This document shows positions 1 through 61,556 of a DNA stretch of 61,556 nt, in pieces (position 1 is the stretch's first letter; every line of letters begins with the position of its first letter). The notes under the pieces were generated by a model. It searched no databases. It worked only from the letters and a program-made list of their open reading frames with translations, and was not told the DNA's origin. The position numbers and the translations under genes are program-made. The stretch comes from a virus (Duplodnaviria > Caudoviricetes). The stretch lies in the IMG/VR virus record IMGVR_UViG_3300025165_000001, positions 1 to 61,556 of that record; one strand, given 5' to 3'.

Positions 1-99
1 AATCCCCTTGCGTCTCAGAAGATCATTGGCAAACGCGCTGTGAGCAAAAAGTGGCATTTTGTCATCTTGCATGATGACCAACATCTGCTCGATGGACAA
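1..99. repeat. Terminal direct repeat (copy 1), identical to 61458-61556; indicates a circular, complete genome
   Basis: First 99 nt are identical to the last 99 nt; 99 is a common assembler k-mer overlap length. Confidence 0.95.
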
Positions 100-151
100 A
101 TCTTTGAGCAGAGCAGAACTGAACAGGAATTCTTTCCAGTTTTTGAATTCT

Positions 152-403
152 TCAGGCATCGCGTAGCACCTCTTGAATCGATTCGTCGATACTTTGCCGT
201 GGATATTGTTCCCAGCATACGGGAATGCTATCAGTCCTGTGTGTTATTTTGATCATCGGCAATCCGGTTAGAAGTTGGCGTACTTCGCCACATTTGCAGA
301 CTATCTTCGCGTGAATCGGTGCTCCCATCGGAGAGTCCGGCAATGTTGGTAAGATCTCATATGGCCGTTCCGCTATAGAGAGTCCGCACTTTTTACAGTT
401 CAT
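152..403 (-). CDS. Small Cys-containing hypothetical protein (possible zinc ribbon)
   Basis: CKKC and CKC motifs; start overlaps the stop of the upstream late-operon gene. Confidence 0.5.
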   Translation of the reverse strand: MNCKKCGLSIAERPYEILPTLPDSPMGAPIHAKIVCKCGEVRQLLTGLPMIKITHRTDSIPVCWEQYPRQSIDESIQEVLRDA

Positions 404-888
404 AGCCTCACATCCATTGGTTTCTCGGTCGAAGGTGATTCCTGGCGCGCCATTGGGTGCATGCCGATATCGACACGAGTTAGAATATCGACCATCAGTT
501 TCATCTGACCGTTGCGCTCAGCAAGGGGAATTTGGCTCGGCATCCCAATGAACTCCACCGGCTTAAAGTAATTTTCAATCAGATAATCGAGCACGTCTTT
601 CCCCGACTGTGTGGTAAACGCTACTGCAAAACTACGAGCCAGAACTTCTTCACAATCTACTTCGGCTATGGTTGGCTTCCATCTTTCGCGCCACACCTTC
701 AATTGAATAGGAATTATTTTTTTGAGCTTATCGACTTCTGCCAGTTGCATTTGCAATCGGAAGTTAGATTCGTGCGCGTCTCTCATTTTTTTGGCTAGAT
801 CCTCGTATCTGTGCGCCAACTCCCGGTATTCCGCGCGAGATACGGTATCAAACAGCCAAGATTTGAGTTGGGAGAGAAGAGAATTCAT
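400..888 (-). CDS. Bbp19-like podovirus protein (gene normally between portal and scaffold)
   Basis: C-terminal FTTQSGKDVLDYL...AERNGQMKLMVDIL pattern and position downstream of the portal. Confidence 0.6.
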   Translation of the reverse strand: MNSLLSQLKSWLFDTVSRAEYRELAHRYEDLAKKMRDAHESNFRLQMQLAEVDKLKKIIPIQLKVWRERWKPTIAEVDCEEVLARSFAVAFTTQSGKDVLDYLIENYFKPVEFIGMPSQIPLAERNGQMKLMVDILTRVDIGMHPMARQESPSTEKPMDVRL

Positions 889-1262
889 TTTTCAATATCC
901 ACCTGGACTATCCCATCGGTATTTAAGCGAACGGCCACGCCTTCCGTAGAAACCCCTAGCTTCTTGAATATATATTCTGATATCGGAAAGGCTTCGCACA
1001 GTCCCAATTTTCGCAACTCCATCTTTGTCAACTTTTCAACTACCGGATATACTCGTTCTAACATTCCGGCATTGAATTCGGTTCTGTTATTTAAAAACCA
1101 TTCCCGAAAATCGTCGGTCGCGTCGGGATGGGGTAAAACAGTAATTGTAAGTCGAATGCTGCAATCGCTCATGCCGCGTTCCGTTTCCAGTTTTTTATCT
1201 GCGAGAGGACGGCAGTCATGCCATATTAGTCCAGCTAATTCTCGGAGTCTTTTCATTCTCAT
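885..1262 (-). CDS. Hypothetical protein
   Basis: ORF overlapping neighbours in the late operon. Confidence 0.5.
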   Translation of the reverse strand: MRMKRLRELAGLIWHDCRPLADKKLETERGMSDCSIRLTITVLPHPDATDDFREWFLNNRTEFNAGMLERVYPVVEKLTKMELRKLGLCEAFPISEYIFKKLGVSTEGVAVRLNTDGIVQVDIEK

Positions 1263-1668
1263 TCAAGAAAAGCCCGCAACGATCACAAGAGCCGACCGCC
1301 GTTACCCCAGTCTTGGATTCCCAATCGAGACGTTTCAGAAACTTCACGATAGCGCCGCAATCCTTGCAATGGTAGTGGTCCGAGTACATCCACTTGCTGA
1401 CTTCCTCGCGGATTTCATCTTCGATACTCATCCCGTCCATATCAACGGCTACGACCTGCGTGTCTCCAGTTGAGCCTGTAGCAATTCGGTCCCGCAAAAT
1501 CGGGTTGTGTTTTGGGTTCGCCACCCATGTGTAAAAACATTTTTCGCAACAAAATTCGGGTTCGCCGCCAATAGCGGCAATAAAAAGATTCGCAATTTTA
1601 ATGTCCATCCTGAAGTCTTGATGGGCAATCTTTTCTTTGCCACAGCCGTCACAAATTGCTTTTCTCAT
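1216..1668 (-). CDS. Cys-rich hypothetical protein (multiple CxxC)
   Basis: CDGC, CEKC, CKDC, CDRC; start coupled to the portal stop. Confidence 0.55.
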   Translation of the reverse strand: MRKAICDGCGKEKIAHQDFRMDIKIANLFIAAIGGEPEFCCEKCFYTWVANPKHNPILRDRIATGSTGDTQVVAVDMDGMSIEDEIREEVSKWMYSDHYHCKDCGAIVKFLKRLDWESKTGVTAVGSCDRCGLFLNENEKTPRISWTNMA

Positions 1669-3410
1669 TAGGCAACCGCCCCCATCTGCCCTTCCCCTTG
1701 CGGCATCATTGCCTTCACGAGAGGGGCGATTTTTCCGCCACCCTCGGCCAACGCGGACAAGTCTTGAGTCTTCTGAGCCTGTCTGGCTGCTTCGGCGCGT
1801 GAGCCGCGAATAGCGTCAATCTGTTTCTGCCCGAGCGTGGCGATCGCCGGCACACCGCGATTGCGATTGATCGTGTCGCGGTACTTGTCGAAGTCGTAGC
1901 CGTCAAGAATCCACTGGTTCGGCTGCGCTCCTGTCATCTTCCACTGATTGAGTTGCATCTGAATGATCGGCATCAAGTCCTGCATGGCCTGATTCATGGC
2001 GTCGATCTCTTCCATGCGCTGAGCGCGTGCGAGCGGAGATTCAAACCTAACTTTCGGCTGTCCGCCCTGTTGGAGAATAATATCGGGCGGGGGCGGAAAC
2101 ATTCCGGCGCGGTACAAAGTATTATGGTTGCGAGCAATGATCGGAATGCCGAATTCGAATTCCCACCGGCCGTAAGTTGGGCCAAGCATTTTCTGTACGA
2201 TGTTCTGCTTTTGCTGGAAGACGTAAACCCGCATCTCCTGCTGTCCTTCGAGCGCCATCAACTGCTGAAGCATGTCAGCGTAAAAGATCCGGCGAATCAT
2301 CGCTTGCATCTTTTCGGCGTCGATCTGGGAGAAAGAATAATTGCCAACCTGGCCGGTGATGGGCGCGATCACGTTGCCTACAGGTTCGCCGGGCGCGGTT
2401 CTCACGATCGTCTTCCCCCATGGAGTCAAATCCCTGTTGCCTATCACGGACTCGTGTCTTTGCACCAATGCTGGCTTGATTCTCAGCGTCATCGCTTCAA
2501 GATCGGCCTTCGTCGCCGCATTGAGAGTGATCAAAGTATTAAGAGCTATTTCACCGAGCCCGCGGCCGTAGGGTTCGCCGTGGCATCGCGTCCACCGCGG
2601 CACACAATCTGGAAACTCCTCGTAGCCGCTTTCGGCGACAACCTTTTTCTGATCGTAATGAACGTAGCAGGAGGCCCACGGCAACGCTTTATTGCCGTAG
2701 AGCTTCTCTCCTTGTTTGCGCGGGTAGACGCCGTGAACGAATCTGAATTCGTCGGCTCTACCGTTTTCATAAGCGGTCCTCATGTCTTCGGGAAGATTGT
2801 TCAAACCCCAGAGGTCCGCCGCAGCCTTGGCTGTCTTTCGAAGTTCCAGGTAGGTTTCGTCGACCTGGTTGAGCCCATTCTCGAAGACGACAAATCGGCC
2901 GGCCTTGTGGTGAGTGTACCGCATCCCGCGAAACCCGAACTTTTCACGGCCAACGAGCTGCGGATTCTGCTCGGCGCGCATAAGCCCGGTTCCAAACGCG
3001 ATCCAGTCCATGTCAGACTCGTAGGATTCGGGATAGAATCCGCCGTAGGTGAACTGCTTCAATCCGATGTTGCGGCACTCCTCGTACCATTCGCGGGCAT
3101 CGTCGTCTCGATTTACCATATCATTCTCGTCTTCGAGACCGTGCCAGAGTGTGCCCGGACCGTGGAGATATGATCCCATCTGGCGAACTGCGAGATCGGC
3201 CGCGCTGATTCCCTCGCTGTCGTACATGCGCGACATGAGAGCTTCGCCGGGAGCCTGACGGCTTTGGACGTTGGAGCGCGTAGGTTCGATATAGGGAGCG
3301 AGCAAGTCGATCCGCTGGCGGAAATTCGCCGCGTATTTCACGCCCTCATCGTAGCGGGCAACGACTCGCGCGCCTATGGTTTTCAGTTCTTCAGAATCGC
3401 GTTGCCGCAT
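1668..3410 (-). CDS. Portal protein (T7/BPP-1-type head-tail connector)
   Basis: 580 aa; MYDSEGISAA, FGTG, PRW..CHGEPYGRGLG and RFESPLARAQR motifs typical of T7-like connectors. Confidence 0.93.
   Translation of the reverse strand: MRQRDSEELKTIGARVVARYDEGVKYAANFRQRIDLLAPYIEPTRSNVQSRQAPGEALMSRMYDSEGISAADLAVRQMGSYLHGPGTLWHGLEDENDMVNRDDDAREWYEECRNIGLKQFTYGGFYPESYESDMDWIAFGTGLMRAEQNPQLVGREKFGFRGMRYTHHKAGRFVVFENGLNQVDETYLELRKTAKAAADLWGLNNLPEDMRTAYENGRADEFRFVHGVYPRKQGEKLYGNKALPWASCYVHYDQKKVVAESGYEEFPDCVPRWTRCHGEPYGRGLGEIALNTLITLNAATKADLEAMTLRIKPALVQRHESVIGNRDLTPWGKTIVRTAPGEPVGNVIAPITGQVGNYSFSQIDAEKMQAMIRRIFYADMLQQLMALEGQQEMRVYVFQQKQNIVQKMLGPTYGRWEFEFGIPIIARNHNTLYRAGMFPPPPDIILQQGGQPKVRFESPLARAQRMEEIDAMNQAMQDLMPIIQMQLNQWKMTGAQPNQWILDGYDFDKYRDTINRNRGVPAIATLGQKQIDAIRGSRAEAARQAQKTQDLSALAEGGGKIAPLVKAMMPQGEGQMGAVA
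2539..2573. repeat. 35-bp exact direct repeat, copy inside the portal gene (other copy 3446-3480)
   Basis: TTAAGAGCTATTTCACCGAGCCCGCGGCCGTAGGG present at both positions. Confidence 0.95.
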
Positions 3411-3594
3411 TCCTGCCTAACTCCTCTTTGAGTGCGAGACACTCCTTAAGAGCTATTTCACCGAGCCCGCGGCCGTAGGGCCGACTCATTATTAACTTTC
3501 TCTTGCGCTCGTGATAAGCCCGTGTCCAGAAGCTGCTCCCCAAACCCTGCCCGTATAGTTCGCCATTTTTACTGAGGACTCTCGACTTGCCCAT
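3391..3594 (-). CDS. Small protein containing a copy of the portal PYGRGLGEIAL motif
   Basis: GAAGGAG RBS before ATG 3594; translation includes GELYGQGLG and PYGRGLGEIAL. Confidence 0.6.
   Translation of the reverse strand: MGKSRVLSKNGELYGQGLGSSFWTRAYHERKRKLIMSRPYGRGLGEIALKECLALKEELGRNAATRF
3446..3480. repeat. 35-bp exact direct repeat, copy in the mini-ORF upstream of the portal
   Basis: Identical to 2539-2573. Confidence 0.95.
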
Positions 3595-3613
3595 AGCTAG
3601 ACTCCTTCGGCGC

Positions 3614-3913
3614 TCACTCTGCGTCAGTGCCCGATTCGTAGACAACATGAACATCTAATTCCTCAATCATGGGTTCAATCTCGGATTTGATCTGTTCAGC
3701 CAACAGGCTTGCCTCGCTCCGTGTTATCTCCGGCCCGCCCGAGATATGAATGCACACACCATGCGGGCAAACTTTGCAACTAGATTTCTGGCAGGTAACG
3801 TCAATCATTACGCCGTGCAGTAAGACATGAGCACAGAGACATCCGTCGGAACCGGCAAGATTATAAAACCCTTCGCGCTGAATCAATTTTAAAAGATAAG
3901 TAGCATCCATCAA
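3614..3913 (-). CDS. Hypothetical protein (Cys/His-rich)
   Basis: ORF coupled to upstream 3910-4113. Confidence 0.5.
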   Translation of the reverse strand: MMDATYLLKLIQREGFYNLAGSDGCLCAHVLLHGVMIDVTCQKSSCKVCPHGVCIHISGGPEITRSEASLLAEQIKSEIEPMIEELDVHVVYESGTDAE

Positions 3914-4113
3914 ACATGCGCTCCTGTTTCAACGGCTCGACGCGCCTTCTCTAAACAGAAAATAATATCATCCGGCTCAGGCCGGTCCTCAAACCACGCG
4001 ACGAAATCCCTGCCGTTCGCAAACCGCGCGGAGAGTAAATATCTAACGCCTCTTGGATTGCGACGGGCAGGAATTATCTCATGAGTGAATTCGTGAGTCT
4101 GCATAGGCTTCAC
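3910..4113 (-). CDS. Hypothetical protein
   Basis: ORF with 4-bp overlaps to its neighbours. Confidence 0.5.
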   Translation of the reverse strand: MKPMQTHEFTHEIIPARRNPRGVRYLLSARFANGRDFVAWFEDRPEPDDIIFCLEKARRAVETGAHV

Positions 4114-4301
4114 GCTCCCAGCGTGGGTTTTAGGTCTTGATAGCTCGACATCATCTGCCTGAAGCCTGCGAGATCGGTCTGTTTCGTTAGTCCGCCGGCC
4201 TCACGACGTTTCAAGTCAGCAGCCTGAGCCTTGGTGCCAGCGGTGTCCTTGGGGCGCGATATAGCATCGGGGGTGTCGGGGCTTGAAAAAAAACTCGCCA
4301 T
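4110..4301 (-). CDS. Small virion-associated protein preceding the portal
   Basis: GGAGGT RBS; MASFFSSP...KPTLGA pattern and position typical of small pre-portal genes in podoviruses. Confidence 0.6.
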   Translation of the reverse strand: MASFFSSPDTPDAISRPKDTAGTKAQAADLKRREAGGLTKQTDLAGFRQMMSSYQDLKPTLGA

Positions 4302-4446
4302 AATTACCTCCGTTTGTCGGCGACTGCCTGTGCTCTGGCAGACAGGACTGCCGATTGTAGTTTTTGTCGAAGAACGCGAACGGCGCGGTTTGGATTCATT
4401 GTAGGTGGCTTATGTTTTAACCTACTACTCTCATAACTCAGAGAAA

Positions 4447-5997
4447 TCAAGCAAGTCTGGGGTCGAAACTGTCTTCTCGATCTGAAAACCGTGGGTCATC
4501 AACAAATCTCGCGTCAAATTTTGTAACCGTTTTCGAAGGCCCGGCGGCTATTTTCTCTGCCCCGGGCGCGATACGAGACAGTAGAGCAAGAAAGGCATCG
4601 CCGATGTCTTCCCAGGGATGATTGGGCTTCTTGGGGAGATCTCGCGAGACTTTCCCAAAACGATCTTTGGGGTAGAACCACCGGCCGCCCATGGCCTTGA
4701 TGAGCGGATCGCCGTCGATCGGGTCGATGAGCAGAGCATTGTGACGCTTGAGCAGACTTGTCATGGGCGCCACGCGGGGAGGCCATTTCGTCGGTATCGG
4801 TTCGACGAAACCGCCTATCCCGCCTTCGATGGCGACAACCGAATTCGTATCCGGGTTGGATTGATCTCCGGTTTCCATCGATGGATCGAATCCATGGAGT
4901 CGGCATGTCGCCGCCTGAAAGCACCATGACGCATACTTGGCGAGCCAGGGCTTGACCTGCTCCGAGATCAAATCATAGATCCCGCCCGACCGTTGCCCGA
5001 AGCCCAGCACTGCATAGACTCGTACCTGGCCCTTGAGTTCTTGCCCGATCACACAGTACGGATGATGCCAGCCGTCCCAGCCGAAGAACATCGGCCCAGC
5101 AGACTCCATCGGGTATAGACGCTCCTTGGCAACCATTTCGTCGCGTCGAAAGTCCTGAGCCACCGACTCGCCGAGCTGGACGGAACCGAATTCTCCATGA
5201 GCCAGTCGAGCTTTTACCTGTTCATCGGTTATTGCGAGTTCGTTGCGCTTGCGGATCTCCATGCTGACGTGCGGGTTATCACCGACCGGCGCTCGAAACC
5301 ACATTCTCCTGACATCGATCTGCTTTCCTTCCCACTCAACCATCTTCGCATAGTCGGGATGATATCCGTAAAAGGGCGCAGCCTGTGGGCCAAACTTCCA
5401 GCGCTGTACGACCCAGTAATCCTCATCGGGCGGGTTCATGTTGAGAAGTCCGGGGTTCGAATACGACGGAATGCGCCGAGAAGTAAGCCCGGTCTCCCAG
5501 CTTTGCTCATCAATTCCATTGGAGCCGAGCTCCTGGGAGGGCGCCGCTTCTTCGAACGCCAAGCCAACGCACTCGGCTTTTAATCTGTCACGAGCACCCT
5601 GATCTTCAACGCCGAACATTTCCAGGACTACAAGCGGAGCCCCTGTCTGGCTCAAGAAGACTCCGAGATGGCCCTCGTCGTGCAAGCGCCAAGCGTTACC
5701 CCAAAATGGGTACAACATCGAGACGTGAGTTTTGGTAATGTGTGTACGAAAAGTATCGGCAACGTACATCCACCTGGCGGGAGTGGCAAATCCCAACTCG
5801 GCGTGACGTGAACCATGGAGAGCAATGGCGATCAGCGTGTCTTGGGTTTTTGCCTCCCCTCTCGGGCCACAGATCGCGTACTCCGAGGCCAAGCCGTCCT
5901 GCACGGCACGGACAAACGCTCCGCCTACCGGGCCTAAACTTAATTTTAACGTGCTTGAGGGTTTACTCTGGGGGGTGAGTATCGAGCGGCCGGCCAT
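4447..5997 (-). CDS. terL: Terminase large subunit
   Basis: Walker A-like GPRGEAKT, Walker B-like LAFEEA, motif III NMNPP, DNPH, nuclease FFGWDG and HPWEDIGDA. Confidence 0.88.
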   Translation of the reverse strand: MAGRSILTPQSKPSSTLKLSLGPVGGAFVRAVQDGLASEYAICGPRGEAKTQDTLIAIALHGSRHAELGFATPARWMYVADTFRTHITKTHVSMLYPFWGNAWRLHDEGHLGVFLSQTGAPLVVLEMFGVEDQGARDRLKAECVGLAFEEAAPSQELGSNGIDEQSWETGLTSRRIPSYSNPGLLNMNPPDEDYWVVQRWKFGPQAAPFYGYHPDYAKMVEWEGKQIDVRRMWFRAPVGDNPHVSMEIRKRNELAITDEQVKARLAHGEFGSVQLGESVAQDFRRDEMVAKERLYPMESAGPMFFGWDGWHHPYCVIGQELKGQVRVYAVLGFGQRSGGIYDLISEQVKPWLAKYASWCFQAATCRLHGFDPSMETGDQSNPDTNSVVAIEGGIGGFVEPIPTKWPPRVAPMTSLLKRHNALLIDPIDGDPLIKAMGGRWFYPKDRFGKVSRDLPKKPNHPWEDIGDAFLALLSRIAPGAEKIAAGPSKTVTKFDARFVDDPRFSDREDSFDPRLA

Positions 5998-6011
5998 GAA
6001 CAGAGATTAGT

Positions 6012-6275
6012 TTAAACGCTGGTTCGATGCAAATCGGGCCTCACAAATCTAACTCCATGCTTGTCGGCTTGGTGCGCTTCGAGCTCGGCCATCCCCGGAA
6101 AGGACAGATCGCACGGCATGCAGTAACGCGCGCGGCCGGCGCCGCCAACGAAGCGATACTGCGCCTTCGTAGCCTTCTTACCCTTTCGCCGCGGCCTCCC
6201 CTTCGGCCAACCCCTCTTCAGGATCCGCGTAGAGATCTTCTCGTGGCCTTCGTAGCCGGCGCGCCAGCCGCTCAT
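6012..6275 (-). CDS. AT-hook plus C2H2 zinc-finger DNA-binding protein
   Basis: KGRPRR AT-hook-like motif; C-x2-C-x3-F-x5-L-x2-H-x4-H (CMPCDLSFPGMAELEAHQADKH). Confidence 0.6.
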   Translation of the reverse strand: MSGWRAGYEGHEKISTRILKRGWPKGRPRRKGKKATKAQYRFVGGAGRARYCMPCDLSFPGMAELEAHQADKHGVRFVRPDLHRTSV

Positions 6276-6711
6276 GACTCGATCCCAAGCGCGCGACGGG
6301 CAGCAGATAAAAGACGATGCTCAGGCGTATCGCCTAAGACCCCCTCGCAATATGCCAGGGCCGCTTCCGCCGCCCGCACGTACCGGCACGCAGCGGCCAT
6401 GTCCTCAACGAGCATTGGTCCTGTGAATCTCATCCGGTCTGCCCTGCATTTGACCAGTTCGGCCTCGATTTCGTCTAGCTTGCTCATACTCCCTGCTTTC
6501 TCAAGAGGTCGGCCTTGGCCTTGAGTGGCGCCGGTTTATACCAGTTGGGATTATTGATCGTTCTGAAACCGTTAGCGTCCTGCATTCGCCAAATCGTAGT
6601 CAGATAATCTCGACATTGTTGAGTTGTGCCATCTGGAAATCGCGTGGCATGATGAGGATCTTCGATATCCGCCATCACCTGATCGATCTTTGATTTATTT
6701 TCCGATTCCAT
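6272..6711 (-). CDS. Two small hypothetical proteins (6272-6487, 6484-6711)
   Basis: Overlapping start/stop chain. Confidence 0.5.
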
Positions 6712-7048
6712 ATAGTAACTCCTTTACGTTTGCGGGAATGGCCGTTCGGGGCTTTGAGATTATAGCGACCTGTTCTTGCCATGTGACTTTTCTGGGTTCT
6801 CGATAAATGTGGGGATTGTAGGGATAACTCTCTGATTGCATCGGAAGGCTCGCTTCGCCAAGCTCAGCGATCGTGGGAAAGAATTTACAACTCCCTAAAC
6901 AATGACGAACACCGGCCGCGAATTTGTCGTCGGGAATACCTTTTAGCATTTCCCAATAAACGTCCTGGGCTTCATCGGATAGCTTCTGCGCTATAGTGTA
7001 GGCGTTGACCATCGCCGTATACTGTTGGTTGAAAAATTCTCGATTCAT
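6695..7048 (-). CDS. Replicative helicase loader/inhibitor-like protein (G39P/lambda P position)
   Basis: YWEMLKGIP...CKFFPTIAEL pattern; directly follows the initiator. Confidence 0.65.
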   Translation of the reverse strand: MNREFFNQQYTAMVNAYTIAQKLSDEAQDVYWEMLKGIPDDKFAAGVRHCLGSCKFFPTIAELGEASLPMQSESYPYNPHIYREPRKVTWQEQVAIISKPRTAIPANVKELLYGIGK

Positions 7049-7719
7049 AATCCCCTCCGTAGCATTCGTTGTGTTCGTTCACTAAGTTCACCTTCGCGTT
7101 GTCGTCCAGGTCTATCACCGTTGCGATTGAACTTCTTAGCATTGCGGAGCCAAGTACGGAACGCAGCATCCCAGTCAATGAACTGGGAACCCCTGCTTGC
7201 ATGATAATCCCTGAAGGCATCAAACTCGGTGGCCGGATCGGGTAGGTTCTTCTCTGAGGCCCAAGACATAATCGCTTCCGAAGGTTGAAACTCGGTTGGA
7301 AGCGCGCATTTGCGCGCGCTCTTAATCTTATCTTCTCTTATCTTAATTAGGTTAGGTTTGGTTAGGTTAGGTTCGGAGGGTGCCTGTTTGGCATCCCGTC
7401 TTCTGTGATATTCCCAATACTTGACTATCTCAATGCAGTCAGGACGCACTGTTATCCATGAGTTATCTGTGAAGCGTTCTAGCATCGTTCTAGCTGCGTT
7501 CTGGGCGCGTCTGTGATACATCTGAAGGGAAACTGGAGCCAAGATCGAGGCAATTTGATCCAGACTTCCAGGCACAATCCCATCATTTCGATCAGCGATC
7601 GAGAGGCATTCTTGCCAAGCAAGAGCAGCCCAATCGCCGAAATCTCTGCGAAGGGCAATTATCTCAGGATCACGATTAAAATCGTGGCTAATTGGATGGA
7701 AGCGCCGATATTTGGCCAT
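7045..7719 (-). CDS. Replication initiator (lambda O-like) with DnaT-like C-terminal domain
   Basis: GAAGGAG RBS before ATG 7719; C-terminal FRDYH..RG....DWDAAFRTWLRN; low-complexity linker encoded by 5-bp repeats. Confidence 0.75.
   Translation of the reverse strand: MAKYRRFHPISHDFNRDPEIIALRRDFGDWAALAWQECLSIADRNDGIVPGSLDQIASILAPVSLQMYHRRAQNAARTMLERFTDNSWITVRPDCIEIVKYWEYHRRRDAKQAPSEPNLTKPNLIKIREDKIKSARKCALPTEFQPSEAIMSWASEKNLPDPATEFDAFRDYHASRGSQFIDWDAAFRTWLRNAKKFNRNGDRPGRQREGELSERTQRMLRRGL
7320..7376. repeat. 5-bp tandem repeats (TCTTA)n/(GGTTA)n; probable replication origin inside the initiator gene
   Basis: cttaatcttatcttctcttatcttaattaggttaggtttggttaggttaggttcgg; origins inside O-like genes are typical of lambdoid phages. 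Confidence 0.55.
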
Positions 7720-7978
7720 AAGCTCCTTCACGAGCTGGGGGGCGGAGTGTGTGAAGCCACCCCGCCCCCGGAAGGAAAGACTCACGGTGATCAACCTGAG
7801 TCGAGAACATGAAGCAATTCCTAAACTATCCCGAAACCGATGTCAAGGGGTATCTTCAAGAGCCCACAAAAGGGCCGGCAGGTGTGCTGGGCACCGCGAT
7901 TCGGGGAGAACCGCTTGCCGGCCCATTTCTGAACTCTGTTGATTTCAGGATCTCCAGCATGGATTCAGCGTGGCTACT

Positions 7979-8215
7979 TTATACCGCGTCCCTCAGTGTT
8001 CGAAAACAAAATGGACATTCGATCGGTTCGCGATTCAGCGTCTTGTCAATGGAAAACGAGATTGCCACATGACAGCGCACGCAACTCATGGAACCTATCC
8101 CGCCGACCAGATTTCTCGCTGTCAATTTCGGCGTACCGGAAAATCGCTCGTGATACGATTCGTCATCCGAAGCGCGAGTAAACGCAAGATTTGTTATTAA
8201 ATATGGTCTTGTCAT
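7979..8215 (-). CDS. Small zinc-ribbon protein
   Basis: CVRC...CPFC. Confidence 0.5.
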   Translation of the reverse strand: MTRPYLITNLAFTRASDDESYHERFSGTPKLTARNLVGGIGSMSCVRCHVAISFSIDKTLNREPIECPFCFRTLRDAV

Positions 8216-8216
8216 G

Positions 8217-8561
8217 TCAAGCTGCGCGCTTCTTCTTCCCCAGCACGGCCGCGCGCACCGCCTGGGGGTCGAGCCCGAACCGCTCACAGATCGACACAAA
8301 AGAAAATATCCAGTCCTCATCGTCCGATTCGAACCACTCGATGGCCTCCAACCGAGGCTCTTCCTTGTGCTTGTAGGAATAGGTTCCTGCGGTGACTGCA
8401 CCGTGAATGACGTCGACGGCATCTTCGAGCACTCGGAGCATCAGCCGGTCCTCTCCGGTGAGATGCCCCACCGTTGCGCGATTTGCTTGGCGATGCTCGT
8501 AGGCGATCTCCGGGACTGCCGCGGCCAGAATTTTGTCGATGAGAATGCCGTTAACGTTCAT
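8217..8561 (-). CDS. Hypothetical phage protein
   Basis: GGGAG RBS; RLMLRVLEDA...EAIEWF...FSFVSICERFGLDP looks like a real folded domain. Confidence 0.6.
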   Translation of the reverse strand: MNVNGILIDKILAAAVPEIAYEHRQANRATVGHLTGEDRLMLRVLEDAVDVIHGAVTAGTYSYKHKEEPRLEAIEWFESDDEDWIFSFVSICERFGLDPQAVRAAVLGKKKRAA

Positions 8562-8564
8562 GGG

Positions 8565-8849
8565 TTACTCCCGGATCACGATTTCAAAACCCTCGACCCA
8601 TTCTGTTACAATGAGCAGCATGTCGGCGAACATTGGCGGCATTCGCCAGGATCGCCGCTGTATCTGCTCGACGTAGCGCGGATCCCGTAGGAGTTCACGA
8701 AAGGAATCATGGTGAATCAAAAGACGCAGCGATTCGCGCGGTGGATTGGAATTGGCAATCACCCTACAGCGAGCCTGCCAAATTTCGTCGAGTAGAGTCG
8801 ACTTACCGATCCGCTTCAAGGCGGAATCGGAGATCTCACTATCGTTCAT
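8565..8849 (-). CDS. Hypothetical protein
   Basis: GGGAG RBS before ATG 8849. Confidence 0.5.
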   Translation of the reverse strand: MNDSEISDSALKRIGKSTLLDEIWQARCRVIANSNPPRESLRLLIHHDSFRELLRDPRYVEQIQRRSWRMPPMFADMLLIVTEWVEGFEIVIRE

Positions 8850-9100
8850 TGATTGTCTCCCAGCAACGAGATGGCCGAAACATATCAGAGACGCAGAGAA
8901 GGTGTCAAGGAAAATATTTGCGCTTGACAGCAATTCGGAAAAAGAGTAGGAAGTGAATTGATGCTTGGTCAGGTGCCGACTTGCAAAGCTGAGGTCGGGG
9001 GCGCTATCACCGCCCCCACCTCCATTCCCGTGATAGGGGAACGAAATGTCTTTTCTTTCACTCAAAACTAGAATTCCAGGCGGTCAACTGCAAACCACGG

Positions 9101-9133
9101 AGCCCTTCGGCCATCTAGGCCGCGGGGCTTTTT
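9101..9133 (+). terminator. Intrinsic terminator/attenuator hairpin upstream of the methyltransferase
   Basis: AGCCCTTCGGCC-atcta-GGCCGCGGGGCT followed by TTTT. Confidence 0.6.
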
Positions 9134-9164
9134 GCGTTTGCCCTAAACAACTGAAAGGCGCGGG

Positions 9165-10037
9165 ATGAAAACTATTGCATTGAGATCATCGAGCGCGCTC
9201 GATAAATTCAACCCAGCTAAAACTGGAATCAAGGTGGCGAAGCTCGACGCTCTAGCGGGCTTTGCCAAAGCAATTCAAGATTGGCCGCTTCTCGAAAACG
9301 CGGTGGACGTGAAGATCGAGGAGCAGGGCGAGTTTTGCAAGTGGTGGGAGGGGAAAGTAACACCGGAGCATGGGGCAGGACGTGGGAATAAAAAGGTTAC
9401 AGAACTGCAACCTTTTTCAGATGAGGACGTTGATACCTGGAAAGTCCGCGTCCACCGGTGGAAGAAATACCTCAAAGAAGTGACGACGTATCGCGCGCGC
9501 CTACTGGGCGCCGAATATAGGGCGGCATTATTGGTCGATAAGGCATTTTACGGCGATCATGAAAATGAAAACGACGAGATGTTTACCCCGGCCAAATATA
9601 TCGAAGCAGCCCGCTTAGTGATGGATGGAATAGATCTCGATCCAGCCAGTTGCGAGACTGCGCAAGCTACAATAAAAGCAGCTTCCTATTTTACAAAAAG
9701 AGACAATGCCCTAAGTAAAGAATGGCACGGCAGAGTTTGGCTCAATCCGCCCTATTCGCAACCCTTTATGACCAATTTTGTGGACGCGCTGGTCCGTCAT
9801 GTAGCGAGCGGAAAGGTCACCGATGCCATTTTATTAACCAACGCCGCTACAGATACGGCGTGGTTCCATAATGCCGAGTCCATGGCTGCCCTCATTTGCT
9901 TCACCCGCGGCCGGGTAAAGTTTGTCGATGCCGTCCAGGGGGAGAAAATGCCGACTCAGGGCCAAGCTTTTTTTTACTATGGCAAAAAGACGGATCAGTT
10001 TAAGGCAATTTTTAAAGACTTTGGATTTATCCGCTGA
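9165..10037 (+). CDS. Phage DNA N6-adenine methyltransferase (Dam-like) with N-terminal extension
   Basis: DEMFTP, IDLDPAS, VWLNPPYS catalytic motif, LTNAATDTAWF, RGRVKF. Confidence 0.9.
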   Translation: MKTIALRSSSALDKFNPAKTGIKVAKLDALAGFAKAIQDWPLLENAVDVKIEEQGEFCKWWEGKVTPEHGAGRGNKKVTELQPFSDEDVDTWKVRVHRWKKYLKEVTTYRARLLGAEYRAALLVDKAFYGDHENENDEMFTPAKYIEAARLVMDGIDLDPASCETAQATIKAASYFTKRDNALSKEWHGRVWLNPPYSQPFMTNFVDALVRHVASGKVTDAILLTNAATDTAWFHNAESMAALICFTRGRVKFVDAVQGEKMPTQGQAFFYYGKKTDQFKAIFKDFGFIR

Positions 10038-10492
10038 TGGGTCTCTATAATAAAGAAAAGTTTGAGATGTATCCGCCGGCGGGCTACGACGGACAGTTTG
10101 TTTGGGAATATATCGTTCGCCGGCTCCCGCCTCCAATTCGTCCTATGGACATCGACGCATACGTTGAAATAGGTGGATTATACTTATTTTTTGAAACAAA
10201 GGCTGAAGGCAAAAAGGTTCCAATAGGTCAACGATTAGCACTAAGGCGACTTCTGAATCATCCGAGTGCGACTGTGTTGGCGCTCTGGGGAAAAACGGCC
10301 GCCCAGGTGCGCCGTTTGGAAATATATAATGGCCTGGGTTCGCCGACTATTATCGATCCCGCCACGGCGGCCGATGTTGAGACCGTAGTGGATAAATGGG
10401 TTAAGCACGCCGTCTGGTTGCGAGATAAAGCCAATGGGCGGGATGACGCATTGCAGAAAGTCAAGGACTGGCGATTCACGCTTTGGGAATGA
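10037..10492 (+). CDS. PD-(D/E)XK-family nuclease-like protein
   Basis: PMDID...LFFETK...IGQR motif; TGATG coupling to the methyltransferase. Confidence 0.6.
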   Translation: MGLYNKEKFEMYPPAGYDGQFVWEYIVRRLPPPIRPMDIDAYVEIGGLYLFFETKAEGKKVPIGQRLALRRLLNHPSATVLALWGKTAAQVRRLEIYNGLGSPTIIDPATAADVETVVDKWVKHAVWLRDKANGRDDALQKVKDWRFTLWE

Positions 10493-10541
10493 TAAGATGG
10501 TTCGATAAGATCGAAAGGAGATTTACTAACCCTTTGACTTA

Positions 10542-10912
10542 GGCTCACGGTGAGGCGCCCCCCTGAAAAGCCCTTCCGGGAACACCGCGCGCATGCTTTA
10601 AGGCTCAGCCTTCTTTCTGGAAGTGGTGAGAACGAGTAGCGCGGGTATGATCAGACCAAGCCCGGATCGCGTACGGGGCAGGGGCACTGGAAGCCAAACG
10701 GCTCAGTCTAGTAGAAAGCGAAAAGAACGCATGCTGCATGCCGGCAGCCCGAAATACCGCGAGTCTTGATTCTAGCCCGGCCACACATATGCTGGAATGT
10801 GCGCTCTCCTCGGAGTAACGGGGTTGGGGAAACTGCACCCAAAGTCTCGGAAAATTCCGACTTCCTTATGCGATAGGCCAAAGCATGTCCTTGACATGCG
10901 ACGCCGTGAGCT
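10542..10912 (+). ncRNA. Candidate large structured non-coding RNA
   Basis: Closing stem GCTCACGGTG (10543-10552)/CGCCGTGAGC (10902-10911) with nested helices inside a ~520-bp gap lacking a convincing ORF; strand inferred from flanking genes and G-U pairs. Confidence 0.55.
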
Positions 10913-11011
10913 CACTTGAGACGTGTCAGTGAACCACTGTCTACCCGAGGTTTGAAACCGTAGTGAGAAAAATTATATGCGAGCTGTAGAAGCGTCACTG
11001 GAGGAAGTAAA

Positions 11012-11248
11012 ATGACACTGCGAAATAAAATTGCAAACTGGCTGGACCCCCATCGACACGATTCCTGTCAAGCGAAACAGGTTGCTGCGCCCTGGATGCA
11101 GCATGCCTTGGATAACAGTCAACTGATGATCAGTCAACTTGAGTGTGAAATAAAATACTTGAAGGGACGGGTAGAAGTCAACAATTTCGCCCGTGAGTTT
11201 GCAAAGGAATTGCTGAAGGAAATCGCAGAGACGAAGACCCAGGTTTGA
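11012..11248 (+). CDS. Hypothetical coiled-coil protein
   Basis: GGAGG RBS before ATG. Confidence 0.55.
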   Translation: MTLRNKIANWLDPHRHDSCQAKQVAAPWMQHALDNSQLMISQLECEIKYLKGRVEVNNFAREFAKELLKEIAETKTQV

Positions 11249-11788
11249 TTTTCGACTGAGAGGAAATTATGGAAACCTGGCTCGATTTCATTGCTTTCAT
11301 TGCCGGGGTTGCCGCCTTCGCCGCTGGGCTCGCATGGCTCATGAGTAGGTGGTTCAAGCGAAGATACAACCAGGGAGTTTGATTTGTACGTGAAACTTTC
11401 CGTAGGCAGGACTACGTAGGTTACGGGCGAGAAGCAAAGTACCCCCCCACCCCCTCGCGCGTGCTATACCAGGCGCGCGTATCTTACCCTCATAGGGCTT
11501 ACCTATCACGGACACAGTGCGCGCGAAGCAAGCCGACGCGCGGCCCCTCATGAGACGATCGACGCGACAGCTTACTGACGCACCTGGACTAGCAGCATTT
11601 GCGTATTAGCTGGCAAACCGGTGTGCTAACGCGGCTTGAAACGACGCGACTGCTGGCACCTAATTGTTTTAGGCTGCCTCTGATAATCTGCTCGAAACTA
11701 AATAACGCAATGAAATCAGCGGTAGGAACGTCCCAGAAGAAGTATTATGTAACCTCAAGCCTTGTAAGTAGTTGATCTTCGGTCTGTG

Positions 11789-12286
11789 CTACTCTTTAGA
11801 ACCCGGGTTGATCTCGATTGTGTTAGCATCGCCCGCCGGAGCCGTTTGCACGATGGAAATCTCGATCTTCGCCGGCCCGACTGCGATTTGCGCCCCGTCG
11901 CGGAACTTCGGATCAACGCCCTTGAGGTACAATGCTGATAGCGCACTGTCGTAGCGTCGAATCGCCTGGCCTGTTTTCATGCCCTTGTAGGATAGTGGCT
12001 CCAACCAGCCTTTCACCGCGCGCGTTTTTATGCCCTCGGCGTTTCCAGCCTCTATGATAGCTACTATCCGTACAAAAGCAGCCTGATAGTTGGCGTAGTC
12101 TTCAAGCCATTGATAATGATATAAGTGGTGGATCTTACTCAGCCTTTGAGCACCACGGATAGTTCCGGCCTGGATGTAGCCATTTAAGAATGCTCGTTGG
12201 TCCGGTAGCAGAGCTTCAGATGGGACGATAAGCGCGGATTGATCGGTAATCTCTTGCGCCGTGGCTTCTCTGTATCCAAATGCCAT
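11789..12286 (-). CDS. terS: Terminase small subunit (HTH-type)
   Basis: QRAFL...GTI..A...HYQWLE...RAVKGWLEPLSYKG...IRRYDSAL...LKG.DPKFRD pattern of small terminases. Confidence 0.7.
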   Translation of the reverse strand: MAFGYREATAQEITDQSALIVPSEALLPDQRAFLNGYIQAGTIRGAQRLSKIHHLYHYQWLEDYANYQAAFVRIVAIIEAGNAEGIKTRAVKGWLEPLSYKGMKTGQAIRRYDSALSALYLKGVDPKFRDGAQIAVGPAKIEISIVQTAPAGDANTIEINPGSKE

Positions 12287-12302
12287 GGTTCTGCCTTACT
12301 CC

Positions 12303-12318
12303 TGTTTCACGTGAAACG
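12303..12318. promoter_or_regulatory. parS-like centromere site (15/16 match to TGTTTCACGTGAAACA)
   Basis: TGTTTCACGTGAAACG; perfect 14-bp palindrome GTTTCACGTGAAAC. Confidence 0.7.
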
Positions 12319-12322
12319 CAAG

Positions 12323-12342
12323 CCTGCCTGTCGGCAGACAAG
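12323..12342. repeat. REP-like palindrome CCTGCCTGTCGGCAGACA(A/G)G, copy 1
   Basis: 18-bp identical core also at 16351-16369 (inverted) and 55607-55626. Confidence 0.75.
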
Positions 12343-12689
12343 CCCTGAGTCTCGATCGCGTGTCGCGCAAGCATCCGATTTTCTTCGACCGACTGCTTTT
12401 TCCTTCTACGACTTGCAGGGTTTTTTCTTCATTGGACTTTAGTTGTATTTTTTTCTCATGGTGAAAATAGTTTTTGCTTGCAAGCTCCCGAATTCATTTC
12501 AATCGTATGTTTCTTCAGTCGGTCCTGTAGGTTTTTCATGGCACGAATTTCTCTTGTACATAGGGGTAGAAGCATTTTTTTTTCAGAGGCAAAAAAGTTG
12601 ATATTTTGCGAAAACGATAACATGAGGGGATTGAAGAGGTAGCAACCACAGTGACAAAGCTTCCCTTGGTCGGGAAGTAAGGAGACAGC

Positions 12690-13577
12690 ATGGACGTTTA
12701 TGAAGTCATCAATCAGCGTATTATCGGCGCATTGGAAAACGGCACGGTTCCTTGGCAATGTCCATGGAAGAAGGGCGAATATGGCATGCCGCGAAACTTC
12801 GCTTCGACTAAGCCATATCGCGGAATCAATACTTTCATGTTGTCGATGACTAGCATTGCTCTTGGCTATCAGTCACCGTTTTGGGTCAGTTTCAAGCAAG
12901 CCAAGGACCTTGGCGGGCATGTCAAGGCTGGCGAAAAGTCACCGGCATTTTCGGTTTTCTACAAGCCCATGAAGAAAGAGACTGTAGATGAGAATGGCGA
13001 TACCGAGAGCGAGAGCTACTCGGTATTGCGTTACACTCCGGTGTGGAATACCGATCAATGTGACGGGCTGAAAGTGCCGGATCTATCACCGGCGGACAGT
13101 TTCAAACATGAGATTATCCCGCAGGCGCAAGCCATTGTCGATGCCATGCCGAACAGGCCCGCAGTAAATATCCGAGCATCGAACCGCGCTTTTTATTCTC
13201 CGTCGCAAGACGCGGTAACGGTTCCCGAAATGTCGCAATTTTCCCAGGCAGAAATGTTTTACTCAACCATGTTCCATGAACTAGGGCATTCGACTGGACA
13301 TAGCTCGCGACTTGCTCGTGAATTCGGTTCTTCGTTCGGAGATCATACCTACAGTAAAGAAGAGCTAGTCGCAGAGTTTACAGCCTCTTACTTGTGTGGG
13401 ATTGCAGGGATTGAAAACAGAACAATTGAAAACTCGGCGAGCTATCTCAATTCCTGGCTGACTGTACTCAAGGACAAGGCTAACAAGAAGTGGATCACCT
13501 GGGCAGCAGGACAGGCGCAAAAAGCAGCAGATTGTATCCGAGGCATACAGCAAGCGGAGTTTAAAAAAGCGGCGTGA
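12690..13577 (+). CDS. ardC: ArdC-family antirestriction protein (DUF1738 ssDNA-binding domain plus zincin-like metallopeptidase)
   Basis: GTVPWQCPW, PRNFASTKPYRGIN, WVSFKQAKDLGGHVKAGEK, AFYSPSQD, FHELGHSTGH (HExxH), YSKEELVAE, SASYLNSWL. Confidence 0.92.
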   Translation: MDVYEVINQRIIGALENGTVPWQCPWKKGEYGMPRNFASTKPYRGINTFMLSMTSIALGYQSPFWVSFKQAKDLGGHVKAGEKSPAFSVFYKPMKKETVDENGDTESESYSVLRYTPVWNTDQCDGLKVPDLSPADSFKHEIIPQAQAIVDAMPNRPAVNIRASNRAFYSPSQDAVTVPEMSQFSQAEMFYSTMFHELGHSTGHSSRLAREFGSSFGDHTYSKEELVAEFTASYLCGIAGIENRTIENSASYLNSWLTVLKDKANKKWITWAAGQAQKAADCIRGIQQAEFKKAA

Positions 13578-13667
13578 TTTTCCCCGCGTATCCTACGCGG
13601 AGGGAAACGGTAGGCTAACCACCTTCGCGCCGGTTCCGTCAAGACCGGCATAACTAGGCGTGCGCAA
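13576..13667 (+). repeat. 92-bp structured direct repeat, copy 1 (three hairpins ending in the cassette motif)
   Basis: 90/92 identical to 16258-16349. Confidence 0.93.
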
Positions 13668-13701
13668 CCAAAGCCCCGATGACACGGGGCGAGGAGGGGA
13701 A

Positions 13702-13908
13702 ATGGAACCAACCATCGAATATGAACGATACGAGGTAACGCTACCCAGCGGCGTCGTGGTACTCGGCAAGCTCTACAAAGGGGAAGTCTGCGCGTTGACA
13801 TATTCGAACCGGACTCAAGCCGAACGGTCAGCGCAACGTGAAGGCGGCGATGTAATCCGACCCCACCGAAATTTTTTGGTGCGGTTGTGGAAAAGCGAGG
13901 CGGTGTAG
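13702..13908 (+). CDS. Cassette gene, hypothetical
   Basis: GAGGAGG RBS; stop TAG is the start of the junction motif. Confidence 0.7.
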   Translation: MEPTIEYERYEVTLPSGVVVLGKLYKGEVCALTYSNRTQAERSAQREGGDVIRPHRNFLVRLWKSEAV

Positions 13909-13938
13909 GCGTGCACAACCAAAGGGAGGGCGAAGGGA

Positions 13939-14208
13939 ATGGAAATGGAACAAATTAAAATCTTTGCTGAGTATCGATCGGGTTGTTTTTGCGATAGGCC
14001 AAAACTTGGCGAACAAGGTCCGTATGTCCTAACTCAATATCGCCCACGATTCACATGGCGCGAAGGTGTCCGAGAACTCGCGTCGAAACTCGGAGCTTTT
14101 GAAATCACATTTAGTAATAAGGAAAAAAAAGCAGTCGCGTTATTGCCGTTTACCTGTAGCCACCGAGATCAACAAGTTATTGGCTTTGATAGAACGTGGA
14201 CATTCTAA
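13939..14208 (+). CDS. Cassette gene, hypothetical
   Basis: Purine-rich RBS after the motif; stop overlaps the next motif. Confidence 0.7.
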   Translation: MEMEQIKIFAEYRSGCFCDRPKLGEQGPYVLTQYRPRFTWREGVRELASKLGAFEITFSNKEKKAVALLPFTCSHRDQQVIGFDRTWTF

Positions 14209-14227
14209 GGCGTGCGCAACCGGAGGG

Positions 14228-14392
14228 ATGAAAATGGCATGGCCGATCTGTAAATTTTGCGCAGGCACTGGACTAAACCCGCAATGCGCAGAGGATGCCT
14301 GCCGTGAATGCGGAGGACGTGGGTTTATCTTACCTCGTAACGAAGCCCAACGCGCGGCAGACCAAGAGCAGGATAGGGAGATAGACGACTAG
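14228..14392 (+). CDS. Cassette gene, small DnaJ-type zinc-finger protein
   Basis: CKFCAGTG and CRECGGRG (CxxCxGxG) repeats. Confidence 0.65.
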   Translation: MKMAWPICKFCAGTGLNPQCAEDACRECGGRGFILPRNEAQRAADQEQDREIDD

Positions 14393-14416
14393 ACTTGCGC
14401 AATCAGCAGCACTGAC

Positions 14417-14722
14417 ATGACCCTCACCGCTCTACTCCGCGAACACAACGCGCTGGCTCTCCGGGGCACGGTGATGCCCCTTCCGGCCGATTACGAGGCG
14501 GCTGAACGAGGCGACTCCATGCTCCTCGAACCCATGACTTGCCACCATCAACCCAGACTGCTCAAGGATTTTAGCCCGGGCAAGAAAAATACCTGGGCTG
14601 TGCAATGCGTTGAATGCGGCAAGACTACGCGATATTTTCAAACGGCAGGTAAGGCCATTGAGGCATGGAAGGTCAAAATGTTGCGGGATGGCTGGCGTTT
14701 GGAAAGCGAGGTGCAACCATGA
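14417..14722 (+). CDS. Cassette gene, Lar/Ral restriction-alleviation-like zinc protein
   Basis: WAVQCVECG...TAGKAIEAW resembles the Lar-family C-terminus; the N-terminal CPFCG motif is degenerate. Confidence 0.5.
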   Translation: MTLTALLREHNALALRGTVMPLPADYEAAERGDSMLLEPMTCHHQPRLLKDFSPGKKNTWAVQCVECGKTTRYFQTAGKAIEAWKVKMLRDGWRLESEVQP

Positions 14723-14877
14723 CAACACGACCACTCAGAACCGTAACGATCCGAATGCCAGCGGAAATCCTCGACGCCATAGAAGCGCTGGCCGAGCTGG
14801 GCGATAGATCCACGAACGCGCAGATAGTCCGCATGCTGCGCGGGATTATCGAGGGCGAGACGGCGGACAAGGGCTAG
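14719..14877 (+). CDS. Arc/ribbon-helix-helix DNA-binding protein
   Basis: TVTIRMPAEILDAIEALAELGDRSTNAQIVRML matches the Arc repressor pattern. Confidence 0.8.
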   Translation: MTTRPLRTVTIRMPAEILDAIEALAELGDRSTNAQIVRMLRGIIEGETADKG

Positions 14878-14897
14878 GCTGGGCGCAACAAGGGGGA

Positions 14898-15122
14898 ATG
14901 AAAATGGCAACACGACAATGGACAGTTGACGAACAGGCTGAGTTGCATCGCTTGGGTCGTCTATGTGACCGTCGTAGACGCGAGACCCATGATGCGGAGT
15001 TGCGAATGCAGGACCACCACTGCAATGCGAAGACTGACGCTGCGTACTACAACGCCGTGCAAGCACTGGTCAATGCCGAGGCACAGTATTGCAGCTTCGA
15101 GGCTGGTCTTAATGTGGGCTAG
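14898..15122 (+). CDS. Cassette gene, hypothetical
   Basis: Bounded by junction motifs at both ends. Confidence 0.65.
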   Translation: MKMATRQWTVDEQAELHRLGRLCDRRRRETHDAELRMQDHHCNAKTDAAYYNAVQALVNAEAQYCSFEAGLNVG

Positions 15123-15149
15123 GCGTGCGCAACGAAGAAGGGAACGAAA

Positions 15150-15359
15150 ATGGCAAAATATGAAGTCATGTACGCGGGGCTGAGTTGTAACCACCGGCAC
15201 GATAGGCCCGGTGATTGCCGGCCATGTTTACCCAAACGGCTACGCAAGGCCCGGCTGAATTACCTGCTGACCGATGGTATTATCACCAAAATACCGCCAG
15301 CGACTGCCGCCGAACGGGAAGAACAAGACGAAGAGCTCTCGGATTATAACTGGGAGTGA
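15150..15359 (+). CDS. Cassette gene, hypothetical (Cys/His motif, acidic tail)
   Basis: Bounded by junction motifs. Confidence 0.65.
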   Translation: MAKYEVMYAGLSCNHRHDRPGDCRPCLPKRLRKARLNYLLTDGIITKIPPATAAEREEQDEELSDYNWE

Positions 15360-15389
15360 AAACTAGGCGTGGGCAACCAGGAGGGGGGA

Positions 15390-15731
15390 ATGAATATGAA
15401 AACCGTTGAACCATTTGCACAATGCCGGCGTTGCACTAGCGTGCCGCAATACCAAGTAGAATCATGGCTATACTGCGCAATGCATGTGCCGAGCTACAGC
15501 CGAGCGGAACCCGTTGAAATCCGCAAGGACACGGCGAAAATGGAACCGCGCAAATGGAAGATCTTCAAGGTCATTGGCGCCAACAACGAACAGCCGGGCA
15601 TCCAATGGGCAAGAGCCGGCATTGCGGCCCTCGATGAGCCGGCAACCGTATTGCGGATAGAGTATTTTGATACCAAGACAAAGCGTGACTTCGCCGTCGT
15701 ATCCGGCAAGCGGCCAAGTTTCGCGGTCTAA
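15390..15731 (+). CDS. Cassette gene, hypothetical with N-terminal CxxC
   Basis: GGAGG RBS following the motif at 15364. Confidence 0.6.
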   Translation: MNMKTVEPFAQCRRCTSVPQYQVESWLYCAMHVPSYSRAEPVEIRKDTAKMEPRKWKIFKVIGANNEQPGIQWARAGIAALDEPATVLRIEYFDTKTKRDFAVVSGKRPSFAV

Positions 15732-15800
15732 CCCATATCCGCCGTTACGAGGCAACTAACAAACCCCGCCGTGGTTGGTGGGAGAAAGAGACAAAGGACC

Positions 15801-16253
15801 ATGAAAACTTTACCAACAGAACTCTACGAGGCAATGAATGTTTGCCACGAGTTCATGCCGGCGACCGAGTATCGAATGATGAGAGGTTTCTTGAAGGGCA
15901 AAGAGGCTGGACACTTCGCCGACAAGTTTATTGAGTTGGCCAAGCGAATAAGTGATATGCCCAAGACCTACGAGCAAGACGGCAAGGGCGACGAGGCTAT
16001 CGTTTATCTCCATTACTTTCGAGGTAATCAGGACTGGTGGATTTACGAGAAAGACGCGGAAACCCAGGACCGACTTGGACAGCATCAAGCTTTCGGCCTT
16101 GCTGATCTTGGCTACGGTGGGGAGCTTGGCTATATTTCCATCGTGGAGCTAGTCGCGGCGGGCGTGGAGCTTGACCTGTACTTCCGACCCACGCCATTGG
16201 CGGAAATCAAAGCGAAACGGACGGCGCGGCAAGAAGCTGCTTATGGGCAATGA
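15801..16253 (+). CDS. DUF2958-like protein
   Basis: PKTYEQDGKGDEAIVYLHYF....DWWIYE...AFGLADLG.GELGYISI.EL...VELDLYF.P. Confidence 0.8.
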   Translation: MKTLPTELYEAMNVCHEFMPATEYRMMRGFLKGKEAGHFADKFIELAKRISDMPKTYEQDGKGDEAIVYLHYFRGNQDWWIYEKDAETQDRLGQHQAFGLADLGYGGELGYISIVELVAAGVELDLYFRPTPLAEIKAKRTARQEAAYGQ

Positions 16254-16257
16254 GTTC

Positions 16258-16349
16258 GATTTTCCCCGCGTATCCTACGCGGCGGGAAACGGTAGGCTAA
16301 CCACCTTCACGCCGGTTCCGTCAAGACCGGCATAACTAGGCGTGCGCAA
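16258..16349 (+). repeat. 92-bp structured direct repeat, copy 2
   Basis: 90/92 identical to 13576-13667. Confidence 0.93.
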
Positions 16350-16350
16350 A

Positions 16351-16369
16351 CTGTCTGCCGACAGGCAGG
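16351..16369. repeat. REP-like palindrome, copy 2 (inverted)
   Basis: CTGTCTGCCGACAGGCAGG. Confidence 0.75.
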
Positions 16370-16402
16370 CCTGGGTGAGAGATCGAGGCAAGGAGAACGG
16401 AC

Positions 16403-16690
16403 ATGAAACTCAACGGCAGTCATCACAAAGCGCTCGGCATTGCCCGAGCGCTCTTCGAGCAGGACGGATATCACACCCGCTACCTGGACGAGATCGAGCG
16501 GGAGATGATTGACCATGTTCCCGCGCCTATCCCAGCTACCGGCCCCTACACCATCGAACCCTGCGGCTGGCGGTCGACGTACCGTGTCCATGATGCGGCA
16601 GGAGAGCTAGTCTGCATCACTCTATACAAAAAGGGCGCCGTCGAAGTGGCGCGAAGACTGAACAAGGCGACTCCATGCTCCTCGCAGTAG
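16403..16690 (+). CDS. Hypothetical protein
   Basis: AAGGAG RBS; C-terminal VHDAAGELVCITLYKKGAVEVARRL. Confidence 0.65.
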   Translation: MKLNGSHHKALGIARALFEQDGYHTRYLDEIEREMIDHVPAPIPATGPYTIEPCGWRSTYRVHDAAGELVCITLYKKGAVEVARRLNKATPCSSQ

Positions 16691-19600
16691 TAAACGGCGT
16701 AGTCATCAACGGTGCAGAGCCTCTACTTGACAGCGCAGTGCGCCAGATGGTAGAGCGGCACAGCCCGAAGGAACCCGGCGAGTGGGTGGCGTGTTACTTG
16801 GTGGCGCTTGAGACTGTGGATCGGGCCGTGGGCCGGCGAGTGGTCGTGACGATATTGAACTGAAGGAGGACTGACATGCACCTAATAACCCCATACGCTC
16901 CACCGTCTTTTTTGAAGCCGGTGATTTTAGTCTCCACGCTGTTCAACTCCGCTACCAAGGAGACGGCAATCGAATTCGTGGACGCGCTTCACATTTGGCA
17001 CGCCCTAGATGTGGCGAACTGCCATGAAAGGAATTGCCGGGACATTATGGAGTCAGATGCGAAACACCAGGGCAGACATTCCGGCTGGCTTGTGATTGAG
17101 ACACATGCAAGCCTAGGCGCCGCGTTGGAATTCCATCTTGAGCTGACGAAGGACTTTATAAACGGCGGCACGGAGGAAGAATGGCAACAGGGATGGGGGC
17201 CGTACCTAGAACTCAGAGCGAGATTTGAGGCGGAACAAAAGAAGGAGGACTCCGATGGCTAAATTCATAATCATCGAGGAGCGTATTGACACGTATTCCG
17301 CAACGATAGAGGCGGATAGCGTTGAGCACGCGCAAAAACTGTACGACGAGGACAGTCAAGAAGTCTTCGGTAACAAGTGGGACCAGGAAGAAACTCAAAG
17401 CGTCGAGTTACGCCAAATCTACGAGCTAAACGACAAGGGAGAAAACAAAACCGCGTACATTTTCGAGAACGGCGTGATAATGGACACCGTGGACCTGGAA
17501 AAGTAAGGAGAAGCCATGAAAAACAAACACACACCGACACCTGGGCCCTGGACTGCTGGTACAGTAATCTCGAATGAGACTCGATACACGCAGCCCATTT
17601 GGGCAAACGGGATGTGCATCGCCGTGGTATACGGCGGCGTTGAACACAGATGGACGGATGAACACCGCGCAAATGTCGCAGCGATTACATCCGCGCCGAC
17701 CCTCTTGGAGCGGGTGAAGGTGCTGGAAGAAAGCGTCAAGAAGCATATCAAGGGGCAACTCTATTTGAAGGAGCGGGTGAAGGTGTTGGAAGAGGCGCTA
17801 CGGCGTATTGGAGATATGCGCCCCGAAAATCGCAACGCTCCAACCATAGCCCGCGCCGCCCTGAAGGAGAAGCCATGAGCCAGGAAGACCAGATTCAATT
17901 CGTTCTTGACGTGACAGCTCGGGCGGCGCGCGAAGTGATCGAGCATCTTAAAGATAGGCGCATCTGTGGGCCTATCACGCGACGCAAGCTACGAGACTGG
18001 GTTATCGCCGCTTGCATGGATCATGGGATAGAGGCAGGGGATAAAGAAGACTAACTCACGGCGTCGTAAATCATTCGATTTACTTTGGCCTATCGCTCGG
18101 AAGAGGAAATCAAGAGGCGGGAGGCGACAAATGGCGATATCGTGCCGTTCTAAGCCCGAACCAACGCTCTTCGAGACCGAGATCCCCTTCGCCCTGACCC
18201 CTCCGCCAAGCGACAGGCGAAGCTACGACAAGGTGACGCGGCTCTGCCCGCGGTGCGGACGGGAGTTGACGGACAAGGCGTATTTCAAGTCGAACTGTTT
18301 TCGGGGAACGTGCGGGAAGAACAAAAAGCCGTAGGCGAAAGCCGAATAATGAGGGGAGGGATAAATGCTCATTGATTTGGTTGCGGCCGAAGAGGCCGTC
18401 AAGAAGCTCAAGCTCGATTTAGGGCTGAGTCATCGGGCGTCGTGCATCGACGTGGAGCTGTGGAATCATTCGACGGGCACTAGAGAGCTACGGGTCAAGA
18501 TCCACGTATTCGATAAAGACGATATCTGCCGAGCGGGCCGCGAGTTGACTTGGGAATTGGCGCTTGAGGCCGTCAAGCTCGCCGTGTTGGGCACGTCGGC
18601 TGATCCCGGCACTCAACCGATAACCGTGAAGGTGAACGCCGGCGAGGGCTAGTCAAATGAAAGAAAGACTCTGCCGTTGGCACTGTGGGCGTAGAACCTC
18701 GAACCATTCGGGCATATGTGACGCATGCTGGGTCTTATCAAAGCCGCTACGATCGTTTGACGCTGCCGGTCATGCCGCCTGGACGGTCAAAAAGCGAGCA
18801 AAGATGGCAAGGGGGAAGTCACCAGCAAGGGTAAAGGCAGGCCAGACCCTTGCCGCGCGCTTAAAAGCCCGTGCCATGGCTCCTGTGCTCAAATAACAGA
18901 GGAAAAAGAGGTTGGTGCCATGATGATCAAACAAACCGCTCCGTTAGTTCGCCCAACATGCCCAGATGGGCGTAGGGAATACCGGTGCGCCAGATGCGGG
19001 TCATCTGCCGCCTGGGAGGAGTGCTATAACTGCAATGAGGGCTACAGCAGCCATGACTGCGGCGATGATACCTGCTGCTGCCCTGATCCCGAAGACAACG
19101 TGCGCTGCGACATCTGCCGAGGGCATGGCGGGTGGTATCAGTGCCTATCAACGCCGGAGTGGTGCGAGGCGAATCCGCTACCCGGTCGGGACTTTAAACG
19201 GGGTCAGATTGAATGGTTCAAGACGGAATAATTTTACCCCATTCCCGGGTCTCCTTCTCCCCGGGAGTCGCTGCGAGCTCAAGCCCCTTGCGTGAAGAGG
19301 GGCACTGCAAATTATGAATGAGCCAATCTGTAAACGCTGCTACGGCTACGACCGCGAAGGCAAACCGCGCGATGGCCGGGTTATCGCGTATGTATGCTCG
19401 ACGCTTGCTGACGGCAGCACGCTTAAACAGAGGGCGTGCCTAGATTGCGCTAATGACGCGCGCGCGCAGATGCTGCACAGCAAGCGTGGGGTGCCGGGAG
19501 AGTTTCATATTGAAATAATCAAAATAGGGCTTGCAAACGATTCGGCGTTGTAGTAATAGTAGTTTCCATGAAAACAAAACACAAGAAGGCCCGTTGTCGA

Positions 19601-21125
19601 GAATGTGGATGGGTCTGGAAGCGGCGAGTCGTCAATCCGATAAAGTGTCCCAACCCCAAGTGCCAGGCATTTTTTCCGCTCATGCCGAAGGAGAACGACA
19701 AATGAAATTCAAGCTGTCCACCGGCGAAGAGATCGAAGTTGAATTTCAGCATTTCAATGACCGCGCGGGCGTTCTTGTGAAGCGAACAAGGGCTATAGTG
19801 AAGCGCCACGGCGCGACATACGGCGGCGCAAGCCGGGTACATCCACGCGATCAGTACAACAAGATCATTGGTAGAAAGATCGCGCTTAAAAACGCGTTGC
19901 GGTTTGTCGAGCGGCCACTCCGAATTGAAATATGGAAGGCGCTGATCGAGAAAGGAATGAGGGTGGCGTGAAAGCTCGACTCAAAGTGATGCACGAAAAG
20001 GAGGGGTTATGATCACGGTACGATTTCCGAACGGGCAGGCGATCGCTTACAACACGGCAAATTACGTGTATCCAGAGAAGGAATACACCGACCTGTACCG
20101 AGGCGACAAAAATAAACGCGGGATATGGTTAGTTCAAGTTCCCAATTCTTGCTTGATTGAGGGAACTACTCCTTGCCGTGTTTCCAACGCACCACAGGAA
20201 CAATCGCTCGAATCTCTGACCAAGGAAGTCCGCGCGCTAAGGCGGAATATGGAGAAGAAAAAGAGATGAGCCTAGATGAACCAACAAAAAAAGAAGTCAG
20301 AAAAATACTCGGCGCATTGCGGCGTGCGGTGACGTTGCTAAAAATATCTGGGCGTCAACGACGCTTAACGTGGTCTGAAGGCCAACTAATCCATGTAACC
20401 CTGGACCAATGTTGCGCTTTGGAGAAACGCCTAGGCGCAGGCCCAAATGTTCTCGATCCGATCCATAAACAAAATGGCCAAGAGTGGCCCGACACCTTGG
20501 TAGAAGTATGGGAAGCCAGAAAATGACCTGGCTACGCCCGTCGCCTGGAAGCGCGGAGGCCACGACGGATCGGCTTTGCGAGGAACATGAGCGGGGGGAG
20601 CACGACGACAGCAATCATGAGGGCTGCCCACGTTGCGAAGAACGAACATGCCAAGGTTGCGGGCATCCATTAGCGGAGTACGAGACAACAAAGACCTGCT
20701 GGAATTGTGCGAGGTAGAAATGATTTCTATTATTTTAAATACGGGGGATTTTCGTGGTGATCATGCGGCAGATGTGCGCGTGGCCTACGAGTTGATAGAA
20801 AGTGAAACGGTTGTCGAGTTAGTCGCGCGACTGATAGGTAGGGACCGCTCTGGCGTATCGGCTGAGACTGAAAGCATCGAACTGCGTTTAGTCAAGAAAG
20901 CGGGGAAAAAATAACGTGGACTATTTCAAAATCGCTACTGACATCAGTCGCGCTTACGCGCAGAGCGTAGGATACCGCCATTGCATCGGCTGCGATAGCC
21001 GGTTTATTCCAACACCGGATGAGCCGTTGCGATTTCGAGACTTCTGTCCGACTTGCTGCCGGGTGATCAACGTTTATCTCGGCATGGAGGCGCGGCGGGA
21101 AGAGGAATTGAAACGGAAAGATTAA
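16675..21125 (+). other. Dense block of small early/middle hypothetical ORFs, many Cys-rich (e.g. 16876-17262, 17255-17506, 17516-17878, 18365-18652, 18920-19231, 19314-19553, 19568-19705, 19702-19971, 20009-20269, 20916-21125)
   Basis: Same strand, GGAG-type RBSs, overlapping start/stop codons. Confidence 0.6.
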
Positions 21126-21148
21126 CTCGGGAATAGGAGGATTTACAG

Positions 21149-22108
21149 ATGGCAGAAGAAAAAGAAGTGGCAGTAAGACGAGAACCGAGACAGTTGGCGC
21201 AAGCTGGTTTCGCGTTTCTTCCTAAGACGTGGGAGGAGCTTTACGCATACGCTAAGGAGATTGCACAAACGGACTTCGTGCCGAATGATTTACGCGGCAA
21301 GCCGGGCGCCGTACTGGCCTGCTGGCAGTTCGGCCAGGAGGTCGGTCTAGCGCCAATGGCGGCGCTACAGAGCATCGCCGTAATTAACGGGCGCCCGTCC
21401 CTATGGGGCGATGGCGCGTTGGCGGTCGTGCGAGCAAATCCGCTATGCGAATACGTCCGAGAACTCCGTCCAGACGAAGCGCTCAAAGCCGGATACGGCG
21501 AATGCACCGTCAAACGTCGAGACGACGATGTACCTATAATGCGCCGCTTCACGAAAGAGGAAGCGGAAGTTGCGGGCTTGTGGGGCGGAAAATCCACGGA
21601 CGCGGCAAAAGCAAAACTTGAGCCGTGGAGCAAATACCCTGGTCGCATGTTGCAGATGAGAGCGCGAGCCTGGGCGATGCGGGATGCAATTCCAGAAGCC
21701 TTACGAGGTATCTCTATACGCGAAGAAGTCGAAGACATGGAACCCCGCGACGTTACGCCCGAACCACTCAAGATTCCACAGCCGCTACGAGAGGTAAAAG
21801 ATGAGCCACAAAAAACGGGACTGGATGCTGCTCATGAAATGGCATCTGAGCAAGATCAACAGGAAGATCAATCAACTGACGCAGGAGCGCAAAGCGCTGA
21901 TAGCGGAGACGAGGCGGGAGAAAAACAGGATAATCCACCGCAAAAAAAGAGCATCGAAGAAATCGCGCTCGCCGAGATCGCAGGGTACAGCAAGGACACA
22001 TTTCCGAACGCGAAAGACCTAAACAAATACCTCAAGGGCCAGAGCGGGAAGGTGCAGGCGCGGATCTGCCAGGCTTTCAACGACCGACGAAAGGAATTGG
22101 GATTGTAG
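21149..22108 (+). CDS. RecT/Red-beta-like single-strand annealing recombinase
   Basis: FVPNDLRGKPG...GQEVGLAPMAALQSIAVINGRPSLWGD...WSKYPGRMLQMRARAWAMRDAIPEAL. Confidence 0.8.
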   Translation: MAEEKEVAVRREPRQLAQAGFAFLPKTWEELYAYAKEIAQTDFVPNDLRGKPGAVLACWQFGQEVGLAPMAALQSIAVINGRPSLWGDGALAVVRANPLCEYVRELRPDEALKAGYGECTVKRRDDDVPIMRRFTKEEAEVAGLWGGKSTDAAKAKLEPWSKYPGRMLQMRARAWAMRDAIPEALRGISIREEVEDMEPRDVTPEPLKIPQPLREVKDEPQKTGLDAAHEMASEQDQQEDQSTDAGAQSADSGDEAGEKQDNPPQKKSIEEIALAEIAGYSKDTFPNAKDLNKYLKGQSGKVQARICQAFNDRRKELGL

Positions 22109-22722
22109 TGGAGAAATTCCGCTACCTCGACGAATCGCACCAGTATTTCCTCGGCGCATGCGAGATGCCGGGCGTGACTCGTATACTCGATGGGGTGGGA
22201 TTGATATCTCCATTTGTGAAACAGAATCCGGGCCGGACGCAGGAAGGAAAGCTCGCTCACCATGCGCTCGCGCTTTTCGGTGCCGACAACCTAGATTTTG
22301 CCACGGTGGATCAGCGAATCATGGGCTGGGTTCTGAGCGGAGTGAAATTTTATGAAGCACTCAAATTTAAACCAGTTGTTTTGGAGAGCCCCAGCTTCCA
22401 TCCCGACTATCTGTACGGATATACTTTCGACGCCATCGGCAAAAGTACGCTCGGCGATGTACTTCTTGATTTTAAAACCGGAAAGGCGGGTAAGACGGGC
22501 AGACTCCAGCTTGCCGCCTATCTCGATCCGGTGCAAAAAAAATGGGGCGGGAAGTGGAAGCGGGTAGCGGTGGAGCTCGACGAACACGGCGGAGAGCCGA
22601 ATCTAGTCTGGTATTCGGTTGTCGATCAACGGACGGACTTTGCCGACTTTTTAGCGTGCCGAAGGGTGTTTGATTTATTAGGATGGGATAATGCAAGAGA
22701 AAACCATAAAGAGCGTGCTTAG
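22108..22722 (+). CDS. PD-(D/E)XK exonuclease (partner of the annealase)
   Basis: PGVTRIL, G...H, YGYTFD, LLDFKTG, LQLAAY. Confidence 0.8.
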   Translation: MEKFRYLDESHQYFLGACEMPGVTRILDGVGLISPFVKQNPGRTQEGKLAHHALALFGADNLDFATVDQRIMGWVLSGVKFYEALKFKPVVLESPSFHPDYLYGYTFDAIGKSTLGDVLLDFKTGKAGKTGRLQLAAYLDPVQKKWGGKWKRVAVELDEHGGEPNLVWYSVVDQRTDFADFLACRRVFDLLGWDNARENHKERA

Positions 22723-22934
22723 AAAGAAGATCGACGATGCCTATCTGGTGCAGGTCGTCGATAAGATTTTCGGGTAAGGAGGAACGAAATGGATCTATGC
22801 GATGATGGCCACGATCAGGTATGTTATGAAACTCGCAAATGCCCAGCTTGTGCGATTATCGAGAAGCGCGAAGAGCTGCAAAATAGACTGGATGACGCGC
22901 TTGAGGAAATTAAAGAATTAGAAAGGAATTTGTA

Positions 22935-23633
22935 ATGGAAACCGAACTCGTAGTTGAATCTCAATCCCTGAAACTTCCGGTCACAGCGGAAATCCAAAAA
23001 GCGGCGCAAGTGTATCTTGCCGCGGCGAATGCCGTCACCATCACAAGCAACGACGATCTGCTGAACGCGGCGGCCATCCGGGACGCGGGCTCCGACCGCT
23101 ATAAGGTTCTGTGGGCCTTGCTAAATCCGCCGTGCGAAGAGGCGCACTCGTTTCACGGCAAGCTCGTCAAGAATCGGGATGCGTCATGCAATCCCTACAA
23201 GAACGGGTCCGCCGCAGTCAAACAAAAAATGATCCAGTGGACCCAAGAGCAGGAACGCAAGCGCCAACTCGAACAAGCCCGACTCGATGCGATAGCCAGG
23301 AAAAAGGCTAAGGATGACGCCCTCGAATTAGCGGCAACGCTAGAAGCTGGCGGCGCAACGGATGCAGCCGCCGAAGTCCTCAATGAGCCTATCCAACCTC
23401 CGGCAACCGTGCTGCCCAGGGCGACCCCGAAAATTGCGGGGTTCAGTAGCCGGCGAATCTACAACGCCGACGTAATCGACCGCAAAGCCTTTTTAGCCGG
23501 TCTCGTTTCGGGTGCGATACCCGATGAAGCCTGGGAACCGAATGGGCAATTTCTAAGATCCCAGGCGGGTGATTACAAGGAAGCCCTCGAAACCAAATGG
23601 CCCGGCGTGAAAGTAACCTGGAAGGATGTCTAG
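22935..23633 (+). CDS. Coiled-coil phage protein of the recombination module
   Basis: Long helical/coiled-coil ORF ending PGVKV; position after annealase and exonuclease. Confidence 0.6.
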   Translation: METELVVESQSLKLPVTAEIQKAAQVYLAAANAVTITSNDDLLNAAAIRDAGSDRYKVLWALLNPPCEEAHSFHGKLVKNRDASCNPYKNGSAAVKQKMIQWTQEQERKRQLEQARLDAIARKKAKDDALELAATLEAGGATDAAAEVLNEPIQPPATVLPRATPKIAGFSSRRIYNADVIDRKAFLAGLVSGAIPDEAWEPNGQFLRSQAGDYKEALETKWPGVKVTWKDV

Positions 23634-24080
23634 GATTACGAAAACTCAGGTCAGTAAAGGAGAAAGGGGAAATAAGATGGCAAGAAAGAAAAGTGCGCTG
23701 GTGGAACTTAATCGAGACAGGCGATCATGGTCGTTGCGCGTAAGCTCGACTGATGAGGTACTCTTGAAGGACATCGCGAATGCTATCGGCCAAGCAAGAA
23801 GCCGCGGAATCGACATCCTCAACACGGTGGACCCGTTGGCCGGTATCGATGCCAAACCCCGCAAGGTGAACGCGAAGAAGCCGGCGACGCCGGCAGAAGG
23901 GAAACCTCATGAAACAAATAGAGATTGAAACTTCAACCTACTGGCAGCAAGTCTATCTCAACGCGCGGTGTAATTCCGGTGAGTATCACGGCGACAAACT
24001 GCCGGTGATGAATTGGGACTGGCCCAAAAATGGATTTCTCACACGGCGGCGCGCCGAGTTGGCGGTACAGGAGGCGCAAG

Positions 24081-24863
24081 ATGAAATTCGAAATCAAAAA
24101 TCAATATTCCGGCTTTGTGATTTTTAGTCTCGAAACTGACAGCTTGAAGCTGTGCGTTGAGGTGGCGATTAAATCCGGGTCCGACTTGAGCGGGGCCTAC
24201 TTGAGCTGGGCCGACTTGAGCGGGTCCGACTTGAGCGGGGCCGACTTGAGCAAGGCCAACTTGAGCAAGGCCAACTTGAGCTGGGCCGACTTGAGCGGGT
24301 CCGACTTGAGCGGGGCCTACTTGAGCTGGGCCGACTTGAGCGGGTCCGACTTGAGCAAGGCCAACTTGAGCGGGTCCGACTTGAGCGGGGCCGACTTGAG
24401 CGGGTCCGACTTGAGCGGGGCCGACTTGAGCAAGGCCAACTTGAGCGGGTCCGACTTGAGCGGGGCCAAAAATTTTAATAAGCATTTAACGACACCGCTA
24501 CGGATTCTCTATGATCAACCTGGCCCTATTCGAGCCTACAAGCTCGTCAACGAACGAGGCGAAGGTCCATATGCAGTCACTAACGGTTATGCGGCGATCA
24601 ATTATTTTGAGGCCGAAGAATTCAGCGTGCAAACGATTGATGAGGACGAAAATAAGCAATGCGGCGCAGGTATCAACTTGGCCTCGCTGGATTGGTGCAT
24701 GAAGGAGTGGAAACCGAACTCTCGGATTCTGATTATGGAGTTTTTCGCCAATGAACCGAAAGGCAATCTTTGCGTGCCTACAGCTACAGATGGGAAATTC
24801 CGGGTCAAGCATTGCCGTAAAGTCGGAGAAAAAGATTTGAAAGAAATCGGCTTGCTAAAGTGA
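24081..24863 (+). CDS. Pentapeptide-repeat protein
   Basis: 19 (A/S)(D/N/Y)LS(G/K/W) repeats; C-terminal CGAGIN...TDGKFRV domain. Confidence 0.88.
   Translation: MKFEIKNQYSGFVIFSLETDSLKLCVEVAIKSGSDLSGAYLSWADLSGSDLSGADLSKANLSKANLSWADLSGSDLSGAYLSWADLSGSDLSKANLSGSDLSGADLSGSDLSGADLSKANLSGSDLSGAKNFNKHLTTPLRILYDQPGPIRAYKLVNERGEGPYAVTNGYAAINYFEAEEFSVQTIDEDENKQCGAGINLASLDWCMKEWKPNSRILIMEFFANEPKGNLCVPTATDGKFRVKHCRKVGEKDLKEIGLLK
24177..24467. repeat. 15-bp tandem repeat (about 19 units, invariant ACTTGAGC core)
   Basis: gggtccgacttgagc-type units read directly. Confidence 0.95.
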
Positions 24864-25024
24864 AAAAGGAGGAGGCGCAAGATGCAAAACAGACGGTTTG
24901 AACCGGAGCCCGAGCCGGAAGTTGTGCCCTGGTGGTTCGCGGTCGCAATGATTCTCCTCGTCGTGGCGATCCTCTACCTCGGTATCGATATCTGGGTTAT
25001 CGCGAGGGAGATAAAGGAGTGGAA

Positions 25025-25351
25025 ATGAAGCGGCAACCGGAGATAACCACAAAATCCGTCATCGTTCACGCCTTGCGCCTCCTCTGGCTTCATTCTCGTG
25101 AGCGACGCGCTGCGCTGAAACGCGACGGTTATAGCTGCATTTCGTGCCATCGGAAGCAAAGCGTCGCAAAAGGAAAAGAATTCAAAGTCCAAGTTCACCA
25201 TGTTGAGGGAACCTTGAATTGGGAGTTGATGATCCAATATATTCACAATCATCTTTTAGTTGACCCGCGATTTTTGGAAACGCTTTGCAAGGAATGCCAT
25301 AAAAAGGAGACCGATGCCAACAGGAATCTATCCACGAATACCAGCGATTGA
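25025..25351 (+). CDS. HNH-family endonuclease (short)
   Basis: ALKRDGYSCISC...VQVHH...LETLCKECH. Confidence 0.7.
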   Translation: MKRQPEITTKSVIVHALRLLWLHSRERRAALKRDGYSCISCHRKQSVAKGKEFKVQVHHVEGTLNWELMIQYIHNHLLVDPRFLETLCKECHKKETDANRNLSTNTSD

Positions 25352-25829
25352 GCGATTTGAGAAAGGCTACATTCCCGAACCGAATACCGGCTGTTGGATT
25401 TGGCTTGGCGGAATATCTACCGCAGGCTACGGCTTGCTTTCATTCGGCGCTGCACACCATGGTTACGCACACCGATTTTCTTATTTGACATTTAAGGGCA
25501 ACATACCTGAAGGATTGGAAATAGATCATCTTTGTCGAATTCGATCGTGTTGCAATCCTCAACATCTTGAGGCTGTTGATCGCAGAACTAATATCATGCG
25601 AGGGATTGGCCCGGAAACTCTGGCCGAAAAACAACGCAATCTAAAAATATGCAAACAAGGTCATTCACTCGCTGATGCATATTTGAGCACGGCTTTTATC
25701 CGTGGAAAGATACGAACTTGGCGACGCTGCAAAAGGTGTAGCGCGATCAGTTGTCGAAAGTATCGGCATAGCAAGATCTGTAAGGACGACCACGAGGAGC
25801 GAACGGAGCGAAGACGTAGGATCGGATAA
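25314..25829 (+). CDS. HNH homing endonuclease
   Basis: EPNTGCWIW, YAHRFSY, EIDHLCRIRSCCNPQHLEAV, CKQGH. Confidence 0.85.
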   Translation: MPTGIYPRIPAIERFEKGYIPEPNTGCWIWLGGISTAGYGLLSFGAAHHGYAHRFSYLTFKGNIPEGLEIDHLCRIRSCCNPQHLEAVDRRTNIMRGIGPETLAEKQRNLKICKQGHSLADAYLSTAFIRGKIRTWRRCKRCSAISCRKYRHSKICKDDHEERTERRRRIG

Positions 25830-26415
25830 CCGCCCGAGGGGGCATGGTCGTAAGATAACACTTGATAGAGGCAGATCACGTGAGCCTCGGTGCAACAATC
25901 GGCCATGCCTCTTTCGCAAGAAAGGAAAAAGATATGGAAGACAAAGAAGTCGGTGAGATGCTACGGCGTGTTAATACCGATGAGTTATGGACGAGTGACC
26001 ACAAGTATATTCGATACGATTATCGTCGCTTGATTCACAAAATCGTCGAGGAACGAGCAGCGCGAAGTAAGGTAACTGAAGAAACCGCGTTGGACGACTT
26101 TGGCATTTTTCGTTGGGAATGGAAAATGGAACTGAAGCCATGACCAACCCCATCCCCATAGAAACCCGGCGGCTTTATGTGGAGTTGCGGACGTTCCCAA
26201 TTAAATATGGGCCGATCATCGCTGCCCTCTGCGACGCGCTAGTAGATGCGTGGGCAAAGGCGTTGGAGGCGGATTGGCATCGAAACAATAAACATGCTGG
26301 TGACGGGTGCCATTGTGCTACCGCTGATCGGCGCGCGGAAGCGGATCGGCTGCTGAGAGACTTGGAGGTAGGAAAATGAAACCCACTATAAGAAACGACG
26401 GCCGGCGGCGGCGGG

Positions 26416-26814
26416 ATGCGTTGCGATGACTGTCGCGATGAATGCGCTATGATCGGCCCGGAACTGGACGCCAGAATCGCCGAGGAGGTGATGGGGTGGA
26501 GACGTGCTGTAATGCTCAGTGGCCAACCGCTTTATCCGCCGGGAATGGCCAGAGAAGCAAATGTTTTTGGGCATACTGTGCCTGAGTATTCCACCTCCAT
26601 TGCAGCAGCTTGGGAAGTGGTGGAGAAACTACGCAACTGGCCAGGTGGTCATTGGTGGTTGCATCTTTGGCAAGTTGCCGGCGTTAGGGAAGAATGGCGC
26701 GCGAGTTTTACGTTTGGCGGTATGGCGGCCGTACATCCAAAACTCGAAGCTACGGCCAACACCGCGCCTCTTGCTATCTGCTTGGCTGCGCTGAAGGCCA
26801 TGGGAAAGCCATGA
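26416..26814 (+). CDS. Phage ABA-sandwich (BC1872-like) domain protein
   Basis: ELDARIAEEVMGW...PEYSTSIAAAWEVVEKL...APLAICLAAL. Confidence 0.75.
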   Translation: MRCDDCRDECAMIGPELDARIAEEVMGWRRAVMLSGQPLYPPGMAREANVFGHTVPEYSTSIAAAWEVVEKLRNWPGGHWWLHLWQVAGVREEWRASFTFGGMAAVHPKLEATANTAPLAICLAALKAMGKP

Positions 26815-27166
26815 GCAAACTCGAGGAACTGAGAAGCTGGCTACTATCAGAAGAAAGGGCGTCACTCCGCGCCCAGCTTGCCGAGCAAACGAAAGCCGCA
26901 AATCATTGGATGGAAGAGGCGAATAAAGAGCACAACGACAATGAGCGGCTACGACGGGTTAAAGGATGCCAGTGTATCTGCCACGATTTCCCGGCTCACG
27001 GCAAGCTCCAGGACGCCCTAGAGGCAAATCGGTTTCACGCGGAAAAGGTCGCTGACCTTGAGCGGCAGCTTGCCGCCCAGGTAGTTGTAAGCCAGAAGTT
27101 GTGGGCAGAATTGACACCAGAGAAACGTCACGAAATCAACCGCGCCGAGGCCACGACTGAGGTGAA

Positions 27167-27565
27167 ATGATGGATCGATTTGACGAGAAGGCAAAAACAA
27201 TATTCGGCTGCTTGTGCGGGTTTGACTTTTATGAAGGCGATGGGATGCACGAATCATGGTGTCCAGCTAGATTTCGCGCGGTACATGCCGCCGGCCTGCG
27301 CGACCTCGATGCTGCCAAACAACGAGAAATCGACGAATTACAGCAGCCGATGGAATGCGGTCACTATGGCGCGAACCTGCAACCGGACGATGCGAACGCC
27401 GATGTTTGCGTGGTCTGTGCGGAGATATTCGACGCTAAGGCCAACGCGAGGCGGGAGACGTGGGAGAAGGCGATTGAGCTAATACCCAAAAACTTATCGC
27501 CAAACGCTGCTCATTGGCTGCAATGCATCTTCCGCGCTGAAGCGGAGAAGAAGGTTAAGCCGTGA
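27167..27565 (+). CDS. Cys-rich hypothetical protein
   Basis: CLCG, HESWCP, ECGH, CVVC. Confidence 0.5.
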   Translation: MMDRFDEKAKTIFGCLCGFDFYEGDGMHESWCPARFRAVHAAGLRDLDAAKQREIDELQQPMECGHYGANLQPDDANADVCVVCAEIFDAKANARRETWEKAIELIPKNLSPNAAHWLQCIFRAEAEKKVKP

Positions 27566-28069
27566 AAACGAAGCCATTCCGGTGCAAATTCTGCGGCGCG
27601 ATACTCAAGCGGGATGCAGACGGCCAGTATTGTCCGACGCGGGGGTGTCAGTGGAGTCTGACGGGAACGGGGGTGAAATGGTGGAAAGTAAAGGCATGAA
27701 GAAATCAATTCCAATATTGGCATCCGCAGCCGGTCTCTGTTTCAATATCGCTGGGCTCCTGTTGTTCGATGTACAACTGGCGCAATTGGCGGTTCTGTGC
27801 TATATCCTTGCTGCGCTGGAGGCCAAACCGTGAAACTTCTATTTCTAAGTTTAGCGGCGGGGTTCCTCTTGGGCAGTATTATCAACGCAGTTGGCACAGG
27901 AAACCCAGGCCCAGAGGTTGCTACAATCACCCTATGGGCTATTGCTGCTGCTCTTATAGGAATTGGGATCAGGCCGTGAAACGGATAAAATAGGTGTCGC
28001 GAATTGGATGAGTACGACGAGGATATGTTAAGTGAGCGGTGAGTCCTGAATCGCCTTCATCTTGGCGAG

Positions 28070-28498
28070 CTAATCCCAGACCCCGTACTCAATCGCGCCC
28101 GTGATATCGTCTACCCGTGTTTTTTGCACTTGTCTAGCCCATTGGGAATTCCATAGCTCGAAGGCCGCCTTCTTCCAGTCCTGGGCGACCATAGCGGCAA
28201 TAAACAGGGGAAACCCCTTTAAACCCTCAGTACCCAAGTTGAAAGCAAGATTTACAATGGCATCTTTGCGGGTCTCGTCGAGATCGTCGAACCAATCGAA
28301 CGCGGCCCGACACTCGGCGGTTTTGACGGCGATGTCGTCGACCAGCAGCAGGCGAGAGATCCGCTGAGGGATAGAGCCGCCCTTGCGCTTGTCGATCAGA
28401 TGTCCGACTCCGATCGTCCACCAACCGAGACTGTCCTGGTAAGCGTGGAGCACCTCGTCCTCATGCTCTATCAGCTTCGCTTGGCCTTCGGGGGTCAC
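28070..28498 (-). CDS. Endolysin, T4-lysozyme-like muramidase
   Basis: E-x8-D-x5-T triad (HEDEVLHAYQDSLGWWTIGVGH), NLAFNLG, SQWARQV. Confidence 0.9.
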   Translation of the reverse strand: MTPEGQAKLIEHEDEVLHAYQDSLGWWTIGVGHLIDKRKGGSIPQRISRLLLVDDIAVKTAECRAAFDWFDDLDETRKDAIVNLAFNLGTEGLKGFPLFIAAMVAQDWKKAAFELWNSQWARQVQKTRVDDITGAIEYGVWD

Positions 28499-28942
28499 TT
28501 CGCCCTCTCCATCTCCATTAATGGGCTTTCATATCCTACAATCGCCTTGCACCCCCAGCAAATCACCGCACAGTAGTCCTGCTTCGAGCCGATTAACCAC
28601 TTACGTTTGCAACGTTGAATCTGACCACGCAGAAATTGACGAAACGGGTCAGCACCGCACTTCGGGCATATTTCAAGACTCATCGGATAATCTTTGAGTA
28701 AATCGTATTCAATTGGCATGTCAGTGCACCGGCACCTTTTCAAATACTTCTCGCCGATCCAAACTGTTATGAACAATTACGCACGGTTCATCTTCGTCGC
28801 GTTGCGGACGACACCAGCAAATCAGATCCGCCCGATGCTCACGTAGGTCGTTGAGGGGGATTACATGGCGGTCGTGGCCATAAGAGGCTTTCAGTGCATC
28901 GGTCACGGCATCCCCTTCTGCTCCGTTAGAGGCATCAACTCC

Positions 28943-29278
28943 TCAACTCCTGTGCTCCTGCATTGTGCCCTCAATACCTTGGGTCTGGCGCTTTCTGGTA
29001 CGCTCAAGCAACCACAGTTTCGCGTCTTCGAGCTTCCTAATTGCCCATGCGTTCTCGCAACAGCGAAAATTCCCCTTCTGGAATCCTTCGAGACGGGCAA
29101 CAAGAACGTCGATCACGTCCTCAATCGAACAACCGTTGACGCCTTCGGGGAGCGGACCCGCTTGAAACTTGATTCGGATATAAGTCTGTCCTGGGTCTTG
29201 CGGATGGTCTGCGAATTTATTTGAGCCATTCACTTCGACTAAGGCCGGACTACCATCCATCGTTTCTTGTTCTGACAT
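28943..29278 (-). CDS. tad1: Tad1/Acb2-family anti-defence cyclic-nucleotide sponge
   Basis: IKFQAGP..EGVNG...EDVIDVLVARLEGFQKG.F.CCENAWAIRKLEDAKLWL.ERT..R..QGIEGT resembles the Tad1 core (recognised from memory). Confidence 0.72.
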   Translation of the reverse strand: MSEQETMDGSPALVEVNGSNKFADHPQDPGQTYIRIKFQAGPLPEGVNGCSIEDVIDVLVARLEGFQKGNFRCCENAWAIRKLEDAKLWLLERTRKRQTQGIEGTMQEHRS

Positions 29279-29349
29279 AAAGCCTCCTTTGCTTTTCAGG
29301 AGTTAATAATACCTACTCATCCCGCTCCAACGGATTCAAACGTGTCCTC

Positions 29350-29721
29350 CTATGGCCTAAACTTCATCGCCAACTTGCCGATCTGGACTAGAATTTCAGC
29401 CGCCAACCCGCCGCAGTCTTGGAGGGCCTGCTGCTTGAGGGTTTGGGTTATCCGGTTGGATACGATTGCCCGGTAGGCAAAAGCCACCAATCCGCCCGAA
29501 TCGTCAGCCGTCAGCGCTTCCAGCTTTGACCAGTTGCCGGCCAGGGTTTGCGCGCAGGCTTGGTCATTGGCTGTGCCGTAGGTTTTCGCATTCGCCAAGA
29601 AAGCGTTGAGGTCGTCCTTAAGCACCGGGCCGAAAAAGCTACAGCCAGTCACCGCGAGTAAGGCGGCAACCGATCCAATGGTGGCAAGCCAACCGCTGCG
29701 CGATTTGCGTTCATATTGCAT
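29350..29721 (-). CDS. Lipoprotein (spanin-like candidate)
   Basis: Lipobox LAVTGC; located in the lysis cluster. Confidence 0.6.
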   Translation of the reverse strand: MQYERKSRSGWLATIGSVAALLAVTGCSFFGPVLKDDLNAFLANAKTYGTANDQACAQTLAGNWSKLEALTADDSGGLVAFAYRAIVSNRITQTLKQQALQDCGGLAAEILVQIGKLAMKFRP

Positions 29722-30029
29722 AAACGACTCCTTTCATCCGACGGATCGAACACTGCCATGCTTAATGTACAGGCGTGCTCTCCAAAATAAGAGTACCTAA
29801 GCGTTCCTGTCGAGCCAATGTCGGGGTTTGTGACAGCCGATTCTCTCAATGGCATCGGGATAGAACGTATAGCTACGCCCGTGCTGTTATCCATGACGGC
29901 GATATCGTCGGTTGTTATCGTATCTGTTGCTTTTCTTGTTGCACACCCGTTCAGTGACAGCAACAGCGCCAGAGCGATGGCGAGCCATCCCCAGAGGCTC
30001 GATAAATATCGGAATGTGCACGTTGTCAT
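29649..30029 (-). CDS. Lipoprotein
   Basis: Hydrophobic stretch plus LSLNGC lipobox. Confidence 0.5.
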   Translation of the reverse strand: MTTCTFRYLSSLWGWLAIALALLLSLNGCATRKATDTITTDDIAVMDNSTGVAIRSIPMPLRESAVTNPDIGSTGTLRYSYFGEHACTLSMAVFDPSDERSRLCNMNANRAAVGLPPLDRLPPYSR

Positions 30030-30214
30030 GGCGTCACTCCTTGCTCCATCTTCTTTTGATAGAATTCTATCCAGGTCTGCGGATCGGCGCAAGAGATGAC
30101 CGCTACCCCCGACGTTTGCGGTTCAATGAGGCACGATACGTCAATACGCGGCGGGCTGTTATTGCCAGGGACAGCGCAACCGACTAGCAGCAAAAGTGCA
30201 GCTATCTTTTTCAT
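30026..30214 (-). CDS. Small lipoprotein (o-spanin-like candidate)
   Basis: MKKIAALLLLVGC lipobox; Pro/Cys-containing mature part. Confidence 0.55.
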   Translation of the reverse strand: MKKIAALLLLVGCAVPGNNSPPRIDVSCLIEPQTSGVAVISCADPQTWIEFYQKKMEQGVTP

Positions 30215-30381
30215 GGTTTCTTCTCCGTTTCCCGGCTATCAAACCATGATTTGATGATCAAAGTTGCCAATCCGATGAACGCCTCCGCCGAGACCACTTT
30301 GATGATCGTCAGATATAAAAAGCCACCGGCGAAGAGAAAAGTCAAGATTGGGCGGACGCTACCACGCAGGTTTTCGAGCAT
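30211..30381 (-). CDS. Holin-like two-TM protein (56 aa, not in the ORF track)
   Basis: GGAGG RBS; MLENLRGSVRPILTFLFAGGFLYLTIIKVVSAEAFIGLATLIIKSWFDSRETEKKP. Confidence 0.6.
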   Translation of the reverse strand: MLENLRGSVRPILTFLFAGGFLYLTIIKVVSAEAFIGLATLIIKSWFDSRETEKKP

Positions 30382-30389
30382 AAAACCTC

Positions 30390-30632
30390 CTATCGATCCT
30401 TCAATCTCTCAACGGCATCCCAGAGCTTGTCGATGTTTTCATGTGCGCGATTGTCTTCTCTGATGTGAATTTCCTTCCATTCTTCGACTTTCCCCAGGCG
30501 GCCATTGATTTCTCTTACTCGGTTTAAAGTTTCCTTGCCATCGTTTCTGATTTCCTTTACGACCCAGCCAACGAGGACTACAATGATGCCAGTCAAACCC
30601 TGAATGATGAGTAGTGCGTATGCGGTGTCCAT
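30390..30632 (-). CDS. Single-TM plus coiled-coil lysis-module protein (holin/hemolysin-like)
   Basis: N-terminal TM helix followed by a charged coiled coil. Confidence 0.55.
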   Translation of the reverse strand: MDTAYALLIIQGLTGIIVVLVGWVVKEIRNDGKETLNRVREINGRLGKVEEWKEIHIREDNRAHENIDKLWDAVERLKDR

Positions 30633-32833
30633 TATCTACCTGCTCTCGTTCCGCCCATCGCCATCATGCCACCACGACTCGATGATGACGGAGCGTCGGC
30701 GGCCATCTCGGTGGCGGTCAGCGCACGGTCATCTAGTCGCAGGTCCCAAATTTTACAACCATCGCAAAATTCAGGATCGGCCCAAGCTGTCGATCTCCCG
30801 ATTGAAACACCCGAACTTGTGGAGTCGTCAATTTGTGCCCCGGACGTGATTCGAGCGTATTCCCGTCCATTAACATACAGTATAAGAGCATCGCCGTTAT
30901 AGGTTACGCCTAATCGAGTCGCTACCGTGGTACTCAAAATTGGGCCACAAACGCGCCAGTAGATCGTACTGCTCGCGGAAGTAAATCCTGCCTGTACTCT
31001 ACCGTCGCAACCCGACGTTGCCGCTGTGCCGGTGCTTGAGTACAGCCAAAAGATATAATTACTGACGATAATAGCCTGCCAGCCGGTTGTCGTAGCAGGA
31101 AGCGCCCAAGCACGTAAGGTAAATGCGTTTGTGAGATGAACACTCAAGCCCGCCGACGCTGCTACGGAGCCTGTATGGGTAGTGTCATAGACGGGCGTAT
31201 TGACGCCTTTGTATGTGCCCCAGGTCGTTCCAGCGGTGAGCGTGCCATCATGCGTGCCACCGGGCGAAGTATCGTTTAGATTAGTCCCGCTCCCCTCACC
31301 CGACGTGAGTGTCAGCACGTTACCGGTCGGGGTCGAGTAGTTGGCCGTTTGAGTCTTATCGCTGGCCATCGTGAAGACGCAAACATTAGGCCCCGGTCCG
31401 CTATTGCAGGTGCCCGTCCAACTTGTAAAATCATTTCCTCCCGCCGTTGCTGCTGCTGTCAACGTGACGAACGTTCCATCGTTGAAGGTACAATTGGGTG
31501 ATGAGATAGGTGTGTTACCTGAGCAGTCGCCATCGTTAGAATTCGGCGAGACAGTTATTGCGGCCCCACTGGCCGGGTTTATCGAATTAACGACTAGTTC
31601 CCATGTTGCTGCCGCCGCAATATATTCGTAAGCACCAATCGCATACGTAGCCCCTTGAGGCCGCGCCACGCCGTCTTTGTCAACATTAAACGGCGCTCCG
31701 AGAGTGGTTCCGCCCGTCTTTGCCGTCGAGGTTACTTGCAGGTGGTAGTCAGTACCACCGACGAAGGTTGGATCAGTCGTGAAGTTGGTGGCCTCAACTG
31801 TACCCGTTCCGCCGTTTAGGATTGTTCCGGTTGTGTTGTTGTAGAGAATGGTATTCTTGATCTGTGTGCCGTCGATACTATAACCCGAATAGATTACGAT
31901 GCCGTATCTGTCGTTTCCAGTAATCGTGTTTCCATAAATCAAATTGTTGTCGTTCGTGCCAGCGCCGCAACAAACTGAGACCCCATCGTAGCCATTGTTT
32001 GCAATGATCGAATTGTAAAGTTGGTTTGAACCACCAGACCCCAGCAGAATCCCGGCGCCAGCCCAGGTAGCGCACGTGGCCGCATCTGTGCATGTGTCAT
32101 GAATGTAAAGAGAGCGATAAGTATTTCCAGCGGGAAGAGGCGCCGTAGTGTCATAGTTATGCACTCCATAGCTAGGTGCGTTGTAAATTTCACCGTTCTC
32201 GAAAGTGTGATTGCTACCGCGATTGTAGATCGGATACGTATAAGGGTTGCCGCCAGTGCCAACATTGGCAAACGCGCCATCGTGGACGGAAAAATTTTGG
32301 AATAGGATTGGTTGCCCCTTTGCAATCAGTATCCCGTTCATCCTCGCGACGTTGCGAACCTCGAAATTTGTGAATTTGATCCCTGCCCCGCTCTGGACAT
32401 AAACCACGCCGTACGCTTCGGTTGGGCCTATATTTGTGCCGTCGAAAATCAGACCGTCGATCGTGATGTAGCCTTTATTGAATCCCTGGTTTAAGGTCGC
32501 AGGTCTGCCAGTCGCAGGCATGATTACCACGCTGTCGCTACCATTAATAGTAACCGTAAACTGTGCGCTGGATGTTCCAGTAGGAATTTGTAAATAGCTG
32601 ATCGACTCGGCGTAAGTGCCTGCATAAATCTTCACCGTATGTCCTGCACCGGCACCATTCGTGGTCCCGATAACAGCAAACCCCCTTGCGATGGTCAGAC
32701 AAATATCGGTAGTGTCGTTCGTGCATCCGTGGGCGTCCGAAGCTCCGCCGACGTTTTTACCCACGTAATACGTCGTAGCGTCGACCGATGACGCCCAGGC
32801 GAAAAAGACTAAAGTGAAAAGGAGTTTTTTCAT
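30632..32833 (-). CDS. Beta-helix plus LamG receptor-binding/depolymerase-like protein with Sec signal peptide
   Basis: MKKLLFTLVFFAWASSVDA|TTYYV; parallel beta-helix repeats; DYHLQ...IGAYEY; C-terminal LamG-like domain. Confidence 0.75.
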   Translation of the reverse strand: MKKLLFTLVFFAWASSVDATTYYVGKNVGGASDAHGCTNDTTDICLTIARGFAVIGTTNGAGAGHTVKIYAGTYAESISYLQIPTGTSSAQFTVTINGSDSVVIMPATGRPATLNQGFNKGYITIDGLIFDGTNIGPTEAYGVVYVQSGAGIKFTNFEVRNVARMNGILIAKGQPILFQNFSVHDGAFANVGTGGNPYTYPIYNRGSNHTFENGEIYNAPSYGVHNYDTTAPLPAGNTYRSLYIHDTCTDAATCATWAGAGILLGSGGSNQLYNSIIANNGYDGVSVCCGAGTNDNNLIYGNTITGNDRYGIVIYSGYSIDGTQIKNTILYNNTTGTILNGGTGTVEATNFTTDPTFVGGTDYHLQVTSTAKTGGTTLGAPFNVDKDGVARPQGATYAIGAYEYIAAAATWELVVNSINPASGAAITVSPNSNDGDCSGNTPISSPNCTFNDGTFVTLTAAATAGGNDFTSWTGTCNSGPGPNVCVFTMASDKTQTANYSTPTGNVLTLTSGEGSGTNLNDTSPGGTHDGTLTAGTTWGTYKGVNTPVYDTTHTGSVAASAGLSVHLTNAFTLRAWALPATTTGWQAIIVSNYIFWLYSSTGTAATSGCDGRVQAGFTSASSTIYWRVCGPILSTTVATRLGVTYNGDALILYVNGREYARITSGAQIDDSTSSGVSIGRSTAWADPEFCDGCKIWDLRLDDRALTATEMAADAPSSSSRGGMMAMGGTRAGR

Positions 32834-33561
32834 GGTTGGAAAAAGATCGTTGCGGACACACGACTTCGCGGACTAGCAGCATAAATCGCTGCCATGTCTA
32901 CGTCGCTGTTAAATACCCGCAGCTCGTCCATTTGGCCGAGGAAGAGATTCGTCGCATCGACTGCCCAACTGCCAAATCTAAAAACTACGGTATCTCCGGT
33001 ATAGTCCATCGTCGCGCTCGACAAGGTGGCGGAGCCATCCTGCGCACCGTTGATCCACGTCGTGAGTGCAGTGCCTACTTTTTTGCACCCGACATGCGTC
33101 CACACGTTGCCCGTTTCATCGACGCTGGCAGTGCTCGTCGCCGTTTCGCCGGAGTCTGTGCCAACAATGGCCTGACATTGGAGCTTGTCCGTGTTCGTGA
33201 CGTACATCTGCATGCCGCTCTTGGCGGGGGCGTCGTCATCGCCATTAGTAACAATAGGTCTGTACGCTGCCGAACCTTCGAGTTTTATCCAAGCAGCAAA
33301 GGCCCAATCTGTTGTAGAAACGATATGGCTCGTTCCACAACCCAAGTAGTCTACCGTACCCGCATCGAAGTCGATACCGTAACCGAACTTTCCAGTCGTC
33401 CATGTCGGCGAGTTAACGAAGGAGCAGGTAGTCGCACCGACATTCGGCGCGACCGTCGTGCCTGTGTTCTGATTCAGGTCGGAGTACCAAACAATATCCG
33501 CGAAGGCAGGATACGCTAGAGCGAAAAGCGCAAACAGCGTGAGGGATAGAATGCGTTTCAT
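32830..33561 (-). CDS. LamG/concanavalin-like protein with Sec signal peptide
   Basis: MKRILSLTLFALFALAYPAFA|D; WTTGKFG, AAWIK, WTHV, GQMDELRVFN. Confidence 0.75.
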   Translation of the reverse strand: MKRILSLTLFALFALAYPAFADIVWYSDLNQNTGTTVAPNVGATTCSFVNSPTWTTGKFGYGIDFDAGTVDYLGCGTSHIVSTTDWAFAAWIKLEGSAAYRPIVTNGDDDAPAKSGMQMYVTNTDKLQCQAIVGTDSGETATSTASVDETGNVWTHVGCKKVGTALTTWINGAQDGSATLSSATMDYTGDTVVFRFGSWAVDATNLFLGQMDELRVFNSDVDMAAIYAASPRSRVSATIFFQP

Positions 33562-33563
33562 GT

Positions 33564-36269
33564 TTACCACGTTAGATAAGCCGCCGCCTTGACGCGAAAA
33601 TCTGCGATCTGCGCGCCGCCAGTCGTCGCACCATCCATTTCGCACGATGCCTTTATCTCCCCCCCGGCTGCAATCGTGCCGTTAATCGTGATGGGCGCGC
33701 TGGTAGCCGCGACCGGGCGGTATTGGACTGCCGGCGTCAAGACGACAGCGACTTCTCCCGTGACATCATGCGCGGTGTAAGTGTCCGTGCCCGGCCGATA
33801 TGCTTTGATTGAACAGGTAAAGTCGAAGTGATTTGCCGGTGCAGCATTCTTGCTGACACCGACGAGGCGCACAGTCATTGTCGTGATGCCAATCATTGAG
33901 GCCACTACCGGCAAACTAAAATCTAGTGCATCAGTAGTCGCGGTCGTTACCGTGGCCCAATATTCCTTTTCCATGTCTGTCACGATCGCTTCAAGCGCAA
34001 TCGTGGCGGCTCCACGCTCGGTAAGCGGGACATAGGCCGACGGGGCGACGATGCTTTCCGTGACAATCGGTGGTGATCCTCCATCGCTTGTCCAATAGTA
34101 TGTTCCCGTCGCAGCGGCCCCGGGCCTGACTCGTTTATATGACGTTACGCCTGTAGGGGCATAGGCTCTAATCGTGTTCGCGGCTAGGGTCGCTGACTGG
34201 GCAGTACCCTGTGTCCATTCGTCGCAGCCCGCTGTGCCCGCCGTGCACCCGCCCGTCACGCCGCCACTGGAAAAGCCGTCTGCCCCAACCGTCCCGGCAA
34301 AAATCGCATTGCCAGAGGCGTCCAGGGTAGAGGTAGCAGAGGGGGTCTGTAGTGCCGTAGTACCGCCGCCCGTGGTAAAGGCCGTGCTCGTGAGCGCTGC
34401 TGCGTTGCGGGTGATCGTCGTCGTGTCGCTGAGGTCGGTGGAGGCCAGGGCTACGCTGTTGATCGTGAAGCCCGTCGTGGCGTTGATGGTGGATGATTTC
34501 ATCCCCGCCGTGCCGCCCACGGTCACAACATCATCAGTGCCCTTAACGAGTCCCGGCACGTCGCCATCATCAGCGTTGTTGCGGAATGCGACGGCTGTTT
34601 CAGCGCTGCCGACATTGAGGATACCAGTACCGGCGACACTTGAAGCAGTAGAGACGATCTTGCTTGCAGGCACGTAATTCTTGAGCTTGACCATTGCCCC
34701 ACCGACACCGCCGAGATCACCAAGGCTTGTGACGTTGAACGCCATGTTCGGGTAGGTTGTCCAATATAAAGCACCGGCGGCACTGTATAGCGGAATGTAG
34801 CCGGCAGGTGCTCGCTTATAGAAGTTGCCGTGTGAAAATAGTGTATTTGCGTCGTTAAAGTAAAAATCCGGTGCAACATTGATACGAGGAAAGGTCGCTC
34901 CGGTGCGATCATTGAAAAACGTGTTGCCGTCTAGAGAGATATTACCCGTGTAGTCGATGATTACGTCGGTTGCGCCCGCGCTTCCCTGCCAGGTGAAACC
35001 GTTTGACACGACCGACCCTGGATTCGATCCGGTAGTGCCAGTCAGAAATTTGCAGCCGACACATTCTGACTCGCCACCTGTTATTACAAGGTTTCCAGTG
35101 CCGGCTGTAAAATCGGCAACTCTTGAATTGCCAATTATCGCCCCTGTCACGGTAAAAGTCCCGGACCCAGATGCCCAATTGATTGCACGATCAAACCCGT
35201 TGATCGTTCCTCCGGTGAACGTGAAATTTTTAGTGTTGCCTTCGGATAGGGTTAGAATCCCAGAGACGGCGGTAGCCTCGCCGCGGATGACCATGTTGGT
35301 CATATTGACTTCAGACACCTGCGGCGTACCACCCGCCGTTGCGTTACCTAGAGCAATTGCGGCTGAATCTGTGCCCGCGATTCCCATCACGGTGACTCGA
35401 TTTAAAGTATTGTTAGAGCTGCCAGTGGTGTCGCCGATAACCGCAGTACTATTGTGAGCTTTAACGAAATATGCCGTGAATGTCGTGGCGTCCGCGGCAG
35501 TGACGTAGACGTATTCAAGATCGCTGCCGGTGTCCACGTTTACGACCGTGCCGACAGTTATTTGCCCCATGCTGCTGGGTGTCACGACCTGCGATGAGCC
35601 GGCTGTCACGGTAGTGCCCAGCGTCCCGGACAGAAAACTGCTCTGTATAGCGGTTAAGTGGATTCCATATTTGGTCAAGCTACGAGAGTTGAATTCAACG
35701 TTGTCGATACTGCTGCCGTTAGCACCAGCCATGATGAGCATCGCGCCGTTGAACGCACTACCGTACCAATCGATGCGACAGCCGCTCGGACCGAAAGTCC
35801 CACCGACTGCGCCTTCGATATGAATTCCGTTAGCTGTGTTTCCGCCATAGATCAGTGGTGATGTAATCCTGTACGTGCCAACTGGACAAAACAATTTGCC
35901 CGAACCCGTCGCGGTCACGCCGTCAGTAAATCGATTGAGCGCCGCTTGAATCGCGGCAGTGTCGTCGGTCAGGTTATCGCCTTTGGCGTTGAATGGAGGG
36001 CATTTCCAGTTGATGACACCCGTAGCGAGATAATCAGGACATTGCGCATCCGTCCCATCCCCTATTGTGATAGCGCCGATAGCCCCCCCATCCGTAACCC
36101 GCGCCACTGAGCCGGCAGCGGTGGGAAGTGAGGCTGTGGCTTTGTTGGGGATGATGAGGGGGTCGAAGAAGCCGCCGCCAGTGGTGCTACTGGGCTGAGT
36201 AATAAATCCCGCCTGAGCACTCGTAGCCCAGAGCAGGATTGCAAAAAGGATAGATAAGAGTTTTGTCAT
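33564..36269 (-). CDS. Tailspike-like pectate-lyase-fold beta-helix protein with Sec signal peptide
   Basis: MTKLLSILFAILLWATSAQA|G; FNAKGDNLTDDTAAIQAAL...LFCPVGTYRI. Confidence 0.8.
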   Translation of the reverse strand: MTKLLSILFAILLWATSAQAGFITQPSSTTGGGFFDPLIIPNKATASLPTAAGSVARVTDGGAIGAITIGDGTDAQCPDYLATGVINWKCPPFNAKGDNLTDDTAAIQAALNRFTDGVTATGSGKLFCPVGTYRITSPLIYGGNTANGIHIEGAVGGTFGPSGCRIDWYGSAFNGAMLIMAGANGSSIDNVEFNSRSLTKYGIHLTAIQSSFLSGTLGTTVTAGSSQVVTPSSMGQITVGTVVNVDTGSDLEYVYVTAADATTFTAYFVKAHNSTAVIGDTTGSSNNTLNRVTVMGIAGTDSAAIALGNATAGGTPQVSEVNMTNMVIRGEATAVSGILTLSEGNTKNFTFTGGTINGFDRAINWASGSGTFTVTGAIIGNSRVADFTAGTGNLVITGGESECVGCKFLTGTTGSNPGSVVSNGFTWQGSAGATDVIIDYTGNISLDGNTFFNDRTGATFPRINVAPDFYFNDANTLFSHGNFYKRAPAGYIPLYSAAGALYWTTYPNMAFNVTSLGDLGGVGGAMVKLKNYVPASKIVSTASSVAGTGILNVGSAETAVAFRNNADDGDVPGLVKGTDDVVTVGGTAGMKSSTINATTGFTINSVALASTDLSDTTTITRNAAALTSTAFTTGGGTTALQTPSATSTLDASGNAIFAGTVGADGFSSGGVTGGCTAGTAGCDEWTQGTAQSATLAANTIRAYAPTGVTSYKRVRPGAAATGTYYWTSDGGSPPIVTESIVAPSAYVPLTERGAATIALEAIVTDMEKEYWATVTTATTDALDFSLPVVASMIGITTMTVRLVGVSKNAAPANHFDFTCSIKAYRPGTDTYTAHDVTGEVAVVLTPAVQYRPVAATSAPITINGTIAAGGEIKASCEMDGATTGGAQIADFRVKAAAYLTW

Positions 36270-36278
36270 GGGGTAGCC

Positions 36279-39200
36279 TCAATATTGATCTAGTCCTTGA
36301 ATCACCTGGTTGTCTCTCTGCGCGCCCGAGTCATCGGGTGCTTGCCAGCGCATGAGATTGTCTCGCGCTTCTGGTGCCATAGAGTCTAATAAATCGAGCG
36401 CCAGTCCGACTTGTCCTTGCGCTTTTTGTCGATCGGCTTCTTTGAGCATTGGCAAGACTTGACTGGCATCCGCTTTGAGAGCTTTCTTGGCTAAGTCGGT
36501 ATCTTCAGCCAATAACTGGTTTTTGGCGTCCTCTCGTGCCCGCGCTAATGCGCCCTGGAACAACTCGCGCTGCGCCGCTTCTGTTTCGCCTTTCCACTCC
36601 GGCGTATTAAGTAACTGAGCCTCAATGCCATTGTCGGGGTGCCGCAGGTTACTACGGTAAATCACTTGCCAGCGGTCGCGCTGCTGCGGAGTCAATTCTA
36701 CCGGCAACTTATCGCCGGGCAACGCCGTACTTACATCGAAAGAGTCTTGAACCTTGCCACCAAGAGACCAAGGAAATCGTGGCAGTTTAACCTGAAGTCG
36801 CGCGCCTTCATCTTTAATTCTGTCTGGCTGCTGTTTCACTTCGGTAATCGGACTCACCAAATTGAGTGCCGCGCCGGCCCAGGTGCCTATGTTCCTGTTG
36901 AGCCAGTCTGCCCCTATCGCTTGTGGGATTAAAACAGGATCGCCGTAACCATCGCGCATGTACGGCATTTTATCTGAGTACCCAAACACCGGGCCAAACG
37001 CGCCGTTTCTTGCCTGATCGACCCAAGTTTTTGCTTCGCGTTGAACGGGGTCCATGCTCCGCACAATACGGCTTCCTAACGGCCCGCCTGTAGCGACGGC
37101 AGTAATCGGCCCCATAGCAAGCTTCGCAGCCTTATCACTGATGCTTTCCTGGCTTTTTATCGTTCCCACTACGTCCGCAATCTGACCAAAGGTGCGCCAC
37201 CAAGTATTGTCAAGTAAGACGCGCGAAGCCACTAAGCCCAAGGTCGTTAAACCCTGCTCCGCCGTTGGGTCGTCAAGCTGATTGTGAATCTCGGCAAAGT
37301 CGTTGATTGCCTCGAAGACTAGAGAAACCGGATCAGCTACGTTCTTTAACGGTATCCATTCGCCTTTACCGGACATGATAGAATACGAGGGCTTATTCCA
37401 TGATCTTCGTAGCGTCGTGTCGGTAGGCCCTCCCGCAGTCGAGAGTCCCGCTTGGTGCAGCCCATATAGGAACTGTGCGGCCAGTCCGCCCATTGTGAGG
37501 CGCGCTACGGCCATATCGGCGCGTTCGCCGCCCGCTAGGATGTCATCGTAGAGCGATTTTCCTAAAAGATTTACTCCCGGGGTCCTTTTTGCCGTCCATT
37601 TAACCAGGTTCATTCCGCTTTTTACGAATGGAAAAAAGAAATACAACGGTCCTTGCTGTATGAACTGTTGTGCAGATTTTCCCCACTTGCCTAGTTCGGA
37701 TTGAAACGAATCGTTAAGGGCAACAGTAACGGCGTGTGCTCTCATGTCCTCGGTGGGCAGGTTCGCCCGCCGCTCTGCGTAATCAGCAACGAAATGCCAA
37801 TAGGGTTTACCTTCGGCGAGTGTTCCGGCTTCAACCATTTTGTCTGCTCGCTCTACGCCCTTTCTGAATGCAAGCGCGCGATAGTCGCCGCGGGTTGCGA
37901 GAGTTTTCCAAAGATTATCGATGCCAGCTACGAACCCCGTAGGGATATTCACGATCCTGCCGATAACACCAGGGATGGCGCGATGGATCTGCTCGTCGAA
38001 TCGCCCTACGGGCTGATTGGCGAAACCATCCGCGAACGCCTTAAGCGATTCTCCGATTGCCCCCATCTTGCCGTAAAAATTGGCCATTGCTTCGCCTTTT
38101 TTTACGCCGTTGATATCGTCAATTGAAAACCTTCCTGCCAATCCACGCTCAGCAACATCCGTCGCCGAAGCCAGGAGGTTGCCGTTAAACACTCGCGCCC
38201 AGGTAATAGGCGTGGCAAGTAAGAGGTTGCGAAAAACTTCTTTCGTTTGCGCCCACCAGCCTGCACCTTTCAATCCTGCTTGATCCGCTTGATCCGCTGC
38301 GACTATTAGGGCTTTAAGCTTGCCGTCCTTTTGCGCCTGCAAAACATCCTCGGCCATTGTCATGGTCGCCGCGTTAAAATCTAGTTTCGCCATACTCTCG
38401 GGGTCCCAGCCTTCGAGCATAGACGACACGGATTTTGCGGCCGGCGATTCTTTGAGGATTTCCACGGTACGGCCTGCGGTCTTTTCCTGTTGGCGAAAGT
38501 TCGGCAGATAACCGAAAATCTCCTGTGACTTTTTGTTAAATAAGGGAATTGCATCGGGTACACCATCAACGACTTGTTTTGCAAGTCCGGCCCATTCATC
38601 CAGTGGGCCTTCCATCGTTTTCAAGTAGGCGAGAATTTGCGACTCGTTCAATCCCGCTTTTCCGCCGAGTTGTTTTAGATCGTCAAGCAAGATGCCGAGT
38701 TTGTCGGCCTCGGCTTGCGTTGCGGCATGGGCCTTACGCTCGCTCATCTTGGCCATCTGGTTTTGGAAGGCGCGAAGAGATTTGAAGAATTCGTCTTGGG
38801 GAGTGAGTCGCTGAATAATTTGCGGCGCCTCGCCTTCGGCTGCTATCAAAGGAATTTTTACCCCGTCATTTTTCAACCCCTGCTCAATCGCATCATCCAC
38901 AATCTTTTCAGATGCCACTTTAGCACTCGGCGCCCACCCGCCTTCGACGCCAGCTATCGACTTCGCCCCAGTTACACCCGCCGCCGGATCGCTAAACGCA
39001 CCTTTGAATTTGCTTACTCCCGTCGCTAATTCCGGCACATTCTCTTGAATCGCCTTGGCGAATAACTGCGCGGTCTTGCCTATCGGGACAAAGTTGCTCC
39101 CGGTCTCAACCGCCGTTGCGATTACAGCCGCGAGCCCTGGCGATGCTCCGTTATGCAAGGCTACGCGCAACGCCACCGCTCCGTTCACTTCGCTGAACGC

Positions 39201-39515
39201 CACCAACGGCGCAGTCAATATCCCGACCTGATCCCACATGGCCTGCCCGATTGTCTTTATGTTGCCCCATGAAGATTCCGTTGGATCGTGGGTCTGTGCA
39301 ATCTTTACAAAATCATCCCAATTCTCCTGGACGTGCTTCAATGTTTGTTTCCAGTAGGCGTTGAATATCTGCCCATCAGCTACAAGGTCGTCAAGATTGT
39401 CATGGGCAAGCCTGCGCATCTTCTCGTTGCGCTCTGCCGCAGTCATGTACCCATCCCGGTAAGCCGCGTTGAGCTGCTCAGGGGTCGGACGTTCTTTTTT
39501 TTGCAGTTGAGGCAT
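36279..39515 (-). CDS. Large internal virion (ejection) protein, gp16-like position
   Basis: 1078 aa helical protein with FFFPFVKS motif; position after the tail tubular genes. Confidence 0.7.
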   Translation of the reverse strand: MPQLQKKERPTPEQLNAAYRDGYMTAAERNEKMRRLAHDNLDDLVADGQIFNAYWKQTLKHVQENWDDFVKIAQTHDPTESSWGNIKTIGQAMWDQVGILTAPLVAFSEVNGAVALRVALHNGASPGLAAVIATAVETGSNFVPIGKTAQLFAKAIQENVPELATGVSKFKGAFSDPAAGVTGAKSIAGVEGGWAPSAKVASEKIVDDAIEQGLKNDGVKIPLIAAEGEAPQIIQRLTPQDEFFKSLRAFQNQMAKMSERKAHAATQAEADKLGILLDDLKQLGGKAGLNESQILAYLKTMEGPLDEWAGLAKQVVDGVPDAIPLFNKKSQEIFGYLPNFRQQEKTAGRTVEILKESPAAKSVSSMLEGWDPESMAKLDFNAATMTMAEDVLQAQKDGKLKALIVAADQADQAGLKGAGWWAQTKEVFRNLLLATPITWARVFNGNLLASATDVAERGLAGRFSIDDINGVKKGEAMANFYGKMGAIGESLKAFADGFANQPVGRFDEQIHRAIPGVIGRIVNIPTGFVAGIDNLWKTLATRGDYRALAFRKGVERADKMVEAGTLAEGKPYWHFVADYAERRANLPTEDMRAHAVTVALNDSFQSELGKWGKSAQQFIQQGPLYFFFPFVKSGMNLVKWTAKRTPGVNLLGKSLYDDILAGGERADMAVARLTMGGLAAQFLYGLHQAGLSTAGGPTDTTLRRSWNKPSYSIMSGKGEWIPLKNVADPVSLVFEAINDFAEIHNQLDDPTAEQGLTTLGLVASRVLLDNTWWRTFGQIADVVGTIKSQESISDKAAKLAMGPITAVATGGPLGSRIVRSMDPVQREAKTWVDQARNGAFGPVFGYSDKMPYMRDGYGDPVLIPQAIGADWLNRNIGTWAGAALNLVSPITEVKQQPDRIKDEGARLQVKLPRFPWSLGGKVQDSFDVSTALPGDKLPVELTPQQRDRWQVIYRSNLRHPDNGIEAQLLNTPEWKGETEAAQRELFQGALARAREDAKNQLLAEDTDLAKKALKADASQVLPMLKEADRQKAQGQVGLALDLLDSMAPEARDNLMRWQAPDDSGAQRDNQVIQGLDQY

Positions 39516-39516
39516 G

Positions 39517-40872
39517 TTAATAACTTAGGGCTGCACCGTGCTTTTGCTCGATAGCTTTAAGTTTTGGATCTGTCTGTTTTATCAGCGTGTCGAGCAACGC
39601 CTTCGCCGCCTCCGGCCCTTCTTTACGATAAGTATCCTCAATGCGCGCCTTGTCGCGCTGCTGCATACTGCCGAATCTCTTTTTGAGAAATGGGTTTTCA
39701 TCAACATATGCCTCGTAGGTAGTTTTCAACTGAGAAATGGCGCGGTTCTCCTTGGCAATCGCATTTGCATCTCGCGAAATGCCTTGATTCTCCATCGCAG
39801 TCTGATCGCTCTGCAATTCGTTCGCCGCCTTGCTGATAAGCGGATTTGCCCGGTCGCTTTGACCCTGTAGATGTTGGAGCTTCGCGCGCGTTGCTCTGAT
39901 TCGCGGCAAATTGCGCTCTCCAAGGTAGTATTCACTCATGATCGCCTGGACGCTATCGCCGCCCGCGCCGCTCGGCGGATTGTCGTTGACGGTTTTCAAT
40001 GCCCTCGCTTCAGCCGGCGTAATTCCTGGAATCTCGTCACTGAGGGCCGCCTGTAACCATGCCTCAGATAATTTTCCGTTGTTCGCCTGTCCGCCCGCAA
40101 TTCTTAGCACAATTTTCTTAACTTGATCCCTTACTCTGTCTTGTGCCTTTTCGTCATCCTCCATCTTTTTTCGTGCGGTTTCACGCCGTTTCAAAAGTTC
40201 CTCGGCACCAAGGCCCTTAAAATCTCCCGCATCGGCAGCATTCAAAAAGCCCGGTGCATTGGTTAAAATCATGGTATCAGCGCGGTTCGTAAGAACCTTT
40301 TTGTCAAAGTTTCTCAGTTCGCCTTGCGGGTCTTTGAGAAATCCTCTTGCAGCCATAGTGCCGGTGAGATCCCCAAACATTCTGGCAACGCCCGCCTGGT
40401 TTTCATTACTGTCAGCGATCGTCGCGGCGGTGATAAGTTGATCCGTTGCCGCCTTGTAGTCGTCAATTGCCCTGTCTTTGGTCTTGACTCGTCCCAGATG
40501 TTCGATCTTGCCGGTCAGGGCGATCGCCACGTTCGAAAGTCTATTCTTGATTCTAGTCTTGGAGACGTCGCTGCGCGCGGTATCGTACTTGGCGTCGAAG
40601 ATTTCCTGCTGTGCCTGCTTGCTCTGTGCCTCGAATTCTTTAGGGTCCGTAACGGTATCGTTCAACTCGGAGAGTTTGGCATCCCAGGACGCCTTGATAT
40701 CGCTCGCGATCTTTACAGAATCCGCCTCGTCCGCACCATCCTCCAGCTTCCAAAGCGTTTTCCCGAAATCCCGTACCGCCTGACCCGCATACTGCAAGGC
40801 GTTCGGCCCGACGCGCGGTGCGCTGGTGTCGACCTGGGGAACCTGTGGGGCTATTCTTAAAAGTTGTGCCAT
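39517..40872 (-). CDS. Internal virion protein, gp15-like position
   Basis: Helical, Ala/Lys/Asp-rich; synteny. Confidence 0.6.
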   Translation of the reverse strand: MAQLLRIAPQVPQVDTSAPRVGPNALQYAGQAVRDFGKTLWKLEDGADEADSVKIASDIKASWDAKLSELNDTVTDPKEFEAQSKQAQQEIFDAKYDTARSDVSKTRIKNRLSNVAIALTGKIEHLGRVKTKDRAIDDYKAATDQLITAATIADSNENQAGVARMFGDLTGTMAARGFLKDPQGELRNFDKKVLTNRADTMILTNAPGFLNAADAGDFKGLGAEELLKRRETARKKMEDDEKAQDRVRDQVKKIVLRIAGGQANNGKLSEAWLQAALSDEIPGITPAEARALKTVNDNPPSGAGGDSVQAIMSEYYLGERNLPRIRATRAKLQHLQGQSDRANPLISKAANELQSDQTAMENQGISRDANAIAKENRAISQLKTTYEAYVDENPFLKKRFGSMQQRDKARIEDTYRKEGPEAAKALLDTLIKQTDPKLKAIEQKHGAALSY

Positions 40873-40873
40873 T

Positions 40874-42370
40874 TCAGTTCAGCAAAGTGCATCGCAGTAC
40901 GGAACCTGCGAGAAACTTGTTATCACTCGCGTTAGCCGCGTTCTGCGCCCATTGGAGTTGAATATCGCCCGCGGCGGCATCGGTCGAAGCTAATCCCCAA
41001 AGCGTTACGCCCCCAGTGACAGCGGCGGACCCAAACGCATAGGTTCCACCAGCCGTCAATAGAGCGGTAGGGGATGATCCGGCAGCCGATGGTCCAAAAT
41101 ATCTGGCCGTATTAGTAGTCCCGGTCATAGTCGCCTGCGGCCCCCATACCATCGTCGTCGCGGCAGGCACGGTCCACCCTACCTTGAAGCGCGATGTGGT
41201 ATTTTCCGCGCTCACGGCAGCAATAACCTCGACTAAATATCGCTTGTTGGCCACGACCGCGCAAAGCAACTCATCGTCGTCCTGAAGTGCGGCTGAGGTA
41301 TTGACAGTTTCATCTGCGGTTTTGACCACAAGGACAGTCTGGGCAACATCCGGTGTGCCGCAGTCCCACCCACTCGCCTGAGCCGAATCGGCAACCAGGC
41401 TGACACCATCGGCGCATACCGGAAGCCGTATCGAATTTGTTCCGTCATGGGTCAGGATATCGCCCTTGGTAGTCAGTGGGTCCAGGGCGTTGAACGTGGC
41501 TACTACGCTGGCTCCGGGAATGTTCAATGATGTAGCCTCGATATCGCCAGCACCTACCACGCCTAGGTGGCCGAAATTGGACACCTGCACGCCATCGCTT
41601 GTGCCTTGCGCAGTGACCCTAAGCGGATTGATATTTGAGCCCGCCGCAGTATCGAGCTGAAGCAAAGGGCCGGTTCCCGTGTTGCCCGCCGCGCTGGATA
41701 GCCGGAAAGCTGGGTTCGCGCCGGTATTCGCGCTCCAGCTAAAGGTCGAACGGTTGGCGCCCATGGCCAATGATGCGTTCCCCGCCGGTGCTGTGATTTG
41801 ATCCCATTGATTTGCGGTAGCCGCTGCCGTATTCAAGTCCGTACCGCAGGAAATCGCGCCCGTAACATCGAATCCGATCATCTTTTCTGTTGCTTCACAT
41901 TCGTTGGGCAATGCCGTCAGGCTGTAGCCCTCCACCATCTTATAGGCTCTGGTGATTTGCTCCTGGAGCTGCTGGGCAAGCGCCGTGAGACGATCGAGGT
42001 TCGCCATGACCGCGGTGGCGCTATATGCCGAGTTCGCGGCGTAGTTTGTGCTCTGAGCGAGCGGGCCATTGCGCAAGAGTACGACCTTGGTGGCGTCAGC
42101 CGGAGCCGTAAGAAAAGTTACTGTGCCCCCAGTGCTATTCCCGACACCGCTGATCGTATAGTGCGTGCCGAGCGTTTTTGTCACGCCGTCAACGAGCACC
42201 TTGATATGAGCCTGGTCGAGGAGTTTCCAATTGTACGTGAACGCAGTCGTCGAGGCATCGCCAGTGTAGGAATCCAGGGCGTCATCCGCTGGCATCGTCG
42301 CGAAGGTTTCATTGGGAACCGTCGAGACCGACGCAAGGGCAAGAAATAAGATCAGAAGTAATTTTTTCAT
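40874..42370 (-). CDS. Tail fibre protein with T7 gp17-type N-terminal adaptor, preceded by a signal peptide
   Basis: YTGDASTTAFTY...IKVLVDG...GTHYTI...GGTVTFLTAP...LDRLT..AQQ; N-terminus MKKLLLILFLALASVSTVPNETFA. Confidence 0.85.
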   Translation of the reverse strand: MKKLLLILFLALASVSTVPNETFATMPADDALDSYTGDASTTAFTYNWKLLDQAHIKVLVDGVTKTLGTHYTISGVGNSTGGTVTFLTAPADATKVVLLRNGPLAQSTNYAANSAYSATAVMANLDRLTALAQQLQEQITRAYKMVEGYSLTALPNECEATEKMIGFDVTGAISCGTDLNTAAATANQWDQITAPAGNASLAMGANRSTFSWSANTGANPAFRLSSAAGNTGTGPLLQLDTAAGSNINPLRVTAQGTSDGVQVSNFGHLGVVGAGDIEATSLNIPGASVVATFNALDPLTTKGDILTHDGTNSIRLPVCADGVSLVADSAQASGWDCGTPDVAQTVLVVKTADETVNTSAALQDDDELLCAVVANKRYLVEVIAAVSAENTTSRFKVGWTVPAATTMVWGPQATMTGTTNTARYFGPSAAGSSPTALLTAGGTYAFGSAAVTGGVTLWGLASTDAAAGDIQLQWAQNAANASDNKFLAGSVLRCTLLN

Positions 42371-42609
42371 GTGTACCTCAATTCAACGTACCGATCTGCC
42401 CCGATCCATACCACCGCCGCAGTGTTGACTCCCGATCCCAGGCAGTCTGGGGGTTGAGGCTCAACTCGCTCGCGATCGCGCCACGGTTCTTCGCAGGAGC
42501 ATTCATGACCGTGATCGCATCAAGTGGCCCACGGGTTGTCGGGATAATCCCCATACCTATCAGCGGTGCGGCTATATTTTTCATGATCCGTATCCACTCC
42601 AACTCACGT

Positions 42610-43047
42610 CTAGGGAGTTTGCGACGCCTTGTACCACTTACCCCCGATGGACGCGAAATCGCCTATGCCTTCCCATAACGCAGCCCCCGCTTTGCTTCGA
42701 GCGTTAATTCCGCCCCATTGGGCTTGACGCTTCTGTAAATCGTAGGCATATCGATTCCATGCGCGATTTTCGCCGGAGGTGTAGGCGTTTAGAAGTTCAA
42801 ACTCTAATGGAGAGCCAGACCCAGATGCTACGCCACCAGCTTCCGTTCTGGCCTGATTTTTAGCTAACGCCCAAATCTCCTGTTTTTCGGCCGCGGCATC
42901 TGCGGCCCGCTTCTGCGCCTGGATTGCGGCAACCTCATCTTTAGATTGCTGCTGGGCTTGACTTGCCTGAGCGACACCGCCAGCCATTGACGCAATCGTC
43001 CCAACGGCTTGGATGATCATCGGAATGAAAGGTACTATTTGAGCCAT
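42610..43047 (-). CDS. Internal virion protein, gp14-like
   Basis: Hydrophobic Gly/Ala N-terminus, AGGVASGSGSPL motif; synteny. Confidence 0.7.
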   Translation of the reverse strand: MAQIVPFIPMIIQAVGTIASMAGGVAQASQAQQQSKDEVAAIQAQKRAADAAAEKQEIWALAKNQARTEAGGVASGSGSPLEFELLNAYTSGENRAWNRYAYDLQKRQAQWGGINARSKAGAALWEGIGDFASIGGKWYKASQTP

Positions 43048-43458
43048 TTATTTCACCCAAGCGAACCGAAAGTAGTCTTCTCCGCCCCTGTACTTGCACA
43101 TCTTTCCCTCGGCCACAAAACCTAGGCGCGACAACCAGGTGCAGAATCTTGGTTGCGCCAAAGTCTCGGCCTCCAGCCTGACGAGCCCCATGGCATCACG
43201 CACGGCGGGAATAAGTGTCGTGACGTGCTTTTGTATCCGGCGCATGATCAGCGGGCTCGCCCGCGCGCCCTCTGTGTGCAGCGTCCAAGCCTTGCCGACG
43301 TTATCCCACAGGCGCACGATACCACCGGCGGCTACCGGCTCGCCGTCGGCAAGCAGGCAGAAGCTTGGCCCAGACACGCGCATACTGTTTTGCATCGCGT
43401 TAGTCTCCCCCATCTGGTGAAGGTGGATGAGCTTGAGGGTTACGAGTTCGATTTTCAT
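43048..43458 (-). CDS. GNAT-like virion protein (T7 gp13 position)
   Basis: PVAAGG...GKAW...RLEA...WLSRLGFVAEG.M.KY. Confidence 0.7.
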   Translation of the reverse strand: MKIELVTLKLIHLHQMGETNAMQNSMRVSGPSFCLLADGEPVAAGGIVRLWDNVGKAWTLHTEGARASPLIMRRIQKHVTTLIPAVRDAMGLVRLEAETLAQPRFCTWLSRLGFVAEGKMCKYRGGEDYFRFAWVK

Positions 43459-43492
43459 TGCTAAGTTGATCCGTCTATAGTAATTATGGCCT

Positions 43493-44107
43493 ATGAAACA
43501 AATAAACCTCTCTGGGAGAATTTTCGGTGCCTGGACCGTAGTTGCCTTTGATCGCCGAACGAAACACCATTATCGCTGGACTTGCCGCTGCCAATGTGGA
43601 GCAACTAAATCTATACGTCGCAGCACGCTGACTAGCGGCGAAACTCAAAGCTGCGGCTGTCAGCGGGCGGAGAAGGCTTTCCGTCACGGACTGTCGCAAA
43701 CGCGCACCTATCATACATGGGCCAGCATGAAAGCCCGTTGCTATAATCCAAGGAATGGAAAGTATCCGCTCTATGGTGGAAGAGATATTCGAGTATGCCA
43801 GCCGTGGATAGAGGATTTTAGAAATTTCGTAAAGGACATGGGCGAGGCGCCCAAGGGAAAAACGATTGATAGATTTCCGAATAACAACGGCAACTACGAG
43901 CCTGGAAACTGCCGATGGGCTACGCCAAAAGAACAAAACCGCAATAGGCGAGACAATCGGTTGATTACTTATGACGGAACGACGTTGCCTCTGGCCGAAT
44001 GGGCAGAAAGGGTCGGCCTGAAACCCCACTGTCTTCGTAAGCGTTTGTATGTTCATAAATGGCCCGTCGCGACTGCTCTTTTTAGGAAATCTCATCTCCA
44101 AAGCTAA
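43493..44107 (+). CDS. HNH-type homing endonuclease inserted antisense in the tail operon
   Basis: CRCQCG, SCGC, HG..TRTY.TW.SMKARC.NP, YGGR.I.VC..W, TIDR..NNGNYEPGNCRWAT. Confidence 0.85.
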   Translation: MKQINLSGRIFGAWTVVAFDRRTKHHYRWTCRCQCGATKSIRRSTLTSGETQSCGCQRAEKAFRHGLSQTRTYHTWASMKARCYNPRNGKYPLYGGRDIRVCQPWIEDFRNFVKDMGEAPKGKTIDRFPNNNGNYEPGNCRWATPKEQNRNRRDNRLITYDGTTLPLAEWAERVGLKPHCLRKRLYVHKWPVATALFRKSHLQS

Positions 44108-46547
44108 CGCGCCCCGAAATCCCCAGTATCTGCATAGGGTAGGGCTGTGTTTGTTGAATAGTAAGAGCACCGTCGAAGTCGTCGTCGGTTCTCACATTCT
44201 CCATGCTCGCCAGCCCCGTAAAGGGTCGGGTCGTTCCAGTTGGTTTCAGGGGCTTACCGTTCAGGGTGCCGCCAATCGTATTTTTTAACCGGACTCGAAC
44301 TATATCCCACGCACGTTTCAATGGCTCTGTGACTTCGTTCGGTATCGCAGGTCTGAGCGTGGTCAGCGTCGAGGTGAAATGAAGTCCAACCTCGTACACC
44401 GTGTCGTTCTCCGGTGCCTCATCAGCATCAAGCGTGACGACACCGCCAGTTACCACCTTTTGCGCGATGGCATTACTACCGATAATCACATCGACCGTCT
44501 CGCCTTCGAGATGATCAAGCCCTGAGATCGTAGTTGCGGCAGCGGCGATCGTGCCCACCTTGGCGCAATCCGTTTGTAGGTCGGAAAAGGCGCGCGCTGA
44601 CATCGTAGATGAGTCATCCTCGAAGTATTCCCAGAAACGTTTGGTCTCGCCGTTAATGGTGCGTTTGACGATGCAAAGCATGGTTTGCCGCTTGCCGCCC
44701 TCGTGAGGAAGAACAATGACGCTTTCAATATCGCCATCAGTCACGGTGCGCGCCCAGGCAAGAATCTCCTGCCGCGGCTTGAAAGTAAGTCCCGCTAAAT
44801 GGCCATTGTCCAACGGGTAGAAGATTATCGAATTAGGTTTCTGCCAATACGCCGGAGCATGTTTTGCAAATCCCATATCGCTGATCTGGCGCGCGAACAG
44901 AGTGGGCTCACTCGGCACGAAACTACTGGCGTCCGGTGAGTCCTGAAGCGAATAGGCTAACTGCACTATGTCACGACCGTAGCGTTGTATAATCAGGATG
45001 GCATTATCAACAACGATAGGTTGAGCGTGCATCGATCCTGCTTTACTGATCTTGGAAACAAAAGGCGTCTCGTCGCCGCCGAGAGGCGCATCCGCGCCTT
45101 GCCCCCTGGCTGCGTATTCTTGTTTAGCATTACCGATATAGAGGGATCCCAGAGAAACAAGCCATTGGAGCGGGTCCAGCCCGCCGTCGTTAAACGTGTA
45201 TTCGTAAGCGTCCGTTGGGAGTGCCCCGGTGGCAAAATTATAGATATCGTTGTAGCTCGGCCCCCAGAGCGTCTTGGGCTGAGTCGGCGTGCCTGCAAAT
45301 ACCAAGCGGCCCTGATGAATCGTAACCGTTTGCGGTCTCCCGCGCGTTGCCGACCAACTCGATTCTTGCAAACGCCATGCGCCAGCGGCTACGGCATCCG
45401 GGTTGGCGCCAGATGCGTCCGTAAGAATGGATTTGATTACGCCCTTCCCACCAGTCGGACTCGTAACCTCGGTGATTTCTATGGTGCCGCCCAACAACTT
45501 AACGAACTTGCCCGCATAGGCGGTGCGCAGAGCCGCTACGCCGCTAGTTGTAAAAGTCACTACGCGACCCACGGGTTCCTTTTTGTTCACGTCGAAAGCG
45601 ACCTGCGGAGCAAGGCGCAATAACCATCCACTTGCGGCGAACCCGCTGATCAAATCCCAAGTCACACCGGCTTGTCCAGCCGAAAAAGCCGCGTCGATCT
45701 CGAATGTGTCCGGTGTAGGTACGGCTGTAATCATGCGGATCTCGCCCGCCTGTGCTCCGCTCGTGAGTAGGACGGCATTCCCGACTTCGGCAACATGCCC
45801 AACAACCGTAACGGTAGTTCCGGCACTGGAAAGTGCTACCGGATCTGCGGTGATGGTCTGCGCGAAATCATCGAGCATGTCCACGGTCGCTTGACGGGCG
45901 TTATCGATCGCTGTAATCACGGCGCGACCAGTGCCCGCAATGAGTTGCCGCCCCTCATCGCCAGCCAGGAGCACATCGGACACCGTGCGAAACTTGATAT
46001 CCATGCCGGTATTAGCCCCGAGAGCGCCGGCTACGGCTAAATCCTCATCGGCATCGAATGAGGGTGGAGGATCGGCGTTGAAATTCGCCAACGTCCAGTT
46101 CGCGTCGGTGATTCGGGCAAGTTTCTGGATATCGTATGCTGGATTCGGATTGCACATGAAGATAAAGTCCGCACTCTGCTGGTAGTGAATGTCGCGCAAG
46201 TCTGCTTCTTGATACGGGCTGGTCAAAATCTCAAAAGGAACAACACCGTCAAGAACTGGTGCGCGATTTTTCAAAAAACGAAAATAACCCTCGCCCGCCT
46301 CTATCCCAAAGGCGTCGGTAACATCGTGCTCAAACGGTATAGCCATCGTGAACTTACTCGAATCCTTGACCTCGCAAATATACTGCAAGCCCGGCCTGCG
46401 GATAGAGCCGCCTTCAGGAAGAACCCAGAAGTTCTCCATGACGCGCACGCCGTTGTATCTTTTCGCGACGTCCGTGCGCGCTTCGATCTCTTCGGAGACT
46501 TCTCCTTGAGCAAGGCTGACCTGAACGAGTTTTGCTTTTTGTGCCAA
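44082..46547 (-). CDS. Tail tubular protein B (nozzle)
   Basis: 821 aa; SLAQGEVS...RTD, NFWVLPEGG..RRPG, QSAD, HQGRLVFAG, AWAR, YEVGLHF. Confidence 0.9.
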   Translation of the reverse strand: MAQKAKLVQVSLAQGEVSEEIEARTDVAKRYNGVRVMENFWVLPEGGSIRRPGLQYICEVKDSSKFTMAIPFEHDVTDAFGIEAGEGYFRFLKNRAPVLDGVVPFEILTSPYQEADLRDIHYQQSADFIFMCNPNPAYDIQKLARITDANWTLANFNADPPPSFDADEDLAVAGALGANTGMDIKFRTVSDVLLAGDEGRQLIAGTGRAVITAIDNARQATVDMLDDFAQTITADPVALSSAGTTVTVVGHVAEVGNAVLLTSGAQAGEIRMITAVPTPDTFEIDAAFSAGQAGVTWDLISGFAASGWLLRLAPQVAFDVNKKEPVGRVVTFTTSGVAALRTAYAGKFVKLLGGTIEITEVTSPTGGKGVIKSILTDASGANPDAVAAGAWRLQESSWSATRGRPQTVTIHQGRLVFAGTPTQPKTLWGPSYNDIYNFATGALPTDAYEYTFNDGGLDPLQWLVSLGSLYIGNAKQEYAARGQGADAPLGGDETPFVSKISKAGSMHAQPIVVDNAILIIQRYGRDIVQLAYSLQDSPDASSFVPSEPTLFARQISDMGFAKHAPAYWQKPNSIIFYPLDNGHLAGLTFKPRQEILAWARTVTDGDIESVIVLPHEGGKRQTMLCIVKRTINGETKRFWEYFEDDSSTMSARAFSDLQTDCAKVGTIAAAATTISGLDHLEGETVDVIIGSNAIAQKVVTGGVVTLDADEAPENDTVYEVGLHFTSTLTTLRPAIPNEVTEPLKRAWDIVRVRLKNTIGGTLNGKPLKPTGTTRPFTGLASMENVRTDDDFDGALTIQQTQPYPMQILGISGRVSFGDEIS

Positions 46548-46548
46548 A

Positions 46549-47193
46549 TTATTCTCTGATATCGTCAGTCAAAAAACTACACGTCATTTGTTCAGTCGGA
46601 TTTTCCTGGCCATCAACTGCTTTCGCGTCGAGCAATTGCATCTGGTAGAGCTTAAAAAGATCGCTCGCCTTTTCTTTGTCCGTATTAAGCGCCGGTGCGA
46701 GCCTTACGGCAAGAAACGTTACGAAGGCTTGATGAAACATTCCATCCCAGATGTTCGGATCGTCCACCCATTTGATGTATTCAATAATAACCGTGGACTC
46801 ATCGGTGAGAAGATTGCGCCCTTCTATTTCCCATTTGGGATAGCGAAACGTCGGCCAGACCGGCGGCCCGCTTTGCACCGAGGTCGAACGCGAATCGTTG
46901 TTGACTTGCAAGACGCGAAAACAATCCGCCGGCAAGGCGTAGGCGTAAGTCCAGTCGGAAATTGGCGCTGTGGCGTTCTGCGCCAATTGAACGCGGTCCT
47001 TGGCGAAGTTCCATGGATGGTCCCGAAGCATCGCGCGAAGCAACGAAACAAAATACTGCTTGCACTGGACGGCTACCGGATCATCGGTATCGTCAAGATC
47101 GGTGATCGGTGCCCGGCCGAGTTGGCCCAATGCCTCACTAGCCACAGCGGCGGGGCTTGTTTCGAAGATTACGCTCATACGGCACGCTCCCAT
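46549..47193 (-). CDS. Tail tubular protein A (adaptor)
   Basis: ALGQLG, LRDHPWNFA, YAYALPADC, WEIEGRNLLTD, LAVRLA. Confidence 0.9.
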   Translation of the reverse strand: MGACRMSVIFETSPAAVASEALGQLGRAPITDLDDTDDPVAVQCKQYFVSLLRAMLRDHPWNFAKDRVQLAQNATAPISDWTYAYALPADCFRVLQVNNDSRSTSVQSGPPVWPTFRYPKWEIEGRNLLTDESTVIIEYIKWVDDPNIWDGMFHQAFVTFLAVRLAPALNTDKEKASDLFKLYQMQLLDAKAVDGQENPTEQMTCSFLTDDIRE

Positions 47194-47891
47194 TCGAACC
47201 GTAGCGGGTTTTCCGGCCTGTACGGTACACGTTTGGCGCGCAGCGCGGGGTTCGTAGTCCAGTCATATCCCGAACCTCGGCGCCCCCATTCCCGCGTTGA
47301 AGCATCGGGGATATCGTTTCTTCCGTAGTGAGTGAGATATACGTCAGACAGGTCGACGTGCTTCGCGACGCGGCTTAAATTCGCCCTGAACGCCCCTTCT
47401 CCGGCGCCCCACCAACCGCTGAAATCCTCGTCCGTGCCACCAACCAACCAATAGAGGCTGCGTTGCAAGACGTAGCTGTTGTGATGCGGAGGCAGGCCGC
47501 GACCGTCGGCCCATTCACGAGCCAACCAGTAGAAAGTTCCAGGCTTCAGGCTCGGGAGAACAGCGATCAGCTTTTCGGCATCGTCTTTTTGGAGCAGGTG
47601 ATCGATATCCGTCAGCAGACACCATCCGTCCGGGGCGACGTGCATGCCGAGATTGCGGGCTCCGGGTATATTCCAGACTAGATTTTCCTTGATCCGATAG
47701 CACTCCACGGGAAAACCGACATCGTAAATATGCCCTGCGGCGGGATCGTTCTGGCTGCCGTCGTCAACGATTATGGCGCGAAGATGGGCTTTCACGGCCG
47801 GGGTGTAGCTGGCCCATTCCATCATGTGGCGGTCCAACATGCCCCCGTTCTCGTAGTATGATAAAACGATTGTGATCATCGTTTCTTGCAT
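47175..47891 (-). CDS. Glycosyltransferase (GT-A fold, GT2/GT7-like)
   Basis: IIVDDGS, ARNLG, LLTDIDH, GGTDEDFSGWWG. Confidence 0.85.
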   Translation of the reverse strand: MQETMITIVLSYYENGGMLDRHMMEWASYTPAVKAHLRAIIVDDGSQNDPAAGHIYDVGFPVECYRIKENLVWNIPGARNLGMHVAPDGWCLLTDIDHLLQKDDAEKLIAVLPSLKPGTFYWLAREWADGRGLPPHHNSYVLQRSLYWLVGGTDEDFSGWWGAGEGAFRANLSRVAKHVDLSDVYLTHYGRNDIPDASTREWGRRGSGYDWTTNPALRAKRVPYRPENPLRFEWERAV

Positions 47892-48070
47892 CTCTCAATC
47901 ACGTCAATCATCTGCGTGCACAATACTAATCCTAAAAAGATCGGCACCATCCAGGAGAACGGGTGATAACCGAACAAGCGCTCAGGAAGCGTCGGGTCAA
48001 CGATGGCGACGACGAATCCCGACAGTAGAAAACTCGCCAAGGCACAATCCATGATTGAGCTGATCTTCAT
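47876..48070 (-). CDS. Small two-TM membrane protein
   Basis: GGAGG RBS; two hydrophobic segments. Confidence 0.55.
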   Translation of the reverse strand: MKISSIMDCALASFLLSGFVVAIVDPTLPERLFGYHPFSWMVPIFLGLVLCTQMIDVIERCKKR

Positions 48071-48087
48071 AGAATACCTCCCCAGTT

Positions 48088-48693
48088 TTATCCCAAGTAC
48101 CTAAACGCTGCCGCCGTAGTGCCGCCCATGCGGTCGGCAAACAATTCGAACTCTTCTCCGTGTTCTGCCATGTACTTCTTCTGGGCGCCGTATTGCTCAC
48201 CGCCCTTTTCGTCAAAATGAAAATCCTGCAAAACCAAAATAGCCCCCGGTACGAAGTGCGGGCGAAAGATTGTCATCGCGTGCTGCCAGATCGGTTCGAT
48301 CTTTGTGGCGTCGTCTACGTAAAGTCCTATCGGATATCCGGGCCACTTAGCCTCTCTGATATCGCCACGGTGATAATTGATTTCCACATCGAAGGGACTC
48401 AGGGCCGTTTGAACGCGCGCCAGCGTGTTTTCACCGAGCGCAAGATGAATGCCGTAAGCCGCAGCCTTTTCTGTCTCAGCCGCTGTAGCCATCCAGCGGT
48501 CATAGACATGAATCGGTGCGCCACTCTCCATGGCGCCCAACGCAAGTTGCGCAGTACCGGCCCCAAGCCAGCAGCCAACCTCGACAATAGCTGCCCCTTT
48601 GACAACAGCAGCCGCGTAAGCTTCGAGCCATTCACCGATCTCGACGCCCCCTTGGCTTGCAAATGTTTTGGCATATGCTCTCAGATCCTTCAT
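48088..48693 (-). CDS. Class I SAM-dependent methyltransferase
   Basis: IVEVGCWLGAGT, LYVDD, GAILVLQD. Confidence 0.8.
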   Translation of the reverse strand: MKDLRAYAKTFASQGGVEIGEWLEAYAAAVVKGAAIVEVGCWLGAGTAQLALGAMESGAPIHVYDRWMATAAETEKAAAYGIHLALGENTLARVQTALSPFDVEINYHRGDIREAKWPGYPIGLYVDDATKIEPIWQHAMTIFRPHFVPGAILVLQDFHFDEKGGEQYGAQKKYMAEHGEEFELFADRMGGTTAAAFRYLG

Positions 48694-49451
48694 TGGTAAT
48701 TCGCTTTGAGCCAATCCAGTAGATCCCACGGTTTTTCTTGTCCTTGGAAAAAGATGATCTTCGCATTGCCGGGCAACTTTGCCGTCATACGGTTGGCCCG
48801 CAGCCACGGCCAAAAATAAACCCCGTCTTTCATTCCCCAGCCGGCCTCGGTCCTGCCCAGCGCGTAAAGCATCCAGCCCTGGTCGGTGCTTAAAAACCGC
48901 CTGGCGTCTTCGGGCTTGCATTTCCCCCTGATGGCATCAAAGCTCTGCTCGCCGCGAAATTTACTCCATACAGCTTCCCGTGCCCCCGAATTCATCATCC
49001 ACATTGACGACTGATAGCGGGATTTGCGGTCATCGTATTTAATCGGCGCTCGGTAACAGATTAAAAAATCTTCGCTGCGACCGAGTATCGAATCCAAGCT
49101 ACCGGTCACCACGCAGTCCAGATCAACGGAAACAAACCGCTCACCAAATACCGCGCGAGATGCTGCGCTAAACGCCTTGAGCCTCACATAGCACTGTGGG
49201 AACTCTGGCAACCATTCCGGCGAGCGCAGGTCGTGCCAGTCATCCCAAAGCGGAATCGGGGTAATGAGCGGGTCGAATTCTGCATCAATCTGGTCGGTCA
49301 TCACAACAAACCTATGCGCCAGTGTCAGGTTCCGGTGAATCATACGCGCGCATGTATTCACGTGTTCCGGCGTGTACTGAGTCCAACATCGTGCATCGCG
49401 CCATAGCCAAAATACAATCGTTAGAGGGGCTTCCTGAATTCCCACTGACAC
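48690..49451 (-). CDS. Glycosyltransferase-like protein (DxD), paralogue of 49983-50726
   Basis: HRFVVMTD, FVSVDLDCVV, TDQGW, IIFFQGQEKPW. Confidence 0.8.
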   Translation of the reverse strand: MSVGIQEAPLTIVFWLWRDARCWTQYTPEHVNTCARMIHRNLTLAHRFVVMTDQIDAEFDPLITPIPLWDDWHDLRSPEWLPEFPQCYVRLKAFSAASRAVFGERFVSVDLDCVVTGSLDSILGRSEDFLICYRAPIKYDDRKSRYQSSMWMMNSGAREAVWSKFRGEQSFDAIRGKCKPEDARRFLSTDQGWMLYALGRTEAGWGMKDGVYFWPWLRANRMTAKLPGNAKIIFFQGQEKPWDLLDWLKANYQ

Positions 49452-49981
49452 CCCTTTCCAGTGCCGGGTAAATGCCTGGCCTTATCGTTGAAAAATTCCC
49501 GTACCGCCCGGTCTACGCCCTTACCCTGCGCATCGTCGCCCGCGATTAAGCCGCCGGACTTTACCTTTGGCCACCAGGCTGTGATATCGGCGGCAATGCA
49601 GGCGTAGGCGTGGTCGGCATCGATAAAGACAAAATCGAGCGAGTTGTCTTGATAATCCTTGGCCGCCTCCACGGACGGCAGACGAACAACGTTGATCAAA
49701 TGACTTACGGGCGCCGTGTTGGCTAGAAACTCGTCGAACAGTGTGCCCTCAACGATTTCCTTGTGATCCTGCATGTCGGATGATCCCAGCCAAGTATCGA
49801 CGCAATCGAACGTGATCTTCTTACCGCTGTTGGCGATCTCGACGGCCATGAAACACGCCGATCGGCCTTTCCAGCAACCGATCTCGACGAAATAGGCCGG
49901 ATCCGGGGCTTCCTTGACGACTCGCTGGTAGACCAAGCTGAAAGAAAACCAGCCTTTTACGTGTTCAAAGAAATGTTCCAT
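49421..49981 (-). CDS. Class I SAM-dependent methyltransferase (Methyltransf_24-like)
   Basis: VEIGCWKGRS, VDTWLGS, LDFVFIDADHAY, WWPKVKSGGLIAGDD. Confidence 0.88.
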   Translation of the reverse strand: MEHFFEHVKGWFSFSLVYQRVVKEAPDPAYFVEIGCWKGRSACFMAVEIANSGKKITFDCVDTWLGSSDMQDHKEIVEGTLFDEFLANTAPVSHLINVVRLPSVEAAKDYQDNSLDFVFIDADHAYACIAADITAWWPKVKSGGLIAGDDAQGKGVDRAVREFFNDKARHLPGTGKGCQWEFRKPL

Positions 49982-49982
49982 G

Positions 49983-50726
49983 CTACTGATACGCCTCCGC
50001 CACCCAGTTAAATTGTGGTCTCTTCTCGAATCCATCCCAAGCCTTTTCACAGCCCTGAAAAAATATGATCCTGGCATCCGCTGGCGGCCGGTCGGCATAG
50101 AGCGCCGGATCAGCCCTGACGTGTGCTGCCCAGCTATACACGCCGTCCTGTGTGCCCCAAATAGCCTCGCCGGGACCTAGTTTACGGCAAATCCAGGCCT
50201 GGTCGGACCCTACAAAGCCCGCGGCGGCGGCCTCTAACGCGCTTTCCTCGCCTCTAAAATCGTCCCAAACCTGGCGCCTAGCGCCGGCTGTCATCATCCA
50301 CATCGAGCCTTGATAGGGATTCGAATGGCGCATCGAGGGATGTTTGTAGATCACGAATTCTTCCGGTCTGTCAAATAGAGGATCAAGTTGGCCGAGCACA
50401 AGACAGTCCAGGTCGATCGATACGAACCGGTCTCCGATAATCTCCTTGGCCTCAGTGCCGAAAGCTTTCAGCCTCACCCAGCAATGCGGCTTTTTAGCCG
50501 GCCAGGTCGGAATTTTCATGTCGCGGCAGTCCTGCCATAGCTGGACGGGCTTGATAATCGGATCAAACTCGTTCCAGGTTGAGACTGGCTTGTCGGTTAG
50601 GACAACAAAACGATGGGGCATATCCAGATGGCGATGAATCATTTTTGCCCATAGGTTAGCGTGACTGATCCGATACTTGGCCAGACAGGTTTCGCTTTGC
50701 CAAAGCCAACCGAGAACGGTCAGCAT
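49983..50726 (-). CDS. Glycosyltransferase-like protein (DxD)
   Basis: HRFVVLTD, FVSIDLDCLV, GSDQAW, IIFFQG.EK.W. Confidence 0.8.
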   Translation of the reverse strand: MLTVLGWLWQSETCLAKYRISHANLWAKMIHRHLDMPHRFVVLTDKPVSTWNEFDPIIKPVQLWQDCRDMKIPTWPAKKPHCWVRLKAFGTEAKEIIGDRFVSIDLDCLVLGQLDPLFDRPEEFVIYKHPSMRHSNPYQGSMWMMTAGARRQVWDDFRGEESALEAAAAGFVGSDQAWICRKLGPGEAIWGTQDGVYSWAAHVRADPALYADRPPADARIIFFQGCEKAWDGFEKRPQFNWVAEAYQ

Positions 50727-51088
50727 TATCCACCTTCGACGAAAGAGATGACTTTGTTGCCAGTGCTGTTATGGATGCAACTGAATTGGCCGAGCGGTAT
50801 GACGCTATCGAGTAACATCAGACCGCCGGATTGCCCCGCGGCAGGCTGCGGATTGAAAACGTAACCCTCGCCTACCACGGCAGTACGACCTCCGAATTTA
50901 CAGTAGATCGTTGTATCTGAGAGATTGAAGAGCGCTAGATATCGCCTGCTCTCGCGTTTGGACACCACCGTAGTTGACGCAGCGACATTGACATTCGTTT
51001 CTGTCGAATTGGTATCCGCGGCCAACCCGAGAGATTCGGAAATCCCAAGCAAGAGAATCGCAACCGCTATTAAGAAACCTTTCCTCAT
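50726..51088 (-). CDS. Small beta-sandwich virion-type protein with signal peptide
   Basis: AAGGAG RBS; MRKGFLIAVAILLLGISESLGLA|AD; RRYLALFNLSDTTIY. Confidence 0.65.
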   Translation of the reverse strand: MRKGFLIAVAILLLGISESLGLAADTNSTETNVNVAASTTVVSKRESRRYLALFNLSDTTIYCKFGGRTAVVGEGYVFNPQPAAGQSGGLMLLDSVIPLGQFSCIHNSTGNKVISFVEGG

Positions 51089-51099
51089 ATCGATCTCCT

Positions 51100-51917
51100 T
51101 TACCGTCGTCTGCGTCTGCGAAGCCAGGCCGACATTCCACCGACGCCGCCACCGATTATGCCGATCAACCCGCTGTAGCTCCACCCGGCCTGTCGCCGCC
51201 ACGCTTCATCCTTGCTTGCGTTCGGCGTGACGCCGGGACCGAGTAGAAAAAACGGCACACCCACGGCTGCTCGACGTTTCTCTGCTGAATCAATGGCCAT
51301 CAGGGAGCATTCCCTTTTGTCTCAGTATAGGTCGTCCCGTTATCGCTCACGTCTTTTTCCCATAATGCCGCTTCCGCATCGTCCTTAAACTTTTTCTTTG
51401 TTGCGGTCACGTCAACGCCGTTTCGCAAGGCTTGATACATTCGATTTATCTTAGCCGCCAGTGTGGCCGTTGCTGCCGGAACCCCCGTCGGCTCGGCATA
51501 GGTGTCAGTCGCCAAGGCATCCACCACCTCGGCGTTCACCTCGGCTGCTGACAGCGGCGTCTCTTCGTTCACATCCACGATAACATCCGGCGTAGTCGTG
51601 TCGCCGGCTAATCCGATCACATACGCTTTCAACACGTCCGTGGCGTTGAGGCTCACCGCCATCGAGGCAAAGGCTATCGCCGTATCTCCGCTGAGCGCGT
51701 TGAAAGCTGTTCTGGCGAGCACATAGGCCGATCCCGCGCCCGCTCGTTGAACTGTCAGGTAGGCGTAATAAACGCCGTTACCTGCAATCTGATCGAGGAA
51801 AATATTGACGTAGAGCTTTCTGATCCTTGTCGTGTTGGTAAATGTGCTCACCAGCAAAGCCGTGGCAATGTTCTGGTTACTGAGAGTCTCGGTGTCGACC
51901 TGTGTCAGAAAAGCCAT
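51100..51917 (-). CDS. Two putative structural proteins (51100-51300, 51300-51917)
   Basis: Coupled ORFs in the late operon. Confidence 0.55.
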
Positions 51918-51919
51918 TG

Positions 51920-54307
51920 TTAGAACCCTCCGCCGAATGGACTATCAAACGGACCCTCGAAAGGCCCGCCTGGAATCAAGAGTTGATAAGCACCGATATC
52001 GGGAACAACCGGCACAGTGTTGCCTGCGAAGTCGCGAAGTAGGCCGACGTACACTCCCGCTGCGCGAGCTGGCGAAGTGGCCTGGAGATGGAAGTCCGGC
52101 GTGACGGTGGAGACGAAGAGGGGGTCGGCGTTGATTCCGTTGAGTTCTTGACCGTATGTACCTTGCAGAGTCGCGAAACTAGATACGGCATTGTTTTCCC
52201 ACTTGACCAGTGAATCGGCTGGAAGGTTCGGGCCATAATGAAGATTGTAATTCAGTACCGGCGCAGTATCGTGGGTCGCGGACGAGTAGTATGTTTGTCC
52301 GCTGGCTGAGGAATTGCCTGTATAAAAGATGTTGTTTTTTATAATAGCGCCTTCGAGTTTACGATCTGCATCGGTCTCTCGGATGTGATTCACATTGTCC
52401 CGATTGACGTTTCCGATATACATGACGTTGTTTTCGATCAGTGTTCCAGTGGGAACACTTCCCGGCGCTACGTTGCCTATGTAAATAGAGAATCCCGAAC
52501 TGCCCCTAACCCCTGGGTTTGAGAAAATGTTGTAATAAACTTCCGTTCCCGTGCTGGCGTCAGACAGGAAGAAATTGTTGTTCCAATCGTCGTAGACGTA
52601 ATTAAATCGAGCAATATTTCCCGTTTGAGGGGTTGCGCCGCCCGTGTAAAAGCCTATCCCCGAGCCGTAGGACTGATGCGAGGTGCCACTCCCTGAAGCT
52701 GTGTTGTGCTCGATTACTACGTCGGTCGTGACTCCGTACAGAGCTATGTTATATGTGCCGCTGTTGGAGACGGTATTTTCTGAAATTAGCCCCCCAACAA
52801 CAGTGTCATACAGTATCCCGTTGCCCTGCTGGGTCAGACTAAATCCGTTGTCATGAATCGTGTTGTTAAGCACGCTAACATTGGATGAATTACCGATACG
52901 AATGCCATCGAGGGCGTTCCAATTCATCGCGGAATTTTGTATTATGACATTTGCCGCGCCTGTCGATGTAAAAATCCCGTAGTCGTTTGTCTTCGTAATC
53001 TCCAGGGAGTCAAAGATTAGATTGGTCTTTTCGGCGGAGTTTATGCCTCGCCGCTGCGTGTACTCAACACCAGGGCTAGTATAGGCGGTCGCGGGATTAG
53101 AAGTCGCGTAAACATAGAGATTAGACCCGCTCCAAATCCAATCCCCCTGAGAAGCAAGATCGCCAAGTATTGTTTTTTTCGCACCTATAACATCGTCAAT
53201 GGAAACCAGTTGTGATTCCGTCGAGACAGCGGCGTGCCATACATTAGTAACCCCCGCCGCCGAGTATGCGCCTATGGCCGATGTGTCAACCTTGATATCA
53301 TCGAAATACAGCTTAGCCGCATTAGCTAAAACTCCCGCATTGGTACGGATTCCCGTTTGACCTACCCGAAAACTGGAGGCTCTATATGTGGCAGTGTTCA
53401 GAGCAAAATTGCTATTTTGTAGCGACCCATCTACCCACCAGGCCCAGCCCCCTGTGCTGGCGTTGTCGCCTCTGTATTCCAGCTCGACATAGTGCCACGC
53501 ATTTGTACTTAGGGACGCATTTGTGCCGCCGTTGAAGGGCCGTTGATTTTGTGCGCCAATTTGGTCAACAGCCGATGCACCAGCAGTTTGATACAAATAA
53601 ATATTTGCGAGTAGTGTTGTGCTGTAATAAATTTGCAGTATATCGACACCTCGCGCAGTGCCGGTTGTACCTAGAGAAGTTCCAGCGGGTACATAGACGT
53701 AGCATCTAATATAAACATCATAGGGCGAACCAAGGGTGAATGTTTTTATGCCGTAGCCATCCGTTACGACGCCGTTTCCGGTGACGGTGAATCCATAAGC
53801 ACCGTTGTTTTTAGACTCCGTGGTTGCTGCTATGGTGCCACCAGTCTCCACGGTACTGATAAATTGCGTTTCGTCACCAGTCTCAGCATTAACGATTGCC
53901 AACCCCCCAGTCTCAACAACGTCGGCAGTCCAATCTCCCTCACTTGTCTTGTCGATATTAGCGCCGTTGATAATCGGCAGCGCCCCGCTCCCATACGCCC
54001 CGAACGTGACATGATTCCCCGCGCTCCCGCTGGATGGCACGGTGAGCTGCTCGCGCCAAGTATCGCCTTTTTTGAACAAGATTGAGTCGCCAGCGGAGAA
54101 TAATGCAGCGTTGATGTCGGCGATGGTTTTGAAGACGCAATCGCTCCCGGTGGAAGTAGAGAACGTCGTTGGATTGTAGGTGGTAAAATCGCAGGTGGCC
54201 GAGCCGACGTTGGTGTCGGTGACTGCGCTGTCCACATAGTAAGTTGTGGCAAAGGCGGGGGTCAGCCAGAAGAGGATGATGGCGAGAATTAGGGAAAGGC
54301 GTTTCAT
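51920..54307 (-). CDS. Right-handed beta-helix (depolymerase-like) protein with Sec signal peptide
   Basis: MKRLSLILAIILFWLTPAFA|TTYYVDS; GDSILFKKGDTWRE; NN-ladder repeats; DPLFV...DFHLQ..SPA...PDIGAY. Confidence 0.8.
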   Translation of the reverse strand: MKRLSLILAIILFWLTPAFATTYYVDSAVTDTNVGSATCDFTTYNPTTFSTSTGSDCVFKTIADINAALFSAGDSILFKKGDTWREQLTVPSSGSAGNHVTFGAYGSGALPIINGANIDKTSEGDWTADVVETGGLAIVNAETGDETQFISTVETGGTIAATTESKNNGAYGFTVTGNGVVTDGYGIKTFTLGSPYDVYIRCYVYVPAGTSLGTTGTARGVDILQIYYSTTLLANIYLYQTAGASAVDQIGAQNQRPFNGGTNASLSTNAWHYVELEYRGDNASTGGWAWWVDGSLQNSNFALNTATYRASSFRVGQTGIRTNAGVLANAAKLYFDDIKVDTSAIGAYSAAGVTNVWHAAVSTESQLVSIDDVIGAKKTILGDLASQGDWIWSGSNLYVYATSNPATAYTSPGVEYTQRRGINSAEKTNLIFDSLEITKTNDYGIFTSTGAANVIIQNSAMNWNALDGIRIGNSSNVSVLNNTIHDNGFSLTQQGNGILYDTVVGGLISENTVSNSGTYNIALYGVTTDVVIEHNTASGSGTSHQSYGSGIGFYTGGATPQTGNIARFNYVYDDWNNNFFLSDASTGTEVYYNIFSNPGVRGSSGFSIYIGNVAPGSVPTGTLIENNVMYIGNVNRDNVNHIRETDADRKLEGAIIKNNIFYTGNSSASGQTYYSSATHDTAPVLNYNLHYGPNLPADSLVKWENNAVSSFATLQGTYGQELNGINADPLFVSTVTPDFHLQATSPARAAGVYVGLLRDFAGNTVPVVPDIGAYQLLIPGGPFEGPFDSPFGGGF

Positions 54308-54852
54308 TATTTCAGCTTGTGCGTTTCCAAGAAGGCGTCAAAACTCGACTTGACTCTATCGAACTCAGCCTGCTTTGCCGCAATACTCTCGTCGATTTTC
54401 TTTAGCGTGCCGGCAAGGCGGCTTTGGGCGTCGGCAATCGCCTTATCGGCATCCGATACCCGCCTTTTGGAATCTTCCTCGGCAGTCTTGGCGGATTTCT
54501 CCGCCGTCTCGCTGCGCGCGCTCGCTTTGGCGATCGCGGATTTGAGTCCCGTAATCTGCTCGCCGTGCTCACGTTCGATCTCTGATCGCTTTTGCTTGAA
54601 CTCGGCTTCGAGTTTCGCGACTTTAGCGACATGCTCACTCTCGGCTTTTGCCTGAGCTTCTTTCGCTTTCGCGGTAGCCGCAACCGTCGCCGCCTTATCG
54701 CCTTCCATTCTCGATATCTCTCGCCGCATCCGTATGTGGCGCTGTGCAACATCCCCCAGGGAGGCGAAGGCGCGAAATACCTTCGCGAAGCGATCGGCTT
54801 CCCGAAGTGCGTTCTCGACTTCGGCCTCGGTCAATAGCGTTTGCTCTGCCAT
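54307..54852 (-). CDS. Coiled-coil protein
   Basis: Ala/Lys/Glu-rich heptads. Confidence 0.6.
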   Translation of the reverse strand: MAEQTLLTEAEVENALREADRFAKVFRAFASLGDVAQRHIRMRREISRMEGDKAATVAATAKAKEAQAKAESEHVAKVAKLEAEFKQKRSEIEREHGEQITGLKSAIAKASARSETAEKSAKTAEEDSKRRVSDADKAIADAQSRLAGTLKKIDESIAAKQAEFDRVKSSFDAFLETHKLK

Positions 54853-54853
54853 G

Positions 54854-55539
54854 TCAATTCCTCCTGATTAGCATCGAGACGTTGGCCACGCCGGGGCCGA
54901 TCTTTTTCGGCTTGATGCTCTGAAAGGTATCGTTGCAGGATTTAATGCCGGACGACGAAAAAGTTAAAGGAAGCGTGTCCGAATCGTTGAGAAGAAAGAA
55001 ATCCTTGCCGGAGATCGAGCCAAGGATTTCAACTCCATCGGCATCCCCCGTCACTTCGACTGTCGCAAACGTTCCGATCTTATCCCAGGCGGGCGCCTCG
55101 TCGCCGGCTTTGAGACCCTCCCATGAGGCCAGCCACAGATCGACGTTGCCACCGACGTATAACTGTTTGCATTTATAGTTCATGATTATTCCATCACAAG
55201 CGCGACATAGATATCGGCGTCGGTTCCCCCGACAACGACCGGGCGCAGATATCCCACGTTGTCGCGAACGCTATTAACGTCCGCCACGGTAAAGCTCAGA
55301 TCGGCACCATCGAAATCCTTGAGAGTCGCTAGACTGGCGCCAGCCTCGACGTTCCCGCCCTTTATCGTCACAGTCGCACCGCCAAGATCGCCGTAGACGT
55401 GAATGCACTTGTCGTTGAAACCGAGGGCGTTGAGGATATCGCCGCTCTCGCCGTCGGTGAGATGCCAGACGGCTAAGATGGGGGTTTTTGCCGGAGCGAA
55501 ACGCGAAGCGATGTTTGTTTTTGTTACCGTAGTTGCCAT
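54854..55539 (-). CDS. Two small paralogous beta-rich virion proteins (54854-55183, 55186-55539)
   Basis: Shared W..L..G...V.GD..G..I.G...L.D....L.F pattern. Confidence 0.6.
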
Positions 55540-55561
55540 GACCGATTGCACCCTCCCCAAA

Positions 55562-55587
55562 TGGCGGGGCCACTTCCGACCCCGCCA
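55562..55587. terminator. GC-rich hairpin downstream of the decoration genes
   Basis: TGGCGGGG-ccacttccga-CCCCGCCA. Confidence 0.5.
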
Positions 55588-55606
55588 CTATTTTTGAGAA
55601 CGCCGC

Positions 55607-55626
55607 CCTGCCTGTCGGCAGACAGG
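55607..55626. repeat. REP-like palindrome, copy 3
   Basis: CCTGCCTGTCGGCAGACAGG just 3' of a stop codon on the - strand. Confidence 0.75.
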
Positions 55627-55628
55627 TA

Positions 55629-56243
55629 TCAGTCGCGGACAACGAGCATCCAGCCCGACACACGGCCAGCCGTCGCAAAGACCTCCACGCTGTTCGTGAG
55701 AGCCAAGAGTAGATCTGCGGTTGCCACATGGAGCGGACCTGTACCTACTCCTTGAGGAGACGCCTGGAGTGAAGCCAGGGCATTTTCGCCTGCGACATCC
55801 AGGTCTGTAGCGGTCAAGTACCGGTCGACGTCATCCACGGCCAATGGTGTCAATCCATCAGCCTGTATCGTGTACGTGCCGTAGCTCCCCGTGCTCGCCG
55901 CCGTATCTGCGGACAAGGCAGAATGGAACTCCCGGCCCATGACTATCATGTCGCCCTGACGGATCTTCCCGCAAACCAAGATGTCCCCGAGCGCCCCCGC
56001 GGCGAGACTTGCGAAATCCCACTTGAGGACTCTGGCCTTCCCGCCATAGATGTAGGGTGCTACGTGCCTGCCTGCCCTGATTTTCGTCCATTCGTCAGAA
56101 TAGACATTGTTGACGCCGAAATGCCGAGGAGCTCTTAACCAAGCCAAGACGTACTCTACGGGTGTCATCGGTGGTAGCCCGTGCCGCTCAAAACAGTCCG
56201 AATAGATCGCACGTCCGCAGTTTGTTTCAATGATCTTTTTCAT
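55629..56243 (-). CDS. Capsid decoration/cement-like protein, paralogue 2
   Basis: Follows the MCP; highly similar to 56271-56897. Confidence 0.65.
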   Translation of the reverse strand: MKKIIETNCGRAIYSDCFERHGLPPMTPVEYVLAWLRAPRHFGVNNVYSDEWTKIRAGRHVAPYIYGGKARVLKWDFASLAAGALGDILVCGKIRQGDMIVMGREFHSALSADTAASTGSYGTYTIQADGLTPLAVDDVDRYLTATDLDVAGENALASLQASPQGVGTGPLHVATADLLLALTNSVEVFATAGRVSGWMLVVRD

Positions 56244-56270
56244 TTTGCTTTCCTCCTTTCCGCAAACACG

Positions 56271-56897
56271 CTAGTCGCGGACAACGAGCATCCAGCCGCT
56301 AAGTCGCCCCGCGGTGGCAAAGGCTTCACCGGAGTTGACGCACATGAGCAGCAGGTCTGCCGTGGCTACGTGCAAAGGCCCGGTGCCTACGCCTTGGGTA
56401 GACCCTTGCAATGTCGCCAGATCGTTCTGGCCAGCCGATTCGTGGCTTGTCGCTGCGAGATAGCGGTCCACGTCGTTCACGGCGAGGGGGGTTAGCCCAT
56501 CGCTCTGAACGGTGTACGTGCCGTAACTACCCGATGCTGTTCCACCGGCAGAGGTCAACGCGCTGTGAAACTCTCTCCCCATGATCACCATGTCGTCCTT
56601 GTAAATCTTCCCAAGAACGAAAATGTCGGCCACGGTGTTTGCGGCGAGACTTGCGAAATCCCACTTGATAATTCGGGGCTTACCTCCGAACACATACGGA
56701 GCGACCCGGCGCCCCGCGCGAACCTTGGTCCACTCGTCGGAGTAGACGTTGGCTACGCCGAAATGTCGAGGAGCAGCCAGCCACTCAAGGACCGATTGGA
56801 TCGGCCCCATCGGTCGCAAACCGTCTTTCGTGAAAATGTCGGAGTAGTGAATGCCGTGCTTCCGACGTTCCTCATACCATTGTTTATTGAAGTTCAT
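56271..56897 (-). CDS. Capsid decoration/cement-like protein, paralogue 1
   Basis: NVYSDEWTK...GGK...KWDFASLAA...SGWMLVVRD shared with the neighbour. Confidence 0.65.
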   Translation of the reverse strand: MNFNKQWYEERRKHGIHYSDIFTKDGLRPMGPIQSVLEWLAAPRHFGVANVYSDEWTKVRAGRRVAPYVFGGKPRIIKWDFASLAANTVADIFVLGKIYKDDMVIMGREFHSALTSAGGTASGSYGTYTVQSDGLTPLAVNDVDRYLAATSHESAGQNDLATLQGSTQGVGTGPLHVATADLLLMCVNSGEAFATAGRLSGWMLVVRD

Positions 56898-56959
56898 TTT
56901 TTGCCTCTTTCCGGCCCCTGCGCCGCAGGAATGGCCTTTTGAATTGATTTTAGTTGCGA

Positions 56960-57187
56960 TCAGGTAACACGCTTTATCGAAATCTCGTATTCCTGATCAT
57001 CGGCAACGGCACCGTACATGTTTTCCGGTCTTGCGCTAAAAGTAAGCACGACCTCTGTTGCCGCGAGATGGCTCGGTTTCGCTTCTGCCCAAGCACCGGT
57101 TGTCGGAACTAAAGTGACCGAGGTCGCGTCTACGGCGCTCTTCTTGAAGCGTTGAATTACTAGACCCTCACTGCCCGTTACTGCCAT
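56960..57187 (-). CDS. Small protein downstream of the MCP
   Basis: AAGGAGGTGA RBS. Confidence 0.6.
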   Translation of the reverse strand: MAVTGSEGLVIQRFKKSAVDATSVTLVPTTGAWAEAKPSHLAATEVVLTFSARPENMYGAVADDQEYEISIKRVT

Positions 57188-57230
57188 TTGAAGATCACCT
57201 CCTTAGATTATCCTCTCTAAGTACCTGAAA

Positions 57231-58241
57231 TCAAACACTCTCGTCGATATTAACTTGGATCACGCAGGTATCGTCACAGCGTACCGAGCCGCCGCTCAGC
57301 TTGACCATGGCAAACGGGTTGTTCCAGCGGTTCGGATCTCGACCCAGCTCCACTCCCTTAAACATTCCCATTGCCAAGCCCATGCCCATCCTTTGAATGC
57401 GCAGGCAGGAACGGATGTTGCCCGTCTTGTAGAGCTTCACCGATTCACGCCACTTGGCACCGTACCAGAGGGCATCTTTCGGAAAGCTGCCGGCGGTAAG
57501 AGCGTTGATGGTCGTGAAGTCGGAACTGGTCGCGGTAGGATCGGTCAGTAACTGCTCGATGCCTTTCGGAGAATGGAAAAAATACTGATCCTCCGGGAGC
57601 ACTGAGTTATCCGCCATATTGGTTCGCGACGTGCGGATCTTCGCCATTGTAAGGCCCGATCCGCCATCGGCGACCTGATACAGTGCGGTATCGAACGATG
57701 TCGCGGCCGATGTCCCTGCGCCTTCGTCCACCGTCTCGGCTGTACCCAGCGCACCGCCGGCTTGCGCCGTGCTCTGAGCCAACACGAGATCGTCTTTCTT
57801 CCGCTCCATGGAGAAGGCCAAGATTTGCGAAAGCTCGGACTGTGGATCGGTGAGCGTTCTGAGTTCGTCAAACTCATCGATGGTTACTGCGAGCGCGAAA
57901 TCGTAAAGAGTCGCCCGCCTTTTGGACTGCGCCGGGTTGGCATAAGTGGTCGTGCCGTCTCGGGCCAAGACTTGCTGCATGTCCTGCGATCCGATCCGGT
58001 TGAACGGTTCTGTTTTCCCTTTGACACCGGTTTTCAGACGCACGGCACCGTCAACCTGTGACGTTCGCTGCTGGGAGAGTTGCAGGACTGTCGCACTGAC
58101 TCCATGATGAAACCAACTTTCATTCTCAAGCGCTCCGCGTTGACCGAGTTTGATAAGAGGTTCTGCGAGAAACCAGATATTTGCGGCGATTGCCGCCAGC
58201 CAGACGTAGATATTCCGTGAGAGATTTTTTATGAGATTCAT
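57231..58241 (-). CDS. Major capsid protein
   Basis: LQLSQQRTS, FNRIG, IDEFDELR, MERKKDD, LLTD...SSDF..I.AL, GSVR; position after the scaffold. Confidence 0.88.
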   Translation of the reverse strand: MNLIKNLSRNIYVWLAAIAANIWFLAEPLIKLGQRGALENESWFHHGVSATVLQLSQQRTSQVDGAVRLKTGVKGKTEPFNRIGSQDMQQVLARDGTTTYANPAQSKRRATLYDFALAVTIDEFDELRTLTDPQSELSQILAFSMERKKDDLVLAQSTAQAGGALGTAETVDEGAGTSAATSFDTALYQVADGGSGLTMAKIRTSRTNMADNSVLPEDQYFFHSPKGIEQLLTDPTATSSDFTTINALTAGSFPKDALWYGAKWRESVKLYKTGNIRSCLRIQRMGMGLAMGMFKGVELGRDPNRWNNPFAMVKLSGGSVRCDDTCVIQVNIDESV

Positions 58242-58249
58242 TTCGGGTT

Positions 58250-58405
58250 CCTTTCTAATGTTTAACTTACCCAGTGATTTTTGGCAGGACTGGGAAGCTG
58301 CCCGCGGTAAGTGCCCCGCTTATGCGGACTCACCTGGTCTTTATGGGACCAGCAGCACGGCTTTCCGTGCAGTCACCCGGACTCCGAAAGGAGTGCCCCG
58401 GAATC
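58250..58405 (-). promoter_or_regulatory. Structured 5' leader of the MCP gene (4-5 hairpins)
   Basis: GCACGG/CCGTGC, CTGGTC/GACCAG, ACTCC/GGAGT and GGTAAGT/ACTCACC stems. Confidence 0.55.
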
Positions 58406-58408
58406 TTC

Positions 58409-58873
58409 TTAATTAGTTAAATCAAGAAGGTGTTTCCAGCTTTTACCGACGCGGATGGCCCGGATAGTTCCCCGGTCCACTCCAAGGCGTCGAGCTAAGT
58501 TGGAATTACTTTCTTGACTCGCTTTAACGAACAACACTGATTCATTATTTAATTTCGCCGCCATACTATGTTCGCCCAAACCGATCTGAGTAAGCCGCCC
58601 TTTGTCGAAAGCGTCGCGGCTATTGTCGGATTTTGTACCCAGAAAGAGATGCTCGGGATTTACGCACGGCGGATTATCGCATCGATGAAGAACGAATAAT
58701 CCGTCTTCGATCGGCCCCTTGAATAGGCTCCATGACGCTCGACTGGCGGTGACAATTTTCCCGTCAACCCAAATTAGGCCGCAATCGGTACGGAGCGCAC
58801 CCATCCACAACCAGCAACCCGTGTTTGGTTCTGGGATGTATTTTTCTTCAAATCTTTCCAATAGCGTCTTCAT
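58409..58873 (-). CDS. HNH homing endonuclease
   Basis: ERFEEKYIPEPNTGCWLW, VLHRCDNPPCVNPEHLFLGT..DN, C-terminal HTH. Confidence 0.88.
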   Translation of the reverse strand: MKTLLERFEEKYIPEPNTGCWLWMGALRTDCGLIWVDGKIVTASRASWSLFKGPIEDGLFVLHRCDNPPCVNPEHLFLGTKSDNSRDAFDKGRLTQIGLGEHSMAAKLNNESVLFVKASQESNSNLARRLGVDRGTIRAIRVGKSWKHLLDLTN

Positions 58874-58902
58874 CTTCTGACCCGGATGGAGAGGAACTCT
58901 CC

Positions 58903-58973
58903 GGTAGCGGAGCTTGGAATCGAACCAAGGGGAACCGGCTTATGAGACCGGCCTGAAACCATTTCTCCCCGCT
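58903..58973 (-). tRNA. tRNA with CAT anticodon (Met or Ile2) and a shortened D arm
   Basis: Acceptor AGCGGGG/CTCCGCT; anticodon stem CCGGT/GCCGG with loop CTCATAA; T arm CTTGG-TTCGATT-CCAAG. Confidence 0.8.
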
Positions 58974-59032
58974 AACGCAAAGTTCTATCTTAACTTACCC
59001 CAATACTCCCGTTTGAGAACAAATGCAAATCG

Positions 59033-59170
59033 TTAGCGATGAACCCCTTTAATTTTTTTCGCGTTCGCGCTCGCGTAAAAAACTTCTTCGGCCTTCTTCT
59101 TGCCGCCCTTGTTCCTATATGTCTCCATCATCGCGCGCATGATGGACTTGCCTTTGTGAGTAAGCGGCAT
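59033..59170 (-). CDS. Small basic phage protein (MPLT.KGK.IM...VFYAS type)
   Basis: GAGGAG RBS; MPLTHKGKSIMRAMMETY...EEVFYASANAKKIKGVHR. Confidence 0.65.
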   Translation of the reverse strand: MPLTHKGKSIMRAMMETYRNKGGKKKAEEVFYASANAKKIKGVHR

Positions 59171-59337
59171 GGCTCACTCCTCTGGTTTTTTGGGCTTGAA
59201 CGTCTCTTTGTCGTCATAGAGCAGGATCACCCACATAGGGGACCAATCAATGATTCTGGTCTGATTCAAGCGAAGGCCGAGTTCATTGTGCTTGTCTGCT
59301 ATCCGAGTGCCGTCTTTGGTAATTTTTTCTTGGACGA

Positions 59338-60384
59338 TCATCTGACTTCTCCTGTGCCGTATTTCTTTTTGAATGCAGCGTCACGTTTTGCCATCAAGGC
59401 AATTCTCTTCGGATCTTCCGGCGATCCGTGCAGCCACAACTGATAATCGGGATGCTTCGGGTCGGTCGTCATTTTCAGCATTTCATCGAACTCCGCGTCT
59501 GCCGGAGGATCGCCAGTCCCGCTGATCTCACTGATCTCTTCCCCGGTGTCCATTCCAGCCTGAGCGACAAGCCGCAGCAGCACGGGATCATCGGCTGCGG
59601 TTATGAAACCGCCATTTCCGTTCGGTATTTTGATAGACTCTAAATGCTGCATCTGCGCTTCGGTAAAATTCTTAGTAAGCCAAGCCCCGCCATAAGCCTG
59701 AAGCGCCTTTGATTCTTTCCCCGTGGAAGCCGCCCATGTATCAAATTCCGCTTGCGCTTTTTGGCGATCAGCCACAAGCACTGGGGCAATTTCTTCGGTA
59801 TAGCGCTTCCCTTCAAGTGCCATCAGTTCGCCGATCGCCGCATTGCTCACATTGTTCTTGTGCGCCCATTCCCTAACTGCTTTGACCGTAGATTCAGACC
59901 GCAATCCTTCAGGGATCGCATCCACGTTTATTTCGTATTTGTCGGGTGATTCGGGCGGGGCGTCCTGCGCTTTGACCAACGCTAGGCCATGGCCCTTCAC
60001 TTTCTCGCCAAGATCCTTGCTCCAGGCAGTTACCTCTTCGGGCTTTGCGTCCTTTCCCGGTAGTGAGATGGCGCCGCCAAGCCGCTTCTCCAAGCCCACG
60101 GCATGCTTGACGAACGTGGGAAAGTCCTTGTGGTTGCCTGATTGCACGCCTTTCTCGAACGACGTCCAGACGTCGGGGTCGCTGGTCTTGAGCGTTTCGG
60201 CGGGAGCGTACCAGGTTGGAGTGGCGCTAGGGGCCGGGGCCGCGGGAGGAGCCGCAGAAGGATCACCGCCGCCGGAATTCGGATCGCCTTCGGCTGTGAG
60301 TAAAAACCTTGTACCGGGAACTCGAATTCCGCTGCTCCCTGGTTCTATCACAAAATTCTCAAGCGTTTTTATGCCATCAAACAT
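59338..60384 (-). CDS. Capsid scaffolding protein
   Basis: Pro/Ala-rich N-terminus, LEKRLG..I.LPG, PESPDKYE, DDPVLLRL, DPKHPDY; upstream of the MCP. Confidence 0.8.
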   Translation of the reverse strand: MFDGIKTLENFVIEPGSSGIRVPGTRFLLTAEGDPNSGGGDPSAAPPAAPAPSATPTWYAPAETLKTSDPDVWTSFEKGVQSGNHKDFPTFVKHAVGLEKRLGGAISLPGKDAKPEEVTAWSKDLGEKVKGHGLALVKAQDAPPESPDKYEINVDAIPEGLRSESTVKAVREWAHKNNVSNAAIGELMALEGKRYTEEIAPVLVADRQKAQAEFDTWAASTGKESKALQAYGGAWLTKNFTEAQMQHLESIKIPNGNGGFITAADDPVLLRLVAQAGMDTGEEISEISGTGDPPADAEFDEMLKMTTDPKHPDYQLWLHGSPEDPKRIALMAKRDAAFKKKYGTGEVR

Positions 60385-60907
60385 CGATCTCTCCTAATTG
60401 ATTCGTCCTTTTTTCTACGTGCTTCTTTCGTTGGCAATTGATCTCGTGAACGAGGAACCTATCGGGATTATTGACTGTCTTCTTGCAACAGTTGCAGCCA
60501 TTATCAGTAAACATTGCCACAGGGTTATACTTATCGCTGTAAGTAAATCCCCTATCGGAACGCAAAAACGCCCAAAGCACGTCGCTACTCATTAAAAGCG
60601 GCTTCTCCGGGCTGCTCTTGTAATGCCCAGGGATTAACCCAGCCGCCGCATCCTTGCTCAAACTCTGGCACGAGAGAGAGCCGTAACCGTTTTTCCATGC
60701 TATTTCACGGGTCGCTTCCATCGTCGTTAGTAGATTAGTTGAATTCTTAGCAGCTCTCACCTTATCGGAATTTAATTTCCTACAGATTGCGCTACAGAAC
60801 ACCCGACGCTTGTACGAACTGAGAATCAAATCTCCGCATTCGGCACAGGTGTGGATACGCGAAAAATCATCACCCTCCAACATCTCCGAAAGTCTATCAA
60901 TCAGCAT
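60377..60907 (-). CDS. Zinc-finger-containing hypothetical protein
   Basis: CAECG...FCSAICR and CNCC...HEINC. Confidence 0.55.
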   Translation of the reverse strand: MLIDRLSEMLEGDDFSRIHTCAECGDLILSSYKRRVFCSAICRKLNSDKVRAAKNSTNLLTTMEATREIAWKNGYGSLSCQSLSKDAAAGLIPGHYKSSPEKPLLMSSDVLWAFLRSDRGFTYSDKYNPVAMFTDNGCNCCKKTVNNPDRFLVHEINCQRKKHVEKRTNQLGEIDV

Positions 60908-61002
60908 GACTTATTGCCCTCCCCGTACTTCCCCATCTGCTCAGACATCAAAGAACCGGGATTCGGATCGCCTTCGGCTGTTAAGAGAAGTCGTTTCAGC
61001 AT
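60901..61002 (-). CDS. 33-aa mini-ORF duplicating part of the scaffold N-terminal region (LLTAEGDPN)
   Basis: GGAGG RBS with TGATG coupling; 21-bp exact repeat 60961-60981 = 60277-60297. Confidence 0.55.
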   Translation of the reverse strand: MLKRLLLTAEGDPNPGSLMSEQMGKYGEGNKSC

Positions 61003-61453
61003 CAGTGTCCTCCCTCAAAATGATAGTCCGACTTTCCCAATCGCTTGAATGGCTTTGCCCTTCGGTCGTAAATTACTCTTCCCAGCAGTCGCAACCGGCA
61101 AGAGTTAAGATGCTTTTGCCCGCGAACAATCTCCGTTCGCGCCCAACGGTATATTTGCGGCGTGGCGATGTTAACATCCAGCATCAGTGTCCTCCGTTTT
61201 CGGGCCAGTCGTATTCAGGTTTCCAGTGTGCATTGACAAGTAGATGCCGTTTGTGAATTTCTTCCACGCTCAAGTAACCGTTGCCGAGTAGAATACGTTC
61301 GATCTCGTCTATCCAGCGGTAGTCTTTTTCCAGGGCGTCGCCGAGAATGAGGCCGTGTTGCATTCCCCTCAAGTAGCGGTCATGCACGCGAGCCAGGCCG
61401 GCCATAGTGATTCGAAGATCGATTGTATGTTTGGCCTTACTAGGATTCGGCAT
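61002..61453 (-). CDS. Two small hypothetical proteins (61002-61184, 61184-61453)
   Basis: TGATG-coupled chain with GGAGG RBSs. Confidence 0.55.
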
Positions 61454-61457
61454 ACGG

Positions 61458-61556
61458 AATCCCCTTGCGTCTCAGAAGATCATTGGCAAACGCGCTGTGA
61501 GCAAAAAGTGGCATTTTGTCATCTTGCATGATGACCAACATCTGCTCGATGGACAA
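61458..61556. repeat. Terminal direct repeat (copy 2)
   Basis: Identical to 1-99. Confidence 0.95.

Follow-up and report, generated by a model that had tools for sequence, protein, structure and literature searches.

A 12-nt core, GGCGTGCGCAAC, lies at the same type of gene junction, between different genes, in an uncultured podovirus-like phage and in two phages that are nearly unrelated to it, and thus marks exchangeable gene slots. In the first phage, this core is part of a 12–14-base motif that is placed between the stop codon of a small early gene and the next ribosome site, eight times downstream of ardC. The motif is probably a portable junction marking points of gene exchange. More tentatively, with chances slightly short of even, we propose the complete package, in which this portable junction also contains a non-promoter cis site read by a putative, probably host, factor.

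Motif copies and genes of the array

The window, the whole stretch of 61,556 nt that was analysed, corresponds to an entire virus record and to a complete 61.6-kb phage genome; the phage comes from metagenomes of groundwater and soil. An earlier note, made from the letters of this DNA, had reported eight motif copies, and all of them are present with the same coordinates and letters (Table 1). Allowing at most one mismatch to TAGGCGTGCGCAAC, six matches are found, all on the + strand (13655, 13906, 14207, 15120, 15364 and 16337), when 0.02 are expected from shuffles and none of 100 shuffles reaches six. Since the window is the whole record and these six matches, all within 13655–16350, are the only ones (0 reverse and 0 control matches), the observation that the motif occurs nowhere else in the genome is correct. 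The copy at 14390 has three mismatches, a level at which 11 matches are counted over the whole window for 6.8 expected, which alone is not significant. The copy at 14875 carries a 1-nt insertion.

The TAG or TAA of the motif is indeed the stop codon of the upstream ORF in five of the eight copies (13906, 14206 with TAA, 14390, 14875 and 15120). The RBS/start module described after most copies was also recovered, a GGRAAT(G)RAAATGG-like SD/start following six of them (repeat families D5 and D14) and a AGSAGMACKGACATG module being found instead at the remaining two (14390 and 16337; repeat family D6). The core is always in sense orientation, in the untranslated gap between the stop codon and the next SD. 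Its distance to the start codon ranges from 13 to 55 nt, so that one steric mechanism at the ribosome site cannot cover all copies. No consistent RNA fold of the motif was found, and a hairpin is absent from six of the eight copies.

All motif copies fall within a 2.7-kb block that has a 92-nt direct repeat at either end; the first and last motif copies form the 3' ends of these repeats, which were overlooked in the earlier note. Repeat copy 1 contains two hairpins, CCGCGTA-TCC-TACGCGG and GCCGGT-TCCGTCAAG-ACCGGC. Hairpin A is also present 3' of the motif in another phage, G003, and hairpin B is found, inverted, in the leader of the leftward terS (12316–12340).

Table 1 Features of the array and of its surroundings.
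Feature	Position	Strand	Evidence
ardC (ArdC-N and zincin metallopeptidase domains), opens rightward early operon	12690..13577	+	Pfam PF08401 4.5e-32, PF18818 3.3e-35; phrog_7245 7.4e-74
92-nt structured repeat, copy 1; 3' end is motif copy 1	13576..13667	+	Repeat search, folds
Motif copy 1, TAGGCGTGCGCAAC; its TAG not used as stop	13655..13668	+	
Hairpin A, GCCCCG-ATGACA-CGGGGC, between motif 1 and SD	13673..13690	+	
Cassette ORF 1, 68 aa, no family; stop is TAG of motif 2	13702..13908	+	
Motif copy 2, TAGGCGTGCACAAC	13906..13919	+	
Cassette ORF 2, 89 aa, ORFan; TAA stop overlaps motif 3	13939..14208	+	
Motif copy 3, (T)AAGGCGTGCGCAAC	14207..14220	+	
Cassette ORF 3, 52 aa, CxxC zinc-finger-like	14234..14392	+	DnaJ_CXXCXGXG below cut-off
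Motif copy 4, degenerate TAGACTTGCGCAAT, 3 mismatches, includes palindrome TTGCGCAA	14390..14403	+	
Cassette ORF 4, 101 aa, zinc-ribbon	14417..14722	+	Lar resemblance weak, sub-cut-off
Ribbon-helix-helix (RHH, Arc-like) protein, 52 aa; stop is TAG of motif 5	14719..14877	+	Pfam Arc 21.5 bits vs 20.4 cut-off
Motif copy 5, TAGGCTGGGCGCAAC, 1-nt insertion	14875..14889	+	
Cassette ORF 6, 74 aa, no family; stop is TAG of motif 6	14898..15122	+	
Motif copy 6, TAGGCGTGCGCAAC	15120..15133	+	
Cassette ORF 7, 69 aa, no family; TGA stop 5 nt 5' of motif 7	15150..15359	+	
Motif copy 7, TAGGCGTGGGCAAC	15364..15377	+	
Cassette ORF 8, 113 aa, ORFan; no motif after it	15390..15731	+	
DUF2958-like protein, last gene within repeat-bounded block	15801..16253	+	phrog_5203 5.6e-19; Pfam DUF2958 20.8 bits vs 21
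92-nt structured repeat, copy 2, 98% identical to copy 1	16258..16349	+	Repeat search
Motif copy 8, TAGGCGTGCGCAAA	16337..16350	+	
Hairpin B, GTCTGCC-GACA-GGCAGGC, between motif 8 and SD of ORF 16403-16690	16352..16376	+	Repeat search
RecT-like single-strand annealing protein	21149..22108	+	phrog_561 1.6e-40

Nine mutually unrelated ORFs lie between the 92-nt repeats; cassette ORF 4 and the RHH gene share an ATGA overlap. When 12 ORFs were compared all against all with blastp, no pair was better than E=0.002, which agrees with the description of unrelated small genes between standard junctions. The array was said to be integrase-free and the phage to encode a RecT-like annealase; no tyrosine or serine recombinase was found in the phage, and the annealase is encoded, making it, from its sequence, a candidate engine for recombination between repeats. 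The proposed anti-defence content of the array held for ArdC, a solid call; the Lar-like (17.9 bits for a cut-off of 28.6) and DUF2958 assignments fall below the Pfam cut-offs. Among the cassette-region proteins, a predicted anti-defence role is solid for ArdC only.

The junction in other phages

The core also forms a stop-core-SD junction in two IMG/VR phages, G003 and G001, where it is 12/12 identical without common flanking sequence. Across phages, the junctions agree at up to 42 of 46 bases, while the flanking genes differ; between window positions 13655–13700 and G003, homology begins at the TAG and stops at the SD. All 13 copies over the three phages have a single orientation, and the upstream stop overlaps the motif in one of the two G003 and two of the three G001 copies, as it does in five of eight in the window. 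At E<=1e-4, G003 has in common with the window only the RHH, three small ORFs and tail/virion proteins, and G001 only a distant exonuclease, one small ORF and tail proteins. The genes at the G003 and G001 junctions have no detectable similarity to those of the window; hence, the suggestion that different genes might occupy the same motif-bounded slots proved right. No early-region protein common to all three motif phages was found. A tail-associated protein common to the three hints at a common host. A two-copy pattern scan of IMG/VR gave no further core-bearing phage, for a total of three.

In the closest relative (L092/L218; ArdC 78%, RecT 53%), the motif is absent and the whole array is missing. 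Homologues were found there for six of the 31 early-region proteins and for none of the nine block ORFs. The relatives have standardised junctions of their own, AAGGAGATGA four times in L218 and GGAGTAACTGACCATG three to four times in L223, which makes such junctions a habit of the group. A type-2 junction, CTA..ATATCGCTC with hairpins, occurs twice in L218 and once in G003. HNH endonuclease genes are also frequent in the group: one is located at 25260–25829 of the window, several in L092, and one directly upstream of the first G001 copy.

Proposed role of the core and alternatives

We propose that the stop codon, the 12-nt core, an optional hairpin, the SD and the start codon constitute a portable intercistronic adaptor, which would link small accessory genes in the hyperplastic early region after ardC. 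The core would be a cis-acting site recognised within the transcribed spacer, in the RNA itself, nascent or mature, or else in the DNA ahead of the elongating polymerase, and this reading would tune expression of the downstream cassette. Since the three phages have no early protein in common, the putative reader is more probably a host product than a phage one. The repeats may in addition provide homology for RecT-type recombination, because the adaptor with its RBS module represents 25–46 nt of common sequence and the flanking elements 92 nt; cassettes, or the whole 2,682-bp block, would be gained and lost in this way. The core itself, at 12 nt, would be shorter than annealing of the RecT type normally requires, and its sharp boundaries argue more for a sequence-specific binder than for general homologous recombination. 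A comparable route of gain and loss is proposed for the PeSLs of T4 in the available parts of two studies (PMC2839356, PMC4122927). The shuffling by recombination put forward in the earlier note was not observed, with no motif-to-motif joints in the contigs of four metagenome runs, contigs being prone to drop rare variants.

The core could instead be an operator or roadblock for the array-encoded Arc-like RHH, which would accumulate after infection, bind the core before each cassette and shut off the accessory early genes, like Reg576 on plasmid p576 or in a stoperator-like manner on the elongating polymerase. The RHH call is above the Pfam Arc cut-off, and in two phages the RHH gene is directly upstream of a motif copy, which fits a phage-encoded DNA binder over a host factor. 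The G003 homologue (48% identity), likewise followed by the motif at its stop, has the same T-x-T/S-x-R beta-strand face, as read from the alignment, and no homologue of the window RHH was found in the available DNA of the motif-less relatives L218, L221 and L223. The core contains the palindrome TGCGCA, and copy 4 the 8-bp palindrome TTGCGCAA. Moreover, the accessible account of the RHH repressor Reg576 has it control ardC and other establishment genes via repeated heptamers, some just 5' of the RBS (PMC6294495). However, in G001, whose record is 57% complete, there are three good copies, and the 59 kb available, with 16 kb on each side, contain no homologue of the RHH. Copies are also absent from the ardC promoter region and from the regulatory region 5' of the G003 RHH operon, where an autoregulated RHH is expected to bind, and ardC, being upstream of the first copy, would escape RHH control. 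Each site is a single 12-nt core, whereas RHH tetramers usually occupy tandem or dual sites, and the absence of an integrase makes prophage-type silencing unneeded. The operator alternative of the earlier note has the RHH in two of three motif phages in its favour, lacks it in the 59 kb available of the third as well as any copy at a promoter region, and seems unlikely to us.

A sharply bounded, conserved core with free flanks would also suit an enzyme target: a sequence-specific DNA enzyme dedicated to it, such as an HNH endonuclease of the nicking or homing kind or a recombinase that escaped recognition, would make cassette exchange site-specific and integron-like without an integrase. The abundance of HNH genes in the group (window, L092, G001) and the same junction between different genes in three phages are consistent with this. 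Yet no enzyme is linked to the core, no early-region protein is common to the three phages, no joints are seen in the contigs of four runs and no inverted-repeat or attC-like structure surrounds the core, all of which makes such a target improbable. That the copies are functionless scars of a recent serial duplication of one junction within the phage would account for their clustering within 2.7 kb, and the 98% identity of the 92-nt repeats suggests recent duplication. This is quite improbable and largely refuted because the core is conserved across phages, 12/12 in two others without common flanks; within the window, too, the core stays conserved between copies whose SD spacers vary in length and sequence. 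Finally, the motif could be a compact promoter, used by an unrecognised transcription factor of phage or host or by an alternative sigma factor; every cassette would then be transcribed separately, and the hairpins that follow copies 1 and 8 would serve as 5'-end stabilisers. Two copies have a hairpin immediately after them and the SD next, the arrangement expected 3' of a start site; in L092, at the place taken by the motif in the window, a canonical TTGACT-17-TAAAAG promoter comes after a look-alike of the 92-nt element; and PeSLs are promoters, according to the parts available (PMC2839356, PMC4122927). Against this, the core is GC-rich, without TAnnnT, conserved -35 or conserved spacing, and L092 and L218 suggest that hosts in this group rely on canonical sigma-70 promoters. 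Neither a T7-type or other phage RNA polymerase nor a sigma factor was found in the phage; of these searches, the one with PF00940 carries no weight alone, as its control matched no genome. A promoter function is thus very improbable. A sigma-70 promoter was rejected, there being no conserved upstream sequence and any downstream -10 starting transcripts at or past the ATG.

Relation to known systems

The core-type adaptor proposed here is akin, in a hyperplastic early region, to the PeSLs of T4 and to the SAS of mycobacteriophages. The PeSLs (promoter-early stem-loops) of T4-type phages, in the available portions of Arbiol et al. 2010 (PMC2839356) and Comeau et al. 2014 (PMC4122927), are likewise short, conserved cassettes that recur in the intergenic gaps separating ORFan genes in a hyperplastic early region, and each closes with the next gene's SD and start. 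Also as here, insertions, deletions and replacements in relatives fall exactly at the junctions, and exchange, without an integrase, is proposed to use the phage's own recombination system. In the PeSL model, a block between two copies, here the 92-nt repeats, would be the expected product or substrate of mini-circle insertion/excision. PeSLs are described there as a sigma-70-like promoter with a stem-loop terminator; by contrast, promoter features are missing from the core and most copies have no hairpin; no mini-circles or joints were observed in our contigs, and the podovirus-like phage differs from T4-type phages in host and phage type.

The SAS/ESAS (Start-Associated Sequences) of Cluster K mycobacteriophages, as far as the accessible text of Pope et al. 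2011 (PMC3203893) describes them, are asymmetric motifs of ~13 bp, in one orientation, restricted to the non-structural genome part. They precede genes of differing families, sometimes contain the upstream stop codon, and in a subset have an added inverted repeat, all of which resembles the present motif. In contrast, the SAS contains the SD (AGGAG), 3–7 bp from the start, whereas the core excludes it and lies further upstream, and SAS are spread over half the genome in 9–20 or more copies rather than in one 2.7-kb block. The function of SAS is still unproven according to the part available of a later report (PMC12699233).

The stoperators of Cluster A mycobacteriophages are also asymmetric 13-bp sites that lie in short gaps between genes and follow the direction of transcription (PMC9283540). 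They number more than 20 genome-wide, including a true operator at the early promoter, and are bound by the monomeric HTH-plus-stoperator-domain immunity repressor of a temperate phage (PMC9283540). Here, by contrast, the eight sites are grouped in a single block and none is at a promoter, an integrase is lacking, and the sole candidate binder is an RHH. The Reg576 operators/EGeRS2 (p576, pLS20 family) resemble the array in the ardC-led variable "establishment" genes, in a short motif that recurs, with some pairs of it just 5' of the RBS, and in the RHH repressor gene found among those genes (PMC6294495, PMC8708921, from the available text). In those sources, the operator of Reg576 consists of a dual heptamer (TTATCCC x2) located at sigma-A promoters, and control extends to ardC; here, in contrast, a single 12-nt core is found away from promoters, and ardC lies upstream of all copies.

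Gene layout and copies of the core

The record is a complete IMG/VR virus genome (61,556 bp, terminal repeats present) with podovirus-like structural genes, namely those for a portal (phrog_332), a tail tubular protein (phrog_376), an internal virion protein and a major head protein. After ardC, the early operon contains about 25 small ORFs, followed by genes for a RecT-like annealase, an exonuclease and an HNH endonuclease. The identification of ArdC made in the earlier note is solid. Matches to ArdC-N (PF08401, 4.5e-32) and to the zincin metallopeptidase (PF18818, 3.3e-35) were obtained, an HExxH motif (HELGH) is present in the translation, and the predicted architecture is that of ArdC, with an N-terminal ssDNA-binding ArdC-N domain and a C-terminal zincin metallopeptidase domain. 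No tyrosine or serine recombinase was found in the complete genome. Neither a T7-type RNA polymerase nor a sigma-70 domain was found in the window; among these searches, the one with PF00940, whose control matched in no genome, tells nothing by itself.

Features of the phage genome and their positions
Feature	Position (nt)	Strand or direction	Remarks
Small terminase gene	11789-12286	leftward	first gene of late operon
ardC	12690-13577	rightward	first gene of early operon
RecT-like annealase gene	21149-22108	rightward	early operon
Gene of 205-aa protein	51300-51917	minus	no PHROG family; adjoins beta-helix tail-spike gene
Core copies 1 to 8 (starts)	13655, 13906, 14207, 14390, 14875, 15120, 15364, 16337	plus
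92-nt direct repeat	13576-13667; 16258-16349		2 differences between copies
Ribbon-helix-helix (RHH) gene	14719-14877		block ORF 5
Gapped core	12358-12371		divergent terS-ardC control region
Degenerate core-like string	15436-15450		inside ORF 15390-15731
27-nt repeat	14502-14528; 16658-16684		96% identical
Shared leader hairpin	12316-12340; 16352-16376	minus; plus	18-25 nt
Pentapeptide-repeat protein gene	24030-24863		277 aa

The core is a 12-14-nt sequence placed between a stop codon and an SD. All eight copies lie where the earlier note had located them, and the rest of the genome holds none on either strand, in agreement with that note, which had noticed none elsewhere. With at most one mismatch allowed, six copies are found, all on the plus strand between 13655 and 16350, against 0.02 expected, and none of 100 shuffles reaches six. 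Copy 4 has three mismatches and copy 5 a 1-nt insertion; successive starts are 251, 301, 183, 485, 245, 244 and 973 nt apart. In five of the eight copies, the TAG/TAA of the core is the stop codon of the upstream ORF. A separate SD comes after the core, within an SD/start module that resembles GGRAAT(G)RAAATGG after six copies and is AGSAGMACKGACATG after two (repeat families D5, D14 and D6); both the stop-codon overlap and this module agree with the earlier reading. Between the end of the core and the start codon lie 13-55 nt. Overall, it is an asymmetric sequence of about 13 bp, used in a single orientation, confined to non-structural genes and positioned ahead of different gene families. 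CTAG is present in six of the eight copies, yet it is three-fold depleted genome-wide (79 versus 238 expected). As regards read-through of the TAG, the next ATG is in frame with the core's stop in three of five cases by our own count, which is indistinguishable from chance.

Two further strings resemble the core. The gapped core of the terS-ardC control region, GCGTG-TCG-CGCAA, may be there by chance, gapped matches numbering 4 versus 1.4 expected, which is not significant. The second, CTAGCGTGCCGCAAT, is degenerate. Since the ESM Atlas record of the ORF around it starts 28 residues in, past this string, the ORF may have a former junction as its 5' part.

A 92-nt repeat brackets nine unrelated ORFs

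Copies 1 and 8 of the core are the final 13-14 nt of the two 92-nt direct repeats, each of which begins at the stop codon of the gene before it (ardC in one case, the DUF2958-like gene in the other). Bracketed by the repeats is a 2,682-bp block, whose nine ORFs are mutually unrelated. Block ORFs 1 and 2 received no annotation, ORF 3 has a CxxC zinc finger and ORF 4 a zinc ribbon with a sub-threshold resemblance to Lar; ORF 5 encodes the Arc-like RHH protein (Arc, 21.5 bits versus a cut-off of 20.4), ORFs 6 to 8 received no annotation, and ORF 9 is DUF2958-like (phrog_5203, 5.6e-19). The remaining ORFs are ORFans, and for two of the cassette ORFs the ESM Atlas gave no usable match. The "Lar-like" and DUF2958 labels proposed earlier lie at or below the Pfam cut-offs and are not retained as firm assignments. 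Because the block adjoins ardC, where the early operon begins, a counter-defence role of its ORFs is a fair guess, and the nine ORFs are reasonable, though unproven, candidates for this function.

Each 92-nt repeat contains two clear hairpins, one of which is GCCGGT-TCCGTCAAG-ACCGGC. Hairpins are found near copies 1 and 8 only, in the 92-nt element upstream and as hairpins A/B downstream. A GC hairpin precedes the SD after these two copies, and the other six lead directly into the SD; a T-run follows none of the eight. The 92-nt element (13576-13654 and 16258-16336) is structured in its own right, and Rfam has no entry that matches it. Its possible identities include a processing site of the RNase III type, an antiterminator RNA like put and a hairpin bound by a protein. 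A scan with a loose, poorly designed pattern of the element returned at least 111 stretches; among the loci examined, the hairpin was seen only in the window and in L092 of its closest relative, L092/L218.

In this relative (L218 9655-9745), the single look-alike of the element retains the 9-nt loop TCCGTCAAG in its third hairpin, and the stem GCCGGT/ACCGGC is replaced by GCCCGCC/GGCGGGC. The stem of the first hairpin also differs from that of the window.

The core recurs at junctions of other genes in two further phages

The exact 14-mer occurs in 85 IMG/VR contigs, with one exact match each, and two of these contigs carry arrays. Among the loci retrieved, 17 have at least two matches when up to two mismatches are allowed. 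Among those inspected (L073, L033 and the records of L030, L036 and L082), the junction context is present only in L073 and L082, which belong to two other phages, hereafter G001 and G003. The matches in L033, G002 and G004 lie inside long coding sequence, and in the remaining 12 of the 17 loci, not inspected singly, the matches are mostly kilobases apart.

In G003 (39-kb record), a copy of the core is fused to the stop of an RHH gene whose product is 48% identical to the RHH of the window, and is followed by CAAAGCCCCG-CTGACC-CGGGGCGAGGAGG. The similarity to window positions 13655-13700 runs from the TAG to the SD, with 42 of 46 nt identical by our own count. A second copy, CTAGGCGTGCGCAACCGGAGGGG, has 19 identical nt with copy 3 of the window. 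In G001 (59-kb record), three good copies and a degenerate one lie downstream of an exonuclease gene and an HNH gene, ahead of genes for a small membrane protein, a secreted HNH-like protein, two tiny ORFs and a 241-aa protein. Thus, the test proposed in the earlier note, namely whether different genes occupy the same junction in different phages, was positive in both. The interpretation offered there, an integrase-free array of exchangeable genes, is partly supported, in that different genes sit at standardised junctions across phages. Given the copies in G001 and G003, duplication inside this phage alone does not explain the core.

The three phages have little else in common. At E<=1e-4, matches between the window and G003 are limited to the RHH, three small ORFs and tail/virion proteins, and those between the window and G001 to a distant exonuclease, one small ORF and tail proteins. 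Just one protein, the 205-aa one beside the tail-spike gene, is robustly common to all three (57-66% identity), which hints at a common host or receptor of the three phages. Additional array scans, including one with a two-copy pattern (0 matches), gave no more arrays. A 22-mer searched in 185,579 species genomes gave two matches in ordinary coding sequence with no nearby repeats, and no host or prophage. Relatives of the RHH in IMG/VR were limited to G003 and an unrelated high-GC phage (L237), the latter without the motif. A literature search for the core string returned only unrelated primer and marker sequences.

Relatives have other junction repeats

A distant blastn search with a 5-kb query found no match among GenBank phages. 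ArdC-based searches of IMG/VR and JGI metagenomes yielded L092/L218 (78% identity), L221/L222 (65-68%) and L223/L224/L093 (64%). L092/L218 is a true relative (RecT 53%, exonuclease 69%, next gene 56%) and has zero copies of the core. Six of 31 early proteins are common to it and the window, and none of the nine block ORFs is. The ardC-recT region is hyperplastic. L092/L218 has junction repeats of its own, AAGGAGATGA in four copies and CTAATATCGCTC(T/C)CC with hairpins in two. Upstream of ardC in L223 (2960-3600), four consecutive genes for proteins of about 60 aa are each preceded by an identical GGAGTAACTGACCATG. Standardised junctions are thus a habit of this phage group.

A sequence near-identical to the L223 module, AGGAG.AC.GACATG, stands ahead of three window genes (14405, 16391 and 16864). 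A second type of portable junction, CTA(GCC)ATATCGCTC(T/C)CC..GAGCC.AA. followed by a hairpin and an SD, is observed in L218 (8034-8110 and 9388-9460) and in G003 (L226, about 4566-4500, minus strand), in the latter alongside the core. Its CGCTCT, which we take to be like a lambdoid boxA, is followed by what would be a boxB-like hairpin. Elsewhere in these phages, canonical promoters do occur, one of them being TTGACT-17-TAAAAG in L092.

Comparison with known systems

The PeSL, for which PMC2839356 and PMC4122927 describe a model of cassette exchange in T4-type phages, is similar to the core in position, gene context and proposed evolutionary role. Like PeSLs, the core is intergenic and flanked by ORFans in a hyperplastic region, at points where indels or replacements distinguish relatives. 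However, a PeSL has a sigma-70-like early promoter (-35, 17-nt spacer, -10) and a stem-loop that acts as terminator or attenuator, whereas the core has no promoter and, in six of its eight copies, no stem-loop. Recombination between copies, in the form of deletions or mini-circles, is a further mark of the PeSL model. SAS of Cluster K mycobacteriophages (PMC3203893) resemble the core in size, asymmetry and orientation; they are likewise restricted to non-structural genes, go with different gene families and occasionally overlap the upstream stop. They occupy the RBS position and contain the SD (AGGAG), 3-7 bp from the start, whereas the core lies farther from the start codon and has a separate SD after it. 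Stoperators of Cluster A mycobacteriophages are similar in orientation and intergenic position, but they occur throughout the genome, with an operator at the early lytic promoter among them, in temperate phages that have a dedicated immunity repressor (PMC9283540). In contrast, the eight core sites fall within 2.7 kb, with none in 12290-12690, and the window lacks a tyrosine or serine recombinase. An integron array has the integrase IntI and attC imperfect inverted repeats; no integrase was found in the window, and no consistent hairpin lies at the core.

Other identities of the core were searched for in the window. At the gathering threshold, Rfam finds only tRNA, and nothing credible in 12200-17000 at E<=5. 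Folds of 13 junctions have no common partner for the core (mean paired probability 0.41-0.75, with partners differing). An antisense or sRNA partner encoded by the phage is disfavored by the number of wobble-tolerant complements (14 versus 15.7 expected), as is a hairpin-loop complement, the observed count being reached in 7 of 100 shuffles. TGCGCA is present 18 times versus 16.9 expected, which offers nothing for a restriction-site logic.

Readings of the core

Fair support exists for the core as part of a portable adaptor that runs from stop to SD and borders exchangeable accessory genes. The reading that we favor combines a non-promoter cis site with an exchange point, and we give it close to an even chance. 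The bracketing of the block by the 92-nt repeats has the topology that would result from single-crossover insertion of a circle, or that of a deletion substrate, as in the PeSL model. No recombinant joints were seen in the contigs of four metagenome runs, but contigs drop rare forms, so this absence says little. The contigs are identical to the window and stop at the repeats, as assembly graphs would lead one to expect; runs X16 and X19 leave parts of the stretch uncovered. The 12-nt core is sharply bounded between free flanks, which suggests a sequence-specific reader. As the three phages have a host-range-linked protein but no early protein in common, a host factor that acts on the transcribed spacer is at least as likely a reader as the RHH.

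The RHH encoded in the array is the obvious candidate for that reader, with the core as its operator, since its gene adjoins the core in two phages and the core contains a TGCGCA palindrome. There is also a precedent: PMC6294495 describes Reg576, an RHH encoded among ardC-linked genes that controls ardC and other establishment genes through repeated heptamers. Yet there the heptamers are paired over promoters, including those of ardC and of the repressor itself, whereas the core is single and has no promoter at its copies. Moreover, G001, which carries the core, shows no RHH in its 59 kb (co-occurrence in two of three motif phages), and no copy is found at the ardC promoter region or upstream of the RHH operon of G003, where other repeats sit. 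Under this reading, ardC would escape control. We consider the RHH operator unlikely. Action of a dedicated site-specific enzyme on the core is improbable; the sharp bounds of the core would suit it. Functionless scars are very improbable, the core being conserved from one phage to the next. A promoter is also very improbable, despite the PeSL parallel: a promoter scan places no sigma-70 promoter at any copy, nothing is common to the 44 nt that precede 13 copies (no conserved hexamers, no TAnnnT), and any downstream -10 would put the transcript start at or past the ATG.

A further reading makes the core the recognition site of a dedicated sequence-specific factor, by which cassette capture would be site-specific, integrase-free and integron-like across unrelated phages of one host. 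The block (one 92-nt element and nine genes, 2,682 bp) would have come in as a circle through a single crossover in the 92-nt element, and individual genes would be swapped at the cores. Taken as a whole, this reading is improbable.

The conservation of a non-promoter core across phages is the notable part. A GC-rich intercistronic site common to phages without a common early protein points to a host or phage factor acting between cistrons. If the core and its adaptor mark and promote exchange points, they would provide a sequence handle on accessory early genes in uncultured phages, among which one expects genes for anti-defence and host takeover; the PeSL idea would then extend beyond T4-like phages to a non-promoter element.

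Other repeats and hairpins

The 27-nt repeat, CTGAAC.AGGCGACTCCATGCTCCTCG, contains in its second copy the start codon of ORF 16675-16863. Because its first copy lies inside ORF 14417-14722, this ORF may start at the internal ATG 14519, or be a fusion formed at that joint. The hairpin GTCTGCC-GACA-GGCAGGC (arms 92% complementary) is found in the small-terminase leader and, after copy 8 of the core, before ORF 16403-16690; hence, a late and an early gene have one leader hairpin in common. In L218, the repeats GGAACCGAAT / ATTCGGTTCC cluster at 6150-6460, in both orientations and inside or beside a replication-type gene, and look like origin iterons. Finally, the 277-aa protein of the window has a long run of pentapeptide repeats (A/S-D-L-S-G/K), and its DNA has a 15-nt period, with 10-mers recurring up to 13 times.
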